DNA of 64,000 bases from assembly GCA_964016885.1 (NCBI GenBank), contig OZ024740.1, positions 307,768,001 through 307,832,000 on the forward strand, read 5' to 3'. This stretch comes from Eledone cirrhosa (Eukaryota). Position 1 is the first letter of the stretch. Each line of letters begins with the position of its first letter. This document shows, piece after piece, positions 1 to 64,000 of this stretch. The translations under genes were made by a program, and so were the position numbers. The notes beneath the pieces are model-generated. The model was not told where the DNA came from, ran no database searches, and was given only the letters and a program-made list of their open reading frames with translations.

Positions 1-390
1 AGCGGAGGAGTACAGGTGATTGATTTTACCCCTTAGGTTGGTATTTACTTATTTTATCAACCTTGGGGGATGAAGGGCCAAATTGAATATGATGGAATTT
101 GAACATAGACTTTTGAGAGATAAATAGTGCTGGGTAATCTAACACGCTTACAATTTCTGCTACTGCACTCACTTCCTTATAGTAATTATATATATATATT
201 AATATAGGTACAAGGGTTGATTGTGGTGGTGGGGGCATTGTTAATTAAATCGATCCCAGTAATTTAGCCGGTACTTTGGAAGAATCAAAGAGAAGAATGA
301 ACCGAGATGGGATTTAAACTGCGGACGGAAAGTGACATAACTAAAAACACAGCGAGGCATTTGGCCCAGCACTTGACTATCCGTTGTCTT
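1..390 (-). mobile_element. Two degenerate tRNA-SINE relics (family of 53593-53785)
   Basis: Diverged matches to ggtactttattttatcgacccc..ggatgaaaggcaaag..ggatttgaac at about 40-105 and 245-320. Confidence 0.45.
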
Positions 391-1172
391 AACAACAACA
401 ACGATAATTTAATAATATAACAATAACGGGAACAATAATAACAATGAACTAACTTACTTTTAGAATGTTAAAAAAACAACAAAAACATATCAGTATTTTA
501 CAAAATGAAAAAAAAAGCGAGATAAAAGGCATGAAGAATATTAACAAAAAAAAAGAAAAGAAAAGTAATTTAAATGGATTCATACAATATTTCTAACTAC
601 ATAGTAATTAAATAACTATATAACAAATATTAACAAATTTTCCTCAGGAGTACCTGACTGACAGTTCACTCCCTTTAATTTAAGGACTTACGTAACTTAC
701 GAGCACATTATCTACTAAGGACAATTTTATTGATGCAATAAATTACAAATTTATAATCTTCATTTCAACTACATATCAAATTTCAAACTGCATGCATCTA
801 CAGAATACTATTTCCTCTGCCATGTGCATGTGTGTACTAACTCATGTACGTTTGTGTTTTTGTGGGTGGGGTATAAAACATGCAGCAGTAGAGTAAGAAT
901 CTAATCCATCCTATTATTAACTAACCTCTGTTTATATATAAAAATATACCATCAATATTCCATGTTCTTATGAACAAACAGAATTGAAAAGGAAAGGGCA
1001 GTGCCCATGACATTGCTTAGAATGTCTCAAGCAGGCAGCAAGGAGAGGAGGGAGGTGTTCTCAAACCAGAGAACTGGTTTGTATATTTGCAAGAGTGGAC
1101 ACTGTAAAGGTATGCAATGGCCAGGTGGTAGTGGTTTTAAAGCAGACAGCAGATTCAGTCTACTACCCGAGG

Positions 1173-3240
1173 TTAAACTTTTTTATATTAACCTGCCCCA
1201 AACCACCTGGTTCTATGAAACAAAACCACTTATTTTAAAGGGTTCCCATTAAAATTAAAATCTTTCAACATAATTTTATATAAGAACCATTCGTTAAAAT
1301 AATAACTTAATAACAATCACAACTCTCACCAACTGTCTTCTTCATGCCAATCTGTCTGCCATGCCCACGATCTTTGCTTCTCAGCCAGTCTGACCGCTCT
1401 GAGGAAGAATGATGGAGGTGTCCGTTCCATCAATGTGGGCAACGTCTTCTGATAACTTGCAGCCTAGATAGCTTACAAGTCAGTCAAAGTCAACGTGAGC
1501 AAGTTGCTAAGCCCTGTCCAGCTCGGAGTGGGAGTTAAGTGTGGATGTGAGGTGGCAGCTCATGTGGACGGACGCTTTATAGAACACATGCCTCATTCGT
1601 CACCCCACCTCCTAGTGAAGCTGAACATCAGAAACACTTTCAACAGTGTTAAGCAGAATCATATCTTAGATGATCCCCTCAATATTGCTTCTTACCTCTT
1701 ATAAGGAACACCCAGCATACTCATGGCTGCTGATAACAAGGTCACTTCCACCACAAGTGTCTAGCAAAGAGACCCACTCAACCTGCTGCTCTTTGCGCTG
1801 GCAGTAAAAAATGTTGCCCTCTCTTCCTGGTTGCCTTTCAATGCCTGGTACCTGGAACGATGTGACCCTAGGTGGCTCAGCTGAGTCAGTAGTTGAGGAC
1901 CTTCGGGTAATCATCCCAGCTCTAAAGCTCCTCGGACTCAGATCAACCCATCCAAGTCCAAGTTGATAAACATTAGCTACAGTGAGTTCCCGGGGAACTG
2001 CTTTGCCCTTCCTAAATTCTTGTTCAAGCTGCGTGGGGCACCTTGTCATCCTCTTGCAGATCACCTTTATGAACTCAATGTCACCATCCAATGTTGTGCA
2101 GAACTCATCTGCAATGTCAGTTTCGGCAGCACCAGCTGGCATTAGGTGAGGTTTTGTGGTCTCAGCCTCTGATCCGCACCGGCCTACCTCTCCTTAATCT
2201 TTTCCAGTCACACCATCATCAACAAGACAGCAGAACCTGAACTGGAGAAGGCTCTGGCAGAATGGACCAGTGAAGACCTCTCCATCCCCTCTATACAAAT
2301 TTTGAATGTAACTGGGATGACATCAAGTGCAGGTCTACCTTCAGGTGGATCGAGTCTAGCTGGACCAACACCGCCTCACCTGCCTCCATTCTGCCTCATA
2401 ATGAAACAGTGGTACCCTTGTTGATGACGAGTGCACTTGCATTGGAGTAGCCCAACACCTTGGCCTATGCATGTGTGTCACATAAATGCCATTGTGGAGC
2501 TGTCATTGACGAGTTCAGCCTGCACCCATTATCATACTGCCAAAGTGCAGGCCAGTTCCCTCAACATGTCACTCTCAACGACATAATGAGAAGGAGCCTT
2601 GATGCAGCCGGCTTCCTATCACAACTGGAGCCAGTAGGCCCCGGCCGTGGTGATGGCAAGCACCCTGATGGAATTACCGTCTTCCCTTTTGAAGGAATTA
2701 AATCGCTCATCAGGGACATGACATGCTGTGACACATTCTCCACCTCACCTCCAACTTAGTTGCCTCAGCTAGAAATCCCAGTACCACAGCTCACAATGTA
2801 GAGGACAGGAAGACAAGCAAATACCGTCCAAACCTCAGGCATCCATGGATACTGGACAGTTGACCTCCTCTTTAAAATTGGATCAATAGCAGCCTATCAG
2901 AGGAAGGAGCACCACAAGGTGAAGTGGCTATTGCAATGGGTGTTGCTGACCATTATCTTCGGAAATGCTTTTGCCATTTTGTCCGTGGGACACAGCAAAA
3001 AAACCATTCTGACCTAGGTGTAGAGTCTGTCACCCTCTCCCCTCTCCTTGTCTTTCCTCCTTTGTCTAATAGTCCTTGTTCTTCCTTCCTTTTCCTCTCA
3101 TTTATGGCATTTAGTCCTGTTTTCTTTTTCTGTATGTTTAACCAATTTCTTCATTAAAAAAAACAAAAACAGCAGAGTAAGAAAAACAAATTAATTGAAA
3201 TACAGTATATTTCATTTGGAATTGGTAATGAAAGGATTAA
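1173..3240 (+). mobile_element. piggyBac-like (TTAA) MITE family B, split by a CRE insertion (halves about 1173-1310 and 3185-3240)
   Basis: Left half aligns to the starts of 26918 and 42301; right half ttaattgaaatacagtatatttcat..aaaggattaa aligns to their ends; TTAA at both termini. Confidence 0.55.
1325..3160 (+). mobile_element. 5'-truncated, degenerate CRE-clade non-LTR retrotransposon (RT + restriction-like endonuclease)
   Basis: LTALRKNDGGVRSINVGNV; LSPVQLGVGVKCGCEVAAH..LVKLNIRNTFNSV (RT); CHCG..H..C zinc knuckle and LEPVG.GRGDGKHPDGITVFPF..DMTCCDT (RLE); pyrimidine-rich 3' UTR and A tail; many stops and frameshifts. Confidence 0.85.
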
Positions 3241-3299
3241 AGAACCATTGTAGCTAGTATAAAAGAGTGATGAACATTTGTGTATCAGTTGGATGGCCT

Positions 3300-3880
3300 T
3301 TCTCTTTATATATATTTGTGTGTGGCAGCTGCACTGAACCAGTTATATGAACAATATTGGATGCACTTGTACATTATAAGGCCAGTACCTGTTTAAACCT
3401 GAAGTATTTTATAGCCCTAAGAGAAAACACAGCCTTGGAGATGTAGTCTTGGCTATCTCTTTGCTATGTTATTGAAGTGTTGTTGCTATGAAAGGTCATT
3501 AGAAGTTAAGTATTTGTAGAGATTATAAAATTGGATGTATATTGTTCACGAGTAGCAAAGGTGTAGTGTTGTATATGTGTTTCCTTCATATGTGTACTGA
3601 TTGAGCCCTTAAGGTTTTGAAGTATTTGTGTAGAGAAGCATTGTTTGGACTAGTTTGTATGTGTATGAAGCCTATGTGAAATTATATGAAGGAAGACTGA
3701 AAAATAGTATCATCATCTGCATAGAAATATGTAGTGAAAGAAATAAGAGGATAGAGACAAAATACATTCTTACCTAATGGAATTGGGGCTGGAGAAAACC
3801 TTCCTACACACCTTATAATGGAATGATCTGATAGGAAACTTCCAATGTAAGAAATCGATTGTATTTCAGCACCAAGTTAA
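3300..3880 (-). mobile_element. Highly decayed CR1/L2/Jockey-like LINE RT fragment
   Basis: Minus strand reads FYADDDTIF near 3700-3726; little else recognisable. Confidence 0.3.
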
Positions 3881-3899
3881 GAAGCCATAATCACTAGGT

Positions 3900-4620
3900 C
3901 TTTTTAGGGTTATGTCCAGGGCAACATTATCCAATTTCTCTTTTAAGATAGTAGGTCCAAATTTAAATGGCATTTGTTTACTATTACTAGCAGATCGAGC
4001 AACCATGCCCTTGACATCAACTCTAAGTTGATGTCAAGGGCATGGTTGCTTGCATGGTTTACTATGACCACAAATATGTGAACTAAAAAAAGCAGCAACT
4101 CTAGCTCTATGTAAAAATATTGGTCACTGGATAGAAAAGGGACTGAAGGTAATAAGGGAAGTTATAATTTGTGGCTGTCCACACTTTTGAGAAGTTTTGG
4201 TTGGCTGTCAGAGAGGTTGGCTTTCTTGGACACATGGAAATACATGATGCTGTGATAGATATTCATAACAGGTACCAGCTCAACATCACACTAAGGGAGA
4301 TAACAAGAACCTAATGATGACAGGTACCCAATTTTTTTTTTTTTGTATAGTAGTTGAAGGAGTATGGGACATAGATTTTCAGAGAAACTAACTTAACTTC
4401 AACCAATGAAGGATCCTATGAACCTCTATGTGGCTGCTCGACCAATAGTGACAGATAAATCTCCCGCAGATTATCACACCCTATCCTCTTAAAAAAGAAT
4501 GACTACATTGGGCAATGTAGTCCTAGATACAAAAACAAAACAAAAGAATGAAATAATCATGGCTGGAATTCTTTTACTGATAGGGTTGCTCAATCAGAGA
4601 TGAGCTGGGGCTAAACAACA
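3900..4620. repeat. Two oppositely oriented copies of an unclassified interspersed repeat (about 3900-4005 minus, 4425-4620 plus)
   Basis: tggttgctcgatctgctag..cctactatcttaaaa..attggataatg vs tggctgctcgacc..ccctatcctcttaaaa..attgggcaatg. Confidence 0.5.
3998..4050. repeat. Perfect 25-bp inverted repeat (3-nt loop)
   Basis: agcaaccatgcccttgacatcaact-cta-agttgatgtcaagggcatggttgct. Confidence 0.95.
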
Positions 4621-4779
4621 ATTACCATGACATTTAATTCATGACGAATCTTCTACAATAAATTTCCATCAACACTGACCACCACAACAACAGTAAAAAA
4701 GAATACCACTAACTTTTAGTTCTCTTCTCAAAACCTTAATTTCAAACTGTCCCATTGATTTACATAGAACATCAAACAG

Positions 4780-5640
4780 CTATTTAGCCATTTCAGATCT
4801 TTCACCCTGTTTATCCAAATGTCTTAACAGCGAGAATTACACACAATATCACAACCACTAGATACTTCAAAGGAGATGACACAGTGATATGCTGTGCAAC
4901 AGAAGACTCATCTGCACATGATGAAACAAACATGTACAAGACATTAATCTGCACCAATCTTTTTCCTCCCCTCCATACACCTTCCCCAATCTTAATTTTT
5001 CCCCCACCTTCAATCACCAACTAAGTATCCCAGCTTGGACCTCTCTCACTCATTTTGTTCACATCCAACTTGCATACATGTTCACCTGCCACTCCAAAAA
5101 CAAACCTCTGATTCACCACTCCTATCCAACCCATGTATTCAAGCATGAAAAGCTGAGTAGGCTCCATGCCTGTTCTCACAGTGCTGCTGCCATGTCAAAA
5201 ACATCTGGTCCACCCTGCAATGTGATCCTGCTGGATAAAAAGCACCCAGTTCATGCTGTAAAGTGGCTGATATTAAGAAGGGCATCCAACTGTAAAAATC
5301 AAACCAAAACCCAAATCCGTATGAGCAAGACATGGAAAATTGATGATGATAAATGCACCCATTACACTCTGTAAAGTGTTGATGCCATGATAAAAGACAT
5401 CCAATACACTCTGTAAAATACTAGTACCCCAATAAAATGCACCCAGTAAACTCTGCGAAGTGGCTGGTGATCAAACACAGGCAATATAAAGTAGAGCAAG
5501 CTCAATAGTTTGGTTGAACATATGGCAACATCTCAAGTGTAGGTGTCATGATAAAATGCACCCAATACACTATATAGAATGTTAGTGCTACTGCCATAAT
5601 AAAATGCATCCAGGGCATCTAGATATAGAAACTATGCCAA
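4780..5640 (+). mobile_element. RTE-PHD family 3' end relics with decayed tandem 3' UTR units
   Basis: aagaagggcatccaactgtaaaa motif, gatgatgat tail and repeated aaatgcaccca.tacactctgtaaa units. Confidence 0.55.
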
Positions 5641-5649
5641 AACAGATTA

Positions 5650-7000
5650 CTCTGTCAAAGACTTTCTCTAGATCAACAGAAGTTAGATATAGATGCTTTC
5701 TCTTAGCTAAGAACTTGTCTCACTAAAAAGAAGGTATCTGAGTTGCTCCTCCCTGGCATAAGACCAAACTGCATCTCATTTGATTTTATTATTATCCTGC
5801 TGAGGTTGACTTTGCCTTTCATCCTTACGGGGTCGATAAAATAAAGTACCAGTAATGCACTGGGTAATTGCTGGCCTTGTGCCTAAAGTAGAAACAATTA
5901 TTTATGTAATTAGTAGTGCCAGAATTCTTTCTGTCACTTTCATAATTTGGTCCATTAGTTTTATGCCCTGTAGTTGTTCCTTATATTGCATCACCTTTTC
6001 CTTTGTAACAATTTATGAGTATACAGCTATACCAGTCATTGGGTATGGCCCCACCATGTGTTCCCTGATAGATTATGCAGGTGACTAGTTTGACTCCTAC
6101 TTCTCTAAAAGATTTCAGCATCTTAGCAACTACCTCCAACAGACTGACAGCTTTACCATTTTTCATTTCCTTGATTGTGTCTTTAACTCCATAACAGTAA
6201 ATTTCAATAGCTGGTCCTTCTGTTGAGTCAGCTGTCTGTAATCTCTCCCCAACTCATTATTCACATTCATCACCCTCTTATAATAGCATTTTCAGGCCTC
6301 TTTCTTTTAAGTATGAATGATGCTAAGTGCACTGGTGTCATTTCAGACACACTTTTTCCCAACAGCATCCTAGTTTATGCAATGCGGAATACCTCATGTC
6401 TGACTCTCATGTTGCAAGACATTAGCAAACTGTCTGCTTTCAGCTTCTTTGCATGCTAAGTATACCTGTCATATGGCTTCTTTTTTTTATCTACCTGGTA
6501 CTGATCTTTGAAGCCTCCATTTTATATACATATATATATATATACACATAACCATCATCATCATTTAACATGTTTTCTCTGCAAGCAAGAGTTGGACAGG
6601 TTGTTACAGACCAAGTCAGTACTTAGCTGGAATCATTAACTTTTCAGATGAGCCAAGGGCTGCATTTCACATACATTCCCATACTCTACAGTGTATATTG
6701 AGTGTGTTTTATTGTGGCACCAGCACTAAGGAGGTTTTTATGTCTTTGATACAAATGAAGAATCTGCTAGATCCTTTGTTTAGCAAGTTTTTTTATTGCT
6801 GGATGCCATTCCTATCACCAACCACTTCACAGCGTGTACTGGGTGCATTTTTTGTAGCACCAGCATTAAAGAAATTGTTGTGCTGTCCCTTTATGACATG
6901 GTTTCTATGGTTCGAAGCCATTCCTAACACCAACTAATTTACAGAGTGTGCTGGTTGCATTTTATTGTGGCTTGAGCACTAGGGAGGGTGTTGTCAGTAA
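5650..7000 (-). mobile_element. RTE-PHD family fragments (RT N-terminal part and a separate 3' UTR)
   Basis: MKNGKAVSLLEVVAKMLK..IPNDWYSCILINCYKGKGDA matches the 29671-32862 ORF; catcatcat tail at about 6553. Confidence 0.75.
5800..5903 (+). mobile_element. 5'-truncated tRNA-SINE
   Basis: gttgactttgcctttcatccttacggggtcgataaaataaagtaccag..tagaaacaattattt, nearly identical to the 22076, 28651 and 53593 copies. Confidence 0.85.
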
Positions 7001-7175
7001 ATCAATTGAAGTGCTCTCTGTACTCTATGGGGTGGATGATAACATGTTCTAAGTGAGCTGTGTTTGGAAGAGAGGACAGGATGGAGGGATGTAAGAAGGG
7101 TGATTGACATGATGTCATTGATTAAGGGAAGATGATACATACAATATCACAAGTGTATGACAACTATGGTAGGGT

Positions 7176-7387
7176 TTAACACTTTAGCATTTACATTACT
7201 CTATATTTACTATTATATTTTCACGGTAAAGGCTTCACCTCACATAATATTGAATCTATGAGATTTTGATATTTATTTTAAGAACAATACCTTAACATCA
7301 GTATGAGTGGTTGATTACAGGCGGTTTGAATAGAAAGAGCTGGGAGAATTCTGGTTAGATACACCAGTATAAATGCTAAAGGGTTAA
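7176..7387 (+). mobile_element. piggyBac-like MITE family A
   Basis: TTAA-cactttagcattta ... taaatgctaaaggg-TTAA terminal inverted repeats; homologous to 28026-28254 and 35034-35260. Confidence 0.85.
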
Positions 7388-7647
7388 AGGGATAATGTGT
7401 GATGGAAGTGGGCAGGTACAGTGATGGCAGGACTAGTTACTGAGGATCGATATTGTAAGAGGGTGTTATCACTGACTTGATTGAAGAGCCTTCCTTACCC
7501 TATAGAGAGGGGGATGATCTATGTTTAGGATGGGGAGAGGGTAAGAAGGCTGATAGGTATCATGTCATGGGCAAGTGACAGAAGATGGGAGTGGGTAGAG
7601 AGAGTAAATATTATGATGTCAAGGGTGTATGACAAATGTGATGGGGT

Positions 7648-7862
7648 TTAACCTTTTTGTTTCCGGATTTATAATGAAATTTATTAATGCAGAATTTTGA
7701 AGGATTTACTCAAATGATGAATTATTTCGTTCCTAATATAATAATTTAAAATATGTTTCTTGTACAATATCATGTTGGAAGATATAAATTTGTATGGAAT
7801 TTTTTTAAATGGGTGGGTTTTTTTTTCTGCAACTAGGGCCGGGCTGGTATGAAAAGGGTTAA
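7648..7862 (-). mobile_element. piggyBac-like MITE family B (reverse orientation)
   Basis: ttaaccttttt ... aaaagggttaa ends; diverged reverse match to 26918-27152. Confidence 0.6.
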
Positions 7863-8049
7863 AGGAGTGCTGTGTGGTGGAAGTTGACAAGTTGATGTGA
7901 AAAAGGAGAAGGTTAGGGGCAGTGTAATCAAGGATAGAGGTGGGTACAGTGAAGATTAAAACAGTTATTAAAGCTATGACTGGCATGTGCTGATACATCT
8001 TTCCTTCTTTCCACAACACAAACCTGCCTCACCTAGCAATAAATTTGTT

Positions 8050-8250
8050 CTATTCACATTCTTACTGAAGGTAATCCAGGAGTTAAGCTTTTGAAATTGC
8101 CATCTTTGGTCAGTTCCTTCTGAAGACATCCAGTTCTGAAGACTTCCAGATCACCCCTCCCATCTGATGCATATTATTCTTCAATGGCTTATTCAGCACC
8201 ACATCCAAAGATTGTGAGATTATGTAATATCATGGCTTAGGTTGTATTCA
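8050..8250 (-). pseudogene. pogo/Tigger transposase relic
   Basis: Minus strand SQSLDVVLNKPLKNNM resembles the QPLDV..NKPFK motif of pogo DDD transposases. Confidence 0.45.
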
Positions 8251-8926
8251 GCAATAAAGAGTACTTGTCTATTGATGAATGGCCAACTAATTGTGAAATA
8301 CATATAGGCAATCTCTTATGATTTTGTTATGTAGAAAGAGAAAAACAGTCAGTCTTTACATTGTTTGAAATTTTAACAGCAGGCTTATAATCTCTAATTA
8401 TACCAACATTAAATTTATCTTCAATTTTCCAACACTCTTGGATAGTGGATAGTAAACAAAAACACAAAACAAGATGAAATCTGATCAAAATAAAAATTAT
8501 TAGTTTAATGCGCAGGTGGAATGACAAGTGAAAACAGTTATTGATGATGTTTTGGATTGCAATGTGGAAAATCTGGAAAGAATGGAGGAAAGTGCAGAAA
8601 CAAGAGGACGAATAAGGAAAAAAGATTAGGGGAATCAAGCCATGTGTTGACAGATTGGTCACATAGCAACAAACAGACAGGAAGTGAGAGGAACAGGTCA
8701 ACTCTAGTGTTCAGTGGCAGGAGAGCAAATGGAAAGACTGATTGTGATTGTGTGTGTGTGTAAGTGTTTTATTGTTGATGGATGTGTGGTATCTATTTTT
8801 CAAGAGTCTTCCTGGGTACTGAACACTGACAGTGAGCAATGCACAGGTAGGGGGAAGGGGGACTGAGCTTATGTTTGTTGTGTAATGTGTTTGCTGTTCC
8901 TTGTTAGTGCACAAATATATATATAT

Positions 8927-11840
8927 CTAGGGCGGGTAAAATTCCCAAGATCCATGTACGAGTTCTTTCCAGTGGTCTCTGTCCTTCATCATCGCCGCTA
9001 TGTCTTGCATCTTCCAGAGACCAGTGTCTGTCCTTAGGGCATCAATATATGTCATCCTTGATCTCCCTCTTCTAGTGTGTCTGTGTAGGGCATCCCACAG
9101 GAACACTGAGTGCAGTGTCAACTCTGAATGTCAGTGAGTATATCCAGCTATCCTCAGTCTCCTCCGTGTCACTTTAGAACTGACTTTTAGAAGGCTCCCG
9201 TACAGTTCTGAGTTCTTCATCCTCAGTGTATACTGATTAATGTTTAGAGCCATCCTCAGCATTCCCTGTAGCACCCAACCAACATCTGAGTGAGACTCTT
9301 GGTCAGTGTCCAAGTCTCAGACCCGTACAGCAACACAAACTCCACTGTAGCAACAAAAAGATGGATCTTTAGGTCTTTACAAAGGTCTGACTTCCACACC
9401 TATCTCAAACTGTGGCACGCCACCCAGGCTTTGCTCTTCCTCTCAACCACATCATCCTCTGTGTTACCAATCTTTGCTCCCAGATCCAGGAAGTCCTCAA
9501 CTAACTCTAGCAGCTTCCCACCTACATTCATAATCTTCTCTGGCTTCTTAATGTTCTCTACCAGATACTTCGTCTTACTCTCATTCATCCTCAGCCCCAC
9601 ACTCATTGACACTGTCTCCACCTCCTGCATCAACTCTTCTGCCTCCTTCACTGTGTTTGTCACCAGAACTATGTCATCAACAAATTCAGCCTCTGATATC
9701 TTTTTAGCCTTAACTCTCCTGCTCTGAGCCAGTGCTACAATAAAGCCAGAGTCCTGGTGTTTCTCCAGGGCAAGGCGCATACAATAGTCCACTACGATGA
9801 TAAAAAGGTAGGGAGCCAATGTATCTCCTTGGAGCACTCCAGCCAGTATCTCAAAGAACTCCATCATCCCATCAGGTGTAATGACTTGGGCTCTGGTGTT
9901 GGTGTAGAGCAGTGATATCCACTATTTCTTGGGGATTCCATAGGCCTGTAACATCATCAGGCAGTGACAGTTCACAGAATCAAAGGCCTTCCTAAAGTCA
10001 ATGAAAACCATGACAACAGGAAGGCTCTTTGCTCTGGTTGATATTCCCTCTCTGAAGCTGTTCTAGTTGTCCCTGAGCTTCTTCTCCATCTCATGCTGGA
10101 TCCTGTAAAGACCCTGTTGAGGGTTTTTGCCACAAGTGACATCAGTGAGACCCCCTGTAGTTGTTGGTGTTAGAGAGATCTCCTTTCTTTGGCACTGGGA
10201 CGATGTTACTGATCCTCCACTGATTCGGGGTAACTCCTTTTTCCATTGCCTGGTTACAGAACTCCAGGATGATATCAGAAATCATACCTCTTCATCACCT
10301 CTGATGCCACTCCATCATATCCATTGGCCTTGCCTTCTTTGATCTTCTCAATATCCAGTTCCTCAAACAGCTGTCTGATCTCCCCAGTGTTCTGGGCTGT
10401 GGAAGGTAGCTCTCCTAGTAAGGTCTTAAAATGGTCCAGCCATTTCTTCTTCCTATCCTCGGGCCCTGTTCCCTGGATCTGACTCGAACTCCCTTTCTTC
10501 CTCCTTGTGATCTCCATGATGATCGTCCAGCTCTCTTTACACCTAGACCTAATCTTCTCAATCCCCACCTCCTCTCTGGCCTCAGTGTAAGTGGTACGGA
10601 ATTCTTCCTTCATCACCTTCATATTCTCTTTCCTCTCCTCCACAGGATCAACATGGAATTGGTCCTTGGCAGCTTTCAGGCATTCTCTAGCTGCGCACAC
10701 TTTTGGGTCTGCAGAGTTGATGGTCTTCCTCTTTTTCTCTCTCCTCGGTACCAGGGCCTCACTTGCTTCTGTCACTGCATTGGTGAAGTACCTGTACCTC
10801 CTCATCATACTCTCCTCAGTTCCTCCAATCTCTCTCTCCTCTGCCTCTCCACACAGAGCACTGAACCTGTTCCTCACTTCTACTGTGTACCTCTCCTGTA
10901 GCTTATCATCTTCCATGAAAGCACCCCAGTCATAGATCGTACTCCAGGGCTGAGCCTTACTCTTTCTTAAGCTCACCCGGACCTCACTCATAACAAGCCG
11001 GTGGTCACTCCCCAGTGTACTGAAATAACTGAATGGTTCTGTGTTCAGAACACTATTCTGCCACTTTTTCCTCACCAGAATGAAATCAATCTGGGACTTG
11101 GACAGGTGCATATCTGAAATGTAGGTCCATATCTTCCCCGGATTCTTCCTAAACCTTAGGTTGGTTGCCATCAAGTTCACCTCCAGCAGGGTGTTCTTAG
11201 TAGACTCCCATTTCGGTTGATGTTGTTGTGGAAGTACCAGAAAGGATCTTCACTGCTCTCCTTACTCAGATGTGCATTGAAGTCACCCAGAACAAGCAGG
11301 ATGTTATGAGCTGGTGTGGTGTTGACAGCTCTACACACCTCCTCATGGAACTCTTCCGCACTCACATCACTGTCCCCCTCGGTTGGAATATAGGCTGAGA
11401 TGACTGTCAGTCTTGAGTTTCCATTGAAGGTCACCCTCAACACTCGCGGAGAGACAGGTATGATTTCTCTCACTAATAGATTGGATCTTGTACTAAAAAC
11501 AAAACCCACTTCTCCTACTGCAGCATTAGTTGTGTTGCTCACTGCTGATGTGGTGATGAGCTGGCTCCTCTTTCCAATCATCATTCTTTTCACGGGCTCA
11601 TCATATAGGATCTGGGGTTCTTGGATCGCAAGGATCTGCATACCACTCTCCTCAAACAGATGACCCAACTCCTCTCTCTTCTCCAGTGTCCTGGGTATGA
11701 CATTAAACTGCATCCAGTGACAAGGCTCCAGTTTGGGAGTTCAGGAGCTGTGGGGAATGTGGAGTTACCCCATAGTTGTTATCACTCCCAGGTCTGCTCT
11801 GGTCTGGAGCAGTAGTACCTGTTAGGGCCCCATTTATGGG
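8927..11840 (-). mobile_element. Near full-length, degenerate RTE-clade LINE (APE endonuclease + RT)
   Basis: FNVIPRTL..ILAIQE, VLGDFNAH, SQIDFIL, SDHRLV (APE); FFEILAGVLQGDTLAPYLFII, EFVDDI, GLRMNESKTK (RT); broken by frameshifts; (TA)n at the 3' flank. Confidence 0.92.
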
Positions 11841-12114
11841 TTAAATAATTACCTTACTCGAGTGGTGCTGGTAAGGTATTATCAGCCTTTAAAAAGAACC
11901 ATGGAGAGTGTATTTAACAGCACTAGAGTTAGAGCTCTTAACTACACTGTCAAGGAGCAGTCTGGTCATTAAGACTCTGCTGGTTTAGAGCTACAGGGAG
12001 GGCCAGTGGTTGATGGAGCAGCTCTCTCTGAGACAAATATAAAAAATACAGTTTTGTCCTGCAGAAGAGCCATTTAAATTGGCACTCTGATTGTGAGGAA
12101 ATATATATATATAT

Positions 12115-14910
12115 ACTGTGCCCATGATTATTACCCTGCCATGGTGACACAGCTTGCATGCTCTAATAATCCCAAGAGCTATGCTGGTGGGAGTTCATCT
12201 CCAGATAGTGCCACTTATGCTAGACAGGTTGAGGGCCAAGAGCCAGACTAAAATAATCAATCACCCTAAAGGAGTAAACCTCAATGATGAAAAATCCCCT
12301 AGCCAGGCTCATAGTGAAGTCATGGGGAGCAACATGATGGCTGCGTTTGTTTTGGTGAAATACATAAAACGCTGGGTGGAAGAACTTACAAAGTCAGTGG
12401 CCAGGGCCACTCAGTTCAATAAGGTAACTGCTGCAACATCAACAGGTGTCGTGTCCATAAATGGAATATACAGCTAATGTTAGAAAATCATGACCCTTTC
12501 TCATTTCAGACTCTCAAATGGAAACCCACACACCTGTTACATCTTGCTACTATCCAACAAATGTCTTTGATAAGGCAGAGGTTGTTACGTTCTACCATGA
12601 ACTCTCTTTTCTTGTGAGACAAACATCTTTTCATGTCTTACTTATAGGAGGAGATATGAATGCTCACTTTTCAAAGGATGAATACAAATACAGCTTCTAT
12701 GAAATAACTAATTAGAATGGAAGATATCTGCATGAATTGATATCTGAAAATGGTCTCATCTGTCTTAACACACAACATTAAAAGCGAGTTGGCAAGCAGA
12801 GAACATTCACAAACCATAATAGTATAAAAGTACAATTAGACTACATATTTGTTAACAAAAAATGGGTTAACAGTGCCATAAACTGCATGACATTTGAAAT
12901 GTTTCATAATGTTTCTTCTGACTACAGGATAGTATCAGCTAAAATTCACCTCAGCCTAACATCAAATAAAAAGCCTGAAACCAAATGTAAATGCTACAAC
13001 AGGTTATTTCTAGCAAATATTGATATATGCATTCAATTTGCAATTACTTTAAGAAACAGATATGCCCTGCAAACTACTTCTGAAATCATCTCTCCCAACA
13101 AGGAGTATGAAGATTTTGTTACTGCACACAAGCAAGCAGAAGATGAGTACATCCCACCGAAGCTAAAATTTAAACAGAGTTCCCTAGGAAACTGCAGCTG
13201 TTACAGAAAAGAGAGAAACATGTAGAAATATTTCTAAACTATAAAGAACAAACTATACAAGATCAAACCTATAGAGTTCTAGCACAGAATGAATTAACCA
13301 TGAAATATCAAAAAAAGCAAGAGCTTTAAGAACAAATCAATAATATCACAGTTTCTACTGACAATAAACAATCATCAATGACACGGAAAATCTTAACAAA
13401 GTAAACAGAAGAAAGAGCTCCTCCTCAAAATCCAAACTGAAAGCAACAAGTAAAGTTGAACGATTCAAACTGAGGTGAGATCATTTTAAAAACTTACTTG
13501 GTAAACCACCTGAAATTACCAACTTTAAAATTAGAAAGGTCATTCACCATCAACTCAACATACAACTTGGGGAGTTTGGACAAAATTTTGTCTGAAGTTT
13601 GGAAAACGTGGAAATTTAATGACATTCTTCTTAGACACTGTAATGTTATGTACCATCAAAGCCGTATAAATAAAGGATCCATCCTCCCATTTCCAAAGAA
13701 GGGAAATATTGGTGTCACCATAAACTATAGGGGGATTACCACCACTGCCATATCTGCCAAAGCCTACAATGCCATGCTACTCAATCTTATGTGACAAGAG
13801 ATTGAGAAAATCTTGAGGAAAAACCAAAATGGCTTTCAAAGAATAGATCAACATCCACCCAGATTCTTGCAGTCCGAAGAGTTATTGAAGGAGTTTGCAC
13901 GAGGAACCTGAAAGCAGTCCTCCTATTTGTTGACTTTTCTAAGGCTTGATACACAAAGGGAAAATGGAAGAAATAGTTCTTGCATATGGTATCCCAAAGG
14001 AAACTGTCAATGCCATCCTGATGTATAGGAATACTCAATTTATAGTTTGTTCTCCAGATGGCAACACAGTTCTTTGACATAGTGGCTGGTGTCTTCCAGG
14101 GAGACACCTTCACACCCTACCTGTTCATTATATGTATAGATTATGTTTTACATATCTCTGTGGATGAGATAAGGACAAAGGATTCATCTTCAACCAACCA
14201 GAGGAAGACATTTTCCAACTGTAACCATCACAAATGCTGACTATGCTGATAACTTGGCAGTACTAGCTGATGAGGTTTCTGATGCAGAGTCTCTCTTGTA
14301 CAGCCTTGAAAGTGTTGCTAAAGGTGTTGGTCTCTATGTCAACATGGACAAGACAATACAGCCAGATGTACAACCAGAGTGCCAACATTAACTCCACACC
14401 TGAAAAATACTTGAAAATGTTGACAAATTCACATATCTTGGAAGTAAAATTGCAAAGGAAAATCTGTCCGCAAGTGATATTCATGTCCGAATTGGCAGCT
14501 TTAAATAAATTATCAATGCCCTGGAAATCTAAGCTTCCATTGAATTTGAAACATGATTTCTTTCAAGCGGTTTTGTAGTCAGTTCTGATATATGGATGTA
14601 CAACATGGTCTCTAAAATGTTGTCTTGAAAAGAAAATTGATGGACCTATACAAGAATGCTTTGAGCTGCTCCGGACATCTAAAGACAACACCCTACACAA
14701 GAACTTCGCTATGGAAATTTACCATTAATATCACACATCAACAGAGAAAGAAGAACCAGATTCATTGAACGTTGCTGGAGAGCAAAGGATGAGATCACTA
14801 GCAACAGTCTTCTTTGGGAACCAAAGCATGGGTACGCAAATGTTTGTAGACCATATCAAACCTACATAAAACAACTGTGCAAGGATTCTGAGTGCACACA
14901 AGAAGACCGC
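12115..14910 (+). mobile_element. Degenerate RTE-clade LINE with 5' UTR
   Basis: RTE-type leader (ccctgccatggtgacacagcttgcatgctc..gagctatgctgg); IGGDMNAH, SSDYRIV, NYRGIT, FFDIVAGVFQGDTFTPYLFII, DYADNL; many stops. Confidence 0.9.
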
Positions 14911-15019
14911 ATATATACACACATACACACATATACACACATATATATACATATACATACACACATATATATACATATACACACACACATATATATATTA
15001 TTTATGGTCATACATGGAA

Positions 15020-16612
15020 CAAGACACTGCCCAAGGTTTCAAGGGCCAAATTTGACCATACATCCAGAAAACAAGAGGCAGCAAAATAGTGACCTTTCTT
15101 CAGGCGCTTATATGAGTTTATAAGATATTGAAAGTAAATTTTGCTATGAAATAATACATAATAAAACAAAGAGAAATAACTTCAAGATGTAAATTTGAAT
15201 TTTGAGATCAACCACATGTTTGTGTTTGTATACTATAACAGAAGTATTGTATTATGTGATGGAATGTAATATAAAGACAGTAATATTTATTAATGTATCA
15301 AGTATAGTAGTATAGAAAGGGTATTGTATGATGAGTGGAAAGAGAAAGAAAAAATATAATGGAAGTATATAAATCAAATTAAGGTGGTTGAAATTCAGTC
15401 GAATTTGTTGAATATTTTCACTTAGCAAGCAGTTGGAGTTTGAGATAGAGGCATCCCCTAAAAATTTTGCCCTTTAAGTTCAAGTAAATATTGTTTGGAG
15501 ATGGCAAACTTTGTAATATCCTAAATTTCTTACTCAGAGATGACATTTCTTGGTACTGTTGGTGTAAGATCCGGATCTGTCAGTTACCTTCCAAGGTATT
15601 TTATATGGAACACCTTTTTCCTTTAATTGCAAGACATTTTTTGCCAGTGCTGTACTGGGTTTCATATCAAGATCCCTGAAGGAGTGGAGGTGTGTAAAAA
15701 TGTTGCACTATACCAAGGTATCTTTCGCTAACTTCAGTATTTTCTGTGTTGTTCTGTGAAATCTCTGCCTCATACACAATGGATTTGGTATTACATTTCT
15801 GTTGGAGAGGGCAGTTCTCTTTAATCCTACAAGAGTAGCTTGGATTGACATTGGGTATATTCTTTGCAGTAATTTTTTATCTCATAGACAGACCACGGGA
15901 ATAGGATATCCTGATGGAATTGCAATTGAATATTTTACTGTATCTATGTTGTGGTGGGAAATGTCTATCTGTTAAAACTAAAAACCTTCTTACATTAGTC
16001 TTTACTTTAAGGGAAAAGGTGGGTATGAACCAGATAATTCTTTTTCTGTAAGTATTTTTGGTATGGTTTGGTTTGGGAATGATTGGGTGTGTACTTAATT
16101 TTGTCCTTAAAACCACTATCTAGGAGGGTTTGGTTTTGAAATAAGGAGCAGCCTTATAAAAAATCTCCCTGGTTGCTGATAGATTTGAGATCCTATGCCT
16201 AATATTAGAAACTAAGTTTTTAAAAACAGAAGGGGGTTGGGGGCGGGATGTGGCTTTATCAATATATTTCAATTTTTTGTTAGGTTTATAGTATGGTTCA
16301 TACAAAGCTGTGGTTAGGCCTAAGTTTACATCAAGGAAATTTGCATTAGTAAGATTTGTATTAATTGTAATTTTAAGTCCTTGTACTTAAAAGGCGCCAA
16401 TTAAATTTTTATGAAATCTGTTCAGAGTCTGTCCGTTACAATCATGTGATAACAAAAGACAAACATCTCAGTACAGACCAAAGGAGTGGTTGGAGGATTT
16501 AGACTTTAGTGTATGGAGAATGTATTGATATAAGCCAATAAGATTACAAACATCAACACAGTCATAAGACCCCATGGAGACATCAAAAGAATCATCAGTC
16601 AGATTTTTTTGA
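15020..16612 (-). mobile_element. 5'-truncated Penelope-like retroelement (RT + C-terminal GIY-YIG), probably Naiad-type
   Basis: FDVSMGSYD..GLY.D RT core; YEPYYKPN thumb; RKRIIWFIPTFS..HFPPQH..KIFNCNSIRISYS linker; SCRIKENCPLQQKC..IVYEA nuclease; HHR relic at the 3' end. Clade label is from recall. Confidence 0.88.
15021..15110 (-). ncRNA. Degenerate type I hammerhead ribozyme with long helix II (PLE 3' repeat)
   Basis: Minus strand: aagcgc-CTGAAGA-aaggtca...tggccctt-GAAA-CC-tt-GG-GC-agtgtctt; U16.1 replaced by G and stem I imperfect. Confidence 0.65.
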
Positions 16613-16614
16613 CC

Positions 16615-16957
16615 CAAGTAGAGTAAAGGCATTTTCTACATCAACAAAAGCTAAATATAATGGCTTATTCTTGAAGAGGAACTTCTCTTGTAGTTGCCTC
16701 ACAAAGAAGAGGGCATCTGTAGTACTTATCCCAGTCATGTAACTGAACTGTATCTCATCTAATTTAACTCTTTCCCTAATTAGTTGTGCTATAACTGTTT
16801 CTATCACTTTCATAGCTTGGTTGATTAGTTTTATTCTTCTGTAGTTCCTCCTTTCTAGAGCATTACCTTTGCCCTTATATCAAATTATGAATATACTGCT
16901 GCATCAGTTATTGGGTATGACTCCATCCTGTATTACCTGATTGACTATGCAGGTTAC
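16615..16957 (-). mobile_element. RTE-PHD family RT fragment
   Basis: MKVIETVIAQLIRERVKLDEIQF..STTDALFFVRQLQEKFL..PLYLAFVDVE. Confidence 0.85.
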
Positions 16958-16973
16958 TATATATATATATACA

Positions 16974-17279
16974 CAGTGGAACCTCAGTTCATGAACTTAA
17001 TTCATTCCTGAAGGACATTTGTCACTTGATAAGTTTGTCAACTGAAACCATATTTCCCATATGAAATGTTGAGAGAGAGACTGTCAGAAAGACAGATGGC
17101 TATCACAATAGTAACTAATGACACAGCAAGTGATACTTTCCCGCCGACACTCCCAGCTTGTCGGCAACCGTTGTTGCTGGTTTGTGGGTTCATTACTCAA
17201 GACACCATTCGTCACCCAAGTTGTTTTATGTTTGGAAAAATTGTCTATGAACCAATTTATTCATGAACCGAGGTTTCAC

Positions 17280-17281
<2 letters not shown>
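16974..17281. mobile_element. Tigger/pogo-type MITE
   Basis: TIRs cagtggaacctcagttcatgaa / ttcatgaaccgaggtttcactg; sits between TA/TG microsatellites. Confidence 0.8.
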
Positions 17282-17312
<31 letters not shown>

Positions 17313-17486
17313 GATAATGATGATATTTTAAAGTTTTTGCCCCGATGTAGCTGTAAACATAAGTATGTGAATTATGTATATCTAATGATATAACGAATAA
17401 ACATTTGGAAAGCCTTCCAACTATGAATATTGAAAAGCTGATGGTCAGCGCTGTCTAGCGGATTCCAGCACAAGTATCAGGGGACA

Positions 17487-17527
17487 ACTGCCAATGAGTT
17501 TCTGGCTTTGACCTTCATCAGGACAAT
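17487..17527 (-). ncRNA. Minimal type I hammerhead ribozyme relic
   Basis: Minus strand: attgtc-CTGATGA-a-ggt-caaa-gcc-a-GAAAC-tc-AT-T-ggcagt; 6-bp stem I; the partner arm reads GAAACACGTT, suggesting an ancestral palindromic GAAACGCGTT. Confidence 0.6.
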
Positions 17528-17613
17528 GCTTCCCCTGTTCTTTGAAACAGGTGAAAATATATAGTTGTTTCGCCTTGGTAGATGGGCTGATTAGCTTCAT
17601 TTGCCTGTGGAGC

Positions 17614-18163
17614 TGTAGTGACCTACATTCCGCGGGCTCACATACATTCTCTGTGCGTGATTTGGCTCAGTTCAGCCAATCAGCGCCAGTAGAAGAGGAT
17701 GTATCCCTACGCGCCCTGAGGAAGAAATTCCCCGCGAAGATTTGAAGAATCTCGCTCTGGTACCAGAAACTTCGAGCCAGCAACACGCATAATGTAGCAG
17801 TGAGATATTGCACCCCTAGCCTCGCCGGCTTAACGGCGCATTGGCACATTCCCTTTTGTAACCTCTTTTTATCTGTAACTTCAACCATATAAATAAACAA
17901 ACATTTCATCTCTAATTACTGCAGTTGAAGTCGTTATGTTACTCGTGTCTCAATGACATCTTTAATCCATGCTGCTGGAATTGGCGACCTGCCGAAAGGA
18001 ATATTGTAAATAGATGGTAAATAGATCGAGGGACCTTCCCTCACGTCTATGTCAACAAGATAATCCAATGAGGATACTATCACTTACCACACTGGCAACT
18101 AACGACCACTGATTCTACCACCCTGCTAAAGTGGCGATAACATCTATAACTAATACTGCTAAA
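17614..18163 (+). repeat. 5' LTR
   Basis: TGTAG...GCTAAA; AATAAA at about 17892; differs from the 3' LTR by 6 substitutions and one 3-nt indel. Confidence 0.95.
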
Positions 18164-18164
18164 G

Positions 18165-18177
18165 TGGTGACCGACGT
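18165..18177 (+). promoter_or_regulatory. Primer-binding site, tRNA-Trp-like
   Basis: TGGTGACCGACGT vs TGGTGACCCCGACGT (complement of the tRNA-Trp 3' end), 2 nt shorter; 1 nt after the LTR. Confidence 0.7.
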
Positions 18178-19750
18178 AAGAATATCACGCAGCCCTTCTT
18201 ATTCATTCAGTTTAACTTTTATTGCCACGTCGCAACTTGCGAAAATCCAGAATATTCCTTTTAAGATTTTTGAAAAATTGGCAGTATTTCAAAAACTTTT
18301 TCGCCACGAAAAAATTTCAAGATGGCTACCGACATGTCATGGCTACGCTTGACAACAACAATGACAGCAGCAGCGACAGCGTTGTTTAACCACTGACCAA
18401 TACAGGGAACAGTGAGTGGCAGCTTCATAACCTTACCGACGCCAACCACCACACATCGGAAATTTCAAAACGGCTTGTAACTTTACCGACGCAACCACCA
18501 TACCTTCTGTCTCGTTACCACAGGGACGCGAGAAATTGAGACAGTAGTTTTCTCACCATTATGGCGTCAGACGTGACTGCCATATTTTGTGACTCCTACT
18601 CTACAGAAGATTCTTTGACATTACTTTAACAATAAGCAACACTACCGTGTGGCGGGACGGTAAGATGGCCACGAAATCTCACAAAAACACCATACATCTA
18701 ACCCCTAACGGCATTAGAAAACTTCTTTTTCAGTTTTCAGATCGAACTAGTGTCTGTACACTGGTGATGTGTGAACTATTTGACTTTGAAAAACTTTGAA
18801 CTTATTGAGCAATTTCTCTGCTCCCCTAGATTGACTTTGAATTATCAGTTTGTTACATTCACATATTTCTTTGTAGAATGCATTTACTTGTTTTGTGCTC
18901 TTTTGCTATTTGTTTGCTCATGGTTTTTGTTCATTCACATTCTTTGCTGTTTTACATGCCTGCATATGCACACATTTTTTTTATCACACACCAACATGTT
19001 GTTCTTGGTATATGTTCTTCAAACGTAATATTCTGCGAGTCCCTTTTCACCTGGTTGAGATGCTGTCACATGCTAGCAGCTCACAGAGCTTAATCCACTG
19101 GATTCAAACAGGCACCGCAACACGAGAATACATTGCAGCTGAACTCAAACAGCTTCGCATCTCGTTGCACACTGATCGTCCATGACGGCCATCCGTCTTG
19201 TTGTTTTTGCCCGACTCGCTGGGAAAGCAACAAATTGAACTGGACTTGTTAGCATTTCGGCCACTTCTGTGGATTCGCCCGAATTATGGAATTTACACTG
19301 CAACCCACCTACAGATTAAACTTGCCTTTTGTTCTTTACAAAGCAACCAGCCATTTTTTCCTGGCTCCACAGCACATTCGACAATACATCTGGGGGCCAT
19401 CATTTTCTCGCCAGCACTGGTAAACTACCATAATAGCTTCGTTCACAGCTACTGGTACAACGCTTACCATTAACATTTAATGCAAGAACAGCAACTCCGC
19501 CCATGTCAGACTTTATCCGTTTTTTGTTAGACCTTTGGCGGTCACGTATAAACAACAAAACAACTGGTCATTTGACACAGCGGCTCAACACGGCCCGTGG
19601 CGCCTAATTTTTTGTTCTTGCATGCAACCTTCTGCTCAATTATTTTTTCACTGATGTGCTCTTTCAGCATTTGTTCTTGCTGATTTAATAATATGTGGGT
19701 CCTTGGTTTCTTCGTTATCGATTTTCGGCTGAAAATCTGGTTGGAGGTGA

Positions 19751-20303
19751 TGTAGTGACCTACATTCCGCGGGCTCACATACATTCTCTGTGCGTGATTT
19801 GGCTCAGTTCAGCCAATCAGCGCCAGTAGAAGAGGATGTATCCCTACGCGCCCCGAGGAAGAAATTCCCCGCGAAGATTTGAAGAATCTCGCTCTGGTAC
19901 CAGAAACTTCGAGCCAGCAAGACGCATAATGTAGCAGTGAGATATTGCACCCCTAGCCTCGCCGGCTTAACGGCGCATTGGCACATTCCCTTTTGTAACC
20001 TCTTTTTATCTGTAACTTCAACCATATAAATAAACAAACATTTTATCTCTAATTACTGCGGTTGAAGTCGTTGTTATGTTACTCGTGTCTCAATGACATC
20101 TTTAATCCATGCTGCTGGAATTGGCGACCTGCCGAAAGGAATATTGTAAATAGATGGTAAATAGATCGAGGGACCTTCCCTCACGTCTATGTCAACAAGA
20201 TAATCCAACGAGGATACTATCACTTACCACACTGGCAACTAACGACCACTGATTCTACCACCCTGCTAAAGTGGTGATAACATCTATAACTAATACTGCT
20301 AAA
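19751..20303 (+). repeat. 3' LTR
   Basis: Direct repeat of 17614-18163. Confidence 0.95.
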
Positions 20304-20439
20304 GAGCTGTACAAGCCAGAAACACGTTGGCAGCCATCCCCCGCTACTCCTGCCGGAATTCGCCAGATGGCGCTAGCTGTCAGCTTTTCAATATTCAGAA
20401 CAAGAATTCCAAATGTTTATCAGCAGCCACCAATGACAC

Positions 20440-21010
20440 TCCAAATGTCATACCAGTGCTGCTACTGAATGTCAGGGGCCTGGTAAAACTGACCAACATG
20501 TGTAAGATCCCCTACCTTGTTGGACCTTACAAATGGGCTCTTTATGGAACTATTGGTGCTTTAGCCAACAAGAAGTGAGAATATCCTGGATAACACGGAA
20601 CTCATCCACAATGTGAAAGTGATATCAACAATTTTCTGGGACCATAATATAGTAGAACTAGTAATGTATAGTCCCAGCCAGGAAGACAGTAGATATGCAG
20701 CCAACAAGAAGCACTTGGTCTCTATCCAGCTTAAACTTCAACAAAGCTACACTAACTGGAAAAGGATTCAGGAGATCCTGAAGCAAAACTGGACAGGCAG
20801 TTTCTCTAAGGAAGATGTCAACATACAACTTGAGCAATTCATGGAAATAATATAAGCCATAAGCTCTAAGTTTGCCCTGGAAAGAAATAAGTTCCATTTT
20901 TGACATGGTTTTTACAGTTGGAGGCCTTCTTATTGCCAACTACATTAGAAATAAATGAAAGAGAATACAAAAGTATCTACAAGCACCTTTTTGACAAAAA
21001 TAAGGTTGCT
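20440..21010 (+). mobile_element. Internally deleted CR1/L2-like LINE endonuclease fragment
   Basis: VLLLNVRGLVKLTNMCKIPYL (APE start); TNWKRIQEILKQNW..FSKEDVNIQLEQFMEII linker. Confidence 0.5.
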
Positions 21011-21401
21011 ATTGAAAAGTAGTGAATGTTTTTATTGTGTCATTGAAGATTTGGTCTTTAAATTCATGTGTTATATTTATGGTGATCTGCCTATGAAGTT
21101 CTAATCCTTTTTTGTACATTTCTTACTTGTTAGAGCTTTTCAGTAACCCCGAGCAGTTAATTATGAGATAGAAGTAAACATTTGTTACTTTCAAATAAAT
21201 AATTATTTTACTTGAGAGCAGCATATGCTTATTTAATGATAGAAATTACGAAGTCAACATTGTAAAGAGGAAAATGTTTACAATGCAATTTATTGTTTAT
21301 CTACAGCAGTAAATTAGGAGTGAATAAAATTAGAAGAAAAAATTATTGTTGTAATCAGTCTTTCCTACTTTAAGTATTTGCTAAAAATGCTATTAGAAAA
21401 T

Positions 21402-22075
21402 TTTTCATAGCTTTAGGCTTCAGGTTGGGATATGGTATTACAATTACTCCTTTGTGTATGCTCCAAATGAATTTGTTGAGCAAATTGTAAACAACAAGAT
21501 TGAAATCACTGGGTATCGATCTAAACCTTTATTATAATTAACTCCCAAAATTTGCTCCATATTGGTGACATGATGCTGCTTTTAAGCATTAACACCAACT
21601 CCAGCCAGTCAGCCATTGTTGCTGTCACTTGATGACCGAATAGCAGTTAATACCACACGTGGGATACTGGTACTGACCTGAAAATTTAGTAGTAAGGTTG
21701 ATTTTCGGGAATCCTTTATAGGACTGCTGGTTGATGATAATTCCTTTGTCTGGAGCTTGTTGGTTATGGATTTATTATCAATCGATCACCAGCGAATTCT
21801 CCATGGAATTTGAAACAGTACTATACCAGCTTAGATGTAGATTTTTTAGAGTCTGGAGGATTTGTGTGTGCTAAACTAGGAGGATACTGGCTGTTTCAAT
21901 TTATGAAATTGTGAGTACTTTAACGTTTTTCATATGTTAAGCTGTCGATAGAATAATTACATTGTTTTCATTCCTTTAGTCTTCTGGCTGGGGTATTGTA
22001 TTACAATTACTCCTTTGCGTATACTCCAAATGAATTTGTTGAGCAAATTGTAAACAATAAGATCGAAATTACTGG
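21402..22075 (+). mobile_element. Non-coding, terminally redundant HHR-bearing unit A (retrozyme-like or PLE-derived)
   Basis: About 110-bp direct repeat at 21402-21512 and 21965-22075 (period 563) enclosing HHR relics. Confidence 0.65.
21726..21830 (+). ncRNA. Degenerate type I hammerhead with about 70-nt helix II
   Basis: gctgg-TTGATGA-t-aattcc..tggag..ttgttggt..accagcga..ctcca..ggaatt-t-GAAAC-AGTACT-ATA-ccagc; stem I gctgg/ccagc; near-palindromic stem III. Confidence 0.7.
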
Positions 22076-22203
22076 CCCTTGCCATTCTGAGTTCAAATCC
22101 TGCCGAGGTTAATTTTGCCTTTCATCCTTACGGGGTCGATAAAATAAAGTACCAGTAATACACTGGGTAATTGCTGGCCTTGTGCCAAAAGTAGAAACAA
22201 TTA
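22076..22203 (+). mobile_element. 5'-truncated tRNA-SINE
   Basis: B box gagttcaaatcc followed by the family body and tagaaacaatt tail. Confidence 0.85.
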
Positions 22204-22413
22204 TATATATAATCCTCATCATTGTTTAATGTCTATTTTCCATGCTAGCATATATATATATATATAGGGAAAAGAGTCGGGACCCTGATGGCAAATATAG
22301 CAGTATGAATACTGTTGGCTTAGTCCTGACTCCCATAAATATTGAGTACTCTGGTGCATTATGGTCCACCTGGTATCTTACCACACCTTCTTTGTATATA
22401 TACATATATATAT

Positions 22414-23160
22414 GAAATACTGTATATATTTTAATATAATGATTCTTTGGACTTACATTTTTATATATAGCTCTGATTAATAATTATTTAATTAATTCTT
22501 CTTTGAGCCACACCGTGAATGGTTGCCAAACACATATGTATCTGTGACTATGTCTAATTATATATATGTACCCTTTGAATTTAATATATACTCCCATAAG
22601 GTTGAGTAAAACTTTAGGCAGTATTCGGCTGCGCTTTCTAGCAACCAGCCTACTCGCCGACAGGCACCAATCACAAACTTTCTGCCTTGACCACTGGCTA
22701 CGTGATGGTTCTTAGCCATTTTGAATTCATTTCAGGCGGGGGATCATGGTAGAAGAAACTTAGTCCAGTCTGGGGTATCTCCTGATGAGTTCCGAGCCTC
22801 GTGGATTTATCCAAGACCGGGTATATCCAACAAGTGGAACAAAACCACCGGTTGGTAGGGACTATGAGAATTCTGGTAAAATTTATGTGCATTTTTTCTT
22901 CAAATTTCTATTTTGTACCTAATTCCATATAGTTAACTATTTGTCTAGTCAATTTCTACAGGCTAGAAGAAATAATTAAGTGTCATATGGCTGTACATCG
23001 CAGAAAAGAATCTGTATCATTTGTCTATTATTTCTTCATAAGTACATTTTAAACTTATAGCCTCGTTTAAATGATTTTTTATGTGGTTGATTTATGCTGA
23101 TTGGGAGAGGAAATACTGTATATATTTTATCTAATGTTTCTTTGGACTTACATTTTTATA
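22414..23160 (+). mobile_element. Non-coding, terminally redundant tandem-HHR unit B (retrozyme-like or PLE-derived)
   Basis: About 51-bp direct repeat gaaatactgtatatatttta..ctttggacttacatttttata at 22414-22465 and 23110-23160 (period 696); two HHR-like folds at 22691-22861; TA-rich flanks. Confidence 0.7.
22778..22861 (+). ncRNA. Type I hammerhead with long helix II and one core change (G12>A)
   Basis: tctc-CTGATGA-Gttcc..ggatttatcc..gggtatatcc..ggaaC-aAAA-CCA-ccggt-TGG-TA-ggga; all three stems pair. Confidence 0.78.
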
Positions 23161-23182
23161 CACACACATATATATATATATA

Positions 23183-23640
23183 TATCATCATCATCACCAT
23201 TTTTCATACGTTCCTCCACGCTAGCATGGGTTAGACGGGTTGTGGGCAATGTCCAGTTGACTGACCTTCTCTTGCTCATACTGGAACTGATTCCGGCTGG
23301 ATGCTCTTCCTAACACCAACCTCATTTACAGTGAGCGCTGGGTGCTATTTTTCCATGGTGCCTACATGTCCACTTTACAGTGTGGGCTGGGTGCTTTTTT
23401 GCCGTGGTACCTCCACGACCACTTTGCAGGGGGGGGGGGGATATTGTCTATATGCTTCAGCTTCGGCTTGTAACCGTGGGAAGTCGGGTCTTCTGTATTA
23501 TTGTGTGACGCCAGAGGTCATGGTCCTGTGTCATCTCCTTTGAGAGGTACAATTGGGTAAGGTCAGCTTTTATCACCTCATCCCAGGTCTTCTTGATATA
23601 TATATCCATTTGCGGGTCCTTATACATCTGACAAACAGGA
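23183..23640 (-). mobile_element. RTE-PHD family 3' end fragment
   Basis: (ATC)n tail, gctggatgctcttcctaacaccaacc motif, 3' UTR tandem units, and aagaagacctgggatgag (KKTWDE) ORF end. Confidence 0.75.
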
Positions 23641-24819
23641 CCATTTTGCTGAACATTTGGGGGACATACAACTTGGTATGGATACTCTCTTGACTCCTTT
23701 TCATTCCCCAGGCTACTCTTCCCTACATGTCTCAGTCCTTGGTGTCCTCTTATATCATGGATCAGAGGCCTTGCATACCAGTACTGAGCAGAGTCTGGTT
23801 TTCCACCTTGGGTCCAATTTCCCCAATGGACTCAATTCCCCTCCCCCAATTTCTTTAAATCTTACATGCATAAGTTCGTGCTTACTTCTTTACCCCTTGC
23901 CATTGTCACCTTTACCCCGCCTGTTGTCACACAGATGCGTACATTCACCCCCCTAGATTCCTATGACTCTGTTATGGTCAGAAACACACACTCTTACAGC
24001 TTATACAGATCAACAAAAAATGCACACACACACCTTTATATTTACCTTCACACCTCTCTTATACTGAAAAATTTCTTATAATGGTATTTGTTATAATGGA
24101 ATTTTATCTGTATATCAAGCATAAAACTAATAATATATTTCTTCATTGTACTGTGTCATTTGTTTTGTTATTTCTGTTTGCCTTTTTGCCTATATATATA
24201 TATATATATGTAGATAAATCTACCAAAATATATGTGTGTAGGTATGTATATTTCCTCTGATAGTTTGTAAAATTTTTACATAGATCTATATGATATACAT
24301 ACCAACACACACATATATATCCTAGAAACGATCGTAAAATGATGAATTTTTTAATATAAGGAACTGTTTCTTTGTTTTTATTCATTGTTTTTATTAATTT
24401 AGAGAGAGAGAGAGAGAGAGAGAGTAAAAACCCAGTTCAGAATATAAGATGACAAGCATTCTTCTACCAACTAGCTTTTTACCTTTTTCTATACCCACTC
24501 TGCTTCTTGCTATACATAGAGTACTTCCCTGATTTGTGATCTCCCAAGTCTCAACACTGCAGACTTTATTATTATATATTTAAAATTGGCAGTAGCACTA
24601 AGACACCATTTAAGCATAATGTACCATAAGAATATGAATAAATAATGAAAGCATCTGCTAAAATACATCCCATAAAAAGAGAATATCTCGAGTCAATAAG
24701 GGAGCCTCTGTGTAGTCATTTAACTAGTCTAAATAATATTTAACCATAATTGTTTGTTGAAAGTTCAAACCAAAAAATGAAGCTTATATAAGCTGAGAAA
24801 TATGTGACAAAAAAAAAGA

Positions 24820-25200
24820 ATCAATGGTAAAATGTGATGGTCGGCTTATATTCAAGGTCAATATTTTGTGGATTTTCACCAACTTCAAAATTCTACATAA
24901 ATGAGGTGCTAAAATAGTTTTGCTTTGAAGGTGAATATTACACCAGTTTCACTTTTGATGTGAAATTCGTTTTTGATGTATTTTGAATGAATATGACCTT
25001 CAAAACAGTCAGAAATTGGTTAAAAAAAATCATTACGTAATGGAGTTTTGAAAAAAATATATATATACACTAAAATGACACTTAAAATATTTGAATATCA
25101 AAATATCAAAACTTCATAAATATATTCTCCACTCATGAGAATTTCAAAACTGTGCCATCTAAACTCCATATTTTGATTAGCTGCCTTGGGTTATACATGG
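24820..25200 (+). repeat. Unclassified AT-rich interspersed repeat (second copy about 50027-50690)
   Basis: Shared blocks tcaatggtaaaatg..attttcaccaacttcaaa.ttctacataa and aatttcaaaac..tgccatctaaac..ttgattagct. Confidence 0.6.
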
Positions 25201-25229
25201 GGTTTGGATTTTTGCCTATTTCTTGACAT

Positions 25230-25680
25230 AAACTGGGGGGAAGGGGATATCGATTTATATTCGAGTATATAGTAGTGGAATGACAAGGTAAACAGTCATT
25301 AAAACAACAAGATAAGCCTGGAGAAAATGGAGGAACAGAGGTTACAGAATACCAGATAGCTAGCAGAGACGCCAAGTGCCAAGTATATCTATCAAAGGGA
25401 AAAGAAGTTTGCACATGTTTTGCGTTGTGAAAATCAGAGGCATGAAGTGTTCAGGATGGTGAGACAGTATGCTAGAGAAAATCATGATGTAGTTGGAGAA
25501 AAGTGTGTTCGAAATGATAGTGGAATACTTGCCCTGTCTGATGCCGAAAATAAAAAGGCATGGAAGATAGACTACTGAACAAGGAAAATTAATGGGACAG
25601 TGAAGGCCTACCCAATGCAGACCATAGTACAATGGGGAGAGAGAAAAAGGTAGGCAGTAGAAAGACAAACCAAGTGAAAT
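25230..25680 (+). mobile_element. RTE-PHD family linker-region fragment
   Basis: Reads RENHDVVGEKCVRNDSGILALSDAENKKAWK. Confidence 0.7.
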
Positions 25681-26319
25681 ATAGAAATTACAGAGATCCT
25701 TATTTAATGGAATATATTTGGGTTGGGTTGCTTCAAGATCATCTTTTTCTGGAACAAAGACAAAAAAGTTTGAACACTTACTGATGTATACAGAAGTGTG
25801 ATGGTTATCACAAGGTAATAGTTTTTGTTGTTTTATGGTACTTTGGGACAGTATTATATCATAGGTGGCTGCTTAGTGAGTTTGTTGCTGCCAGATGTGA
25901 TAAATTTTACTGCCCAGACATATATGAATATATAAAGTCAGCCTGTCCTTATATCATAATGTCTTTATTGAATTTTGTTTGTTAATACACAATTTTATTT
26001 GAATAGAAATGGTCAAATAGATCATTTTTGTAAGCTCCTGCAAACACCTTTTTATGATACAGCTGTGAGGAATACACATTGCAAATGGTAAAATATTTTT
26101 TAAACTAACAGCATCTCTGTTGAAAGCAGCTGATCTAAATACTCCCTACACATAAATATAGTAACCAATAGGAAACATTAATTCTTGCTAATGCTGAAAA
26201 TAACATCAGGTCCCTAAAAATACCTATTAGTAGATAATTCTAGCAAATAAATTTGGTTTTGCTCACTTTTATTTTAATGTAAAGTATGGCTCTTCCCATG
26301 TTTAACAAATGCACACACA

Positions 26320-26460
26320 CACGATAGGCTTCATATAGTCTCTGTCTACCATGATAACAAAATACTGGATGTTTCTGAGACTATAGTAGAAGATACTCGC
26401 CCAAAGTACCATGCAATGGAACTGAACCTGAATTAACATGGTTCTGAAACATTTCGCTCA
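26320..26460 (-). mobile_element. Degenerate CORE-like SINE
   Basis: Minus strand ggttcagttcc (B-box-like) then actttgggcgagtatcttctactatag (CORE-like). Confidence 0.4.
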
Positions 26461-26917
26461 TTACTTTTAATCAGCACTAATCTTTTCTAAGTACATTGAT
26501 GTGTCATTTGTAATAGTCCATAATATAAGAAATATGTCAATTTTCAACAATATTCTGATAGGACATGTTAATCCACAGCAGTTACATCTTTGTGATAGGG
26601 TCTTATACAGTTGTCTTGAGATCATAGCAACTGTAGCTCATTATTTGAGAAATTCTGATTAAAGAAAAGTATTTTTATACATCCTCATTACTACAAAATA
26701 TGGTAGATTTTCTAATAACAATGCTGAATATTTCACACCTTTCATCTATTTTAGCTTCATATATTTCGAAAATACTTTACTTCTACAATCCTTTTATCCA
26801 TACTAATATTTCTCCATGCAGTTTTGTCTTTGTGAATTCGAAGATAATGTATTTTCTTCAAGATTATCTTCAAGATTTCCACATTAGACAACCAGCTTCA
26901 AACACCAGCTACTTTTC

Positions 26918-27152
26918 TTAATCTTTTTAATACCAAACTGCCTCAAACCAGCCTTGCTTCTATGAAACAAAACCACACATCTTAAAAGGTTCCAATTTAA
27001 ATTAAAATCTTCCAACATTTCATATAAAAACCATACATTAAATTGCTATTTTAGTAATGAAATTATTAATAATTTTAATAAATCCCCCCAAATTCTACAT
27101 TAATTAATTGAAACAGTGTATTTCATTAGAAATATGGTCATAAAAGGGTTCA
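26918..27152 (+). mobile_element. piggyBac-like MITE family B
   Basis: ttaatctttttaataccaaactgcc ... gaaatatggtcataaaagggttca; homologous to 34965 and 42301. Confidence 0.7.
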
Positions 27153-28025
27153 ATCAATTTGTTACATGCCATTTTCTTCCACCAAATGAAAGTGTTATCA
27201 GTTTTACAATTCTAGCCACAAACCATTTCTTACAAAAAGAAAAAGAAGCAGCTAGAATACTTGATTATTGGACATAAAAGCCTGTTGAAAGATTGAAAAA
27301 ATACAAAAAAAATCTTTCACAAGGAAAAGGTAAGGTTTAGTTCTTAATTTAATTAAACAATACATATTCTACATGAAATGTCTCATCTCCATGATGTGAC
27401 AAACTTGTACCAACCTGGTAACGAACCTAGATTTTATAATTTGTTCCTCATGACCTCATTAAGCCAATATTGAAAAGAGTGATGAAAACAAAGACCTTTG
27501 TGAATCTAGTCCTCTAAACCAGAACAGCAAAGATCATAAATTAGAAGGTAGCTGAAATGAAACCCAGTACAGGTGTCAGTTTTTCAGCACTTTCTCATGT
27601 ATAAATGGTCAAACAACATTTGGAAGTTTTTATTTTATTTTTTTTTTTATTAATACATAACAGAAACCTCTCAAGATATTGATTGGCTAGTTGACTTAGT
27701 TAAATATAGAAGTGACTTGACTAAATTCTAACACAAAATCTTCCTGACAACCTAAAATTTATGGAAAATTTGAAATCAGGAGATTGTTGTGTTCACCACT
27801 GTCTAAATCTAAAAGTATAATAGTAATTGCTACAGGCATACTTTATTGCAGCTATGCAAGAACTCAAAATATTTTCAAGACATCAAATATTAGAGTTAAC
27901 TACAAATATGAACTAAATTGTTGATAGAATATAAGAGAATAAGAAATTATATGTAGCTCAAAGAATCATACAACGAAAGAGTCATAAACAGTCAGTAAGT
28001 CTGTCAGTATGAGTAAAGATGTGGT

Positions 28026-28254
28026 TTAATCCTTTAACATTTACATTACTCTATATTTACTATTGTATTTTCATGGTAAAGGCTTTACCTCACATAATTA
28101 TCTTACATAATATCGAATCTGTGAGATTTTGATGTTATTTATTTTGAGAACAATACCTTAACATCAGTATGAGTGGCCAGTTACAACCAGTTTGAACAGA
28201 AAGAGGTGATAGAATTCTGGCCGGGTACGGCTGGTTTAAATGTTAAAGGCTTAA
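28026..28254 (+). mobile_element. piggyBac-like MITE family A
   Basis: TTAA ends with TIRs cctttaacattta / taaatgttaaagg; homologous to 7176-7387. Confidence 0.85.
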
Positions 28255-28650
28255 TGTTATAAAGAAAATGTGTATTTACTTACATTTCAGAATAGTATAA
28301 ATTCAAATACCTGCAGCATTATATTGTGTTGTGTTTTTTCTCCTTATGTCTAACAATAAAAGTTCAATATTAATACCAATATCTTGGAGCTGCTAATCCA
28401 GAACTAAGCTACATTAATCCTTTTAATGTTACAGGGCTGCTGTATCAGCCTGGATAACATAGCCCCAAACACTTCACTGTTGATATATTGGCCTAAAAAT
28501 GCAGCACTTTTCTTGATAGGCTAGTCACATCTAAATAACCCAATAATCCTGTGAATCATTGTTTATGGAAGTTTCCTGCTTTGGTTTATTTTGCATTTAA
28601 AAAAAATGTTTTCTATGTGTTTGAGCAGATGAGTGACACAAATAATAATA

Positions 28651-28835
28651 ATTGTTTCTACTTTTGGCACAAGGCCAGCAATTACCCAGTGCATTACTGG
28701 TACTTTATTTTATCGACCCCGTAAGGATGAAAGGCAAAGTTAACCTCGGAGGGATTTGAACTCAGACCGTAAAGAGACGTAACTACGCTGGAAAGCATGT
28801 CCAACCCTCTACCGATACTGCCAATTCACCACCCT
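28651..28835 (-). mobile_element. Full-length tRNA-SINE with TSD
   Basis: A box tggcagtatcggta, B box gagttcaaatcc; acaaataataataat duplicated on both sides. Confidence 0.9.
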
Positions 28836-28929
28836 CACAACAAATAATAATAATAGCAGTAGATCATGATATAGATGATTTTGGCTAGTTATTTCTTCAT
28901 AATTATTTACTAGACATTGGGCAGTTGTG

Positions 28930-29190
28930 ATAGTTTGGATGAGCCTGGTGGATGGTAAGCTCTACAAGAAGTCAATACTTTATAACCCACTTAGATCTTC
29001 ATGAGTATGCCAGTAAGCTAATTAGTGGATATTTCTGGTGCTCTTGGCCCTAGGACCACTTACTTCCCCACTCACCACCATTGGCTACCCGTAGGAGTGA
29101 GTCTTGTGAGCTGGAGTGGCTCTTTCAGTGTGTCTCCCTCACCATCGTCCAGGGAAACACCTTCTCTATTCTGTCAGAGTGTAGACCCCC
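28930..29190 (+). mobile_element. CRE retrotransposon 3' fragment
   Basis: DISGALGPRT ... ESCELEWLFQCVSLTIVQGNTFSILS, the RLE C-terminal motif. Confidence 0.65.
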
Positions 29191-29290
29191 ATTTGCTTAT
29201 AATAGTTAGAGATGGGGAGAGCGGGAGAGACGGAGGCAGTGACAGTGGGTGTTTGGTTCCTTTGTGTTCGGACCCGGTGTATATATATAT

Positions 29291-32200
29291 ATCATCATCA
29301 TCGTTTAACGTCCATGTTCCACGCTTGCATGGGTTTGGATGGGAGTTTTCCCACTTGAGGCAAGAGTGATTGTCTTGCTCGCATAGGACTGTTTGGCGGG
29401 TTTTCTACAGCTGGATGCCCTTCCTAACACCAACCACATTTACAGTGTGGGACTGGGAGGTTTTTACCGTGTTGCCTACACGGCCACATTACAGCGTGGA
29501 CTGTGTGTTTTTTTGTCGTGACACCTACACAATCTCATTTGTTTCGGCCTGGATGTTGTGGCACCAACATAACTTTACATTGTAAGGGGCGGTGGATTGG
29601 GTGGGGTGGTGGGACGGGGGGTGTATTTTGTTAGAGATGCCTACTGACTGTAGTAGGTTTTACTTTGTATTTAGGTAAGGCGGGTCTTCTCTATTACTGA
29701 GTACCGCCAAAGGTCTCGGTGCAGTGACATTGTCTTGGAGAGGTGTAAGTGTGTGAGGGCGGAATTTATCAGGTCGTCCCAGGTTTTTCTGGGTCTGCCT
29801 ACTCCGTGGCTACCGTCTATCTTTATTGCCCTGCACTTTTTTATACAGCTGTCGTCTTTCATGCGCATCACGTGACCATACCAACGTAGCCTTCTCTTGA
29901 GTAAACAACATCTGATCCCTCTTATTTCTAATTTTTCCCTTAGTTCGTTTATGCTTTGCCATTCACGTATATTACTATTACACATCCAGCGGAGCATGCA
30001 AGCTTCGTTCCTCTCTAGTCTGCGTATATCCTCTGCACACAATGCCCAGGTCTCACTGCCATGCAACATTGTTGTTCGTATGCAGGCATCATACAGCCTG
30101 CCTTTCATTTTTAGGGAGAACCCTTTAGCGGCTAATAGTGGTATAAGCTCTCTGAACTTTTTCCATCCAGTTCTGACCCTAGCTACTGTACTTTCAGAGT
30201 ACCCTCCCCCACTGCTGATTTTGTCACCCAGGTAACGGAAGCTGTCCACTATTTCTATAGAACCCTCTGCGCAATTGAAAGAGCTAGTATTCTCTGGGCA
30301 CTTGCTGCTACTTATTGCACCAGAGCACCGGCCACATGTAAAATCTATGTTCTTAGTTAGCTTACCTGTGATCCCACTACATCTTTTATGCACCCATACT
30401 TTGCATTTGGGACATAAAATGGAGTTTCTACCTACGCCTTTCCTACACACTGAGCATGGCCATTTCCCGGAAGGGACCGGCGCCTTATTTTCTTTTCTAC
30501 AAACTAGAACTTTAGTCTTAGCCAGGTTAATTTTAAGGCCTTTTGATTCTAGGCCATGCTTCCATGTTTGGAATTTCTTCTCTAGCTCGGCCATTGATTC
30601 AGCTATGAGCGTTAGATCATCTGCGTATAGGAGTTCCCATGGGCAGCCGGTCTTGAACTCCACTGTTATAGCCTGAAGGGCAATAATAAATAGTAGGGGG
30701 CTAAGAACAGAGCCCTGATGAACACCAACTTTTACGCTAAACATTTCACTATATTCGTTGTTAATTCTAACCTTGCTGACTGTTTCTTTATACATGGCTT
30801 GTATAGCTCTCACAAGCCATTCATCATCACCTAGTTTTCTAAGAGCCCACCAGATAATGGAACGAGGGACTCTGTCAAAGGCTTTCTCCAAGTCGACAAA
30901 AGCTAAGTATAGGGGTTTACTTTTAGCTAGGTACTTCTCCTGTAGTTGTCGTACAATGAAAAGAGCGTCTGTGGTACTTTTGCCTGACACAAACCCGAAC
31001 TGCATTTTATCTAGATCAATTCTCTCTCTGATTAGTTGCGCTATTACTTTTTCCGTGACCTTCATGACCTGGTCAATTAATTTAATGCCTCTATAGTTAC
31101 TCCTATCTAGGGCATCTCCTTTACCCTTGTAACAGTTAATGATGATGCTGCTACGCCAGTCCTTCGGAACAACCCCATTCTGTATGACTTGGTTTACTAT
31201 CCGGGTGACCATGGTGTGTCCCACCGTTCCAGAGGCTTTCAGCATCTCAGCAACTATTTCCGAAGGCCCAGCTGCCTTACCCGTCTTCATATCTTTGATT
31301 GCCTTACTTATTATACTACCTTCGACTAACACTGCTGGTCCCTCTATTGGGTCGATGTGGGGGAGACTGTCTTTCTCCCATTTATTCTCCTCATTTAGTA
31401 GCCTTTCGTAGTGACACTTTCAAGCTACCTTCTTATCAGCATCAGTGATGGCAAGTACGCCATCATCATTAAGTACACACTTCTCCCCGACAATATCACG
31501 GTTTTCCTTGACACATTGCCTAGCAATCCTGAACACCTAACGTTTTAGGTCCTCGCGTTGTAGAACATGCTTGAACTTTCTTTCCTCTGCTTCCCTTCTT
31601 GCGAAGTACACTTGTCTCCTAGCTTCCCTCCTGGCCACTTGATAGTCTTCTCTACTTCCCCCATCCCGCCATGCTTTCCAAGCCTGCTTTTTGGCCTTGA
31701 TTGACCCCTCAACCTTACTGTTCCACCACCATGTTACTCTCCTCCTGCCTACAGGCCTGCTCCAGCCACAGACTTCGTCTGCTGCCATCAGCAGGTTTGC
31801 TTTCAGGAATTCCCACTGTTCCTCTATATTGTACGACTCTAATTGCTCTTCCTTACTGTCGAAAGCATCAAGTAATATGCTTTGAAATTTATTTCTGGCT
31901 GTGGGGTCCTTTAGCTTCCATATTTTTCTCCTGAGGATAGTCCTCTTCTGCTGTCTAGTACGTCTCGTCCTGACTATGAGGTCGCTAATTATCAGTCTAT
32001 GTTGGGAGGTGCATTCTTCATGGGGGAGGGATTTAGTGTTTACAACAGACACTCTGTCACGTCTCCTGGTAAGGATATAATCTACCTGGCTTGTGTGTTC
32101 CCTCGATCTATAGGTGATCAAGTGATTGTCTTGTTTTTTGAAGTTAGTGTTACAGATAGTTAGGTTATTTGTGTCACAGAATTCCAGGATCCTGGAGCCT

Positions 32201-33399
32201 TCCTCGTTTCTAGTACCAAACCCATAGCCTCCGTGGATTCCATCATAGCCGTCACAATGTTGTCCAACGTGGCCATTTAGGTCGCCAGCAATAATTATAT
32301 AGTCACTGTCGGTTATTTGGGAGGTAGTGAGCATCAGTGTCTCATAGCATCTGTCTTTTATAGCGTCAGGCAGTCCGGATTGGGGCGCGTACGCAGATAT
32401 TACTGTCACAGTAGTTCTATTTAGAACAAGTCTTATTTTAATTATTCTGTCATTCACTCTATTTACATCTATTATCTTATCCACCCATTTTTCTGCTAAC
32501 ATGATTCCTACCCCACCCAGCCCATTGTCATTTCCCACCCAGAAAAGCTTATAGCAACGCTTTTTACCCACAATGAATCTAGCAGACCCGCCCCTCCACC
32601 TGGTCTCTTGGATACAGCAAACATCAACCTCCTTATGTTCAAGCATTTCTACAACCTCGTTAGAGCGGCCTTTTAAGGTGCCTACATTCATGGTACCAAC
32701 TCTGAAGTTTTGGATTGTATTTGGAGGATGGGGCGCAGGGAGGGGTGAGGGGGATGAGGTTGGGGTTATGTTGGCCATCCGCGGCCGAAACAAAGAGGAG
32801 GGGGCCTTGCCCTTTCGTCCGGCAGCATGAGGTGAATTTGTCGTTATCTTTGGCATTGTCATCGAGTGTCCAGATTCTTCAGACTCTCCAGAAATTCCTT
32901 AGTCCATCCATCATATCGAAAAGCAGCCAGAAGTGATAGCATAGGCCGTTGACTTGTGATTGGTCCAAATAATAAAGGTGGAGAGTGGGGGCGGGAGGGA
33001 GAGGTATGGGGTAGTTAGCAAAGAGAGGTATGGGGTATTTAGAACAAGCGTGGGGAAGATTATTTAGAACAGTGAGACAGAATTATAGGATAGCAACGAT
33101 TGTAGATATATGGATGAATGAACCGAAGGTTAAGGAGACAAGAAGAAAATGTTATATTATACATTACATTTTCGTAGAAGTCGACTGACCATTTAATAAG
33201 AGTTGACAAATTCTGAGTTTTGTCCTCCGTAACATTCTTATTTATATTTGGTGCAAGTAGGGAGTGAGAGAGAGAGAGGGACATATATGTTAGAGAGAGT
33301 GGGCGTAATAGCGATTTTGAGGAGCGAGGGAATCTATTTTTATGAATCCTGGAAAAATTTTTTGGCCAAAATGTTAGCAAAGAGAAGCTTATTTAGAAC

Positions 33400-33401
<2 letters not shown>
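29291..33401 (-). mobile_element. Full-length RTE-clade LINE (RTE-PHD family)
   Basis: About 540-nt 5' region, single long frame, about 380-nt 3' UTR ending ggacgttaaacgatgatgatgat; (TA)n on both flanks. Confidence 0.95.
29671..32862 (-). pseudogene. RTE ORF (APE endonuclease - RT with embedded PHD finger), 1063 codons with two in-frame stops
   Basis: ORFs 31537-32862 and 29671-31332 share a frame and are joined through TAG 31537-31539 and TGA 31420-31422; GTMNVGTL, CIQETRW, GDLNGH, QVDYIL, FVDLEKAFDRV, GVHQGSVLSP, YADD, FRYLG. Confidence 0.95.

Positions 33402-33457
<56 letters not shown>
33402..33457. repeat. (TA)n microsatellite
   Basis: About 28 perfect units; other TA/CA/GA tracts at 14910-15000, 24400, 39005-39080, 41105-41180 and 53930-54000. 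Confidence 0.98.
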
Positions 33458-33459
<2 letters not shown>

Positions 33460-34159
33460 CACGGACACACACTCACACAAAAGATTTTGATTGACCAAAA
33501 AAACAAACTGTACTTTTACATAACTAGTTAAATTAGTTCTATTAGTTGTAATGCAGCATCCCATTCTATGGTTTATAACACCTCCAGAGTGATAGTTATT
33601 TGATGTTATTTGAGTCATATTGTTTTTGTATTGCTTTTGACAATTACCTTATAGCATGTTTTACTATGTAGTCAAAAAAAGCCACAGTACTAAAAAGGTT
33701 AATAATTTATATACGAATTTGGAATGTAGTGACTTCATTTCAAAATTGAAACAGTTACAATAAAGGAATACACCAATGTCAAACCATTTTGATTTATCTC
33801 TGTGCAACATTCAGAGAACTACGGAAATAAAGAATTTATGTGGATATCATAAAAGTCTGAAACACTAAATAAGTGACATCATAGTAGAAACAAAAATTGA
33901 ATATGACTATAACGCTGGCTCATTCATAATATCTAGTCACAAAATGTCATCTGCCATAGGAAACACTACTACTTGCAAAAAAAAAAAGAATTGCTTGCAA
34001 AATATACAATTTATTCAACTTTAATAGTCATTTACCTCTCTCATCTGCCTACATATACTAGCAAGATAATAATCTTACGTTTTTTTTGTTTTTCTTTTAT
34101 AGTTTCACTTACAAAAGAAAGTTACTTTTATTAACATCAAATATAAGATGATCTGCTAC

Positions 34160-34497
34160 AATATCTAGCTCGGAGATCAGAGAGTCACACCAGATAGAGC
34201 TGCCACTTCTCTGAATTGAGAGATCACAGCTCCGATATTATGGGCATGTGGTTAGAATGTCTCAGGAAAGAATCGCTGGACAGATTTTATGGGAAAAATC
34301 AACCTGCAGGAGACCAGGGACAGACCTGAGCAAGATGGTTGGATGACATCCATGAGCTTGGCTGGTCTCACTTAGGGTTCCAGCTGGATCAGTTAGAGAT
34401 GGTTGCTTCTGACAGGACCCACTGGAAGGAGTCTTTGAGGACTCTGCCCCCACGACCCTCTCAGAAATAAGTGGGTGAAGAAGAAGAAGAAGAAGAA
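34160..34497 (+). mobile_element. Rex3/Expander-like RTE 3' fragment with (GAA)n tail
   Basis: IERSQLRYYGHVVRM ... RWLDDIHELGWSHLG ... LPPRPSQK* then gaagaagaag. Confidence 0.8.
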
Positions 34498-34964
34498 CAA
34501 CAACATCAACAACAACATTTAGAAATTATAAGCCATGCTTAGTAATACAGCAGCAATCATTGCAGAGACTCTCAACAAAATGAGCAATTTTGAGTATATA
34601 AAAGCTTCTGCTGTTGCAAACCAGCCAATATGTGTTAAATCTAGGACAATCTAAGCACACATACAGAATAATAAATGAATAGTATTTTATTGTTGTTTCC
34701 ACAACACGAGTTATTTATTGAAATTTTGGGGCTGTTTGGGAAATGTTCACCAGACCACTTAGATAATTCTTTATTAATACTGATTTACTATTTCATCTCT
34801 AGCTTTAAAATTACAGTAGTATCAAAATATATTTCTATTGTGCAGAGCAACAGCTTAAAGAAATAAAAATAACAGATGAGTACAGTTTATACATTGATAA
34901 TAATCATTTAATAGTTGGTTGAGACAATGACAACTTTTACTTGCAATGTCATCATATTTCAATA

Positions 34965-35452
34965 TTAACTTTTTTAATACCAAACTGCCTGAAACTGCCC
35001 CTGGTTCTATAATACAAAACTATTTTAAAGTGCTTAACCCTTTAGCATTTAAACTGGCTGTATCCAGCCAGAATTATCTCACCTCTTTCTGTTCAAACCA
35101 GCCGTAACTATCCACTCATACTAATGTTAAGGTATTGTTCTCAAAATAAATAACATCAAAATCTCATAGATTCGATATTATGAGATAATTATGTAAGATA
35201 AAGCCTTTACCACAAAAATACAATAGTATATATAGAGTAATGTAAATGCTAAAGGGTTAAAATGCTTAAATGTATCTAAAAACCTTTCATTCTATTTTAT
35301 GTGACAACCTTTATTAAGTTATGTATCAAACACTTAAAAAATAATGAGAAAGTTAGTTATATCACACAATGCCTTCAAATTCTTGATTATTTTCATTATT
35401 TGAAAATCATAGGCAGTGTCTTTCATGAAAAATATGCTAGCAAAAGGATTAA
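34965..35452 (+). mobile_element. piggyBac-like MITE B with MITE A (35034-35260, reverse) nested at a TTAA
   Basis: Inner element has perfect TIRs ttaaccctttagcattta / taaatgctaaagggttaa; outer halves match 26918-27152. Confidence 0.85.
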
Positions 35453-36750
35453 CACCAAATCCTACTGTATCCACACCATATGCACAAAGAGGTGGACAGA
35501 AATTCAATAAGGTGCACATAGTGTAATCTATGGATGCACAAGAGATGTAGTAGGATTGCAGGCAGGCAGACAGAAAAGATAGACCTTGTATGTGGCAGAT
35601 GCACAGGAGAAGTAAGCACTAGGAGCACACATGAAATCAACAACTTCTGTTGCCAGAAAGGCTCCTTAAAAGTAGTTGACAGCTTTTGTTACCTAGTTAA
35701 TCTAATTAACAGTGTGGGAGGATGCACTGAAAGTGTGATAGCCAGGATCAGAACAGGCTGGAAAAAGTGTGAAAAACTGATATCACTGCTGACAAAACAG
35801 GGCTTCTCTCAGAGTGAAGGGTAGACTGCATGATGCCTGTGTGCTACATGGCAGTGAAACATGGGCCTTGATCGCAGACAACCTGCAAAGGTTGGAAAGA
35901 AATGAAGTGTGTATACTACAATGGATGTGTAATGTTAGTGTGCATGATCGACATAGCATAAATGAACTGAAAGAAAAATTTACCATAAGAGTAATTAGAT
36001 GTAGTGTGCAAGAGAGAAGATTGTGTTGGTATGGACATGGGATATGTATGGAAGATAGCAGCAGCACAAAGAAATTCAGAGAAATATGACCTGTGTCCCT
36101 TCCTTTGACTAGTACTTCCCAGTAGCCATCCCCACCATCACTGCAGTCCCCATCCAAGCCTCTTCCATTACCACTCCCCCTTCTAAAACACTTAGATACC
36201 ATCACTATCGTATCCTAGTAACTACTCTCTCTAACCCCTTCACTCACACCACTTAGCTATTTCTCCATCACTACATCCATCCCTCTGCACACTATTGACC
36301 ATGCCATTCACTCTCCCACACCACTACATCCCCTCTCGTCATAACACCTACAACTTCATACTTGTCTCCCCTATCATCCTTCCTCATAGAGGAGAAAGGG
36401 CTCTACAGCTGAGACTATGACTAAAAACCACTCTAGAGACAGCACCATGAAAATCCACCTGGTACACCCTAGAAAGTGGCTGGCAATAAGAGGAGCACTC
36501 TGCTGTAGAAACCATGCCTAAAAGGGTTGAAAGGACCCCTTAGTTGTTTCGATGGCACAACAACCTCTCTAGTGTTGATGATGATCATCATCATCCTTTA
36601 ACATCCATTTTCCATGCACCCAGTACATGCTGCAAAGTGGTTAATGATAAGAAGGGCATCCAGCTGTAGAAAGCTTGCTAAACAAAGGATTAGGAGGACT
36701 TTCAGTTGTGTCATGGACATAACAACCTCCCTAGTGTTGGTGATCTACAT
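35453..36750 (+). mobile_element. RTE-PHD family 3' portion (3' UTR resumes at 41452-41752 after the hAT)
   Basis: MHKRCSRIAG..LVCGRCTG, VVDSFCYL, VLHGSETWAL, RRLCWYGH; 3' UTR units and gatgatgat tail at about 41740. Confidence 0.85.
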
Positions 36751-37368
36751 CAAAGGTTCTCAACCCATTTCGGCCAAATGCCCCCTTTTGCCCCTCAAAA
36801 TCACGAAACGCCCCCTACCCTATTTTTCCATTTTTCAATATACTACTGATTTTGATATCAGTAGATTACTAAAAAATTGATTAACGATATTCCAAAGATA
36901 CCATTGCAGGCAGTTGAAAGTATAAATACATTTCTTGAAAGGAAGTATATAAATTTCAAAAAAAGGAACATAAATGTTCTTTTTTATGAATAAGGACCAG
37001 TTGAATTTGTTATATTCCCACCAGACGATATCAGCTATTTTGAACATTTATACAAGAGCAACTCTGCCTATCCAAAGAGTGCTCTTATCTGGAAGAAAGT
37101 GGCAATTGTATTATTTCAAAGCTTTCCAATTTTCCCTTTAATGAAATGGACAGAATAAATGTTGATATCTAACTTGATGTCCCCTCCGCTTTGTGAGCTT
37201 AGAGACCACTCAAGAGGGTTTTCATGACCACGTAAGAGGGTATATTCATTAGTAAACAGTAAAATATATACAACAAATGAGTAAGTGAATTGTGGTAGAT
37301 GGTTTCCAGTCCAGTCAGACTGCAACTAAAAATAAAAAAAAAAAAAATCGACTTACTTTGACCTCGTA

Positions 37369-38106
37369 TCAATGGGACCCTTGAGCTTCATGGAGTCTAG
37401 CTAACTCTTTGACGTCAGGCTGGATTTTCGTGAGCTGTAGACGGAGATCTCCACGTGCAATCACATTGTAGTGGTTGCGAGCCTTACTATGCAGTCTGGA
37501 AACAACGCCAAACCCCCTCTCGACTAAGTATGAGCTAGGAAAAGGCAAAGCAAATCTCTTAGCCTCTGCATGTAGGAGTGGAAATTGACGCTGAATTTCC
37601 TCTTGCATCCAAAAAAGGGGTTCACCTATTTTGGAAAATTTAATTTTGATAATGTCATCTGTCTGAAGTTCAATTAATTCTTCCTGAAATTTAACATCGA
37701 AATCGTCGACGTTAGCTATGAAGGGATCTACTATCCACATTGGGATGTCCATCTGCAAAAGGTCGACAAACTGTTGTCTCATGTTGTCTTGTAGTGCACG
37801 GAGGTGCGTGGTATAAATTTGGAGTTGGTCATCGCTCACAATGTTTTGAACATTGGCGACACTAGGAAAATTATAGAATTCCTGTCGACAGATTCCTTTC
37901 GATGACTTTCAATTTGGCCAGGAATATTTTCACAGCATTCATTGCTTTAAACAAGGTGATCTTCTCCTCCTGCAAAGCCATAATGAGGCTATTGCATTTG
38001 TCGAAGATGTCGGCGAGGTAGGCGCAGTCTTGCCTCACATCGAGGGTTTTTTTTATACAGTTCTGTGTTGCGTCCTCGAAGAAACTCAATGATAGAGTCG
38101 AACAGT
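37369..38106 (-). pseudogene. Buster-type hAT transposase C-terminal fragment (frameshifted)
   Basis: AYLADIFDKCN..LQ, WIVDPF, EELIELQTD, PFPSSYLVERGF, RGDLRLQLTKIQPD..L...EAQGSH. Confidence 0.9.
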
Positions 38107-38577
38107 TCAAAGAAGCAACATGCTACCTAGATTGAAGGTGGTACTTTGAAAAGATTTCTTCAATCCTTCAAGGAATTGAAGTAATGGAACTACAACGTAC
38201 AATCCAAGAACACATTGGCCCGGAGAGTGACACGTAAGAATAACATTAGCTCTGGATGCAATGTTGGTGCCAAACTCATTTGTTGCCTCTTGTAAAGAAA
38301 TAGGGACATCTGAATAATTATCAAGAAGGGCTTTGGCTGCAGAAAGTCGTGTTAGCCATCGAGTAGGGCACACAGGTGTTAAGGAGCGTGGTGATGATAC
38401 TTCATTTTCTTTGTCATGTTGTGATAAATACGCTTGCTTAAATTTCCCTGATGTACTATATAGTTTCCCCAATTCATTCACGTAATCTAGAACAGTTTTG
38501 ATAAGTGAAGCTTGTTGTACGGACTTAGTTATAATAAGTTGAGAAATATGAATGCCGCAGTGCACATAATGGGCCAA
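38107..38577 (-). pseudogene. Different (Tip100/Ac-like) hAT transposase internal fragment
   Basis: HYVHCGIH (CxxH) and LTPVCPTRWLTR motifs. Confidence 0.8.
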
Positions 38578-39183
38578 ATCAAGTTATGTTAGAATCTTTA
38601 AAAAATACCCGTACGAATTAAATACAAAAAAAGTTTCAGTCCAAAACAAAAGCAAACTATTTCAAATTATATATATTTTTGAAAAATAGACGTGAATGTT
38701 CTCAAAGACTTGATTTCAGTCGAAAAAGCTTTTTTTTTATTCTATATTTCACTGTTAGCTGTCGTAATATTTTGATTGGATAAACAATTCTACAATTCAA
38801 ACTGTAAAGTCAAAATACAAAAGATGTAAAATATGAAGAATTTCTTACCTTTCTCTGAAATCACAAACTCAGGGGAAAAATAGTACCTTGCAAAATAAAA
38901 TACCTCGTAGCAAAATAAAATACTTAGCAACGAATGAATTTAGAAGCTTGGAGACAGTGAGAAAGTAGTATTTGTATCCCTTATATATATATACATAGAT
39001 AGATACACAGACACACACAAACACACATAGACGCGCACGCACACACACACACACACACACACACATACATACACACACACAAACTTGTGTGTGTGTGTGC
39101 CTTGGTTTGGGTACAGAAAGAATTTTGTCTAGTTTTTTATTGCCAGGTCAAGCTCTTTTCAACAACGCCAAATAACAACGCTC

Positions 39184-39217
<34 letters not shown>

Positions 39218-39301
39218 AAGAAGACAGAAAGAGGGAGGGACAGAGAGAGTAAGAAATGTGTGTGTGTTTGGTACACATCTATCTATCTATCTATTTATCT
39301 C

Positions 39302-40872
39302 GAGGAAGTTGGCACCTTACTGAAGGAATACAAAAGGTTCACAGGAGCGAAGCTGAACCGGGACAAGTCCATCGGTTTGCAACTCGGATCGTGGAGAGGC
39401 AAACCGATGCCTTCCGATGGCGTCGTCGGATGCTGGACGGAAGGACCGGAAAAGTTGCTTGGGGTCTGGTTTGGTCTGGACCTCCAGGTGGAGAAGAACT
39501 GGAACGAGATGACGGCCAAGGTGTTTGCACTCACCCAGAAGTGGGCCGAGTGCAAATTATCCTTGAAAGATCGAGCGGAAATGGCAAACACTTTTATAGC
39601 GTCCGCCATCTACTACCGCTTGACCGTCGTGCCTTGTCCAGCCAAAACGCTCACCAAAATGGAGCGCGCGCTCTTCCAATTCCTTTAGAAGAGGCGGGCT
39701 CCTTTGGGGAGAAGCTCCATCTGCTGCCAACACCCTTCCAAAGGAGGGCTGGGGATGCCGTGGCTGACGATGCGCAAACACGCGCTCAGGCTGCGGAATC
39801 TCTACGTATTCCTCACCGGACAATGGGTGTGGGCCCCGTTTGTGAGGCGAGCCTTCCCACGACTCGTCTCGCTGACCGAGCTGCAGTCCTGGGTCAAGCA
39901 AGGACCGAGGAAAATGGGCGACTGGCACATCGAATGTGCTCAGGCGCTCACAGCCCTCTGGCAGGCGAACCTGGCAATCAGTGGAGACTCCACTCCGTCA
40001 TTCTATAGAGGGTTGATCCACAGCAAGTGCGACGATGCGCTCGGTGAAACTCTAGGCGTAGAGGAAGACGAACTGGCCAGTCTGTTCGGTAGGACCTTCT
40101 GCCCGGGACCGATGGACAACTTCCAAAAGTCCCTGGCCTGGCAGTGCTACCGAGGAGCTCTACCAGTTCGAGACAAGCTCTACAGACATGGGCGCCCGGG
40201 CAGGGACCCTGCAAAAAAGATCTGTCCGAGGTGCGTGCGAGACGAAGAAACCGTCGCACACGCATTCATACACTGCACTGGCATCACCGACCTGTTGGGC
40301 TATGTAGAACGGCTATTGTCGCGAGTGGGACCAATCCGGTTGACCACCGAGTCCATTGTCAAACCGCCACCCTCCTTCAAAAACGAAGGAGAGGCGGTTT
40401 TCCTTTGTGTGATAGCTGTGGCGAAAGAGGTTGTATGGTGGACAAGGTTGAAAGGGCTGAGGTCAGACACCTTTCTCTCCGGCCAACAATTGATTCTTTT
40501 TTCAAATACCACTTTGGAAGAAGAATCAGGATGGAGAGAAAGGTGCTGTACCCCAGCAAGTTTCATGAAAGGTGGGTGAAAGTGGCGAGAATGGCCCGAG
40601 TGAATGGGCCTTCTCTCTATATCAGCCTGTAGGTTGAGGAAAAGGAGAGGAGGAAAGGAGTACAAACTCTTTGCACTCCTGGAGATGAGGGTTGCACATT
40701 TTTTTTCGGGGAGTATGTGTTACCCATATGAACTGTCTCCCCCTATTGGGGAAAAAATCGACTAATTTTTAAATTGCATTTGTGATAATATTTTACACGT
40801 TTTTATTGTATGTAAACTTCCCCCTTTGTATTTGTCCCCTTCTTTTGTGCCCCTGTGGCTAATAAAGAAACA
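39302..40872 (+). mobile_element. 5'-truncated Tx1-like (L1 clade) LINE
   Basis: TGAKLNRDKS, KLLGVWFG, KLSLKDRA, KGGLGMP, ALPVRDKL, CPRC..EETVAHAFIHC; AATAAA at 40861; 18-bp TSD tatctatctatttatctc at 39284-39301 and 40873-40890. Confidence 0.93.
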
Positions 40873-42300
40873 TATCTATCTATTTATCTCCAAGAGGGGG
40901 CTCACACATGCAGCCCGCGAACTACTTATCTGTGGCCCATGGTAGAACCAATATTTCATATCGCATTATAACTGGTGAAAATAAGACGGTGAGCTGGTGG
41001 AATCATTAGCACATCGGTGAATTTTATTACCTAAGGAGATTAAATACCACACCTCTGGCTGAAAGCTGACCAGGTTCTCAACTTCATCAAACACTAATGC
41101 TGGCCTGTGTGTGTATATATGCGTGTGTGCGTATGTATGTGTATATATGTGTATGTATGTATGTATGTATGTATGTGTATGTTCACCACCATTGCTTCTT
41201 GTCATTTCTGTTGAAGTAGTCCTTTCATTCCCTTAAATTTCTTTTGATTTTCTTTTATCTCCCTAGGGAATTGGTTGACAAGCTTCTTTAATTTATTTTC
41301 TTTGTTTTCTTCATTCAAATCACTGACTGTCTAAGAGACTACAAATATGACTTATAAAACTAAAGGGGCTTCTAGCGCCCTCAAAGTTTCACCCCCCCCC
41401 CCCCAACGCCCCCTTACTGTATACCCCCCCCCCCCCCGTTCAGAACCTTTAATCTACTTGATAAACACAACCAGTACACTCTGTAAAGTGATTAGTGATA
41501 GGAAGAGCATTCAGCTGTAGAAAACCTGCCAATCAAAGTGTTGGGAGGACCCTCCAGTTGTGTCTAAGATATGATAACCTCTCTAGTGTTGGTGACACAA
41601 CAAAATCTACTTGGTAGAATGTGAAACCATATGTAAGCTAGATGCGAACCCCTAGCCTGTCTGGAAAGTCAGTGGCCCAACAGACACTGTATGTGAAAAC
41701 CCATCCTTCCCCTGCTAGCAGGAAAAGTGGACATGAAATGATGATGATGATCAATGCCACCACTGATAAATTAATTTGTCTCACAAAGTCAATGTTTTAT
41801 TTAAACAAATTTCAGACAACATTTAAAAATTTAAAAGAAAGAATTAAATTTGAAATTTCATTAAATCAAAATGTTCAAATTTAAAATTTAACAGATGGAA
41901 ATTTATAATGATGATTGTGAAGAAATGATAAAATTGTGAAAGATTATGTATATAATTTACTTGTAGCAAAACATAAAATTTATTTTAATTATTTTATGAT
42001 ATTTATTACATTAGGGAAATGTTATCAAATGTAACAAAATATTCAATAACTGAATCAAAATTTTAGTTGAATATGTTAATATAATAGCCAGAAATATAAA
42101 TAAATTACACAGAGTTCTTTCTTACTTCCAATTTTGAATCACTTATTATTTCTATTGTAACTGCATTGAATCAACATAGAGAATTTCACCACTATTTCAG
42201 CTATCAAAAATGTCTTACAATATATAAGCAACTTTCAAGCATTATATGACTATACTTATTTAGAGGTTAGGAAATATTTTACACACTATGAAAATAAAGT

Positions 42301-42546
42301 TTAACTCTTTCAATACCAACTTGCCTAAGACAGCCTGTGGTACTCTGATGAAACAGTACATTTTAAAGTGTTCATATCTAAATTAAAATGTTGCATCATA
42401 ATTTGATGTAAGAATTTTGTTGTCATCATCTTAATGACATCATGTAAAAGTAATTCGACTAAAACCTTCCAAATTCTTGATTATTTCAAAATCAATTGAA
42501 ACAAATTCAATGTATTTCATGAGAAATATGGTCATTATAGAGTTTA
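42301..42546 (+). mobile_element. piggyBac-like MITE family B
   Basis: ttaactctttcaataccaac ... gaaatatggtcattatagagttta. Confidence 0.65.
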
Positions 42547-42764
42547 CATATTTAGAACTTGACACAAAAATAAATTTCAATAGTGAAGTATTAAGAAAAA
42601 TTCCTTCTAGCTCTGATTTTCACCAGTGATATCACATCGTTAATTGATTTATCTTCCATGGACTGCCTATTTTAAAATATTCCAATCTACAATGTTAGTG
42701 CATAGCCCAACGTTTCACAAAAGGAGTAAGTAATATTCTGTTTTATCATAATTCTTCATATATA

Positions 42765-43966
42765 CGTGGTGGTATCAAAAAGTTTCTGGACTGGTTCTGT
42801 AGCATGCCAACAGATGGCAACATTCAGTTGCGCATGCAGTAAGAGCTAGCAGTGACCTTCATGCACTAGTGTACCGAGTGTTCACTTCGCAAGTAGTGAA
42901 ATTTATGATTTTGTAATCACATGTATGCTGAAAACTGCAATTTTGTCATGGAAAGGAAGTTGGAACAAAGAGTCAGCCTGAAATTTTGCATTCAACTTAG
43001 AAAGTCTGCTACAGAGACATTGAGCATGGTTCGGTAAGCTTATGGCGACAAGGCAATGGTTTGTACGCAATGCTTCAAGTGGCACGGGAGCTTCAAAAGT
43101 GGAAGAACGTCCCTAGAAGGTGATGAGCTATCTGGAAGACCTGCCGCGAGTGTCACCCCTGGAAATGGGGAGAAAATTAATCAGCTCATGCATGAGAATC
43201 ATCGGAGGACAATCAATATTGCTGATGTTGTTGGTTAGTCTAATGGGTCCGTGCAGGCAATCCTAACTTCTGAATTGAACATGTGGCATGTCGCTGCCAA
43301 GTACCCCCCCCCCCCCCCCCCCCACTGAGCAGAAAGATCATCTCCGGTGATCAGAATTGGGTCAACGGGTATGACCCTGAGATGAAGCAGCAGTTGACTC
43401 AGTGGCAAAACCGTTTATTTCCATGACCAAAGAAGGAATGACAGAGCAGCAGCTCAATCAAGAGCATGCTCATTGTTTTTTTTTGACATCGAGAATTCAC
43501 CCCACAGAGCCAGACCATCAACTAAGAGTTCCACTGCAACATTTTGAGGCATTTGAGGGAGGAGATCCAGTGAAAGTGACAGGATCTGTGGAACACAAAA
43601 AATTGGATTCTTCACGATGACAATGCCCCATGTCACCAAGCTCTCCTCACTCGTGAGTTTCTCGCCCAAAACAACATAGTATCGCTTCCATACCCGTACT
43701 TTTCACCAGATTTAGCTCATGCCAACTGCCATCTCTTTTCCAAGCTGAAAATGCAACTCAAAGGTTGCCGTTTTAACACCGTTGCTGAGATCCAGAGCGA
43801 ATCACAGAAGGTCCTCGACTCACTTACGGAAAACAACTTCCAGGCTGGATTCCAAAAGTGGCAGGAACGCTGGGACTGGCGTATTGCCGTGCAAGGTGAC
43901 TATTTTGAAGGAGATGATGTTAAAACTTAGGTAAATATATTATTTTTTTAAAAACATAATTAGTCC
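42765..43966 (+). mobile_element. Decayed mariner transposon (right TIR truncated)
   Basis: TA-cgtggtggtatcaaaaagttt left end; EQRVSLKFC..KSATET, FKWHGSFKSGRTSLE..SGRP, DNAPCH, PYFSPDLA, QGDYFEGD. Confidence 0.92.
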
Positions 43967-44376
43967 CCTGTTCCATTATCTGGTGGACTCTTAGTAAACT
44001 AGGAGTAGACAAGTGGCTTGTCAGAGCCATACAAGCCATGTATAGTGAAACAGTCAGGAAGAGGAGAATCAACAATGCCTATGGCAAAGAATTTAACATG
44101 CAGATTGGTGTCCATCAGGGCTCAGTTCTTAGCCCTCTCCTGTTTATTATCATCCTGCAGGCAATAATAGAGGAACTTGTGTATGCAGATGACCTAACCC
44201 TTAAAGCTGAATTAGAGATGAAATTCCAAACCTGGAAGCATGGCCTAGAATCAAAAGGTCTTAAAGTCAACTTGTCAAAAACTGAAGTTCTAGTAAGTAG
44301 GAAGGAAAACAGGGCCCAGATCTCCTCAGAGAAATGGACCTGCTCAGTGTGCAGAAAGGGAGTAGGTAGAAATAAT
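43967..44376 (+). mobile_element. RTE-PHD family RT fragment
   Basis: GVHQGSVLSPLLFII, YADDL, KWTCSVCRKGVGRN. Confidence 0.9.
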
Positions 44377-44592
44377 GGTTTCTTATATAGGCACAAGGCC
44401 AGCAATTTTGGGGAGGGGAAAGTTGATTAAATCGACCCCGGTGTGTGACTGGTACTTTATTTTATCGACCCCGCAAGGACGAAAGGCAAAGTTAACCTTG
44501 GCGGGATTTGAACTCAGATCATAAAGGGCCATAACTCTATGCTGTAAAGTATGTCGTCCGACCCTCTACCGATACTGCCCATCCACTGCCCA
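44377..44592 (-). mobile_element. Full-length tRNA-SINE (long subfamily) with 17-bp TSD
   Basis: A and B boxes; TSD gagtaggtagaaataat at 44360-44376 and 44593-44609. Confidence 0.92.
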
Positions 44593-44974
44593 GAGTAGGT
44601 AGAAATAATATAGATTAAGTCTTTGATTCCATTTCAGAGTTAAGATTATTTACTTCTTTATGTAATGATAAGAATAATAGATAGCAACTAGTAGAAGAGC
44701 TGACAACTGTATATAGCAAAGAATATAGTTTTCAAATATGTTTTCTTCTAAGACTGCCTCTTCAGTGATACCTGTGTGAATTTTACACCATCTCAAGGAT
44801 CAAACATTTCAGAAAAAAATACAATTTCAAAAGAGATTATGTATTTCAAGGTTCTCTATAAATTTCCAACAGCCTTATAGTTTTCAAAATAATAATGAAA
44901 ATCCATGGGTACTACTAGTTTAAATTAAAACCTTTCATTATTATTTTATGTAAAAACATTTTTCCCTTTCAGGT

Positions 44975-47390
44975 ACATAGAACCTTTGCTCAAGGAACTA
45001 ACAACTGTCAAGATGAAAATCATCTCAGGACTGCCACTCTCAGTGTTGGTACCATAAAAGATAAATCAGGTGATATTGTGGAGCTGTTAGAGAGGAAAGA
45101 AATGGGTGTATGCTGAGAGATGGAGGGGTGTCTCAGCAAGACTACTCACAGGCAAACAATATAGTTACAAACGTTACTGGGTAGGAAATTACAATAGTGT
45201 AGGCATCCTATTAGCTGAAAAATAGATAAATAAGGTGACAGAATTATCAAGCTTAGAATAGCTTTAGGAAATAGAATGGGGACAATTACATCTACCTATG
45301 CACCACAGGTAGGACTGAGTAAAGAAGAAAAAGACAGGTTCGATGAGGAACTTCTACAGACAACTTCAGACTGTTGAAAGGGGCTTCATTATCCTGGCAG
45401 GCGATTTCAATGGATATGTGGGACAGTACCAGCACGGATTCAGTGGAGTTCATAGTGGCTATGGCTATGGCTCAAGAAATGTAGAGGGAGTGAAGCTCAT
45501 GGATTACTGTGATGTAAATGAACTAACCATTTGCAACACAAATTTCAGGAAAACAGCTAGCCATCTGATCACATACCAATCAAGCAAACACATAAGCTAG
45601 ATTGATTTTTTTATTTGTAAGACGAGATAAACATACTATAATAAATACTAAGGCCTTCTCTGGGGAAGGATGTGCCAGCCAACACAAGGAAGTTATTAGA
45701 GACATCAGAAAAAAAACACAAGACAGAACAAGATATGCAGAAAAATATGGAGATAGAGGGTTTTGATGCCAAAGGACCTTTCAGTTAAATATAGCATGCA
45801 TTTGATGAGAGGGGTGATAAGCTAGATACATATAACATAAAGGACAATTGGAAATTCTTGTGTGACAACCTTTTGTGAACTACTGATGAGACTGGAGTAA
45901 AATGCCAGTTAGATAGAGGGTGACTTGGTGGTGGAACAGCACAGTGGATAGAGTCATTAAGGCCAAGAGACAGGTGTAGAAAGGCTGGAAAAATGGGGAT
46001 AGCAGAGATCAGTACCAGGTAGCTAAGAGAGAAGCTAGACAACATGTATACACAGCTCAGAGAGAGGTTAAAAAAAGAAAGTTTGGCAATGTCTTGCGAC
46101 GTGAGGATCAGAGATGTGAAGTGGTTCACATTACAAGGCAGTGTGAATCAGGATGTTGTTGAGGAAAAGTGTGTTAGAAATGACACTGGTGCACTTAGCA
46201 TCATTGATGCTAAAAAAAAAAAAGCCTGGAAATGTTACTATAAGAGACTGATGAATGTAGAGAATGAATGGGAGGAGTGACTCCCCCTAACTTACCCAAC
46301 AGAAGAACCAACTATTGAAATTGACAGTTATAGAGTTAAAGAATCAATCAAGTAGATGAAGAATGGACCATCAGAGATAGTTGCTGGGATGCTAAAAGCA
46401 TCAGGACAAATAGGAGTCAAACTAGTACTCTGCATAATACAGGATAAAGTCATACCCAATGACTGGCGCAGCAGTACAATCATAAATTGCTACAAGGGCA
46501 AAGGTGATGCACTAGAAAGAAGCAACTATAGAAGAATAAAACTAATGGACCAAGTTATGAAGTGATGGGAAAAATTATAGCACAGCTAATTAGGGAAAGA
46601 GTTAAATTAGATGAGATGCAGTTTGGTTTCATGCCTGGGAAAAGTATTACAGATGCCCTCTTTTGATCTAGAAAAGGCTGTAATAGAATACCTCCATCTA
46701 TTATCTGGTAGTCCGTAAGGAAATTAGATGTAGAAGAATGGCTTGTGAGAGCAATGTAAACCATATACAGAGGAGCTGTCAGTAAAGTGAGAGTAAGGTT
46801 TGGTTCTTAGCCCACTGCTAGTCATCATAGTTCTCCAGGTCATAACAGGCGTTTCAAACCGACTATCCATGGGAACTTCTCTTTGAGGATGACCTGGTCC
46901 TTATAGCTGAATCCATAAAAGAACTAGATAAGTTCTGACAATAGAAACAGAAGTTGGAATCAAAAAGTCTGAGAGTAAACTTAGCCAAAACTAAAGTACT
47001 AGTATGTAGGAAAGAAGATAGGACCCTGATTCCCCCAGAGAAGTGGCCCTGCTTAATATGTAGAAAAGGAGTAGGAATGAACTCTATATGATGGAAATAT
47101 TGGATATACTCATATAAGAGATGTAGTGGGATATCAGGTAGACAAACAGGAAGGGAAGACTTTGTATGTAGAAGATGCACAGGGGTAATCAAGGGGAAGA
47201 GTTTTCAGTGATATAAATCTTTTCCAATCACATGAAGGATCCATAGAAATGGTTAACAGTTTTTGCTATCAGCAGCAGAGGGGGGTGCTCTGAAAGCATA
47301 ACTAGAATAAGAATAAGATGGAAGGGAGCTACTCCCACTCTTGACAACAAAGGATTTTTCTCAACAAACAAAAGACAACTGTATGACTGT
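44975..47390 (+). mobile_element. Old, heavily mutated RTE-PHD LINE
   Basis: AGDFNGYVG..ICNTNFRK; INCYKGKGDALERSNY; KWPCLICRKGVG..HKRCSG..VCRRC; many stops. Confidence 0.9.
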
Positions 47391-48010
47391 GATGATAATG
47401 TTCCAAACATCAACTTAATAATGAAAAGTTAGTTATATTTACTAAATCACTCAAAATTTATAATACATATACTACCTATGTGTTTTATGAGGAATATTCT
47501 TCTGAAAGGATTAAGTAAATTGTTGAATTTTAGTATTACTATATCTTTCATTTTCTATCTCAATATTAACAAATGAAATATGATACTGTAATGAGATATG
47601 ATACTGTAAATCTTATTTTAAAAAAAACTGATATTATTTTTACAACAATTTTATTTATTACTTTTTCATTTTTTTTATGTCGTTGATTTTCATAATATTA
47701 TCATGATAAATTATCTCCTTTTCGTGTTATAGAGAAACAAAGGCTTCTTGCTAGCAATATGAGAATAAATATAATTTTCATTCATTTTCACTGAAATCAT
47801 TTGTGAAAATTGGAAAAACAATATATTTCCAGATCATATTTTGAGAAAAATGTTGCAGCAGTTAAAACAGATATTTCCCTGAAAATTGTTGACATGTAGT
47901 CCCAACATATGAAATGAGCCATTATATATTTCCATTATCTAAAAAACTGTGATATGGTTACTTTCAACAGAATCCAGTGATTTTATTTATATTGATGCAT
48001 ACGCATGTGT

Positions 48011-48385
48011 CATCATCATCATCATCATCATTTAACATCCATCTTCCACGCTTGGATGGGTTTGGATGGGAGTTTTCCCACTTGAGGCAAGATTGGTTGT
48101 CCTGCTCGTATAGGACTGTCTGGCGGGTTTTCTATGGCTGGATGCCCTTCCTAACCCCAACCACATTTACAGTGTGGACTGGGAGGTTTTTACCATGCTA
48201 CCTACACGGCCACATTACAGCGTGGACTGTGTGTTTTTTTGTCGTGACACCTACACGACCTCATTTGTTTCGGACTGGATGTTGTGGTACCAACATAACT
48301 TTACATTTAAGGGGGTGGTGTGGATGGGGTGGGGGTAGTGGGACAGGGGTGTATTTTTGTTAGCGGTGCCTACTGACTGTAGCGT
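48011..48385 (-). mobile_element. RTE-PHD 3' UTR-only insertion, very similar to 29291-29655
   Basis: Collinear match by eye, including the (CAT)n tail. Confidence 0.92.
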
Positions 48386-48397
48386 GCGTATATATAT

Positions 48398-48776
48398 GGA
48401 GGCACATGGCTTAGTAGTTAGAGCATTGGGCTTGCAATCGAAAGGTTGTGAGTTCAATTCTCAGACTAGGTGATGTGTTGTTTCCTTGAGCAAGACACTT
48501 TATTTCACATTGCTCCAGTTTACTCAGCTGTAGAAATGAGATGATAGGGACTGGGGTCCCTATCATTCCACTGCAAAGTGGTCGTGGAGGTGCCACGGCA
48601 AAAAAGTACCCAGCCCACACTGTAAAGTGGATGTGTAGGCGCCACGGAAAAAAAAGCACCCAGCACTCACTGTAAATGAGGTTGGTCTTAGGAAGGGCAT
48701 CCAGCTGTCGAAATCAAGCCAGAATCAGTTCCCGTCCCACCCTTGCAAGTGGACGTAAAATGATGATGATGATGAT
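48398..48776 (+). mobile_element. tRNA-derived CORE-like SINE (48398-48567) fused to an RTE-PHD 3' tail
   Basis: A box tggcttagtagtt, B box gagttcaattc, CORE-like tccttgagcaagacacttt; continues into ccactgcaaagtgg..aggaagggcatccagctg..gatgatgat. Confidence 0.85.
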
Positions 48777-48777
48777 A

Positions 48778-49966
48778 CGTTTGTCTCCAAAGTAAGAGTA
48801 CTTATTTTCCTATGTACGACATGGTAACACAGCACCTTGTTGATGTATATAGGCATACTGGTTATGACCTTGGCTACATGTACATACTTGTTTCAACATA
48901 ATGATTGAGTCAGACTTGAGTTATTGCTGTTTATCTACAAACGTGTTTATAACCTCTGTTATGTTTACAATATCGAACAATGGTATGTGATCAAATTTTG
49001 TGTGACGCTCAAATCTGCCACCAAAACTTTAATTCTTTAAGACAAGCTTACAGAGATGTTTTTCAAGTGGTACAAAGCTTTCAAAAAAGACCCAGAAAAT
49101 GTTGAAGATGAACCTCTTTCTGGAAGGCCAATCTTGCCAACAATTGAACAAAATATCGTAGTGATGTGAGCAATGATAGCAAAAGATCACAGATTAAGTA
49201 TTAGGATGATTGCAGAAGAGACAGGCTTGGATAAAAATGCAGTTCACAGAATTTTAACAGACCATTTGCACATGCAAAAAATTTATGCAAAATTAGTGCC
49301 CAAACACTTTTCTGTGGAGCAAAAAGCGAACTGATTGGAAATTTGTCAGGATTTGCTAGAAAGACTGGAATTTGAGCCAAATTTCTTGGATAAAGTAATA
49401 ACAGATGATGAATAATGGGTTTTCAAGTATGATCAAGAAACAAAATGGCAAAGAGAGAAGTGATCCACATAAAATTCTACTCATCTGAAAAAAGCAGGTA
49501 TGAGGAGATCCAGGGTGAAAACGATGATTATCATTTTTTTCGACATCTGTGGTTTTGTTGACAAAGAATGTTTTCCTCCCGGACATACAGTTAATCATAC
49601 ATTCTACAAAGACGTCTTGGAACAACTTCGAAAATGGGTCCATGAGAGGAAAACATTCCTACTCTTCTACATCCTCCTTACAGCCCAGAGCTAGCTGCAT
49701 GTGATTTCTATCTCTTCCCTGAGTTGAAATCGGTTGAGGGGTCAGCATTTTGGGATTATGGAAAGCATACAAAAAATTGTAACTGACGAGCTAAGGACAC
49801 TTGCAGAAAATGACATCTAGTATTGCTACAATCAACGGGAAAAACATTGGCACTCCTATGTGACTTCTCAAGGGTTATATTTTGAAGGAGATAACTTGTA
49901 ATTTCATGTCTGTCAAATATACATTTAAATAAAACATCAGTACCCTTACTTTTGGGCCAAACCTCG
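48778..49966 (+). mobile_element. Decayed mariner transposon with both TIRs
   Basis: cgtttgtctccaaagtaagagtact / agtacccttacttttgggccaaacctcg; FKWYKAF, VEDEPLSGRP, VITDDE*WVFKYD, KTMIIIFFD, YSPELAACDFYLFP, QGLYFEGD. Confidence 0.92.
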
Positions 49967-50864
49967 TGCCTGTCTCTCTCTCTCTCTCTACTCGAATATA
50001 AGCCAAGGAATATGTGACCAAAAATTCAATGGTAAAATGAGGGACAATATTTTGAGAATTTTCACCAACTTCAAATTCTACATAAGATGCTAAAATATCT
50101 AGAGTGATTATTTTACAATGAAACACTGGTTTTCTATAATCTCATTACTGTTAATTATGCATTTCCTTGAAAATACTTACAACAAACTTTTGCAATTGAA
50201 CTTTTTAAAACATACACACACATACATGCACATGCGCACACACACATGCACACATACATACATGGATGACGATTGTTTTTCTTTCAATCTTACTACTGAC
50301 TTGTGTTTTATTGCTCTCACTCCCTTCTCCTGCACTTTCTCTCTCTTCTTCTCGCCTTGCTTCCCCTCTTCTTTTTTCTACTCTATGAATCCCTATACAA
50401 AGTTCTCTCATTCGATGTCTTGCTTTCAAAATACTCCTAGAATGTGAGTGGCTGGAAGTAAACAAAAATTTAAGAAACTTGTTGAAACTATAAAACAGAT
50501 GAAATGGTCAAAAAGCATTATGTAATGGAGTTGTGAAACAAACTATATTCTAAACGATACTTAAAATATTTTAAACATCAAAATTATTAAACTTCGTAAA
50601 TATATTTTATACTCATGGCAATTTCAAAACCCTGCCATCTAAACATAATGTGTTGATTAGCTACCTTCACTTATGTGCATATATGAAAAGGGTTAGGATT
50701 ATTTGGGTGAAAGATGTTACAATGCAAATTAGAAATACAAGAATGAAAAACAAAACAATAGAGTTTACACTTTTTCCTTATATTTCACATGACATTTTGG
50801 AGATAGGACCCATAGTTGACATTAAGTACACTGTATAGAATTCCTACCTATTCTTTTTCTTAGA

Positions 50865-52870
50865 CTAAGTATGGTAATTACCCCTAAGGGGTCTGTCTTC
50901 TTTCCTATTTACTAAAACTTTAGTTTTTGCTAAATCTATTTTGAAGCCTTTTGATTTCAGATTTTGTTTCCATATCTGGAATTTAATTTCTAATTCTACA
51001 ACAGACTCAGCCATAACAACTAGGTCATCAGCATATAAGAGTTCTGAAGGATAGCTGGTCTTAAATTCATTTGTTATAGCTTTGCAGATTACGATACAGG
51101 AGGAACTTAAGAACTGAGCTACGGTGGACCTCCATCTGCATGCTAAGTTTGTTAATGTATTCATTGTTGACTGCACTTCTATACATAGCTTGTATCACCC
51201 TCACAAACAATTAATTTAAGTTTCCTGAGAGATCATCAGATTATTGAGTGAGGTACTCTGTTAAAAGCCTTCTCCAGTTGTCTCACTAATAAGAGTATAT
51301 TGGTGATACCCCTTTCTTATACAAAGCAACTACGCAATTTTTATCCCTAGTCATTTCTACTATAATTTTTTCAGTAACATTCATGGCCTGTTCTATCAAC
51401 TCAATGCCTCTGCAGTTTCCACTCTCTAGTGCATCTCATTTGCCCTTGTAGCAGTTGATGCTGCTCTGCTGTGTCAGTCTTTGGAGCAAGACACCATCCT
51501 GCATTATATCATTTAATGTGTGTATGTGTATATATATATGTGACTGTGTGCATGTGTATATATATGTGTGTGGTGTGTGTGCAATTGAGAATGTTTAATA
51601 TTACATGTGTATCACTTCACACAAACATACATATTTACATATTATCTCAGTTTTATAAAATGAAATAACTTTTGATATATGATAAATTGTTTAAACAGCA
51701 ATTGCATAGTAAGAAAACACTAAAAAATGAGAGGGAGAGAAAAGTGATAAAAATGGAAAGAGAAACACATAGCAATAGAAAGAGTGTGCGTTTGTGACAA
51801 AATCACAACAGCACCATATGAAGAACAGAAAGTGGTTTTGTAAAGTTGTAAGAGTGAGAAAGAAGAGAAGATATAAAAGAGAAATCAATAGAGAACAAAT
51901 AACAAATGAAAGAGAATGAAGAATAGGAAATGGAGTAAAACACTCAGAATATGAAGTGAGGGGGGGACGAGAAATAGATATTCACATACACACGTTTAGA
52001 AATATATACTAAGTATAATCATTGCTAGCAGCGAAAATGAACATTAAATGATGATGATATACATGATGTTGCTGAATGAAGAGAACACATGGGAGAGTGA
52101 AGATTTCTGAATGAGGAGAAAGTATGGGAGAGTGGGGATTTACCCCAAGCAAACCTAACTGAGGGACCAGCAATGAAAATTGACAGCAGTAAATTAGATA
52201 GGAATATTAAGGAAATGAAGGTAGTGACGGCAGCTGGTCCTTCAGGGATTGTAACTGAGATGGTTAAAATATCTGGTGGAGTGGGACACAGGTTAGTTAC
52301 TCATTTAGTAAATTACGTAATGCAGGAAGATATAGTACTCAATGACTGGTGTAGCAGCATCATTGACAAGGGTAAAGGAGACACACTAGAGAATAGCAAT
52401 TGAAGAGGCATCAAATTATTTTGATTATCAAATCAGATTACGAAGGTTATAGAAAGAGAGCAAAACTGATTAGGGACAGATTAACCTTGACAATATGTAC
52501 TTTGAGTTCATATTGGGCAGAAATACTATTGACGTCATCGTCTTGGTGAGATAACTACAAGAGATTTAGCTAAGAATAAACCCCTATAATTAATGGTTTC
52601 TTATATAGGCACAAGGCCAACAATTTTGGGGAGAGGAAAGTCGATTTAATCGACCCCAGTGTGTGACTGGTACTTCTTTTTATCGACCCCGTAAGGATGA
52701 AAGGCAAAGTTAACCTCAGCTGGATTTGAACTCAGATCATAAAAGGCCATAACTCTATGCTGTAAAGCATGGCGTCCGACCCTCTACTGATACTGCCAAT
52801 CACTATAATTAATATTTGTTAACCTGGAAAAGGTCTTTGACAGAATCCTATACTCTGTAATCTAGTGAGC
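50865..52870. mobile_element. Two RTE-PHD RT fragments in opposite orientation (50865-51510 minus, about 52020-52870 plus)
   Basis: ELLYADDLVVMAES; AAGPSGIVTEMVKISG..NDWCSSII. Confidence 0.8.
52595..52802 (-). mobile_element. tRNA-SINE (long subfamily) with TSD
   Basis: Matches 44377-44592; TSD ctataattaat at 52584-52594 and 52803-52813. Confidence 0.9.
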
Positions 52871-52875
52871 ACATA

Positions 52876-53050
52876 GACAGGATGCCAGTCCATCGCAGGG
52901 TTAAACCCCCAGATATTGCTGGTACTCATTTTCAGCTGAGTATACTGAAATGAAGTGTTTTGCTCAAGAACACAATGCGCAACCCAAGAATCGAACCCAC
53001 AACATTATGATCGTAAGTCCAACACCCTTACCACTAGGCCACGTGCCTCC
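52876..53050 (-). mobile_element. tRNA-derived CORE-like SINE (second subfamily)
   Basis: Minus strand ggaggcacgtggcctagtggta (A box), ggttcgattc (B box), gtgttcttgagcaaaacactt, ctgcgatggactggcatcctgtc. Confidence 0.8.
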
Positions 53051-53592
53051 ACCATATTGACTATACTACTTTATTAAATATGAAAATTTACTTTACATAA
53101 GACATAGGTTTTTAAGTTTTTTTTAACACAATACCGTAACTGGTTAAACTTATATAAAATAAGATAAAATGAATTTTTATTGATTTACTTATATTTTTAT
53201 TATACCTTGCTTTGTCAAATACCTAAAACATGGAAAATTAGCTGATATTGAAATTAAAAAAATATCACCTTCAACATATTACAGCAATATAATACTAAAC
53301 ACTCATATACCTGGATTTTATAGTGATTTCATTGTAAAAATGAACAGTTCATATTTCTCAGTGAATTTCTTTGGCTTAACAAAGTTAAAAATAATATTTC
53401 TTATTTCCAGGTCATTACTTCTGTTGAGAAACAAACTACCAATTACATTTGAAAGCAACCCTGTCTTTCTCTTAAGTCAATGAAAATTTAGCTAATTGTG
53501 GGGGAGGAGGAGGAGGAGAGAGAGTCACTTCGTCACTTCACCTTTGCCTTTCTTTCTCTCCCCTCTCACTCCCTCATTACGTACAGACATTA

Positions 53593-53785
53593 GGGCGGTG
53601 GATTGGCAGAATCTGTAGAGAGTCGGACACCATGCTTCATAGCATGGAGTTACGTCCCTTTACGGTCTGAGTTCAAATACCGCTGAGGTTAACTTTGCCT
53701 TTCATCCTCACGGGGTCGATAAAATAAAGTACCAGTAATGTACTGGGTAATTGCTGGCCTTGTGCCAAAAGTAGAAACAATTATT
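53593..53785 (+). mobile_element. Full-length tRNA-SINE
   Basis: tggcagaatctgta A box, gagttcaaatacc B box, family body and tail. Confidence 0.9.
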
Positions 53786-53969
53786 AGAAACATTGCTTCA
53801 TTTTTACATATCTAAGCATTAGTAAAATAACTAATAATTTCAAAAGTAATTTTTCAATTCCAATTGTTATGAACAGCAAAACATTAATAATAATTTTGTT
53901 CTAAGAAATATATATACATTTCTGTGTGTGTAATATATATATATATATATATACATTTCTGTGTGTGTA

Positions 53970-54000
<31 letters not shown>

Positions 54001-54004
54001 GAGA

Positions 54005-54551
54005 AATATATGGGCATTTCTCTGTTTGTCTGTCTGTCTGTCTGTCCTTCCCTAAAACTCAAATGTAGGTGCTACAGAAATATTACCTTCCCCTTCCTTT
54101 CTCCACTTTGGTACTACCAAGAGAAACACTGTCGCTATAGAAACATTACCTTCCCCTCTCCATTTACTTTGGTCACTGAGGCCGAGGGAATTGCTGGTTG
54201 CTATAGAGACACCTTGCACAAGCCAGAAGTAACCAGTTCGAGGCGGTTCTGACTTGACACCATGCCAAGGACCATATGAAGATATATTTCCATCGTTATA
54301 TCATAACGTTTATGTATCATAACGTTTATATTTCCGTCACTAATCTCTTTTTCTCCTTTTTCGTTTTAACATATATTTATTTCAAAGATTTCACCGTATA
54401 GATAACATATATATTTATACATGCATAAAAGACACACTGAGAGACGGTGAACATGTGGTGCCAAAAACATTTCTCATCCAAATCTCAACAATATCAGTAT
54501 ATACACTAGATTTGCTAGCAGAAAACCGCCCACCGGGTGGTTTACTGCTCG
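54005..54551 (+). mobile_element. Non-autonomous Helitron-like element
   Basis: (GTCT)n near the start; 3' hairpin aaaccgccc-acc-gggtggttt then ctcg (CTAG-like). Confidence 0.55.
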
Positions 54552-55733
54552 TCTCTATATATATAAAACAGAGGATGTCTGTCTGTCTGTGTAAATCTCT
54601 AAAACTCGAGAAGTACTCGACCGATTTTTTTTCAAACTTTAGACACGCGTTACTTATATTTCTTGAAGTGCAATGGCCTTAACTTTTAATTTTAACTTTT
54701 TCTGCATTAGGCGAAAAACCGCATTTTAAAGGCATTTTTTGAGGCGTAACTTAAAGATAATCCAGCGATTTCCTCGACATTTGCAGCACACATTAGTTAG
54801 TCCCCTCGCATTGCTGTGGACAAAAAATTTCCGATTCCATTAATGGTTTCTAGGAAATTTACGAATTAGCATTGGGCATTGCGTGCCATTTTCAATATAA
54901 ACGCTATTTAAACATAGGTAGCGTATAATATTTCGTTAAAAATTTGGTTTATTTAACAGAGGACACAACACTTACTTACTTTTAAGCAGGACCATTTTCA
55001 GGGGATTGAGGAAATGAGGACCTTAAAATTTTTGTCAGCGCCCTGTTGATGCTTCGTGCTTTCATCACGCACAAATCTGGGCCCTGTGTACATTGCTGTG
55101 TTATTGACACCGTAAATCTCACGTCTGTGCTACTTCTACTAAGACTCCTTTTGTTGCACCTACACCGCAGTATGAACGCCCTGTGCAAGTACGCTGAACA
55201 GCGGTTGTGCTAATTCCGCAGTGACCCCTTTTGTCACACCTTTGTTGCTGTGTAAACGCAGTTCAACCAGTGCCGCCCAGCGTTTGTGCTAATTGCACTA
55301 TGACCCTCTTCTGCTGCAGCTGCGTTGCCACGCTGATTTCGTCATCTCAATATCCCTACTTAAACGTACATCCCTACTTGGTTTTCACATAATTGACTTC
55401 GTCACTTCTTCAGATGATGTCTGTCCAGATGACTGGGTGCAAATCTATAAAACTCGAAAAGTACCTAACTGATTTTCTCCAAATGGAAGAAAAATCATAC
55501 TCTAAGATTTAGTACGCTTAAAGAGTATGCAGCTGATTTTCTTCAGATTTTGCATCTGCATGCAGATGTTTCACGATTTGGGCCTGCTGGTGTTCTACGT
55601 TTCCAGTAGATGAACAACCATTCCCTGAGAATAAGGGAATTCAAAAAGTACACAGCTACATTCCTCAATCTTTGCATATGCGCGTTGCTATTTCACGTTT
55701 CCTACCCCGTGCAACACCGGGTCCTGCTGCTAG
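54552..55733 (+). mobile_element. Non-autonomous Helitron
   Basis: 5' TCtctatatatataaaa + (GTCT)n; 3' hairpin cccgtgcaacaccggg then CTAG|T; no TSD. Confidence 0.8.
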
Positions 55734-56049
55734 TCTATATATAAAATACGCCTGTCTGGCTAATGCTGCTGCTGATGTCCACCACAGAAATTTACATCTT
55801 ACATGCTAATAAATTCAAGTGAGAAATCAAATTGCATTGGTGTAAGTTCAAAATACCATGATGAATAAAATGCAATGTTCACTTTTTATAGGCAATACAC
55901 TACCCAGTCACCAAATATAGAATATAAGTGAGCTGAGAGAAAAGCTGAATGTAAGAAGAACTGAATTTAATATGCAAGAGAGACAGTTGTGCTGGTATAA
56001 TCATGTGATGTATAAGGAGAGCAAGGGTTGGAAAAATAAATAATGGATC

Positions 56050-56390
56050 GAATCTGCGACTTCATTTGATTTGCTGGCTGACTGACATTGCAGAACTGAT
56101 GCCTTCTTTCCGCTGCTTTAATACATGTTTCTCAAGAATTTTGCACCTTTGCTGATGGGGATACAAGTTGTTTCCAGGATTCTATGTCAATGCTCATAGC
56201 TTTCAATGTTACTTTCTGGCTAACCATGTAGAGTTTTTTTCTGGTTGCTGATTATTCTTTACTGTAGCAAACTCACCACAGGAAAGTTGCTTTGGTATGC
56301 ACAAAGTGTTCATGCAGACAACATGACTACAAGGTCAATTTGCCTGTGAAAGTGGGGTCAGCTTTCTGGGCTTTATTTTGCCATCTTATC
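56050..56390 (-). mobile_element. RTE (BovB-like) C-terminal relic
   Basis: IPKQLSCGEF..QKK..KVTLKAMSIDIESWKQL. Confidence 0.55.
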
Positions 56391-57880
56391 TACATCCCCA
56401 TTCATCACTTTCATTTCCTCCTCCATCATATGTAGTCATGTCTTTCTTCATCTTTGCCTTCCTCTGCTAACTTTCGCAATCATTTCCGTCACTCCAGTCA
56501 CTTTCATCCTTCCTCATCAAAATATGACTAAACAAACGCTTTCCATTTCTCTTCACAACATTCATCACTGGCTCTATTCCCACCAGTCTCTGCAATTCAT
56601 TGTTTGTCTTCTCTCTGAGAAATATTTCCCTCACCCCTCAAACCATTCTTATTTCCATTCTTTCTCACCTTTTCTGTTGCTCCATGTTCATTATCTGTCT
56701 TGTCCCTATAAATCACGACACTTCTCACACATGCAACGTATACCTTTTGTTTCAGTTCCAGTGACACTTCCCACCTTATTAGATCACTCAGTTTCCAGAA
56801 CTTCTTCCATGTGCATTTCACCCGAGCTAATATTATTAAGTTTGATCCACCATCTCCATTCAACATGTCTCCTAGTTAAGAAAACATTTCCACACCTTCC
56901 ATCTTCACACCACTACCAAGATTCAGCTCAATATCTTCACCATCAGTAGCTCCTCCCACACACCTTACACGTAAATGTAGCTGTCATACTGTATAATAAT
57001 ACCTTCACACTACTAATTTTTTTATGAACTCACCCAGTGCATATCGTACATCTAATGGAATTCATTCCAGCACCCTTGCTATACACTGCTCATGGTCACC
57101 TTTCAGTTCTTTCCACCTCACCATATGCTTTACTACTTGCCATCATCTTCATCTTTTTGATATTCATCTTCATAATTTTTGCCTTCAATATATTCTTTCT
57201 ACCTATTCATCTTTTCCCTCAGTCCATCCATACTTTCTGGTATTAACATAAGATCATTTCATACAGCAACTCCCATTGTAAACCTTCTTTTGCACTTCAG
57301 GTCATTACCTCCATCACAACTACAAACAGTAGCAGTATCATTGTCAATTACTTAAAGGGCAGTGATGATGCCCAAGAGCAAAGCAATTACAGAAGAATCA
57401 ACCTGCTGAACCAAGTTCTAAAAGTTTGAGAAAAGGTTATTGCAAAATTGTTTAGAGTAGAATTAAAGTAGATGATGTAGTTTGTTGACCTGAAAAACTA
57501 TAGTAAATAGTATCCACTCCACACTGTAGGGTGGTCGTGTAGGTGTTGTGACAAAAAGCACCCAGCCCACACTGTAAAGTGGTCATGTAGGTGTGATGAC
57601 AAAAAGCACCCAGCCCACACTGTAAAGTGGTTGTGTAGGAGTCATGACAAAAAGCACCCAGCCCACACTGTAAAGTGGTCGTGTAGGAGCCATGACAAAA
57701 AGCACCCAGCACATCATGTAAATGTGGTTGGCATTAGGAAGGGCACCCAGCTGTAGAAATCTAACCAGAAATAGTTCTATATGAGCAAGACATGGTCACC
57801 TGACCCAACTTGCCTAAAATGGGACAACCCGTATAACCTATGCTAGTGTGGAAAGTGGACGTTAAACGATGATAATGATA
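56391..57880. mobile_element. RTE-PHD fragments (56391-57300 minus; 57330-57880 plus with 3' UTR and tail)
   Basis: ARVKCTWKKF..KVYVACVRS; NYRRINLLNQV; gtggacgttaaacgatgat tail. Confidence 0.75.
57519..57710. repeat. 48-bp minisatellite x4 within an RTE 3' UTR
   Basis: ccacactgtaaagtggtcgtgtaggNgtNatgacaaaaagcacccagc repeated at about 57519, 57567, 57615 and 57663. Confidence 0.95.
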
Positions 57881-60099
57881 TACACATATACATTCATATA
57901 TATATATACACAGAGAGTGATAGAGAGATTGGTGAGTCATGGGCCATAACTAAAAACTTTCATTTAGCTTGAGATGGGAAAGTCAGCTAAACATATCAGC
58001 TGACTCTTCAGAGTATGAGATATAAAATGAAATAACAATACCAAAACTTGTTTGTTGCATTTAACTAGCACAAAGATGGGTGATAGCATAATTGATGTTT
58101 TCTGATATCATTTGATTCCAATAATTTTGGCTTCACATCTGATATCATAAACCTATAGGTAATAGGTGGCATCATAAAGTGAACTAAATTTAGTTTACTC
58201 TCACCATTGAGCATAGAAAGCAAAGAAAAACAACTAAAAATGACACAGATAAAATTCATATGCAACATATACATTATGTTTAAATACACATTGTACACAA
58301 GAGACCAGTAAAGATAAGTTTGATAATATTAGAGAAATCATTATGAATATGTAGATTAATAAATATCTAATAAATATAAGAATAACAGCAATTATATTGA
58401 TAATATATTAGTAACAACTTCCCTTAATTTATAAGGATGAAATAAGAGATATATTGCAATGTTAACTTTCTCAGGGACAATAGCTATGTAAATGAGTTAA
58501 ATGGGTTTTTCCTCTGAGTTTATATATCACTACATGTATATGAAGTGGTGTCAATAATGTGAATTCAACCATGTTTAAATGGAATAAGTGTTTTACATTT
58601 CAATGTCACCAGCCTGTGTGTATGTTGTAAAAAAAACAAAAAAAAACAGTAAGCGAGAGATGTTGAGGGAGAGATAGAGGTTATGGTGAATAACTGAAAG
58701 GAGAAATTTAAAATGTAACAATTGTGAAAATTACTTTATTGCTTGGTTTTTAGCTATATGCCTTCTTAGACTCTCCTAGGTCTGATAAAATAGCTATCTA
58801 ATTCTCATGTTGGCTAAAACGATCTAAATTTGACAGTTGCATTATCAATTGGATGAAGCACATACAAAATATTTTGAAACAACTGACTAAACCCCAACCA
58901 CAGTAACAATATTTCTAATCTATGAGAGCCTGAAAAGACTATGAATACAACTCTTCAGACTAATATATAGAATAAACACAGACCAAAACCCAAAACCTCT
59001 AGCCCAATTATATTGATATATGTTTATACATAAATAGACAATAAGATTCCAAGAATTTCAAGGTACAGTATGAATAAAAAAGATATTGATTTGATTAAAG
59101 ATTGTTGGTTTAGAAACAAAAATGCCACGAGAAAAGATTGCATTTATAATATTAGTGAGTATATGAAAAAAGAAACAAACAAAAATAATAGAATGAAGTT
59201 TTCACAAAAATAGGACTAATAAAGATGATTGCCTACAATTGAAAAATCCTTTATCTTTAGGAAGACTTGCTAATTGTACATTTGCAGTCATAAATGTGTA
59301 TCATACTTAAAGTACAATGTCATTTAACTGATAATCATCACTACTGTTACATCTCTGCTATTACTGCTCTGATGAAGCATCTAAAGTCACCTCTAAATTA
59401 GTCCCTCTATCAGTGCCCCAATCACCTATATTTTGTTCAAAGTCCCCTTTGGAACACTTTTCTACTATTTATCATTAACCTTTGTTTATCATCAAACCAA
59501 CCTTTATCTATAATTGCAATACATCTAAATACATGATATGGAGCACTGGATCACTAGAAGTAGCATTTTCATTTTGTTTAACTCAAGTGACATTATCTAT
59601 GTTTGTTAAGGGGCCAGTGATAAAAGGATGGCTCCATAATGATTGAAAAAAATTAGAATTTTTATTTTTGCTCAAGCTTAGCTAATAATAAAAAAGGTTG
59701 TGCCAATAAGAATAAAATGCTTACAAGCTGAGTAATTTTGAATTGCGCTATTAGTTCTGAAACTGGGTGCCTTCTTAATATTACACACTATTCAATGTGA
59801 TATAGGAGTGATAATTACTCTTAGTTGGGATCATGAAAGAAAGAAAAGAAGTGACTTATGTCTAGGACAAGATGTAGACTCGTATATTAATTCATCAAAC
59901 CGTAAATTAATGTAAAATAGTTAATAGGTTGCTAAGTTTTGGTAGACAGATTAACAGTATGATTAATACAACAGGCCCATTCTTGATAACCTTTTCTTTA
60001 TTTGACAAAAGCTGGCGTTTCTTATTCTATACATTCATTACCAGTGCCATTATGAAGTTCTTCCTCCAGCTTACCCTGTCCAACATTGTCATCTTCAAT

Positions 60100-61760
60100 A
60101 ACATCCTTCAGTGTGATGGTTTGTCTCCCAACTTGCCTGCACACATTAGCTTTCCAGAAAAAATCTCTGCCAGTAGGTTCATTGTAATGTTTCACATGTC
60201 CAGCTAATGCAAGCCTCTTATGATGTCAGAAAGGGTGTGAACCATAGAGTGATATATTTTCTGTGTGTGGTCTCCATGATATGTTCTGAACCTTTCTAAG
60301 CATTTGCGTGAATGTACAATTAATCCTCTTTGTGAGTATTTTTGTTAGTGACCATGACTCGCAGCTGTAGAAGAGAATGGACTCAACCGTTGCTTTCTTG
60401 ATTGGAGATACCTATACCTTCGACAGTGAGTTGAGAGTCCCCCCCCCCCCCCCATGCCTTGCCTGTCCTGTCCTAGTGTCCACATCATACTCTGTGTTCA
60501 TGGAACTGCCAAGGTGTAAGTAATCCACTTCTTCAATCTTTGAACCATCTAGTGCATGCATTTGTTTATTTGATGTTGAATTGAGATGCATGAATTTTGT
60601 TTTGCCAACATTCAAGAGTAGTCTAATAGACTGCACTGCAACCTCCACTCTGTGTAACACATCTTCAGTTTCTTTTCAGGTGTTTTCCAGGAGAGCTAGA
60701 ACTTCCTTTGGTGCAAGGGTGCAATTACACAGTGCATATCACAAAAAAGAAAGGGACTAGAGAATCTCTCTGTTGGATTCCAGTATCAATAGAAAATGGG
60801 TCTGAGTTTCCTTCGAATGTCATTATAAGTACTGAAGTATTCTCATACATGACTTTAATTGCATTCACAATCTTCCCAAGAAAAATTTTGAACATCTTCT
60901 TTCGGTTGTCAAATGACAGGTGTTTGTGGAAGTGCTCTCTTCAAGTGACAAGGCAGTCTTCCCTTTGGATATATATCACATTGTTCCTCCTCTTCTTACC
61001 AGAAAGTTCTTTTATCAGTCTCTGAGCTTCTCTGTTATTACTATTCTCAAAATCAGCCAGGGGTTGGTTGATTCTTTCATCCTCCAGATGGTTGAAAGTA
61101 TAGTGCTGGATTCTCTGGTGATGCTGTACATCTGAAACTGTAGATTTAAGGGTGTCACTTCTGACTGTAGCCATTGTTGCAATTTGCACAGTGGGTGTGA
61201 CATGATGAGGGTGTCTTGGTAGGATTTCCTTACCTACTCCATTTAGATGGACACAAGTGAAGTATAATTTTTCTCTTCAGCTGGCAAGAATTCAAATTTA
61301 TTAGCAATTGAGTTGTCAATTGTTCTTGCAAGGTTGACATCTCTTAGCGTCCTCCAGTAAAGATATTTCTTACTGGATCTCCTGTTTGAGTGTAATGATG
61401 TACCTCCCCCTACGACCGCCGAGGGAGTATGTGCCTGACAATTATGAATGCTGTTTCTCCACTGTTTCCTGTAAATGATATAGTCAATTTGGGAAAAATG
61501 CCCAGCTGGGTATCTCCAAGTCTACAATTTCTGTTTAAGAGGTTATGTTGATATAAAACTCTTCTAGAAATATGCCATTTCTGTTAGTACCCTGGTGGTA
61601 TGAAAATTTGCCTCTAATTTGCACATTGAAGTCTCCTCCAATAATTAGCATAGCATGAGGGGGTACTTCAGAGACAGTGACACTCAGTTGATGGTGAAAC
61701 TGTTCTACTTCCTTTCTTGGCAGTTGTGATTTCCCTTAAATACTGCTGAGACAATCTGGT
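60100..61760 (-). mobile_element. Degenerate, internally deleted RTE LINE (related to 8927-11840)
   Basis: IIGGDFN, SQIDYI, LLLNVGKTKFM..DGSKIEEV.YL.LGS, VESILFYSCESWSLTK. Confidence 0.8.
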
Positions 61761-62013
61761 CATAGAGAACATGAGTAGTATAAAAGATACTTTGTCAAAC
61801 ACTATGAATACATCCAAACTTTAAAAAAAAGAAAGAAACCCATCTCACCCATTCTAAGTGATTCTAAGATTGATTTACATTCATTAAAACAGAATATAGA
61901 TTACTTGAATACACCAAGATAATTTAGCAGAAAATAAAAACAACAAACAAAATAATACATTTCTAGTAACAATAATCATTCATGTTACCTATTAAAAGAT
62001 AAATTGTCTAGTG

Positions 62014-62289
62014 CAGAGATGAGGAACCTGCAGCCTTCTAGAGGTTCAGTTGAAACTTCAGACCCCCATGCTGCAACCAAATACCAAAATCCTTTCCTAC
62101 AACAAGCAGTCACAACAAAGTCATTAAAATTCTATTTTTCGTTTTTTAGATAATTAGTACATAGTAATTAGATTTTTACCAAATAATGTAGATTTTAATA
62201 ATATATAATTAGGGTTTCTTGAATGTGGCCCTATTATATTACAAGTAACTTAATGCAGCCTTTCAACATGAAAAGGTTCCCCTCCTATG
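62014..62289. mobile_element. MER5/Charlie-like hAT MITE
   Basis: TIRs cagagatgaggaacct / aggttcccctcctatg; imperfect 8-bp TSD gtctagtg / gtctaagg. Confidence 0.6.
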
Positions 62290-62390
62290 GTCTAAGGCCA
62301 AGTATTATTGTTTTAATAAATTCCTGACCTAATACAGTTCAATTTCTGAGTAACTGTGACAATGTTTGACATTGATGTAATTGTAATTGT

Positions 62391-62558
62391 GAAGGCGCAT
62401 GGCTTAGTGGTTAGAGCATTGGGCTGGCAATCGAAAGGCTGTGAGTTCAATTCTCGGACCGGGTGATGTGTTGTTTCCTTGAGCAAGACACTTTATTTCA
62501 CGTTGCTCCAGTTTACTCAGCTGTAGAAATGAGATGATAGGACTGGGGTCCATATCAT
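62391..62558 (+). mobile_element. tRNA-derived CORE-like SINE
   Basis: Near-identical to 48398-48567; A box tggcttagtggtt, B box gagttcaattc. Confidence 0.88.
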
Positions 62559-63319
62559 TAAATCACCCAAGACACCTCCAACGAGATATACTTTGGAGGA
62601 GCCTGCATAAGTGTGAGCTGTTACACACAATTAATGTAATGATGAGACAGTAAATGACAACAAATGCACCATTGAAGATGATGCTAGAATATTTCATGTA
62701 GTGGGCATATAAAATATAATTAAAAATACCTATGTGGTGAGATAAAAACAACATTATTTCAATGACTAATGCAATATTAATCACTTCAGATAGGTTTTAG
62801 TCTTATTAAACCTCCTCTGCTATTTGTAGATATTACTGTACTTGCCAAAATAGTGGTGAGAGAATCACTAACTTGAGGGAATATATCGTAGATGAGTAAG
62901 CAAGAAAAATTACCATATTTTAAAAGATTAAATCACTGAGTGTAATTATTCAGCAATGCCATACACATAAATAGCAATAGTTAAGTCAGTTTTAGCATAT
63001 TTGCTGTAGTAAGTACTAAATATCTAATAAGATTTGTTTTTTAAAATGAACACATTTTTCGTGCATACTCATGTATATGATACATCTACTTAGTGATTCT
63101 CTCATTGCAAGTACAATGATGTCTATGCATTATTGTGGATGTCTAATAAATAATACAGAAATATATAGAAAGTTTTGTTTTTTTTCATTATATTACGGAA
63201 ATTTTATTTTGTTATCTGTTATACATAAACATATTATGTCAACTATATTTTACAGACAGAAGTTATACAATGATGGAAATATGACAAAAAAGATAAAAAC
63301 AAAATTAAGTAATGAAAAA

Positions 63320-63833
63320 GAGGAAGGGGTAAAGAAGGGCAGATGCAACTGTATAGGAAAGTAGAGGAAAGGACTATAAATGCCATAAATGAGAGGAAAA
63401 GGAGGAAAAAACAAGGACTATTAGGCCATGGAAGAGAGGGGGTAGGGGAGAGGGTAATAAGCTCTATGCCTAGGGTGGGGCAGTGTTTCGATTGCTCTCC
63501 ACGGGACAAAACTGCAAAGGTATTTCCATGGACAATGGCTAGCAACACCCGCTGCAACAGCCACTCCACCTAGTGGGGCTTCTGACATTCTGATTTTACA
63601 GAGGAGCTTGGAAGTACAGGGTCTGAGGATGCCTGAGGTCTCAATGGTGACCGGTGTGAAGAGGAAGTGGCTGGACAAGCCCCGGTATTTGCTTGTCTTC
63701 CTGCCCTCTGCATCGTGGGCTGCAGTACTGGGGTTTGTGGCCGAAGCAACTAAGAATGTGTCACAGCATGTGGCGTCCCTGATGAGGGATTTACCTTCTT
63801 TGAATCGGAAGAGGGTAATTCTGTCAGGGTGCA
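63320..63833 (-). mobile_element. CRE retrotransposon 3' fragment (same family as 1325-3160)
   Basis: HPDRITLFRFKEGKSLIRDATCCDTF..AAHDAEGRKTSKY..PVTIETSG..WLLQRVLLAIVHGN; shared 3' UTR cttttcctctcatttatggcattt. Confidence 0.88.
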
Positions 63834-64000
63834 GTTGTCTTTTCCTTACAGCATTTGTTTTTCTAAATAGATTTTTAAGGTTCATCATCATCATCTTCGT
63901 TTAACGTCTATTTTCCACGCTAGCATGGGTTGTTCATTACATTAAATAATCTAACATAAACTTTACTACATGGATGTTGTTGTAATTGATAAAATTTATT

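What the first reader, a model, noticed from the sequence alone, without database searches (positions are those of the whole stretch)
21402..22075. Second unit with the same architecture but different sequence (element A)
Seen: period 563 nt with about 110 nt of terminal repeat. There is a clear HHR relic at 21726-21830 (stem I gctgg/ccagc, about 70-nt helix II with four paired segments, GAAAC-AGTACT-ATA suggesting ancestral ACAGTACTGT). A weaker upstream relic lies at about 21625-21695 (ttgatga..hairpin..gaaaattta). I see no nucleotide similarity to unit B, yet the layout matches: terminal repeat, weak HHR, long-helix-II HHR, terminal repeat. Inference: structure is conserved across families, which points to a shared replication mechanism. 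A loopless palindromic helix III implies dimeric cleavage.
Basis: partly seen in the sequence, partly recalled or inferred. Interest (0 to 1): 0.75.

Follow-up and report, generated by a model that had tools for sequence, protein, structure and literature searches.

The report
Fossil long-armed hammerhead retrozyme family
This is a worn, probably dead copy of a protein-free 585-base repeat found at about a hundred or more sites in an animal genome; it carries one hammerhead (self-cutting RNA) fold with an unusually long arm that was kept by compensating base changes, and it likely spread by borrowing the enzymes of Penelope-type jumping genes.

Summary
The repeat and the main hammerhead are real. 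The second, 'weak' hammerhead and the LTR-like layout are not. Element A is a copy of an old dispersed 585-nt non-coding family (copies about 77% alike). Its 3' end is fixed (82 of 97 loci), often followed by TA-rich DNA, and its 5' ends are ragged. The '110-nt terminal repeat' is a partial tandem unit of variable length. Each unit has one type I hammerhead with a 74-nt helix II and a 10-nt palindromic helix III. Against a sister subfamily (about 70-75% alike) the core is unchanged and the stems covary; across the unit, 14 pairs are compensated (3.9 expected). This copy has three lesions in or beside the core. Nine of 77 5' ends fall near the cut site (2.4 expected), two exactly on it. This suggests cut RNA was sometimes the template, though RT stalling is a rival. 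No sequence homology to unit B was detected. The long-helix layout recurs in several unrelated families here. It is best read as a non-LTR retrozyme moved by Penelope-like elements; no specific partner was found. The scan reported oversized-hammerhead retrozymes before, on other DNA.

The parts
21402..21533 (+). Upstream partial unit (family positions about 452-584); pseudo-LTR-like 5'-truncated repeat of the unit's 3' part
21498..21521 (+). Predicted terminal hairpin just before the family's fixed 3' end; candidate RT start signal (inferred)
   Evidence: analogy to PMC11167929
21523..21546 (+). Unit junction: fixed 3'-end motif, then start of next unit; weakly like an internal motif of B-type families
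21531..22075 (+). Main unit (family positions 3-563), about 22-nt deletion near 21550, last ~22 nt missing
21600..21614 (+). 5' strand of predicted long-range stem pairing with about 21978-21991 and closing the domain that holds the ribozyme
21625..21714 (+). Claimed 'weak HHR' region: not a hammerhead; forms a different predicted hairpin (21661-21714) with GAAAA in its loop
21726..21830 (+). Type I hammerhead: stem I 21726-30/21826-30, core 21731-37, helix II 21738-21811, GAAA 21812-15, helix III 21815-24, predicted cut after 21825. This copy has C3>U, G10.1>U and G16.2>A
21841..21957 (+). Long predicted hairpin downstream of the ribozyme, partly compensated in subfamily A2
22076..22204 (.). 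Fragment of an extremely abundant unrelated repeat (SINE-like, label inferred) at which the right end of A stops
22414..23160 (+).

Best explanation
Element A is a decayed copy of a non-coding 585-nt repeat family with one long-armed type I hammerhead per unit, which likely spread as a non-autonomous passenger (non-LTR retrozyme) of Penelope-like retrotransposons by target-primed reverse transcription into TA-rich DNA. Shown: dispersed copies, fixed 3' end, ragged 5' ends, partial tandems, no ORF, invariant catalytic core and covarying stems between subfamilies, abundant GIY-YIG Penelope-like elements in the genome. Inferred steps: (1) tandem source loci were transcribed into longer-than-unit, highly folded RNA; (2) two hammerheads paired through the 10-nt palindrome and cut; (3) a Penelope RT/endonuclease nicked TA-rich DNA and began copying at one internal site, just after the terminal hairpin; (4) copying stopped at varied points, giving 5'-truncated, unit-length and 1.1-1.6x copies. 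About a tenth of copies likely came from cut RNA, since they stop at or just 3' of the cut site. Nearly half pass through the ribozyme, so they came from uncut or re-joined RNA. This copy would no longer cleave.
For: 42 places from 40 scored of 574 candidates. 99 exact matches of an 18-mer against 0 for the control. 3' end at model position 579-586 in 82 of 97 loci, with 5' ends spread; 9 of 97 run into an upstream partial unit. TA/TTA run within 30 nt of the end in 65 of 82, against 17% of random 30-mers (the element's own last bases may inflate this). Longest stop-free frame in subfamily majorities is 82 codons, with no codon periodicity; no Pfam hit for the 4 frames of A tested. Covariation A1 vs A2: 68 double-change cells vs 31.5+/-7.0, 0 of 500 shuffles. 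Pairs predicted from A1 alone and tested on A2: 14 compensated vs 3.9+/-2.0, 18 broken vs 43.6+/-5.6. 10595 GIY-YIG candidates; the loci read are C-terminal-endonuclease Penelope-like elements ending on (TA)n. 5' ends at 311-325: 9 of 77 vs 2.4, P=6e-4; L148 and L272 start on the first base after the cut site.
Against: No autonomous partner shares sequence with A. There was no credible profile hit in 30 GIY-YIG loci or 20 longer stretches. Only 4 of 186 A locus records (2 distinct places) had a Penelope protein hit, and neither was continuous with A. Within subfamily A1 alone covariation is not above control (5 cells vs 6.1). The 68 cells reflect about five events between two lineages. No long tandem array of A was seen; one near-complete dimer exists in A2 (L171). 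The 5'-end cluster weakens to P about 0.05 after scan correction, 3 of its 9 loci were in the sample where I first noticed it, and 7 of the 9 lie 6-10 nt past the cut site. Inverted 5' arms, common in B, are rare in A. Cleavage and expression were not tested.
Confidence: 0.82

Rival explanations
1. A is only the 3' end (pseudo-LTR) of a longer autonomous Penelope-like element, and the copies are its 5'-truncated remains.
For: Fixed 3' end, 5' truncation and TA-rich targets are also what truncated Penelope copies show. L115 has a long-helix hammerhead with the same palindrome after an A-rich, possibly coding stretch.
Against: Copies that pass the unit start continue into A's own 3' end (9 of 97). 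The 14 near-full copies share no adjacent upstream sequence. No Penelope ORF joins A. No RT-sized frame was found upstream of L115.
Confidence: 0.07
2. Spread went through a circular RNA copied round by the RT, with the hammerhead making the circle (the published retrozyme model), rather than through linear tandem transcripts.
For: Longer-than-unit but shorter-than-two-unit copies with no large arrays; the whole unit is strongly folded (z -2.6 to -6.6 against 12 coarse shuffles). Circles are shown for coral, mussel and axolotl retrozymes (PMC7229834 passages). In 2 of 9 partial tandems the repeats are closer to each other than to nearly all other copies.
Against: A circle has no end at the cut site, yet 5' ends gather there, including the upstream unit of L006. 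7 of 9 partial tandems show no clear excess self-identity. This route is compatible with the best explanation as a sub-route.
Confidence: 0.35
3. The 5'-end cluster reflects RT stalling at the base of the folded hammerhead domain, or TA microhomology, and not cut RNA. The ribozyme would then play no part in template formation.
For: 7 of 9 ends lie just 3' of stem I at a TA dinucleotide. In vitro, ribozyme mutants of an anole Penelope element insert normally (PMC11167929).
Against: The five other helix ends show no clear excess (15 vs 11.5, P=0.16). Two copies start exactly at the cut site.
Confidence: 0.35
4. A is a TRIM or LTR-type retrozyme with ~110-nt LTRs and two hammerheads.
For: Two 111-nt direct repeats bound the element in the window.
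Against: Repeat length varies from about 55 to 335 nt between copies and most copies lack it. The hammerhead is type I and internal. The second hammerhead fails all tests.
Confidence: 0.02

Closest known systems
Metazoan non-LTR retrozymes (Cervera and de la Pena 2020, PMC7229834, passages read; Li, Clavereau and Pollet 2026, 10.64898/2026.07.22.740005, parts 1-3 of 5 read)
   Same: Non-coding, low GC, type I hammerhead, no LTR, head-to-tail junction, co-occurs with Penelope-like elements; unit size within the 51-972 bp reported by Li et al.; short palindromic helix III.
   Different: Helix II is 74 nt against 4 bp (canonical) or 7-8 bp (minimal) in the texts read. Copies are dispersed, mostly truncated and shorter than two units, so they would fail Li et al.'s 'two intact HHR units' rule for active elements. 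Circular RNA not tested.
Penelope-like elements and their pseudo-LTR hammerheads (Cervera and de la Pena 2014, PMC4209133, parts 1-2 of 4; Frangieh et al. 2024, PMC11167929, parts 1-2 of 4; Craig et al. 2021, 10.1101/2021.04.23.441226, passages)
   Same: Partial-tandem pseudo-LTR, fixed internal start of reverse transcription, 5' truncation, AT-rich or (TA)n targets, type I hammerhead predicted to work as a dimer.
   Different: No RT/GIY-YIG ORF; no sequence link to the autonomous elements sampled; inverted arms rare. Naiads share the (TA)n target but lack hammerheads.
Plant LTR retrozymes (PMC4918200, search listing only; described in Li et al.)
   Same: Non-autonomous, hammerhead-bearing, flanking direct repeats in appearance.
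   Different: Those have type III hammerheads inside true LTRs with PBS/PPT and 4-bp TSD; A has a type I hammerhead in the interior and variable-length repeats.

Membership tests
Type I hammerhead ribozyme | Core CUGAnGA, GAAA, NUH around three helices with helix I open | tested here: met
   Family majority in all three subfamilies; 17 genome matches to an exact core-plus-palindrome pattern, 13 of them A1, control 0. The window copy itself has C3>U.
Type I hammerhead ribozyme | Covarying helices | tested here: met
   A1 vs A2; not detectable within A1
Type I hammerhead ribozyme | Match to an Rfam hammerhead model | tested here: not met
   No hammerhead family among 43 window hits at E<=5; probably due to the long helix II (inference)
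Type I hammerhead ribozyme | Self-cleavage activity | not testable with these tools
   Needs in vitro transcription
Type I hammerhead ribozyme | Loop 1-loop 2 tertiary contact | not tested
   Not examined
Non-LTR retrozyme | Non-coding unit with a type I HHR, no LTR/PBS/PPT | tested here: met
   PBS/PPT not searched explicitly
Non-LTR retrozyme | Tandem repeats with two or more HHR-bearing units | tested here: inconclusive
   Partial tandems in 9 of 97 A1 loci; one near-complete dimer in A2 (L171); no arrays seen
Non-LTR retrozyme | Expressed as linear and circular RNA | not testable with these tools
   No RNA holder listed
Penelope-like element (autonomous) | RT plus GIY-YIG ORF | tested here: not met
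Penelope-mobilised element | Fixed 3' end, 5' truncation, partial tandem, AT-rich target | tested here: met
Penelope-mobilised element | Sequence shared with an autonomous partner's pseudo-LTR | tested here: inconclusive
   None in 30 plus 20 sampled stretches out of 10595 GIY-YIG candidates
Penelope-mobilised element | Inverted 5' arm or 30-40 nt tail | tested here: inconclusive
   Only 1 clear inverted piece (L211) in 97 loci, and one end site dominates; common in B
LTR retrozyme / TRIM | Fixed-length LTRs holding a type III HHR | tested here: not met

The most novel reading that the evidence does not exclude
The genome records that hammerhead-cut linear RNA served as a real template for Penelope-driven insertion (5' ends piled at the cut site), and the 74-nt helix II, with the rest of the unit's fold, was kept under selection across subfamilies as the docking or timing element for the Penelope enzyme. 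That would give a role to Penelope-type hammerheads, which were dispensable in the one in vitro system read here.
Probability: 0.4. Interest if true: 0.6.

Novelty: new variant of a known kind. Interest (0 to 1): 0.36.

Why it matters
What hammerheads do in the Penelope life cycle is open: in vitro they were not needed for insertion and no reads ended at the cut site (PMC11167929). A family whose whole RNA fold covaries, and whose insertions partly begin at the cut site, offers a genomic test of that question. It also shows a hammerhead shape that Rfam misses. Against that, this copy and family are old fossils, the class is published, and the scan has noted similar oversized hammerheads on other DNA, so the gain is incremental.

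Tried and rejected
Rfam scan: no hammerhead hit. Upstream second hammerhead: rejected. Older upstream tandem copy: none. Coding or antisense-coding origin: no long frame, no Pfam hit, no periodicity. Homology of A to B: none by nhmmer in both directions or by covariance model. The junction motif alone scored 0 of 300 shuffles against one B-type unit (B3), but P 0.05-0.5 against the other three, with 11 targets tried; I treat it as a hint. Within-family covariation: null. Autonomous partner: not found; L115 looked like one but had no RT-sized frame upstream. Expression: no RNA holder listed, which is no evidence either way. DNA contigs of one sample (possibly the assembly's source) match the window through the ribozyme with no other letters; they reach only 23-24 letters past the 22075 junction, too few to count as bridging. 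The script picked the wrong GAAA for L115, so that row is ignored. The mixed alignment A2 held antisense hits and was not used for counts. L159-L161 were fetched but not analysed. Literature searches found no paper on cephalopod retrozymes or on a long helix II in them; the O. vulgaris repeat paper PMC13282606 has 0 mentions of hammerhead, ribozyme or retrozyme in its main text. Supplements of the Cervera and Li papers were not read and may show long-helix variants. Lunse et al. 2017 on dimeric Penelope hammerheads is recalled only.

Full report
Observation. The two 111-nt repeats (89%, period 563) are present. The hammerhead at 21726-21830 folds as claimed: z -2.5 in the window, -2.1 to -7.1 in four other copies, and a descriptor of equal strength appears in 0 of 200 shuffles. 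Rfam has no hammerhead hit anywhere in the window. The upstream 'weak hammerhead' fails. Its fold z is +0.4, +0.9 and -1.5, it is not recovered at 2 mismatches, its A6 column is A, C or U by subfamily while the true core is unchanged, and its GAAAA lies in the loop of another hairpin. There is no older tandem copy upstream.

Family. The window lies in a 3.0-Gb genome; an octopus-like animal is my guess from earlier scan notes and the repeat landscape, not tested. The unit has 574 candidates, 40 scored, at 70-88% identity to the window; mean pairwise identity is 77% with a star-like tree, so the family is old. The unit is about 585 nt. To avoid length bias I took all 99 exact matches of an 18-mer in the 3' part (control 0), which gave 97 loci after merging two same-insertion pairs. 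The 3' end is fixed in 82 of 97. Of the 97, 87 are single units (one with an internal deletion), 9 run into an upstream partial unit, and 1 rearranged locus was left out of the 5'-end count. The upstream partial units vary from about 55 to 335 nt, so the 'terminal repeat' is a pseudo-LTR made by partial tandem structure. In the window the right unit stops at position 563 against a fragment of a very abundant repeat. Flanks are TA-rich (65 of 82 vs 17%, possibly inflated by the element's own last bases). There is no coding signal.

Structure under selection. Within A1 the copies decay neutrally and show no covariation. A pattern search found a sister subfamily A2 (126 candidates), 71-75% alike at majority level, with the same length, junction and end. 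On a structure-blind alignment of 16 A1 and 16 A2 hammerheads, 68 cells show double changes against 31.5+/-7.0 (0 of 500; slid controls 17-43). These come from about five events: one in stem I, three in basal helix II, one in distal helix II. For the whole unit, pairs predicted from A1 only were compensated in A2 14 times (3.9 expected) and broken 18 times (43.6 expected) among about 155 pairs (the simulation ignores rate variation). So the whole RNA fold, not only the ribozyme, was kept while the family was active. Helix III is the same 10-nt palindrome in A1, A2 and two otherwise unrelated elements; it is unstable as a hairpin (+1.3) and stable as a self-duplex (-13.4), which predicts dimeric cutting. 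The window copy has C3>U, G10.1>U and G16.2>A (duplex -6.4) and is probably inactive (inference from established hammerhead chemistry).

Template. 5' ends: 10 of 87 fall at unit positions 3-18. Nine of the 77 beyond position 30 fall at 311-325, the cut being after 314 (2.4 expected, P=6e-4; about 0.05 after a scan correction). Six of the nine loci were new relative to the sample where I first saw the cluster. Two start on the first base after the cut; most others start 5-10 nt later at a TA that could pair with the target. Five other helix ends show no clear excess (15 vs 11.5, P=0.16). But 34 of 87 single units and all 9 partial tandems need uncut or re-joined RNA. Circle against linear precursor cannot be decided.

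Comparison with B and partners. I take B to be 22414-23160: 4454 candidates, best copies 88-94% alike, period 697, partial tandems, inverted 5' arms, one hammerhead with a 52-nt helix II. A and B show no homology by profile or covariance model, apart from a weak junction motif. Helix II of 49-95 nt occurs in several further unrelated elements met by chance, so the likeness of A and B is a general trait of this genome's retrozymes. Penelope-like elements are abundant and those read end on (TA)n, but none sampled shares sequence with A.

Known systems. Non-LTR retrozymes (PMC7229834, passages) and their proposed origin from Penelope pseudo-LTRs (10.64898/2026.07.22.740005, parts 1-3 of 5) fit. 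Penelope hammerheads with palindromic helix III and dimer action are in PMC4209133 (parts 1-2 of 4). Internal initiation of RT on AT-rich targets, and a ribozyme not needed in vitro, are in PMC11167929 (parts 1-2 of 4). (TA)n targeting and partial tandems are in Craig et al. (passages). My searches found no account of such a long helix II in animal retrozymes; supplements were not read. Earlier scan notes report the same kind on other DNA; none matched this sequence or place.

Verdict. A real, old, Penelope-type retrozyme with one oversized hammerhead: a new variant of a known kind, of moderate interest.

Noticed in passing
window 22414-23160: Unit B is a young, abundant family (4454 candidates) with inverted 5' arms; several inverted pieces stop near 22590, suggesting a second fixed end about 125 nt beyond the first. 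The window copy has G12>A in the core.
   Followed up: partly
L091:7268-8500; L107:1554-3006: Two diverged B-type subfamilies with different helix II sequence and an 8-nt palindromic helix III; good material for covariation of B.
   Followed up: partly
L101:6510-7420; L095 about 8005 and 8527 (minus); L097:104; L102 about 8089 (minus); L107:8218-10000: Further unrelated type I hammerhead repeats (periods about 459, 522 and 500; helix II 14-95 nt), several nested in the (TA)n tails of Penelope-like elements.
   Followed up: partly
L115/L116 1050-1960; L123 1130-1680: Two related elements with a long-helix hammerhead and the same ACAGTACTGT palindrome as A but otherwise unlike it; L115 and L116 are near-identical inverted duplicates about 330 kb apart.
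   Followed up: partly
A1b copies, window-equivalent 21732: 7 of 30 copies have C at core position 4 and G5 is often lost in that subfamily, which may mean a U4C core variant with CpG decay.
   Followed up: no
window 17614-18164 and 19751-20304: 554-nt direct repeats, 98% alike, 2137 nt apart: possible young LTR-type or non-autonomous element.
   Followed up: no
window 3998-4050: Near-perfect 53-nt inverted repeat (hairpin on both strands).
   Followed up: no
window 48406-48467 and 62400-62457: Weak tRNA-like Rfam hits, probably SINE heads.
   Followed up: no
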